From: Bacillus sp. HMF5848
GTDB lineage: Bacteria; Bacillota; Bacilli; Bacillales; HMF5848
Direction: 5' to 3'
Assembly: GCF_003944835.1 (NCBI RefSeq)
Contig: NZ_RWIV01000001.1
Coordinates: 2,800,530-2,824,529, forward strand
Length of the DNA: 24,000 nt
Below are positions 1 to 24,000 of this stretch, in pieces. The position numbers and the translations under genes were made by a program. The notes beneath the pieces are model-generated. The model saw only the letters and a list, made by a program, of their open reading frames with translations, searched no databases and was not told the DNA's origin. Positions within the stretch are counted from its first letter, which is position 1. Every line of letters starts with the position of its first letter.

Positions 1-82
1 CCTGCAACGTTTGAATATGCTGCAATAATTGGAGTTCAAATTGCTGTTTCCATTCTTGCATAAGCATTGAAGGCTCAGGCAT
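1..82 (-). CDS. 5' end (27 codons) of a gene leaving the window; probable polyprenyl/farnesyl diphosphate synthase by position
   Basis: ATG at 80-82 overlaps the xseB stop (TAATG) and reads [27 protein letters not shown]. In Bacillus the gene following xseA-xseB is ispA. Too little sequence is present to confirm by motif. Confidence 0.4.
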   Translation of the reverse strand, partial: MPEPSMLMQEWKQQFELQLLQHIQTLQ

Positions 83-321
83 TATTGATCCTCCTGCACT
101 TGTAATGGATCAACACTTCCATCCTCACGAAGAATTTCATCCATTTCTTTTTCAACAGCTTGAAGTTTTTCATGACATATTTTTGAAAGCTTCATGCCCT
201 CTTTAAAAAATATGATTGCTTCTTCCAAAGGTACATCGCCCTGTTCTAATCGATCGACAATTTGTTCAAGGTTCACCATCGCTTCTTCAAAGGTAACCTG
301 TTTCTCCTCACTTACTGACAT
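82..321 (-). CDS. xseB: Exodeoxyribonuclease VII small subunit
   Basis: 79-aa ORF with the typical XseB N-terminus ([26 protein letters not shown]). It overlaps the xseA 3' end, the standard xseA-xseB arrangement. Confidence 0.93.
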
Positions 322-1663
322 TTTTTCTGTCCACTCCTTTAACTTGACAAGCTATAGAACCATCAGCTACTTGTACAGATATCATATCATGTTCTTTTAC
401 TTGGTTTACACTTTTAATAAGCTGTTCCTTCTCGTTATAAACAACACTATATCCCCGCTCCATAACAGCGAGCGGGCTAACAGCATTTAATTTGCCTAAC
501 TGATTGGCGAAAGCTGTATTTGCACCTTTCAAAATCGTGGTCATTTCTTTAATTAGTGTTTTTTCCAATGATTGATGAGCTTGTGTTGCATTTTCATATT
601 GAGCATGTGGATGGTATCTGTTAAGAGTCTTGAATATTTGTTGCAGTTTTTCTTGTTTTTGTTGTAGTAATCTCGTCTGACTTTTATCAAATTGCTCCAT
701 CATTCTATCCAGTTGTTCTTCTTTCTGTCTTAACAGCTGCTCTGGATAACGAAACGCATATGATCGTTGTAGCTTTGCTAATTGATGTTCATACGTATGC
801 ATCTGCTCTCGCATAGAACGAAGTAACCTTGTTTTTCTCTGAAGAAGACGTTCCTGGAGATCCGCAATATGAGGCACAGCGAGTTCCGCTGCACCAGTCG
901 GCGTTGGTGCACGAAGATCTGCTACAAAATCGGCAATAGTGTAATCTGTTTCGTGACCTACTGCTGATATAATAGGAACTTTCGATTTGTATATCTCTCT
1001 TGCAACCACTTCTTCATTAAACGCCCATAGCTCCTCTATAGAACCGCCACCTCGTCCAACAATCATAACATCAAGTGTACCAAGCTTATTTCCTTGTGAT
1101 ATGGCATTCACAATAGATGAAGGCGCATATTCACCTTGTACAATCGCTGGAATCAAAATAATTTTAGCAATGGGATAACGTCTTTTAATTGTCGTCACTA
1201 TATCACGGATAGCCGCCCCGGTTTGTGACGTAATAACTCCAATTGTTCGTGGGAACTTAGGGATGGGCTGTTTATGTGCTTGTGAAAATAGTCCTTCTAG
1301 TTCTAATCGCTTCTTGAGTTCCTCATAAGCTAAATATAAATTTCCGATCCCATCCGCCTGCATTTCTTTAGCATACACTTGATACGTTCCGCTTGGTTCA
1401 TATAAAGATATTTCCCCACGCACAAGAACTTTCATACCTTCTTCTGGCTTAAACGCTAAACCCTTATTATGTGTGGAAAACATGACAGCTTGAATACGTG
1501 CTTGCTCATCTTTAAGAGTGAAATATAAATGACCGCGACTGTGAAGCTTCACATTAGACAGTTCGCCCTTAAGCCATATATCACGAAGATGCTTGTCCAC
1601 ATCAAATTTTCGCTTAATATATTTTGTGAGGGCCGTAACTGTTACATATCTTCTTTCAGTCAT
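308..1663 (-). CDS. xseA: Exodeoxyribonuclease VII large subunit
   Basis: 451-aa ORF with an N-terminal OB-fold region (VSxLTxYIKxxFDxDxxLxxIWLxGELSN) and a long coiled-coil C-terminus. RBS AAGAGGAG lies upstream of the ATG. Confidence 0.95.
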
Positions 1664-1676
1664 ATTAAGACTCCTC

Positions 1677-2537
1677 TTATGATATTTTTTCTGTATGTAA
1701 TGTCTCTGCGGCTTTTACCGTATTAGCTAGGAGCATCGTAATTGTCATAGGCCCAACTCCACCAGGTACCGGAGTAATATAAGAGGCTTTTTCTACCGCA
1801 CTATCAAAATCGATATCACCCGTTAAAGAACCATTATTTAAACGATTTACTCCTACATCAATAACGAAAGCTCCTTGCTTAATGTAGCTACCATCAATCA
1901 TATGAGCTTTTCCTACAGCTGCTATTAAAATATCTGCTTGTAATGTTATCTCTTTTAAATTTTTTGTTCGTGAGTGACATATAGTGACAGTAGCATGTTG
2001 TTGTAAGAATAATTGACTTACTGGCTTCCCAACAATATTACTTCTTCCGATTACAACGACATGTTTTCCTGATATTTCAAAGCTTTGTCTTTTGACTAGC
2101 TCTAAAATACCTTGAGGTGTACAAGGAACAAACGTATCTTGTCCTGTTAGAAGTCTTCCCACAGAAATAGGATGAAATCCATCCACATCTTTATATGGCG
2201 AAATCCTCTCGATAACTTTTAATTCATTTATGTGCTTTGGCAAAGGTAGTTGTACTAAAATCCCGTGAACAGACTCATCGTTATTTTGTTCATCAATTAA
2301 TTGTAATAACTCTTCTTCTGTAATTGAATCAGACTTAACTATCAGGTTAGACACAATACCTACTTCTTGACAAGCTTTTTGTTTACCTTTTACATAAGAA
2401 TGCGATGCAGGATTATCTCCAATTAAAATCACAGTAAGTGCTGGCTTAATTCCTTCATCTTTCAAGGTCAAAACTTTAGCCTTCAACTCTTCTCGGTAAG
2501 CTGCTGCCACTTGTTTTCCACTTACTATCTCTGCCAT
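1677..2537 (-). CDS. folD: Bifunctional methylenetetrahydrofolate dehydrogenase / methenyl-THF cyclohydrolase
   Basis: 286-aa ORF with FolD motifs (PxLxVILVGDNPASxxYVxxKxKA; GILVQLPLP; VVVIGRSNIVGKP; TPVPGGVGPMTI). RBS GAGAGGAG. Confidence 0.96.
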   Translation of the reverse strand: MAEIVSGKQVAAAYREELKAKVLTLKDEGIKPALTVILIGDNPASHSYVKGKQKACQEVGIVSNLIVKSDSITEEELLQLIDEQNNDESVHGILVQLPLPKHINELKVIERISPYKDVDGFHPISVGRLLTGQDTFVPCTPQGILELVKRQSFEISGKHVVVIGRSNIVGKPVSQLFLQQHATVTICHSRTKNLKEITLQADILIAAVGKAHMIDGSYIKQGAFVIDVGVNRLNNGSLTGDIDFDSAVEKASYITPVPGGVGPMTITMLLANTVKAAETLHTEKIS

Positions 2538-2576
2538 GTAAAGTCTCCTCTCAATTATGTATATGTGCTTGCTCTT

Positions 2577-2969
2577 TTATTTCTCTAGTCCGGACTTTAG
2601 CTTTGATAAAACACCATTAACAAATCTACTTGACTGGTCATCTCCGAAGGTTTTTGCCAATTCGATTGCTTCATCAATACTAACATTGACGGGTATGTCA
2701 TCTAGAAACCTCATTTCATAAGCAGCAATTCTAAGTATGTTGCGGTCAATTCTTGCTAATCTAGATAAAGACCAATTTTCAAGATGCTTCGTAATGAATT
2801 CATCAATGGCTTCTTGTTGCTGAACAACCCCATTTACTAACTCCACTAACAACGAGTGTGGGGACTTGTCCTCTAACACTGCTTCAATAGCCTCTTCAGC
2901 TGAAGTTTTTGTCATATCTATTTGGAACAATGCTTGTAATGCTTTTTCCCTTGCCTGATGGCGATTCAT
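2577..2969 (-). CDS. nusB: Transcription antitermination factor NusB
   Basis: Strong NusB similarity (REKALQALFQ...; AAYEMxFxDDIPVNVSIDEAIELAKxFGDD). The tracked ORF starts at 3029. The homologous start MNRHQAREKAL at 2969 is preceded by AGGAAGGA, so the shorter form is called. Confidence 0.92.
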   Translation of the reverse strand: MNRHQAREKALQALFQIDMTKTSAEEAIEAVLEDKSPHSLLVELVNGVVQQQEAIDEFITKHLENWSLSRLARIDRNILRIAAYEMRFLDDIPVNVSIDEAIELAKTFGDDQSSRFVNGVLSKLKSGLEK

Positions 2970-3290
2970 GTTGTATCGAATCCTTCCTATATCGAAATTT
3001 GTATTATGTATATTATTAACGTTCATCATATCACATTATCACGCATTCATCATCTGTGTATATAATCTCAGCAAATAATCTTAGCTTATTCATTATTTTT
3101 AAAAAAACGGACGTGATATATCACTTTAACGATTTACTGTTTCGTTTTTTATGCATACGCTAATATTTCGTTTTGAGAAAGATTTAACAATAGAATATGC
3201 TTTCTAAAGATATATTTCTAAGAAAGATCAGCGAATACACTATACTAACACTTCAACTTGCAATGTTTGCTTTAGTCTCTTGCTAAATAG

Positions 3291-3318
3291 AAAAAAACTA
3301 CCCCAAAGAGGTAGTTCT
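3291..3318 (-). terminator. Rho-independent terminator after yqhY
   Basis: Minus strand reads AACTACC-TCTTTGG-GGTAGTT followed by a run of 7 T, starting 12 nt after the yqhY stop. Confidence 0.6.
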
Positions 3319-3329
3319 TTTCGATCACA

Positions 3330-3737
3330 TTACATTTCTTCTTCAATATCCACTTCTTGTTTTTGGTTTTCAAACTGAATTCCCACAACGTGAACATTTA
3401 CTTCTTTTACATCTAAAGCTGTCATATTAACTAATGCTTCACGAATATTGTCTTGAACTTTTTTCGCAACAGTTGGAATAGATACACCAAACGTCATTGA
3501 ACAATATACGTCTAACACTATTCCTTCCTCGGCAAGCTCTACTTTAATACCTTTACCATGATTCTTTTTTCCTAATCGCTCAACAACACCTGCAGCAAAG
3601 TTACCGCGCATTTGCGCTACTCCTTCAACTTCAGACGCAGCAATACCAGCAATAACTTCAATTACTTCAGGAGCAATCTCAACTTTTCCTAAGCCAGTCT
3701 CCCCTGGATTCATATCTAGCAAATTATTTTCCGTCAA
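3330..3737 (-). CDS. yqhY: Asp23/Gls24 family (alkaline shock protein-like) envelope stress protein
   Basis: 135-aa ORF with the typical Asp23 core (GKVEIAPEVIEVIAGIAASEVEGV). TTG start 6 nt after GGAGGTG. It holds the same position as B. subtilis yqhY, between accC and nusB. Confidence 0.88.
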   Translation of the reverse strand: MTENNLLDMNPGETGLGKVEIAPEVIEVIAGIAASEVEGVAQMRGNFAAGVVERLGKKNHGKGIKVELAEEGIVLDVYCSMTFGVSIPTVAKKVQDNIREALVNMTALDVKEVNVHVVGIQFENQKQEVDIEEEM

Positions 3738-3761
3738 GCTAATGCACCTCCTTATTATAGT

Positions 3762-5114
3762 CTATGACTTCATGATGTCGTACATTTCTAAAAATTTTGT
3801 ATTAAATTCGCCACCAATAAATTTCTCATGGTCCATTAATTTTATATGGAAAGGTATAGTTGTGTAAACACCTTCTATAACAAATTCACTTAATGCACGT
3901 TTCATACGAGCGATTGCTTCTTCACGTGTAGGTGCATGCACAATTAATTTTGCAACCATAGAATCGTAAAATGGCGGAATCATATAGCCAGGATAACAGG
4001 CTGAGTCAACGCGTACCCCATAGCCACCTGGTGGTAAGTACATGTTGATTCTACCTGGTGACGGCATAAAATTCTTTTCAGGGTTTTCTGCATTAATCCG
4101 ACATTCAATCGCCCAACCGTTAAACGTAATATCTTCTTGCTTCATTGCTAATGGTTTACCTGATGCAATTAAAAGCATTTCTCTAATTAAATCGACACCT
4201 GATACCATCTCTGTAACAGGATGCTCAACTTGTATGCGTGTATTCATTTCCATAAAGTAAAACTTTTTCTCACGATAATCGAAAATGAATTCAACTGTCC
4301 CAGCACCAGTATAATTTACAGCTAACGCAGCCTTAACTGCCGCGTCACCCATCTGTTGACGAAGGTCTTCTGTAATAGCTGGCGAAGGTGTTTCCTCAAG
4401 AAGCTTTTGCATTCGTCTTTGTATAGTACAATCGCGTTCACCTAAATGTACAGCATGTCCAAAGGAATCTGCAAGTATTTGAATTTCAACGTGACGGAAA
4501 TCTTCGATGAATTTTTCAATATAAACACCAGGGTTGCCAAACGCCGTCGCAGCTTCCTGCTGTGTCACATTTATACCTTTTATCAGCTCCTGCTCGTTCT
4601 TGGCGACGCGAATTCCTTTTCCACCGCCACCTGCAGTAGCTTTAATTATAACTGGGTAGCCAATCTTGTTTGCTAATTCAATGGCATCTTCTGTATCTTT
4701 AATAATACCTTTTGAACCTGGCACAATAGGCACACCAGCTTCACGCATTGTTTCTCTCGCAACGTCTTTTGTTCCCATTGCTTTGATCGCTTCAGGCGAA
4801 GGACCGATAAACGTAATATTACATTCGCGGCATAGCTCAGCAAAATTAGCATTCTCAGCTAAAAACCCATAGCCGGGATGTATTCCGTCACTACCGGTTA
4901 ATGTTGCTACACTTACGATATTTGTAAAATTCAAATAGCTATCTTTTGAGGCTGTTGGCCCAATGCAATACGCCTCATCTGCTAGCTGGACGTGTAGTGC
5001 ATCACGATCTGCTTCTGAAAAAACAGCGACCGTTTCAATGCCAAGCTCTTTACAAGCACGAATAATTCGTACTGCTATTTCCCCACGATTTGCGATGAGC
5101 ACTTTTCGTAACAT
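3762..5114 (-). CDS. accC: Acetyl-CoA carboxylase, biotin carboxylase subunit
   Basis: 450-aa ORF with ATP-grasp biotin carboxylase motifs ([18 protein letters not shown]; GGGGKGIR; [14 protein letters not shown]). Confidence 0.97.
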
Positions 5115-5127
5115 TCTTCCTCACCCC

Positions 5128-5646
5128 TTATTCAGGTTTCACTAAAAAGAGCGGTTGGCCATATTCAACTAATTGGCCGTTTTTCACAAGCACCTCTACA
5201 ACTTCACCTGCTACTTCAGCTTCAATTTCATTAAATAACTTCATAGCCTCAACAATACACACTACTGTATCATTTGTAATCTTATCACCTGGTTTCACAT
5301 AGACTGGTGCATCAGGGTTTGGTGATGAATAGAACGTCCCTACCATTGGCGACGTAATTTTATGTAAGTTGTCAGCCTCCGCGACTGTTTCCTCTTTTCC
5401 CGTTTCCTTCACTTCTTCCTTAACCGGTGGTTTTGGCGCTTCCGCTTGCGGAGCTGGTTGAACTGGTGCAGATACACTTTGCGCTACCGGCTCTGCGACT
5501 GTTACAGATGGCACAGCTTGCACAGAAACACCGGTTCCTGGCTTTTTCATTTTCACCTTCGTTCCATCACTCTCAAAAACAAATTCTTCAATGTTTGACT
5601 GATCAACTAACCGAATCAACTCTCGAATTTCCTGGATCTTTAACAT
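5128..5646 (-). CDS. accB: Acetyl-CoA carboxylase, biotin carboxyl carrier protein
   Basis: 172-aa ORF with a Pro/Ala-rich linker and the biotinyl-lysine motif [14 protein letters not shown]. Confidence 0.96.
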
Positions 5647-5694
5647 GAGTCACACCCCTTATCCGATTTTTTGGAAAAAGTATACTACGTTACC

Positions 5695-5723
5695 ATGATA
5701 CGACAGTCGTATACACCATTCAA
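5695..5723 (-). promoter_or_regulatory. Candidate sigma-A promoter for accBC
   Basis: Minus strand reads TTGAAT, a 17-nt spacer, then TATCAT. The -10 lies about 50 nt upstream of the accB ATG. Motif match only. Confidence 0.3.
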
Positions 5724-6015
5724 TACTATTATGAATACGTTCATTAAAAATTCTAAATATTAACAGAAAAAAGGTCGAAGTATAATGAGTCTTTCTTAAA
5801 GCATTTTCAATTCTCGAGCTCATACCATCATTTAAATCATTTATTTAAGGATAACCTTTTGTTAAATTGCATCAATATTTATGTACGAACGTGACGAATA
5901 TCATTATACCATACAGATAGTATTAATGAACAGCAAAAATAGTATCTAGTTCTAGTACCTTATTATATTATAAGTCATCAAATGATCTCTTACTACCCAT
6001 CCTTAGCACACGAAA

Positions 6016-6040
6016 GTAGCACACCTCCTCAGTGTGCTAC
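6016..6040 (-). terminator. Hairpin terminator after spoIIIAH
   Basis: Perfect 9-bp stem GTAGCACAC / GTGTGCTAC with a 7-nt loop, 20 nt past the spoIIIAH stop. The downstream U-tract is weak (TTTCGTGTG). A second TAGCACAC copy at 6004-6011 could allow alternative pairing. Confidence 0.5.
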
Positions 6041-6060
6041 TAATCTAACTTTCTATAAAA

Positions 6061-6648
6061 TTATTCGCTTACTGGTGGCAAGAAACTTACATACACATCA
6101 TTAATTCCTTTTATTTCTTGACGAACCATGTGCATAATATCATTTGCTTCTTTTGCTGATAACTGTTCGGACTGGACAGTTACCTTTACATGATTATCTT
6201 CAGCGTACACTAACGCTTCAGAAAAACCTAATTCGCTTTTTATTAATGTTTCGATGATTTTTTCTTTTTCCATAATATAAGTTAGATCTTGTAATTTTTC
6301 GCTCGCCTCATTAATCTTGTCTGTTGGTAAATTTGTTGATGCCATAATTGAAGTTAAATTCTCTTGTATACGACTTCTAGAGTCCTCATATTGCATACGT
6401 GCTGTCATGAAGAAGTCGTTTGTTGCCAAACTGGATGTGACAGATCCATCCTCTGCTTGCTCTACAGTTCCATTACTCTCACCTATCGTTGCCATATCTT
6501 CAGTTTGTTGCATCTCATTCTCTTGGGCTACATCTTGTTCGGTATAAGCAAGCTCATCCTCTACAGGTGAAGTTATATAATATACAGATAGAACAGCTAC
6601 AAGGCTCAACATAGTTAACAACCAAACAGTTTGCTTTTTCAATAACAT
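6061..6648 (-). CDS. spoIIIAH: Stage III sporulation protein AH (forespore feeding-channel component)
   Basis: N-terminus MLLKKQTVWLLTMLSLVAVLSVYYI is almost identical to B. subtilis SpoIIIAH, followed by an acidic linker and a C-terminal YscJ-like domain. The start at 6648 is preceded by AAGGGGGAA. The longer tracked ORF (to 6705) overlaps spoIIIAG and is not supported. Confidence 0.93.
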   Translation of the reverse strand: MLLKKQTVWLLTMLSLVAVLSVYYITSPVEDELAYTEQDVAQENEMQQTEDMATIGESNGTVEQAEDGSVTSSLATNDFFMTARMQYEDSRSRIQENLTSIMASTNLPTDKINEASEKLQDLTYIMEKEKIIETLIKSELGFSEALVYAEDNHVKVTVQSEQLSAKEANDIMHMVRQEIKGINDVYVSFLPPVSE

Positions 6649-6649
6649 T

Positions 6650-7315
6650 TTAAGATTCCCCCTTATCTTTTTTCGGTAAAACTGCAACACGGTGTACCGG
6701 TACATCTAGAACACTCGTTACTGCTTCAAGTATCCATTTTTTCACTTGTACATTATCAGCACCGTTTGCTACAATCAAAACCCCTCGTATTTCAGGTTTT
6801 TTTGTTTTTAAAATAATTGGTACTTCTTGTTCTCCATTTCGAATAACGACAACTTGCTCATCCCTAGAAACATCTTCGACTCTGCGCTTACCACCCTCTC
6901 GATCTGTTTCATCGGTTGTTTGATTTTGTGTTACTATATTTTTCTCTAGCACTTTCGATTCAGTTGCATCAACATTAACGACGATAGTCACATCACTTAC
7001 ACCGACTATTTCATCTAAAGCTTCCTTTAGCTGGTTCTCATACATTCGTTCGTACTCTAAAATAGTTTGTGGGTTGCTTTCTTCCTTTTGTCCAAACGTG
7101 GCCACATCTTCATTTGGTGCGGTAGCATTAAAGGTTGGCACAGCATCATTCCTGTTCGTACCTGCAAACCAATTTCCAAACATCATAAGAGTAACACCAG
7201 CTACAAGGATTATGATGGCATAACGCCACTTTGTTACTGGTTGTGAAGGTGGTGATTCGCCATCTTTTTTTATAAATGATTGTATTTTCTGCCACCATGT
7301 ACTATTTTGACTCAT
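6650..7315 (-). CDS. spoIIIAG: Stage III sporulation protein AG
   Basis: 221-aa ORF with an N-terminal TM helix and a C-terminal ring-building motif region (VRGVLIVANGADN). Operon position matches. RBS GGGGGGAGGA. Confidence 0.92.
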   Translation of the reverse strand: MSQNSTWWQKIQSFIKKDGESPPSQPVTKWRYAIIILVAGVTLMMFGNWFAGTNRNDAVPTFNATAPNEDVATFGQKEESNPQTILEYERMYENQLKEALDEIVGVSDVTIVVNVDATESKVLEKNIVTQNQTTDETDREGGKRRVEDVSRDEQVVVIRNGEQEVPIILKTKKPEIRGVLIVANGADNVQVKKWILEAVTSVLDVPVHRVAVLPKKDKGES

Positions 7316-7319
7316 ATGT

Positions 7320-7937
7320 TTAATCCTCCCCCCCTTTTACATGTATGGAAATTTTGCTCTCATCTACACCCCATTTAATACTTAAAAATTTAAGCACAGG
7401 AGAATAATCTTCTTTATTTTTTATAGGTTCATGTGGTTGATTAGTATCAATGGTAATAGGCTTGACAACTGCAACTGCATTCTCTTGCCGACCTTCTGAT
7501 ACTACTACTTGAACATTCACATTTTGATTTGTTAAATCTAAGTCAGAACCATTCTCCTCGACGCTTAGTATGACATCTTCCACCTTTAACCCATATTCTT
7601 GCACCAACTCCTCCTGTATGTCCGTTTCCATTTGGACAGCCATTTGTTCTAAAATATATGCATGTTGTGAGGCTTGTATTTCTTTTTTCTTCATTTCTAT
7701 TAAATTTTCTATATTTTCATCGTTTTTTGTCTCTGGAATAGTTATCGCTGTGATTACATCATCAAAGTCTCTATTTATTAACTGCATTATTGGTTGGAAA
7801 ACGACCATCAATAATAACAATCCTGTTACCATCTTCACATATTTTTGGAACGATGATTTAGGAAGAAGCATGTCCATCACAGTGGCCAATAAGATAAACA
7901 AAATTATGTTTTTAATCCAATCTGTAATAAACGCCAA
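7320..7937 (-). CDS. spoIIIAF: Stage III sporulation protein AF
   Basis: 205-aa ORF. N-terminus FITDWIKNIILFILLATVMDMLLP matches SpoIIIAF. TTG start 5 nt after GAGGAGGGA. Confidence 0.92.
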   Translation of the reverse strand: MAFITDWIKNIILFILLATVMDMLLPKSSFQKYVKMVTGLLLLMVVFQPIMQLINRDFDDVITAITIPETKNDENIENLIEMKKKEIQASQHAYILEQMAVQMETDIQEELVQEYGLKVEDVILSVEENGSDLDLTNQNVNVQVVVSEGRQENAVAVVKPITIDTNQPHEPIKNKEDYSPVLKFLSIKWGVDESKISIHVKGGED

Positions 7938-7949
7938 TCTTATCCCTCC

Positions 7950-9119
7950 TCACCGCATCATCATAGTAATATTTCCAGCTGCGATAATAACGGTAATACT
8001 CAAAAAGAACATTAAAGACACTATCGCTAATGCAGCAAAAATATAAATGACCGATTTACTAATAATATTTAAGCAAGCAATAACAGGACCGCCCCCCAAT
8101 GGTTGTAGGATTGCAGCGGCAAATTTATAAATGAAAGCCAAGGCGAATACTTTTAAAGCTGGAAATGCAGCTAATAAAAGCAAAATAGCAACTCCAGCAA
8201 TCCCGACAGTATTTTTCAATACAACCGAAGCACTTATAACAGTATCTGCAGCATCAGTAAACGCACGGCCTAACACTGGTATGAAATTAGATGTAATAAA
8301 CTTTGCCGTCTGTACAGTTAGGCCATCCGTTGCTGCTGATGTAGCCCCTTGCACGGAGATGACACCAAGGAAAATAGTCAAAAAGGTAGCTAATGTTCCT
8401 ATACTAATATTTCTTAGTAGATCAGCTAACTGGGTCGCTTTATAGTTTTCACTTATCGTACTTACTATAGAAAGTAAGGCGGATAGGAATATTAAAGGAA
8501 GTACAAAATATTGAATCAAAAGACCGCTTGTATTCATCATAAATATGATAATTGGATGAAAAAATGCTGCTGAGATTGCTCCTCCACTAGTTGCTAATAG
8601 AGCAATTAACAATGGAAGCAAGGCGATAATAAAATTACTCATACTTTTTATAGCTGTTTCTGTGTATGAGATGGCAACATGAAAGCTATTTAATGCAATA
8701 ATGATTAACACTAAATAAACGAGGGCATAAGCTACTTTACTAACCGTGCTGTTTTCGAACGCATTCTGTAGATTTTGCAAAAACATACTAAACACTGTTA
8801 GCAAAATTAATGTTCCTAGAAGCTTGCCATTAGCAAGAAGCTCATACATTAAAAATTTTAAAAATCCAGCAAACCAATCTTTTAATGAGAATTGCTTTTC
8901 ACCCTTAATAAACTCATATAAAGTGCCCTTCTGACTTTCCGGCAAAAACCCACCATATTTCGTAACTATTTCATTCCAGTATTGTTCAACCTCATGTAAA
9001 CCTAGCTTGTCCAACTGTTGTTCAACGAGATTATCTGGTTGTGCTGCTGCATGACCAGGAGGGGCAGGTAGAAACAAGAAGAATACAGCTCCTATGACAA
9101 TCAAAATAATTCGCTTCAT
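7950..9119 (-). CDS. spoIIIAE: Stage III sporulation protein AE (polytopic membrane protein)
   Basis: 389-aa ORF with a signal peptide and multiple TM helices. Operon position and size match SpoIIIAE. Confidence 0.93.
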   Translation of the reverse strand: MKRIILIVIGAVFFLFLPAPPGHAAAQPDNLVEQQLDKLGLHEVEQYWNEIVTKYGGFLPESQKGTLYEFIKGEKQFSLKDWFAGFLKFLMYELLANGKLLGTLILLTVFSMFLQNLQNAFENSTVSKVAYALVYLVLIIIALNSFHVAISYTETAIKSMSNFIIALLPLLIALLATSGGAISAAFFHPIIIFMMNTSGLLIQYFVLPLIFLSALLSIVSTISENYKATQLADLLRNISIGTLATFLTIFLGVISVQGATSAATDGLTVQTAKFITSNFIPVLGRAFTDAADTVISASVVLKNTVGIAGVAILLLLAAFPALKVFALAFIYKFAAAILQPLGGGPVIACLNIISKSVIYIFAALAIVSLMFFLSITVIIAAGNITMMMR

Positions 9120-9133
9120 TGTTTCACCCCTAG

Positions 9134-9523
9134 TTAAGAAGGTATAAGCCCAATTATCGTTTCAATAATCGCTGTTAATATGGGAATTGCCATTGCTAAA
9201 ATTAAAATTTTTCCACCTAATTCAATTTTAGAAGCAATGGCACCTTGGCCTGCATCCTTCGTTATTTGAACTGCAAATTCAGCAATATAGGCAATACCTA
9301 TAATTTTTAGAATTGTTTCTACATAAATTAAATTCACATTTGAATTTATAGCTATTCTTTCAAGCATTCGAATAATATTTACAATCTGGTCCAGGAGGAA
9401 CAAAAAAATCGCAACTCCTGCAAAAACAACAAGAAGAAAGGCGAAATTAGGCTTTTGTTCCTTCAGGACCAGTGCGAGAAAGGTCACAACAAGTCCGAAC
9501 CCAACAATTTGTAATATTTCGAT
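9134..9523 (-). CDS. spoIIIAD: Stage III sporulation protein AD
   Basis: Strong SpoIIIAD similarity (LKEQKPxFAFLLVVFAG; VETILKIIGIAYIAEF; DAGQGAIASKIELGGKILIL). The first canonical start (GTG, 9487) would remove conserved residues IEILQIVGFGLVV that are in frame upstream. That extension has no ATG/GTG/TTG, so the start is probably ATC at 9521-9523, 8 nt after AAAGGAGGGGG. The 5' end is uncertain. Confidence 0.85.
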   Translation of the reverse strand: MEILQIVGFGLVVTFLALVLKEQKPNFAFLLVVFAGVAIFLFLLDQIVNIIRMLERIAINSNVNLIYVETILKIIGIAYIAEFAVQITKDAGQGAIASKIELGGKILILAMAIPILTAIIETIIGLIPS

Positions 9524-9541
9524 AGCCGCCCCCTCCTTTTA

Positions 9542-9748
9542 CTAGCCTTGGAACAGGAATACCGATTTAATTTTTTGAAAAAGATCTTGGACGATGCTTG
9601 CGACCATAAACAAAATATAAATAAAACCTAATAAAGTCACCCATTGCGCATATTCCTTTTTCCCCATTTGTTCAAGAACCGTAACTAAAAACGCTACCAC
9701 TATACCAATACCTGCAATTCTAAAAATTACGTCTACATCAATTCCCAT
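9542..9748 (-). CDS. spoIIIAC: Stage III sporulation protein AC
   Basis: 68-aa two-TM protein nearly identical in pattern to B. subtilis SpoIIIAC (GKKEYAQWVTLLGFIYILFMVA; ends VFLFQG). RBS CAGGAGGA. Confidence 0.94.
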   Translation of the reverse strand: MGIDVDVIFRIAGIGIVVAFLVTVLEQMGKKEYAQWVTLLGFIYILFMVASIVQDLFQKIKSVFLFQG

Positions 9749-9764
9749 CTTTATCCTCCTGTCG

Positions 9765-10277
9765 CTACATCAATAAAATGATTAATAACAAACCGGTTAA
9801 TACACCAAGGCTTTTCATCATCTTTTCATATCGTAACTGTTTATCCTTAGCATCTTGTTCTTCTCGTTCTAAATGTGATATTGCCAAATGGATATGTTTT
9901 TGTTGAGAAAATAAATCATGCTGCCCAAGCGTCTCTCCGAATTGTTTCAGGATTTCTCGCTCATTGTCCTTTAAAGCTGTATGTCGCCATATATCATCCA
10001 GGCTATCATTCCAGGCGATACTAGCACTCACATGCTGATCACCTAATCGTTTGGAAAAGCAGTCAAACAACCAAGATAACGGTCGTGGAAGTTGTCTAGC
10101 AATATGCATGGATGCATCTCGAAGCGGTGTGTGACTAAACATGATTTCTGCCTCTAACGATTGTAATGCTGTTTTTAATAATCTAAGCTGTCTTGGCCTC
10201 TCACTTAAACTTTTCGAAACCTCAAACCCTGTCCAAGTTGTGGCTAGCAGAATAATGATAGCGCCGATTATTTTCAT
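9765..10277 (-). CDS. spoIIIAB: Stage III sporulation protein AB
   Basis: 170-aa ORF. Size, terminal TM helices and operon position match SpoIIIAB. Confidence 0.9.
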   Translation of the reverse strand: MKIIGAIIILLATTWTGFEVSKSLSERPRQLRLLKTALQSLEAEIMFSHTPLRDASMHIARQLPRPLSWLFDCFSKRLGDQHVSASIAWNDSLDDIWRHTALKDNEREILKQFGETLGQHDLFSQQKHIHLAISHLEREEQDAKDKQLRYEKMMKSLGVLTGLLLIILLM

Positions 10278-10279
10278 CT

Positions 10280-11203
10280 TTATGTCACCATCGCTTTCTG
10301 GTAGATGTCTTCTTTCTCAGGTGTTAGAATTTTCTCAATAGTACCTGGACCATGACGTCTAGATAACTCTACAAGCCTAGTAAATACACCTACCTCCATT
10401 ATTTTCTGAAGAGATGGTCTTCTGTACAGATCACTATAAGATGTACCATGTACAGTCATAACAAGTGATACGCCTGCATTCACAGCTTCTAAGATAGCTT
10501 CTGCATCTTCCATCCTGCCAATCTCGTCAACAACAAGAACATCCGGGCTCATGCTCCTTATCATCATCATCATCCCTTCAGCTTTTGGACAGGCATCCAA
10601 AACATCAACACGAGGCCCAAACGTATGTTGAGGAATTCCTTTTAAACAGCCAGCTATTTCAGATCGTTCATCAACAATTCCAACCTTTTTAGCGATAATA
10701 CGTGCATCCTTATTACCACTACTAATATAGCGAGCTATATCTCGTAACATTGTAGTTTTCCCACTTTGTGGTGGTCCAATAATTATCGTGTTATACCAAG
10801 CTTCATCATAAATGTATGGAATTAATTCATCTGCTAAGCCTATTTTTTGCTTTGCTATACGGATATTAAAGCTCGTCACATCACGAATAAATTTAACGAC
10901 ACCTTGCTCTGTCACAACTTTTCCTGCTAATCCAATTCGATGTCCACCTTGCACTGTAATATAGCCTCGTTTTAGTTCCTCCTCGAGAGCATATATCGAG
11001 AATTGACTAATTTTATTTAAAAATAAAGAGGCATCCTCCTTTGAAACAATATATGACAAATATTGAGGTTCGCCATGAATTACTAACTCTAATGGACGTT
11101 CAACCCTCATTCGTATTTCCTCTATTTCTGCTAACAGCGAAGGAGGTTTTGCCGCAATACTAGATGAAATAGACGACGGAAGTAATGTAAGCAGTTCGTG
11201 CAT
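10280..11203 (-). CDS. spoIIIAA: Stage III sporulation protein AA (secretion-type ATPase)
   Basis: Walker A motif GPPQSGKTT plus a Walker B-like VLVVDEIG. The conserved block YALEEELKRGYITVQGGHRIGLAG matches SpoIIIAA. The second ATG (11203) has better spacing from AAGGAGG than the tracked ATG at 11209. Confidence 0.93.
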   Translation of the reverse strand: MHELLTLLPSSISSSIAAKPPSLLAEIEEIRMRVERPLELVIHGEPQYLSYIVSKEDASLFLNKISQFSIYALEEELKRGYITVQGGHRIGLAGKVVTEQGVVKFIRDVTSFNIRIAKQKIGLADELIPYIYDEAWYNTIIIGPPQSGKTTMLRDIARYISSGNKDARIIAKKVGIVDERSEIAGCLKGIPQHTFGPRVDVLDACPKAEGMMMMIRSMSPDVLVVDEIGRMEDAEAILEAVNAGVSLVMTVHGTSYSDLYRRPSLQKIMEVGVFTRLVELSRRHGPGTIEKILTPEKEDIYQKAMVT

Positions 11204-11292
11204 CTGCATGCCTCCTTATAATTATTACTTATGCAGCATATGGCACCTCTAACACAGTCTTGCTTTTGTGGTTCCTTTTCTATATCACTTTC

Positions 11293-11321
11293 AATGTATG
11301 GTTAAGCTCGTCTATTTATGA
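11293..11321 (-). promoter_or_regulatory. Sigma-E type promoter of the spoIIIA operon
   Basis: Minus strand reads TCATAAA, a 14-nt spacer, then CATACATT. This compares with the published sigma-E consensus ZHATAXX-14-CATACAHT. It lies about 90 nt upstream of spoIIIAA and begins 4 nt after the yqhV stop. Confidence 0.7.
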
Positions 11322-11325
11322 CAAA

Positions 11326-11607
11326 CTATCGATATATTCCTATTAAAATTAACCCTACACCGCCAGCAATAAATAGTAGATTAATAAGTGAGATATCACC
11401 AGCAAGTTTAATTAAACCTAGAGTCATTGATGTAATTAAGATGACCGGGCCTACAACAGCTAGTAAAGAGTTAATAACAATTGCTTTTTTCACATCGTTA
11501 AACAATAGAATTAAGATAGCTGCACAAAACTCAATTGATGCTGATACAAAACGAAGACCAGCCATTGATAAGACAGTAGAATCTAAGGAAGAAAGAAACT
11601 TTTTCAT
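11326..11607 (-). CDS. yqhV: Small membrane protein YqhV
   Basis: MKKFLSSLDSTVLSMAGLRFVSASIEF resembles B. subtilis YqhV, a roughly 93-aa three-TM protein. The start at 11607 is preceded by ATGGAGGGA. The longer tracked ORF start (11649) is unsupported. Confidence 0.85.
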   Translation of the reverse strand: MKKFLSSLDSTVLSMAGLRFVSASIEFCAAILILLFNDVKKAIVINSLLAVVGPVILITSMTLGLIKLAGDISLINLLFIAGGVGLILIGIYR

Positions 11608-11908
11608 AGTCCCTCCATAAAACAAAGTTTTGTACAAGCATATGCGCACATATAGGGTTTAAGAAGTGAAAATTAATTTATTGAAGATGTCAACTTTCGA
11701 AAGTATGTTTTTCTATCGTAGAGTTTGTTGGAGGATTACTATAGATTCATGTTTTGGAATAAATAATTTTGTCGGTGCCAGACACCTAAAAAATAGACTT
11801 TAATTGACAAAAATCAACACAACTCTATTGATTAATTACGTAGGCCTTCCTTCAGCTTCACCATCGCTTTTAACATACCAATTAACATACCAACGCTATT
11901 CTAAACAC

Positions 11909-11938
11909 AAAAAACCCACACTCTATAAAGAGTGTGGG
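11909..11938 (-). terminator. Rho-independent terminator after efp
   Basis: Minus strand reads CCCACACTC-TTTATA-GAGTGTGGG followed by TTTTTT, 17 nt after the efp stop. Confidence 0.85.
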
Positions 11939-11955
11939 CCTAGTTATGCTATTTG

Positions 11956-12513
11956 TTATGCACGTGAAACGTAGCTAGCTTCAGACGTGTTGATAATAAG
12001 TACATCACCTTCGTTAATGAATAATGGTACCTGTACGGAAAGACCTGTTTCAAGAACAGCAGATTTAGAACCACCTTGTGCGGTATCACCTTTAATGCCT
12101 GGCTCTGTCTCAACAACTTTTAATTCTACAGTGTTAGGTAGTTCCACACCTAATGTTTCTGTTTGATACATCATAATATGTACTTCCATGTTCTCTTTTA
12201 AAAATTTCAGCTCACGTTCAATTTGAGCTGCTGCTAATTCGAGCTGTTCATATGATTCGTTGTCCATGAAGACATGCATATCTCCACTTGCATATAAATA
12301 TTGCATTTTACGATTTTCAATATGCGCTTTTTCAACTTTTTCACCTGCACGGAAAGTCTTTTCTTGTACGGCACCAGTACGTAAGTTACGAAGTTTTGAA
12401 CGCACAAACGCTGCACCTTTCCCCGGCTTTACGTGTTGGAAATCGATAACTTGCCAAATTCCCCCATCGACCTCAATTGTTAAACCTGTACGAAAATCAT
12501 TTACTGAAATCAT
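11956..12513 (-). CDS. efp: Translation elongation factor P
   Basis: 185-aa ORF with a canonical EF-P sequence ([16 protein letters not shown]; [21 protein letters not shown]). Confidence 0.97.
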
Positions 12514-12534
12514 GCTTAATATCCTCCCAGAGTG

Positions 12535-13599
12535 TTATAGTGTAACTAAGTCTTTTGTAGAAAATGTTAAGGTTTCGTTTCCATTTTCTGTTATAACTGT
12601 ATCATCTTCAATCCGAACACCGCCAAGATTTGGAACATAAATACCAGGCTCTACTGTCACAACCATTCCAGGTTTAAGCACAATATCTGAACGAACAGAT
12701 AGTCCTGGACCTTCGTGAACCTCCATCCCCAAGCCATGCCCTGTGGAATGCCCGAAATACTCACCATATCCTTGCTCAGTAATATAATCTCTTGTTAATG
12801 CGTCCGCTTCGCGACCTGTTAGTCCGGGCTTAATTCCGTTCATGCCACGTAGCTGCGCTTCAAGAACGATATTATATATTTTCTTTAACTCATCGCTAAC
12901 TTCTCCAACAGCTAAAGTTCTCGTAATATCAGAGCAGTATCCTTTATAATAGGCACCGAAGTCAAGAGTTACAAACTCACCCTTCTCAATAACCTTATCA
13001 CTAGCGACTCCATGAGGTAATGCCGAACGATATCCAGAAGCTACTATAATATCAAAAGAAGATGAAACTGCTCCTTGCTTACGCATAAAGAATTCCAACT
13101 CGTTAGCAACATCCACTTCTCTTATTCCTGGACGTATGTAGGTTAAAATATGATCAAATGCTGCATCAGCAATCTGCGCAGCTTGTTTCATAATCGAAAG
13201 TTCTTCAGCATTTTTATATAGTCGTAAACTTTCGACCAGACCTGAAACGGGCACAAGCTCAGTATCTATTGCATTATCATAGCTGTTATATGTAGAGTAT
13301 GTCATATGATCTTGCTCAAAACCTAGCTTTTTAATGCCCATACTTTTGACGGTTTTAGCGATTTCTTCTATGATAGGTCCTTCATGCTTAATAATACTAA
13401 ACCCAGAGATCTGTTTATTTGCTTGTTCTACATAGCGAAAATCTGTAATAAAAACCGCTGTCGTTTTACTAATAACAGCCACACCGGCCGAACCAGTAAA
13501 ACGTGTTACGTATTGTCTATTAATGCTACTTGAGATAACCAAACCGTCAATCTTATGTGTATCAAACATCTCGCGGAGTTTCTCAATACGACTTTCCAT
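12535..13599 (-). CDS. yqhT: Xaa-Pro aminopeptidase/dipeptidase (M24B family)
   Basis: 354-aa ORF with an M24 pita-bread fold and metal ligand motifs (DFGAYYKGYCSDITRT; HSTGHGLGMEVHE; EPGIY; IRIEDD). Same position as B. subtilis yqhT. Confidence 0.93.
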   Translation of the reverse strand: MESRIEKLREMFDTHKIDGLVISSSINRQYVTRFTGSAGVAVISKTTAVFITDFRYVEQANKQISGFSIIKHEGPIIEEIAKTVKSMGIKKLGFEQDHMTYSTYNSYDNAIDTELVPVSGLVESLRLYKNAEELSIMKQAAQIADAAFDHILTYIRPGIREVDVANELEFFMRKQGAVSSSFDIIVASGYRSALPHGVASDKVIEKGEFVTLDFGAYYKGYCSDITRTLAVGEVSDELKKIYNIVLEAQLRGMNGIKPGLTGREADALTRDYITEQGYGEYFGHSTGHGLGMEVHEGPGLSVRSDIVLKPGMVVTVEPGIYVPNLGGVRIEDDTVITENGNETLTFSTKDLVTL

Positions 13600-14038
13600 C
13601 TGTCTCCCCCCTTAAAATATCTAGCAAGGCAAGTAATGCCACCTTATACCCATATAGCCCTAAACCAGCAATTTGCCCTTTAACAACAGGTGCTATCACA
13701 GATTGATGACGAAAGGATTCACGTGCATGTATGTTCGAAATATGAACTTCAATAACAGGCACTGTGACACTAGCTATAGCATCACGTAAAGCGTAGCTAT
13801 AATGCGTGTATGCACCTGGGTTAAAAATGATTCCACTGTACATATCCTCTGCGTTATGAATCATATCAATTAATACACCTTCATGGTTTGACTGTGCACA
13901 TGTTAATTGTACGTTGTGGTCAACAGCAAATGTTGTTAAGTTCGCTTCGAGCTGCTTTAAAGTTGTATGTCCATAAACGGCAGGCTCTCGAAGTCCAAGT
14001 CGATTCAAATTAGGCCCATTTAATAATAGCAGTTTCAT
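13583..14038 (-). CDS. aroQ: 3-dehydroquinate dehydratase, type II
   Basis: MKLLLLNGPNLNRLGLREPAVYG, QSNHEG and IIFNPGAYTHYSYALRDA are classic type II DHQase motifs. The start at 14038 is preceded by AAGAGGAG. The tracked ORF start at 14125 adds 29 non-homologous residues. Confidence 0.93.
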   Translation of the reverse strand: MKLLLLNGPNLNRLGLREPAVYGHTTLKQLEANLTTFAVDHNVQLTCAQSNHEGVLIDMIHNAEDMYSGIIFNPGAYTHYSYALRDAIASVTVPVIEVHISNIHARESFRHQSVIAPVVKGQIAGLGLYGYKVALLALLDILRGETDGKSY

Positions 14039-14157
14039 TTTGAAGACTCCTCTTTTGCCCTGCACAAACACGCTCTCATTTGTGAAAAACGTTAGCAGGA
14101 TGTGTTCCCTACAACATTCTATCACAAATCATTCTTTATCACTATTTTATTTATTTT

Positions 14158-14706
14158 TTATGTGGCATCAGCAGTTTGAGTCTCAGGTGTATTTTGTTCT
14201 TCACGATTATTAACCTGTAATTCATTATACTCAAACGTAATAGAGTACCCTATAAATACACCATATAATATATATAAGCATACATTTGTTATTATCGTAT
14301 TTCGCTTAAGTTCTGTTACAGCAGGTACATTTTGAAAGATTGGATTTAACAAATAAAACACAACTCCCCAAAGAACAGCACCGAATATAGCTCCTATCCA
14401 AATATTTTGATACTTCTTCAATACAGCATAATATAAAAAAGCAACAGCAATTGATATTGCACCTATAACTACAATAGAAATAAATTGACCTAATATCGTT
14501 TGTTTCCATTCACCAACTGCCCAAGGTTCTAAGATCATATTCGGAGCAATTTCTGTGAAATTAATTATATAAGCTAAATACCCTAAGAAACTCCAAAATA
14601 ATCCTCCGAATAGACCAATCATTAAAATTTTTACAGGAAATGAAATTGGCTTTTCTCGCTGATTTTGTTCTAATTTTTCATTTTGTTCACTTGAATTATT
14701 TTGCAA
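14158..14706 (-). CDS. yqhR: Membrane protein YqhR
   Basis: Four predicted TM helices, with blocks resembling B. subtilis YqhR (LGYLAYIINFTEIAPNMILEPW; VTELKRNTIIT; GYSITFEYNEL). Likely TTG start at 14706, 6 nt after GGAGGTG. The tracked ORF extends to 14736. Confidence 0.8.
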   Translation of the reverse strand: MQNNSSEQNEKLEQNQREKPISFPVKILMIGLFGGLFWSFLGYLAYIINFTEIAPNMILEPWAVGEWKQTILGQFISIVVIGAISIAVAFLYYAVLKKYQNIWIGAIFGAVLWGVVFYLLNPIFQNVPAVTELKRNTIITNVCLYILYGVFIGYSITFEYNELQVNNREEQNTPETQTADAT

Positions 14707-15115
14707 TATAAACACCTCCATTTGTAGTATAACCATTCAGGCTATAATCATGATGAAGAATGATATCGTTAAATGCCCATGCCAAATTAGTGTAATTTTG
14801 TGGAAAAAGGGGTATAATATAAAGTGAATATTAGCCTATAGAGCTTTTGATTATTTTTTTGTAAAATATCAGAATAGACACTATTTGTCGTCGCATCTTC
14901 CTAATATTCATTTGAAATGTGAGCCGTTTCAATTGGAGTTAGAGCGACTTGTGTTTTCGATCACCTCGTTCTCCCCAATTTGTCATTCAATAATTTGCGA
15001 CTTCAAAAAAGTTCACAATCTTAGGCTCCGATAATAAGACAAAAAAACAGCATATACCTTACCACATAAAAATTTTTATGGTAGGTAAATAAAAAATTGA
15101 CCGGAGGTGGTATTC

Positions 15116-15523
15116 TTGCGTTTCAAGTCTATGTCTTCATGGATCGTTGTTCTGCTTATGTTAGCAGGCATTGGTGTTGTTTATAGCTTCATCACAAATC
15201 CAATTGGTTTTTTACAGCGGATTGTTATTTTTGCAATTATAATTGGGCTAGGATTTCTGCTGTATCGCCACCTCACGAATAAGAGTATTCCAGGTCGTTC
15301 CAATTACATTAATGCAGTTAAGCAATCTAAGAAACGCTATCAAACTCACCAACCTTCACCAGTTAGAAAGATAGTGAAAAATAATACAACAATACAGCCA
15401 AAAGCAAAAGTATCTTCAATTAAAAAACCGTTAAGAAATGACTCTGACAAACGTAAAAGAGCCAGTCACTTAACAGTGATTGAAGGGAAAAAAGGGAAAA
15501 AGAAAAATCGAGCCTTTTTTTAG
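15116..15523 (+). CDS. Small membrane-anchored protein with a highly basic C-terminal tail (YqhP / SA1362-like by recollection)
   Basis: Two N-terminal TM helices, then a Lys/Arg-rich tail ending HLTVIEGKKGKKKNRAFF. Likely TTG start at 15116, 6 nt after GGAGGTG (tracked ORF starts at a GTG at 15107 that overlaps the RBS). The family assignment is from memory and was not verified. Confidence 0.65.
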   Translation: MRFKSMSSWIVVLLMLAGIGVVYSFITNPIGFLQRIVIFAIIIGLGFLLYRHLTNKSIPGRSNYINAVKQSKKRYQTHQPSPVRKIVKNNTTIQPKAKVSSIKKPLRNDSDKRKRASHLTVIEGKKGKKKNRAFF

Positions 15524-15541
15524 AAGGGCTTGTTTTTTTTT
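15511..15541 (+). terminator. Rho-independent terminator
   Basis: AGCCTTTT / AGAAGGGCT hairpin (includes G-U pairs) overlapping the stop codon, followed by TGTTTTTTTTT. Confidence 0.55.
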
Positions 15542-15642
15542 AGGTTAATGAATATTGATGGCTGCATTACGTATTATTGTTTAGATTCGGGTGTAGTATA
15601 ATATAAACGAAGGCCTACTTTTTAAAAGGGGGGTAAAAGGAC

Positions 15643-16359
15643 ATGATAAGTTTTTCTTACACTTTATTGATATTGTCTTTTATTTTATATTGGCACAGAG
15701 ATAAAGAAACTAGCTTTGTTCTATTGTATAGTATTGCACTTAGTATAGTATTAGCACATGGTATTATGTCATCCTTGACGTTAGACACTACATTATTGAA
15801 CGGTTCTGTTATTATGATTGCTACTATCTTATGTTTATATATACTAGAAATAGCTGAAATACAACCGTTTCGCTTGCCTACCTTTGTACTTTATATAATA
15901 TCCTTGTTAGTTGCTTCAATATTCATAGGTTGGAACATAATTGCAGAAGCTTTTGTTGGTATTTTAATTTTCTCAAGCATATATAGACTGTTCACTACAT
16001 TACATGAAGCTAGGGAAACCTTTATTTTATTTAGTATAATTTCCGTACCTATCATATTATTATTAATTGATCAAAGTAGTACTACTTGGACATTAGCTTT
16101 ATTTCTACTTGGTGCAGGTATTGGAAATTTCTTAGAGAACATTAAAGTAAAAATGAACCCCGTGCCACTCACAGCTTTACCTACTGTTTTTTTTATTGGC
16201 TTGTTACCTGCTACCATATTTGGTATCTTAGCGATTTACTGGCAACCTGTGCTTAGTTTAGCGCTAGGCTTTTGGGTATGTTTTGTAGCTCCTTACATTT
16301 TTATCAAACTACAAATAACTAAAACAGATGTTGCTAATGTACTATCAACAAATCAGTAG
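15643..16359 (+). CDS. Hypothetical polytopic membrane protein (about 7 TM helices), family not recognised
   Basis: 238-aa ORF that is hydrophobic throughout. RBS AAAGGGGGG lies 9 nt upstream of the ATG. I can name no diagnostic motif. Confidence 0.7.
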   Translation: MISFSYTLLILSFILYWHRDKETSFVLLYSIALSIVLAHGIMSSLTLDTTLLNGSVIMIATILCLYILEIAEIQPFRLPTFVLYIISLLVASIFIGWNIIAEAFVGILIFSSIYRLFTTLHEARETFILFSIISVPIILLLIDQSSTTWTLALFLLGAGIGNFLENIKVKMNPVPLTALPTVFFIGLLPATIFGILAIYWQPVLSLALGFWVCFVAPYIFIKLQITKTDVANVLSTNQ

Positions 16360-17243
16360 CACCATGACTTTAAAAATGATTTTGCTGTCTCATAGCCTAT
16401 TTGTGTTAATTGCAGCTTTTTTTCTTCTGTTAATGAAAATTCTGTTGATAGAGTATGTTCGACAGGAATAAAGATAATATCCTTTTCATGCTTACGAGAT
16501 ACATATCTTGCATCATGAGCATCCTTCATTGTTTCAAATAATGCACCGAACAAGTCTATTGCATTATAAATTTTATTTTGTTGTGCATTTTCATCTTTGG
16601 CACTAAGCTTAATTCCTAACACAGGTCTCTCTTTACGGCGCAAATTATTTTGCCCCCAAAACAACCAAATAGGAAAATTACTTAAAACACCACCATCAAC
16701 GATAACTGCCGTTCCATTTTGAGTTTTTAGTTTCACTGGCTCGAAAAAATATGGTATGCTACAGCTCATTCTAATAGCTTTGGCAACCGGAAATGTCCGA
16801 GCATCATAGTTATAAACAGGTAAATCATCAGGAAGGGTAAGAATTCGACCCCGAGAGAGATCTGAAGCTACTACTCTTAAAGATTCCTTAGGCAAGTCAG
16901 CAAACGTAACAACACCCTTTTCCGCTAACTTAACAGAAAGCCATTGCTCTAATGCCTCTCCTTTATATAATCCCATATAAAAATATAACAGGATCCATTT
17001 AGATACTGGATTTTTGAATAAAAGCTTACGAGGGTCAAGAAATTGTATGGCGTCAATTTCTTCCATTATTTTAAGAAGCTCTTTACTTGAATACCCTGCC
17101 ATAATAAGACAAGCTATAATAGAACCGGCACTTGTCCCTGCTATCCTTTTAAACTTCAAACCACGCTCCTCAATAGCTTGATATGCCCCAATTAAGGCAA
17201 AGCCCTTGACCCCCCCACCAGAAAAAACACCATCAATATACAT
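16353..17243 (-). CDS. yqhO: Patatin-like phospholipase
   Basis: Oxyanion motif GGGVKG, nucleophile elbow GTSAGS (GxSxG) and a catalytic DGG Asp motif (VDGGVLSNFP). Same position as B. subtilis yqhO, next to mntR. Confidence 0.9.
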   Translation of the reverse strand: MYIDGVFSGGGVKGFALIGAYQAIEERGLKFKRIAGTSAGSIIACLIMAGYSSKELLKIMEEIDAIQFLDPRKLLFKNPVSKWILLYFYMGLYKGEALEQWLSVKLAEKGVVTFADLPKESLRVVASDLSRGRILTLPDDLPVYNYDARTFPVAKAIRMSCSIPYFFEPVKLKTQNGTAVIVDGGVLSNFPIWLFWGQNNLRRKERPVLGIKLSAKDENAQQNKIYNAIDLFGALFETMKDAHDARYVSRKHEKDIIFIPVEHTLSTEFSLTEEKKLQLTQIGYETAKSFLKSWCY

Positions 17244-17490
17244 CCAATGCCATCCCCTTTTTAGCGTTTCTTTACCATATTAATAAGTGGGATAACAAAA
17301 TAGTACAGAACACATCAAAATAATTAATTATTTTATAAAGAATTTGTTATGTCTTAATAGAAATTCAAACACCTCTTATAATTTTTCATAGCAAAACGAA
17401 CTCACTTCGAATTACAATCACATCTCTAAAAAATGGATTTAGCTATGTTGCTCAGTAGAATTACGTATTGTCTTATTGAAAAAATCAAAC

Positions 17491-17516
17491 AAAAAAACTC
17501 GGTTAAACACCCGAGT
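17491..17516 (-). terminator. Rho-independent terminator after mntR
   Basis: Minus strand reads CTCGGG-TGTTTAA-CCGAG followed by TTTTTTT, about 28 nt after the mntR stop. Confidence 0.7.
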
Positions 17517-17544
17517 CTTCTAAGCCTATGTATATTAGTTACTG

Positions 17545-17970
17545 TCAGTTTTGTTCCTCGTTAGTTTTTTGCACACTTCTTAGTTCATTTACACGTGCAT
17601 CGTCTTCTTCAAAATATTGGACAACGTCGCCTATGCGGTCAATAGCATTCCAGCTTAAATGATGCTCAATACCTTCAACATCATTATATATTTTATCTTC
17701 TTCTACTCCAATGATGCGCAAAAATTGCTCTAATAGATCATGACGATAGACAAGGCGTTTCCCTATTTTCTTGCCTTTTTGCGTTAATATAAGTCCACGA
17801 TATTTTTCATAAATCAAATATCCATCTTTATCTAGTTTTTGCACCATTTTTGTAACAGAAGAGGGGTGAACAGACAATGCTTCCGCAATATCTGAAACGC
17901 GAGCATAACCTTTATCTTCAATAAGTATGTATATTTGTTCTATGTAATCCTCCATGCTTGGTGTAGGCAT
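17545..17970 (-). CDS. mntR: Manganese transport regulator MntR (DtxR family)
   Basis: Near-identical pattern to B. subtilis MntR ([30 protein letters not shown]; [21 protein letters not shown]; IEHHLSW). The start MPTPSMEDY at 17970 follows GGAGGGG. The tracked ORF adds 5 residues. Confidence 0.95.
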
Positions 17971-18063
17971 GAGAATCCCCTCCAATCCGAAACATCTATG
18001 TCATTAAAAGTTTACACCATCTTATTCATCGTGACAAGCGATGCTCGGATTGCAGGTAATGTA

Positions 18064-19089
18064 TTACGTAAAATACTGAATGGTAGCATTCGGAAAAAAT
18101 TGCGAGATATATTGACGCATCGTGCCTTCTAAATCTGCCGCTTCTTCTGTTTTATAAACATATTTCCCAATACCGTAGCGACCCCATTTATATTTTCTCT
18201 TACTCTCATCAAGATCCAACTTAGTCTTAGGATAACGTTGTTCTATCACTTTTTTAGCTGGTTTCGTAAAACGATGTTGAATTAACTCGAACGTTAAATC
18301 AGGAATATTTACGCCCTCTAACGAACGGGACAGACGTTCAAAAAGTTCATAGTATCCTTCCTGCCAATCATCATGCATATAAATTGGTGCAACAATAAAA
18401 CCAAGAGGATAACCAGCATGGGCAACTTTTTTAGCAGCCTCTAGTCTTTCATCAAAAGAAGATGTAGCTGGCTCAAAATTTTTAATAACATACCTTGAGT
18501 TTACACTAAAGCGGAATCTAGTTTTCCCATTATGCTTTGCATCTAGCAAGTGATCGACATGATGGTACTTTGTAACAAATCGAAGTCGACCTAGATCAGT
18601 TTGTCCAATAAATTCAATTGTCTTCTTAAGTGAATGTGTTAAGTGATCTAAGCCTACTATATCGGATGTACAAGCTGCTTCAAAGCGCGTAATTTCAGGT
18701 GCCCGTTCATCCATATATTTTTGAGCCTGATCAAAGATGTCTTCTAAATTTACATACGTGCGAATGTAAGGCTTACTTCCTAATGTCGTTTGCAAATAAC
18801 AATAGTGGCAATGCCCCATGCAACCGGTAGCTAATGGTATCGCATATTCAGCAGATGGCTTTGATGTATCGAATTTCAGAGTCCGACGGATCCCGACTAC
18901 AAGAGTGGATTTAGCTACTCGGTATTTTTGTAATTCATTGTCACCAGGCAAGTTTCGAATCTGATTATGTGAGGTTGTCTCACGAATCTCAATATTCATC
19001 TTTTCAAATTTCTCTAAAAGCTCACGCCCTAAGGGATACTCTAAGGCTTGTGGTTCAACATACACTAATTGAGGCATAAATGGCTCCAT
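18064..19089 (-). CDS. splB: Spore photoproduct lyase (radical SAM)
   Basis: Radical-SAM cluster motif CMGHCHYC plus extended identity to B. subtilis SplB (PQLVYVEPQALEYPLG; ETTSHNQIRN; KPSAEYAIPLATGC; ends QYFT). The third codon ATG (19089) has proper spacing from AGGAGGG. No splA-like ORF lies upstream. Confidence 0.95.
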   Translation of the reverse strand: MEPFMPQLVYVEPQALEYPLGRELLEKFEKMNIEIRETTSHNQIRNLPGDNELQKYRVAKSTLVVGIRRTLKFDTSKPSAEYAIPLATGCMGHCHYCYLQTTLGSKPYIRTYVNLEDIFDQAQKYMDERAPEITRFEAACTSDIVGLDHLTHSLKKTIEFIGQTDLGRLRFVTKYHHVDHLLDAKHNGKTRFRFSVNSRYVIKNFEPATSSFDERLEAAKKVAHAGYPLGFIVAPIYMHDDWQEGYYELFERLSRSLEGVNIPDLTFELIQHRFTKPAKKVIEQRYPKTKLDLDESKRKYKWGRYGIGKYVYKTEEAADLEGTMRQYISQFFPNATIQYFT

Positions 19090-19269
19090 AATCATCCCTC
19101 CTATGTGTTAGCTTTTACCGTTTAAAATAAATTTGTTAATGTAAATTTTGGTTTCATACAATCACCAAAAAATCAAATAAAAATATGTGAACATATTATG
19201 AACTAGAAAAGAATATGGTAGTGTAGTGAATGATTCTAAATATCCAACTTTTTCCAAGGGGGATTTTTG

Positions 19270-19674
19270 ATGGGAGTTCGTTTTCTTAAGATTGCGGCAT
19301 TATATTTTCTTATTGGAGTTGGAATTGGCATTTTTATGGAATCAGCAGGTGATCATGCGCTTAAGGGGGTACATGCTCATGTAAACTTAGTTGGTTGGGC
19401 CTCTATGGCCATTTTTGGGTTTATGTATCATTTATTTCCTAAGCTAGGAGAATCAATCCTCGGGAAAATTCATTTCTGGGCGTACAATATTTCCCTTCCT
19501 CTCTTTATGTTAGGTCTTGGTTTTCTTCTGTACGGGAATGCTACATTATTACCATTAGTCATAATCGGAGCCAATGTATTAGCTCTAAGTGTTGTAATTT
19601 TTGTTATTAATGTATTTGTTAATTTAAAAGCACAAGATGTATCTAGACTTAAAGACCAAAATTTATCGATGTAA
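19270..19674 (+). CDS. Small four-TM membrane protein with an HxH...GW histidine motif; function unknown
   Basis: 134-aa hydrophobic ORF. ATG lies 6 nt after AAGGGGGA. The motif GDHALKGVHAHVNLVGW...FMYH resembles metal/heme-ligand helices of heme-copper oxidase or NorB-type proteins. It is followed by a strong terminator. Confidence 0.7.
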   Translation: MGVRFLKIAALYFLIGVGIGIFMESAGDHALKGVHAHVNLVGWASMAIFGFMYHLFPKLGESILGKIHFWAYNISLPLFMLGLGFLLYGNATLLPLVIIGANVLALSVVIFVINVFVNLKAQDVSRLKDQNLSM

Positions 19675-19678
19675 AAGC

Positions 19679-19707
19679 AACGGCAAGGTCCTTTTGACCT
19701 TGCCGTT
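19679..19707 (+). terminator. Rho-independent terminator (perfect 12-bp stem)
   Basis: AACGGCAAGGTC-CTTTT-GACCTTGCCGTT followed by TTAGTAT, 4 nt after the stop of the 134-aa ORF. Confidence 0.75.
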
Positions 19708-19880
19708 TTAGTATACTTAGCTAGATGCTACGATTTAAAGACTATCCGTAGCACCTTAACCTTATAGGTATTTTTCTCAGATACTCTATACGATTAATAT
19801 TACTCAATTTTTTTTAAATAAGACTTTTACATTCCTTTTGATCGTGTTGTACATTATTAATTATGACTTCTTTTTGACAT

Positions 19881-19915
19881 AAAAACACCCCTTTAGATAA
19901 TTAATCCAAAGGGGT
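19881..19915 (-). terminator. Rho-independent terminator after nrdJ
   Basis: Minus strand reads ACCCCTTT, a 13-nt loop, AAAGGGGT, then GTTTTTAT. It lies about 90 nt after the nrdJ stop. Confidence 0.6.
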
Positions 19916-20005
19916 AAAACAGTGCAACTTTTTTATAAACAGTTAATCTTTATTTAAAACGGTTAAACTTTCTTTCAAATCTACAAGTTTGCTTTTTTTA
20001 GTTTT

Positions 20006-21775
20006 TTATAATCCACATTTCAATTGCGCACCGCAGCTTGTACATGTATTGCAACCACCTAGGTCCTCGACTGTTCCTTGGCGACAAACGGGACAGATGT
20101 TGCCTACTTCAGATCCAATAGTTACGTCAGTTGCATGCAAATCAATAATTGTATCGACAATGACGACAGGCTTCTTTTCATTCTCTAGAAGTTCGAGTTG
20201 ATCGCCGTCATCTAAAGTATTTTCTTCTGCTTTTAGCGTTAACACCTGTGTATCACGACTTCCATCAACGTACACTGTGCCGCCTTTTGCGCCACCTTTG
20301 TATAATCTCTCATACACTTTCTCTACTTGTTCTACGGTGTATCCTCGCGGAGCGTTTACGGTTTTACTAATGGAACTGTCAATCCAACGCTGAATGACGC
20401 ATTGGACATCCGCATGTGCTTCGGCTGATAATTCCATCGCAGACACAAACCAATGTGGTAAATTATTTGGGTCTGCTTCAGGATGCTGTTCTAAATATTC
20501 TTGAACAATATCTGCTTTTACTTCGATAAACTTCCCAAGACGTCCACTTCGGAAATATGAGAAGGAAAAATAAGGTTCTAATCCTGTTGATACTCCTACC
20601 ATTGTCCCTGTACTTCCCGTTGGGGCAACAGTCAATAAATGAGAATTTCGTATACCGTATTTCAAAATATCTTCTCTTACATGAATAGGCATCTTTTTCA
20701 TAAAGCCTGAATTAGTGAAGGCTTCGCGCAAAGATATCGTTTCTTCTTCTGTTTCACCGACTAAAAACGGGAAGCTGCCTTTTTCCTTCGCCAATTCAAT
20801 CGACTCTTCATAAGCCGTAACAGCTATCGTTTCGAAGACTTTATCGACTAACGCATTACCAGGCTCAGATCCATACTCCGTTTCACAGTATATGAGAAGA
20901 TCATGCAAGCCCATGACACCAAGACCGACGCGTCGTTCGCCCAGTGCTTGCTTTTTGTTTTCATTTAAAAAGTATGGTGTCGCATTAATAACGTTATCCT
21001 GAAGTCTAACGCCAACACGAACGGTTTCTTTTAATTTTTCAATGTTTAGCGTTTTTGTTTGCTTATCCGCCATATTTGCTAAGTTCACTGCAGCCAAATT
21101 ACAAACAGAATACGGCGCGAGTGGCTGCTCCCCGCACGGATTAGTCGCGACTACCTTTTGACCATAAGCACGAGCGTTTGTCATGTCATTCGCATTATCC
21201 ATAAAAAATATACCAGGTTCCGCTGAATATGTCGCACATACGTTGACTAAATTCCAAAGCTCTTTTGCTTGAATCTTTCGGTACGTACGAACTTTGTAAC
21301 CCATTGCTTCCCATTCTCGTACATCGCCGACTTCATGCCACTTTTCATTATAATCTTTCATATCACTAGCATTATAGCTTTCTACATCAGGAAAACGCAG
21401 TTCGTACACATCATCACGATCTACTGCATCCATAAAGTCCTTCGTTAAACAAACTGAAATATTGGCACCTGTTAAGAATTCAGAGTTATGTACACTATAC
21501 GTGCCCCCTGTTTTTAACTTTTGCGCTGCATCCGCAATAATTTTTTCATCAAAGCCGCCATTACCTTCAATATTACGATAATTCACAATGCTTTGGTACA
21601 TGACGCGCTCTTGCTCCGTTAAAGGTGTAAACTTCAATTTATCTTGTGCTGCTTTTCTGATTTGCTCATCGTTTGTGATTTCTATTAAATAACGGAGTAT
21701 TCTTGGATTTTGCATTTTAGAGATAATAAATTCAATTATATCTGGGTGCCAATCGGCGAGCATTATCATTTGAGC
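20006..21775 (-). CDS. nrdJ: Class II (adenosylcobalamin-dependent) ribonucleotide reductase, exon 2 (C-terminal 589 aa)
   Basis: Begins AQMIMLADWHPDIIEFIISK. Contains the catalytic NPCGEQPL motif (thiyl-radical Cys plus Glu), VCNLAAVNL and TVAPTGSTG, and a C-terminal Cys-rich tail. The tracked TTG 'start' has no RBS, and its last G is assigned here as the intron's terminal G. Join with 22130..22924 for an 854-aa protein. Confidence 0.93.
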   Translation of the reverse strand, partial: AQMIMLADWHPDIIEFIISKMQNPRILRYLIEITNDEQIRKAAQDKLKFTPLTEQERVMYQSIVNYRNIEGNGGFDEKIIADAAQKLKTGGTYSVHNSEFLTGANISVCLTKDFMDAVDRDDVYELRFPDVESYNASDMKDYNEKWHEVGDVREWEAMGYKVRTYRKIQAKELWNLVNVCATYSAEPGIFFMDNANDMTNARAYGQKVVATNPCGEQPLAPYSVCNLAAVNLANMADKQTKTLNIEKLKETVRVGVRLQDNVINATPYFLNENKKQALGERRVGLGVMGLHDLLIYCETEYGSEPGNALVDKVFETIAVTAYEESIELAKEKGSFPFLVGETEEETISLREAFTNSGFMKKMPIHVREDILKYGIRNSHLLTVAPTGSTGTMVGVSTGLEPYFSFSYFRSGRLGKFIEVKADIVQEYLEQHPEADPNNLPHWFVSAMELSAEAHADVQCVIQRWIDSSISKTVNAPRGYTVEQVEKVYERLYKGGAKGGTVYVDGSRDTQVLTLKAEENTLDDGDQLELLENEKKPVVIVDTIIDLHATDVTIGSEVGNICPVCRQGTVEDLGGCNTCTSCGAQLKCGL

Positions 21776-22129
21776 CAAGATTTGTTACTCACTCTATCGA
21801 GTGGGACAGGTCATTTCTGCCTGTCTCTTACACTTTCATGTAAGTTCAGACTATATCTTCAAAGAACATCTTTGTCTTGCGCCCCAATAGTCTAGTTACC
21901 TCAGACTATGGCTTACTTCTTCCATATACCTGTTTTTACTTAGGAAGTTTCAGTAGTCGTTGAACGTTCATCTTTGTTTCCAAAGACGCTTCGCTGCTGA
22001 TTGCCCATTGTTATATCTTAATACTTTTAAAACGTTCACGCTTGCTGTTACCAGCTACGTTGTAGTGTATTAAGCTTTAGGGGTTTCCAGCAATTCGCAA
22101 GATTCGTTTATAGACGAGGCACACTATTT
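21776..22129 (-). ncRNA. Group I self-splicing intron (IA-like, no ORF) interrupting nrdJ
   Basis: 354 nt. The 5' exon ends in U (22130) and the intron ends in G (21776). P1 pairs exon AGACGUGGU (22138-22130) with intron GCCUCGUCU (22120-22112), with a U-G at the splice site. Core elements by eye are P AAUUGCUGGAAACCCC (22095-22080), Q AAUCAGCAGC (22002-21993), R GUUCAACGACUAC (21965-21953) and S AAGAUAUAGUCU (21859-21848). P pairs with Q (UUGCUG/CAGCAG) and R pairs with S (GACUA/UAGUC). Stable 3' hairpins follow. An in-frame stop lies two codons into the insert. Confidence 0.85.
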
Positions 22130-22924
22130 ACCACGTCTTGATCCACCTTGTTCAACTAAATGAGTCAATTTAGCAATATCGTCTAACCATGATACTGAAC
22201 CAGATGATTTTCCATTAACACCTCGTGCTAACGTGTTACGTGGTCTCAATGTTGAACCGTTCGTACCAACGCCACCACCGCGACTCATAATCTCCATCAC
22301 TTGTTTACGGTGTTCCGAGATACCTTCACGAGAATCCGGTACGAAAGGCATAACATAACAATTAAAAAAAGTCACTTCGGTTTGAGAGCCAGCTCCGTAT
22401 AATACACGACCAGCAGGCACAAAATTTAAGTTCACTAGCTGTTTATAAAATTTTCGAAACCACTCCTGGCGTTTTTCTTCCGTTTTTTCGACAGCGGCTA
22501 ACCCTGTAGCATTACGCATGGCAATTTGCTCATAAAATACTTCAAGTGGTTTTTCAATTACATCTAGTGAGCGACACACCATACCTGTTTGAATCTCTTG
22601 TTCGCCTTCTAGTACTCCACGGTATTCTTCCTCAACAAGTACAGTCGCTTTTTTTTCAATCCAATCAATATCTTGTATAAATCCTAGACCACGCGCCGGA
22701 AACTTAGGGTCCTCTTTAATAGTAAGGACAACAAAATCCCCTTTAGAAAGCGTCACCTTTTCTGTATCCTTAAACGCATATCGATCAAGCATAACAAGAC
22801 GAGACACACCTTTATGTGTAATATTCATTTCAGGTGTGACTGGATGAACCTGTGGGAATAAAGAGATATCTTTATTTAAACTCTCAACATTTATTCCCGA
22901 CTGCGGATTAAGCACCACCGACAT
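22130..22924 (-). CDS. nrdJ: Class II ribonucleotide reductase, exon 1 (N-terminal 265 aa)
   Basis: MSVVLNP...GVSRLVMLDRYAFKD...FFNCYVMP...GGGVGTNGSTLRPR...LVEQGGSRRG is typical of NrdJ N-terminal and active-site regions. RBS AGGAG lies 8 nt upstream of the ATG. The ORF as tracked continues K-stop into the intron. Confidence 0.93.
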
Positions 22925-23061
22925 TTCACCAGCTCCTATTCTTCTCTATTAAACTTTAAATTAAAAAGCTTGCCATTTTAAGGCATAGCTTGATGTAAAT
23001 AACTCTATGTTGTGTTATGTCTAATTATCAACATAGATAACGTACCATATTCTTCTACAAC

Positions 23062-23077
23062 AATCAATATATAGTGT
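23062..23077 (-). promoter_or_regulatory. NrdR-box-like palindrome (proximal)
   Basis: AATCAATATATAGTGT matches 14 of 16 positions of the published NrdR box consensus acaCwAtATaTwGtgt. It lies about 140 nt upstream of the nrdJ ATG. Confidence 0.5.
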
Positions 23078-23094
23078 GTTCTTTTTACCGAATA

Positions 23095-23110
23095 ATACTA
23101 CATATTGTGT
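23095..23110 (-). promoter_or_regulatory. NrdR-box-like palindrome (distal)
   Basis: ATACTACATATTGTGT matches 14 of 16 positions of the NrdR consensus. It lies 33 bp from the proximal box, about three helical turns, as in known tandem NrdR sites. Confidence 0.5.
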
Positions 23111-23244
23111 TTTGTTTATATTGTTTTTAATTTGTCAAACAAAGGATTTATAGATAAGAAGAGTTTTTTGAAGAAAAAAGATGATATTTGCTGAATTAGT
23201 GGTTTTTTTGAAGAAATTTCAAACTTGCATATTTAATAAGTAGG

Positions 23245-23281
23245 AAAAAGGTAATATTGGTAGTGTCCCACCAATATTACC
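23245..23281 (-). terminator. Rho-independent terminator after lipM
   Basis: Minus strand reads GGTAATATTGG, a 10-nt loop, CCAATATTACC, then TTTTTCC. The 11-bp stem overlaps the lipM stop codon. Confidence 0.8.
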
Positions 23282-24000
23282 TCCGAAAATTCCATTCATC
23301 TGTCGCATATTTACTACTAGCAAGTTGTTGCACATAATATTCCTGATCCTGTGTAAGACGATACTCCTCAAGTGTAATTGAAAGGGCATCTTCAAATCCT
23401 TGCTTAAAGGCTGCCTTTGCCTCAATTAAAGTAACAGGAGTTTCTCGCAATTCGTTAATGGCGACAGCCTTATTTTTAAATGCTCGCTGCATACGTTCTT
23501 TAACTCGTTCGTTAGGATACAGGAATAAACTAAATAATAAATCTTCATCTAAATCTAGTAGGATCGAACCATGCTGCAGTATTACTCCTTTTTGCCTTGT
23601 TTGTGCACTTCCTGCAACCTTTCTCCCCTCGACAACAAGCTCATACCAGCTCGGTGCATCAAAGCAAACTGATGAACGAGGATTTTTCAAATCTGCCTTT
23701 TCTTCTTCGGTTCTCGGAATAGCAAAATATGCATCAAGACCTAAAGAGCGAAAACCATTTAAAATACCTTCTGATATAACACGATAGGCTTCTGTAACCG
23801 TTTTAGGCATCTCCGGATGACTCTCTGTTACAATAACACTGTATGTAAGCTCGTTATCATGTAACACACCTCGACCACCCGTTGGTCTACGGACAAATCC
23901 AAGATTGTTGTCTCTTACTACTTGCATGTTAATCTCTTTTTCGGCCTTCTGAAAGTACCCGATTGAAAGAGTTGCTGGTGACCAGCCGTAAAAACGAATA
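23277..24000 (-). CDS. lipM: Octanoyl-[GcvH]:protein N-octanoyltransferase LipM (5' end outside window)
   Basis: Very close to B. subtilis LipM ([17 protein letters not shown]; [14 protein letters not shown]; [45 protein letters not shown]). The frame stays open upstream of the tracked Met to the window edge (..[24 protein letters not shown]), so the gene is truncated by the window. Confidence 0.93.

Follow-up and report, generated by a model that had tools for sequence, protein, structure and literature searches.

The nrdJ gene of Bacillus sp. HMF5848 is read as two adjacent open reading frames (ORFs) on the minus strand, separated by 354 nt, and it is asked here whether these nucleotides form an intron that leaves the RNA, the dead relic of one, or the spacer of a naturally split gene. 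The window, i.e. the whole stretch of DNA of 24,000 nucleotides (24 kb) that was analysed, was found to contain the insert at 21776..22129 (-), between two same-strand NrdJ ORFs as the original prediction had placed it. The insert is very probably an ORF-less group I intron of subgroup IA in a chromosomal nrdJ, and its actual splicing is predicted from the sequence.

The interrupted nrdJ gene

The upstream ORF was found to contain the N-terminal part of NrdJ with LVEQGGSRRGK and a stop at its 3′ end, followed by the downstream ORF that begins with TTG-AQMIMLADWHPDIIEFI and contains the C-terminal part (Table 1). An AGGAG ribosome-binding site (RBS) is present 9 nt 5′ of the ATG of the first ORF. 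Neither an ATG nor an AGGAGG-like RBS before the TTG was found for the second ORF, for which a TTG start with no RBS had been predicted, and the sole start of this ORF is the TTG formed by the final intron bases. The in silico removal of the insert joined 795 and 1770 nt in phase and restored, as expected in the original prediction, an ORF of 854 amino acids with the junction GGSRRG^AQMIML (here and below the caret marks the position of an intron).

The spliced protein was found to match NF005991 (vitamin-B12-dependent ribonucleotide reductase) with 1688.6 bits over positions 6-858 of 858 (cut-off 854) and TIGR02504 (NrdJ_Z) with 584.6 bits (cut-off 399.95), followed by matches to the Pfam families Ribonuc_red_lgN and lgC. 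The catalytic NPCGEQP motif and the C-terminal Cys cluster CPVCRQG..CNTCTSCG were both found in it. The host gene encodes the class II, adenosylcobalamin-dependent ribonucleotide reductase (RNR) NrdJ, with its dependence on cobalamin predicted. The nearest solved structure was that of Thermotoga maritima NrdJ (1xje), and in the alignment to it the splice junction corresponds to G209^A210, inside the KQGSRRRGALM stretch, which we take to be the specificity loop 2 of Larsson et al. 2004.

One genome per species was scanned for uninterrupted copies, and the best 80 contiguous matches, all of them intron-less Bacillaceae loci, were 78-83% identical over residues 1-854. The stretch GGSRRGAQMIML was found to be gapless across the junction in 80/80 of these homologues, which bears out the gapless junction at RRG^A that had been put forward for checking. 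The ranking of the contig scan disfavours interrupted genes, so the 80 loci say nothing about the frequency of the intron, which was taken from a protein-fragment search instead. Against five intron-less homologues, dN was 0.12-0.15 for both exons with the synonymous sites saturated, for which reason no dN/dS ratio is given; the low dN at saturated synonymous sites indicates purifying selection on both halves. Both exons were found to be full length, with no frameshifts or stops. The G+C content was 39.5% in the intron, 40.7% in the exons and 37% in the source DNA.

Table 1. Coordinates of nrdJ, of the intron with its structural elements, and of other features of the window
Feature	Position	Strand	Description
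nrdJ, N-terminal ORF	22124..22924	-	first of the two ORFs
nrdJ, C-terminal ORF	20006..21778	-	second of the two ORFs
nrdJ exon 1	22130..22924	-	codons 1-265, GGSRRG end, final base U; RBS as in the text
nrdJ exon 2	20006..21775	-	codons 266-854 and stop; first codon GCU, Ala266
Group I intron	21776..22129	-	354 nt, subgroup IA, ORF-less (very probable)
P1	22112..22138	-	exon strand 22130-22138 AGACGUGGU; internal guide strand 22112-22120 GCCUCGUCU
P3, 5′ strand	22096..22102	-	UCUUGCG, pairs with CGCAAGA at 21875-21881; 7 bp
P4-P5-P5a/b/c domain	21995..22092	-	includes elements P and Q; P4 22087-22092 with 21995-22000; P5 22080-22082 with 22004-22006, CCC/GGG; P5a-c 22017-22074, GUAA tetraloop cap
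P6/P6a hairpin	21964..21994	-	GAAA tetraloop
P7, 5′ strand	21954..21960	-	in element R, A[C]GACUA with bulged C; pairs with 21848-21853 in element S
P7.1 and P7.2	21887..21947	-	P7.1 21919-21947, CUUCC/GGAAG; P7.2 21887-21909, AUAGUCU/AGACUAU
P8	21861..21873	-	minimal 5-bp hairpin; inserts or ORF here in related introns L084, L108 and L096
P9, P9.1, P9.2	21790..21844	-	P9 21827-21844, GAAA loop; P9.1 21806-21824; P9.2 21790-21803, GAUA loop
Omega-G, terminal guanosine	21776..21776	-	3′ splice site
Elements P, Q, R, S		-	P 22080-22095; Q 21993-22002; R 21954-21965; S 21848-21859
NrdR-box-like 16-mers (two)	23062-23079 and 23095-23110		upstream of nrdJ (start codon 22924); centres 31 bp apart
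ORF, no NCBIfam match	19267-19674	+	
ORF, no NCBIfam match	14158-14736	-	
ORF, no NCBIfam match	15643-16359	+	
ORF, no NCBIfam match	6061-6705	-	
ORF, no NCBIfam match	3330-3737	-	

Boundaries and fold of the intron

The covariance model search that the original prediction had proposed for the minus strand gave a match to RF00028 (group I intron) of 90.4 bits against a gathering threshold of 50 (E 2.9e-22), covering model positions 1-253 of 253 at 22139..21827 (-). It was the sole above-threshold Rfam match in the window, and its score was the highest among the nrdJ introns scanned. Read on the minus strand, the exon ends in T (22130), and the intron opens with A (22129) and closes with G (21776); the T and the G agree with the original prediction, and the group I intron interrupts the class II nrdJ with the splice sites at 22130^22129 and 21776^21775. 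The intron contains stops in all three forward frames, so that it codes for nothing and is not an intein, and no homing endonuclease gene was found in it.

The P1 helix was found to contain nine positions with eight canonical pairs, including the terminal U22130·G22120 wobble at the 5′ splice site, and one U·U, in agreement with the helix that had been described beforehand. This pairing was unchanged in 15/15 related introns, the U·U mismatch included. The P1 loop contained the in-frame stop AAA-UAG (22124-22129). The hand-drawn structure has no P2, and the P10 read from the sequence was weak, with G·U and C-G followed by a U·U mismatch and C-G.

Each of the classical elements P, Q, R and S was found once in the window, and P4 (UGCUGG/UCAGCA) and P7 (GACUA/UAGUC) pair as the original prediction had stated. 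In P7, A[C]GACUA/UAGUCU, a G-C pair adjoins the bulged nucleotide, which is the usual place of the guanosine-binding pocket. The P3/P7 pseudoknot contained compensatory changes among the 15 relatives, and both of its helices were 100% canonical there. Between P7 and the 3′ strand of P3, two additional hairpins (P7.1 and P7.2) both appeared in the unconstrained minimum free energy (MFE) fold, and the related intron of metagenome contig L096 contained compensatory changes in P7.2. Such hairpins we take as a mark of subgroup IA (Michel and Westhof), to which the window intron is assigned. The MFE was -101.2 kcal/mol against -76.8 ± 5.0 for shuffled sequences (z = -4.84), and 0/100 shuffles folded as well; 78 of the 83 hand-drawn pairs reappeared in the unconstrained fold.

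For the covariation, 15 distinct ORF-less introns of the window's site were aligned with G-INS-i and 43 core pairs were scored, in P3, P4, P5, P5b/c, P6, P7, the outer part of P8, and P9. The pairs were counted on this alignment because in MAFFT alignments the introns of the window type and those of the majority type were wrongly matched to each other at P8 and at the 3′ strand of P3. The core pairs were canonical in 99.1% of the cells, and compensatory double changes were found in 19 of the 43 across the 15 introns, whereas sliding the 3′ partner by 1-3 columns gave 31-40% canonical cells and 3-5 pairs with double changes, and 500 column shuffles gave maxima of 93.5% and 13 pairs. These controls are indicative and are not probabilities, as the introns are related to one another and the helices were drawn on the window's own sequence; a structure drawn on the window and counted on its own alignment is favoured over the slid controls.

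The P3 helix of the window contained UCUUGCG/CGCAAGA whereas most others contained CCUCGUG/CGCGAGG, with three of the seven pairs compensatory. The fourth pair of P7 was U-A in the window and C-G in 13 relatives, likewise compensatory, two positions of P5 were C-G in the window where most of the other introns have U-A, and five of the seven pairs of P9 were found to vary. All the window-specific changes in P3, P5, P7 and P9 were compensated.

Related introns and the history of the site

A search with the N-terminal fragment of 266 amino acids gave 120 protein clusters, mostly of short proteins. The C-terminal ends of 36 clusters were found right after RRG, i.e. at the window's site 265^266, followed by 42 clusters that end after GGSR (263^264), 6 after GGSRR (264^265) and 25 after MLAD (273^274). 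In the DNA of representatives, above-threshold group I introns were confirmed at all four sites. Within 11 codons the nrdJ of Bacillaceae contains four or more intron sites, and along the whole gene there are at least six. A site-specific scan with the P1 pattern gave 16 further copies in metagenome contigs, whereas neither this pattern nor the R/P7.1 pattern of the window type was found in 2.9 million viral contigs. The window's site was found to be occupied in at least 23 other public loci, by introns of 310 to 1255 nt, so the suggestion in the original prediction that the insertion site may be new is not supported. An in-frame stop was found 1-4 codons into the intron in all family members, and such an early stop has been linked to keeping ribosomes off the folding ribozyme (review PMC3984707).

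The long introns at the window's site contained an ORF of 295-320 amino acids with a C-terminus that matched the DUF559/Vsr and phage 'homing endonuclease' families, and this ORF is probably the homing endonuclease for the site. The ORF-bearing introns of this majority type (L098, 1253 nt, as well as L091, L094, L099, L100, L102 and L104) encode zinc-finger-like CxxC motifs. Decayed remnants of the ORF were found in L088 and L090, that of L088 being frameshifted. The metagenome introns of L091 and L102 end in CATAATTA^GCACAA, i.e. in a terminal A, whereas G is present in all others; splicing may be impaired in both, even though each has an intact endonuclease ORF.

At the other sites, a group I intron was found at GGSR^R in Geobacillus (L084, 4787-5430) with an ORF of 149 amino acids that has weak helix-turn-helix matches, another at GGSRR^G (L108, 3290-3787) and another at MLAD^W in Cytobacillus kochii (L086, 4820-5141). 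Farther downstream in the gene, an intron of 86.5 bits was found at APTG^STG (652^653; L089, 4782-5121), and an HNH-domain ORF follows the break at APTG^STG in L090 and L108, downstream of about 4950. The catalytic motif itself was found to contain, at NPCG^EQP, an insert of 173 nt (L081, 5768-5940) that ends in G and has a P1-like pairing; its match to RF00028 was only 19.5 bits (E 0.006 in a 301-nt search), and it may represent a group I intron that is degenerate or very small. An N-terminal NrdJ fragment of the Bacillaceae type, 84% identical to that of the window (P0012), is labelled Mycobacteroides abscessus in NCBI, and the assembly concerned is probably contaminated.

The nearest intron, that of L096, was 88.5% identical to the window intron over 183 nt and 89.9% over 89 nt (272 nt in total), whereas its flanking exons were only 73.0% and 71.8% identical to those of the window, the exons of other loci being 68-82% identical. 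Such similarity between introns whose exons are no closer than those of other relatives suggests that the intron was transferred horizontally once the two hosts had diverged. The window and L096 represent a minority type at 265^266. From P3 to the 3′ end this type was found to be colinear with two introns of other sites, that of L108 after codon 264 (83.6% and 80.5% identity in two blocks) and that of Geobacillus L084 after codon 263 (79.9% and 72.9%), and only the first 25 nt or so, which contain the guide sequence, differ. By eye, L084 and L108 were each seen to form, at their respective sites, a P1 of 7 bp that includes the U·G, and both introns end in G. The majority type at 265^266 was found to be 70-77% identical to the window type in its 5′ half, whereas its 3′ half is different. 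Its endonuclease ORF lies in the P5 region, and the inserts of the window type lie in P8. The P8 of the window is a bare hairpin, which makes the window intron the most compact of its type, and with no endonuclease gene of its own the window copy would now be a splice-only passenger.

These likenesses are consistent with a reading, tentative and held with less than even confidence, in which one ribozyme lineage may have moved in 3-nt steps along the coding sequence of loop 2 of nrdJ (..CGU^CGU^GGU^GCN..). In most other genomes the window's own site is occupied by a second, different lineage, which has the Vsr-like endonuclease. If such steps had occurred, by a change of the guide sequence (reverse splicing) or by recombination among competing introns, the nrdJ of Bacillaceae would be a natural system for the study of site switching. 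The best phage DNA matches were introns of Staphylococcus phages, which align to about half of the window intron at 80-82% identity. A direct phage origin of the window lineage was considered and dropped despite this core match of about 80%, as the P1 and R/P7.1 patterns are missing from the viral contigs.

More than 100 group I introns have been curated from RNR entries in RNRdb (PMC2795772). The closest known counterparts interrupt the genes nrdE and nrdF in the Bacillus cereus group (Nord & Sjöberg, PMC2248736; Tourasse & Kolstø, PMC2504315). Like the window's, they are introns of subgroup IA in chromosomal RNR genes of Bacillaceae; they occupy several sites close together in conserved codons, some contain a homing endonuclease gene and others do not, and their patchy occurrence among close relatives suggests horizontal transfer. 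Their hosts are class Ib genes whereas the window host is class II nrdJ, and their endonucleases are GIY-YIG or HNH whereas the relatives at the window's site contain the DUF559/Vsr-like ORF. Their splicing has been shown by RT-PCR, whereas that of the window intron is predicted.

The original prediction had further suggested that a chromosomal nrdJ may be new as a host. In Nostoc punctiforme PCC 73102, however, the class II RNR (RIR) gene had already been reported to contain a group I intron (Meng, Zhang & Liu 2007, cited in PMC2853384 and PMC12702839), and like the window's this intron lies in the chromosomal class II reductase of a bacterium. According to the citing papers, through which this comparison was made, it differs in its cyanobacterial host and in carrying an insertion-sequence element. 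No description of nrdJ introns of Bacillaceae was found in the literature searched, most subscription journals lying outside it.

The introns of T4 (td, nrdB, nrdD), Twort (nrdE) and SPbeta (bnrdE/bnrdF) belong to the same ribozyme class as the window's (PMC3653736, PMC3984707), and phage introns in genes of nucleotide metabolism likewise occupy the most conserved RNR codons with an in-frame stop just inside; they are phage-borne whereas the window's is chromosomal. In the introns of Staphylococcus phages (e.g. in the lysin gene of PT1-4), the P3-P7 and P7-P9 cores, and only these, were alignable to the window intron, the host gene and the P1/guide being others and an HNH ORF being present. 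The recA group I introns of B. cereus and of phage 0305phi8-36 (Dassa et al., PMC2677866) contain Vsr-like (PD-(D/E)xK) homing endonucleases, comparable to the ORF of about 318 amino acids in the relatives at the window's nrdJ site, whose C-terminus is DUF559/Vsr by Pfam and PHROG matches only. The ORF lies in the P1 loop in the recA introns whereas it interrupts the P5 region in the nrdJ relatives, and the window copy is ORF-less.

Splicing, alternative readings and genomic setting

In the proposed course of events nrdJ would be transcribed as a single pre-mRNA, and the in-frame UAG two codons into the intron would stop the ribosomes and leave the RNA free to fold. The ribozyme would then fold through P1-P9 with the P3/P7 pseudoknot, followed by the attack of an exogenous guanosine after U22130 of the P1 U·G pair and the attack of the freed exon 1 after the omega-G at 21776. 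The ligated exons would read ..AGACGTGGT^GCTCAAATG.. and encode the NrdJ of 854 amino acids with ..GGSRRG-AQMIML... In this scheme self-splicing, the role of the stop codon and the route of acquisition are all inferred.

The best surviving alternative, although an improbable one, is that the intron is a splicing-dead relic and nrdJ a disrupted pseudogene in a cell that uses another reductase; a class Ib or III reductase possibly present elsewhere in the genome would allow a non-splicing copy of nrdJ to be tolerated. With no endonuclease gene the intron is not maintained by homing, its P10 is weak and its P1 mismatched, and relatives of damaged appearance exist (the terminal A of L091 and L102, the frameshift of L088). 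All the core helices are, however, intact at 90 bits, the top score among the nrdJ introns scanned, the window-specific changes are compensated throughout, and the exons are full length and undamaged with a low dN, whereas the P1 mismatch is common to all 15 family members.

It is more improbable still that the gene is naturally split, with two polypeptides that assemble after translation and a spacer that need not be removed. Split RNR genes that give an active enzyme are documented in phiYS40 (nrdJ-a/nrdJ-b) and Aeh1 (nrdA) (PMC3653736), and public annotation lists the homologous halves as two proteins. The phiYS40 spacer is, however, just 12 nt long (PMC3653736), whereas the spacer here is a high-scoring ribozyme that follows the exact rules of splice sites and breaks the gene inside the invariant loop GGSRRG^AQM. 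The downstream part of nrdJ was found to have neither an RBS and start of its own, its only TTG coming from the last bases of the intron, nor a short unstructured spacer before it. A chance resemblance to group I, or an intein, an insertion sequence or a group II intron, has a negligible probability and is refuted by the RF00028 match together with covariation far above the controls, no other Rfam family matching and the insert containing stops in all frames and neither transposase ORFs nor terminal repeats.

The window intron is a genuine group I intron, and neither its class of host gene nor its site is unique to this genome. The nrdJ of the window should be annotated as a single spliced gene. 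Dozens of public Bacillaceae genomes give the two halves as distinct 'ribonucleotide reductase' fragments or as hypothetical proteins, so that NrdJ can easily be taken for absent or broken. The preference for RNR genes that is known of group I introns is extended from class I/III to the class II of Bacillaceae, and the DNA for the invariant GGSRRGAQMIMLAD stretch appears as a crowded intron landing zone of several lineages, at which intron occupancy, endonuclease content and the divergence of exons and introns can be compared across many genomes. Existing knowledge of the group I intron mechanism is unchanged by the window intron.

The neighbours of nrdJ within the window were found to be xseA, folD, nusB, accC, accB, spoIIIAA-AG, efp, an Xaa-Pro peptidase gene and aroQ, followed by genes for a patatin-like protein, mntR, the spore photoproduct lyase (SPL; splB) and a lipoate-ligase-like (LplA-like) protein. 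The nrdJ locus has a chromosomal setting of the spore-former type, and the order rhodanese, LplA-like, nrdJ, SPL and patatin was found to be repeated in relatives. Five ORFs of 135-238 amino acids in the window had no NCBIfam match at E <= 1e-5 (Table 1).

The pattern acaCwAtATaTwgtgt, which we take to be the palindrome of the NrdR box, was found at 5 places in the window, where 0.79 matches would be expected by chance. The presence of two such 16-mers before nrdJ suggests control of the gene by NrdR; the pair probably regulates the host gene and is not part of the intron. The pattern was also matched by a near-perfect palindrome, ACACTCTATAAAGAGTGT, at 11918-11935, just 3′ of efp (11956-12513, -), which is more likely to be the stem of a terminator than an NrdR box.
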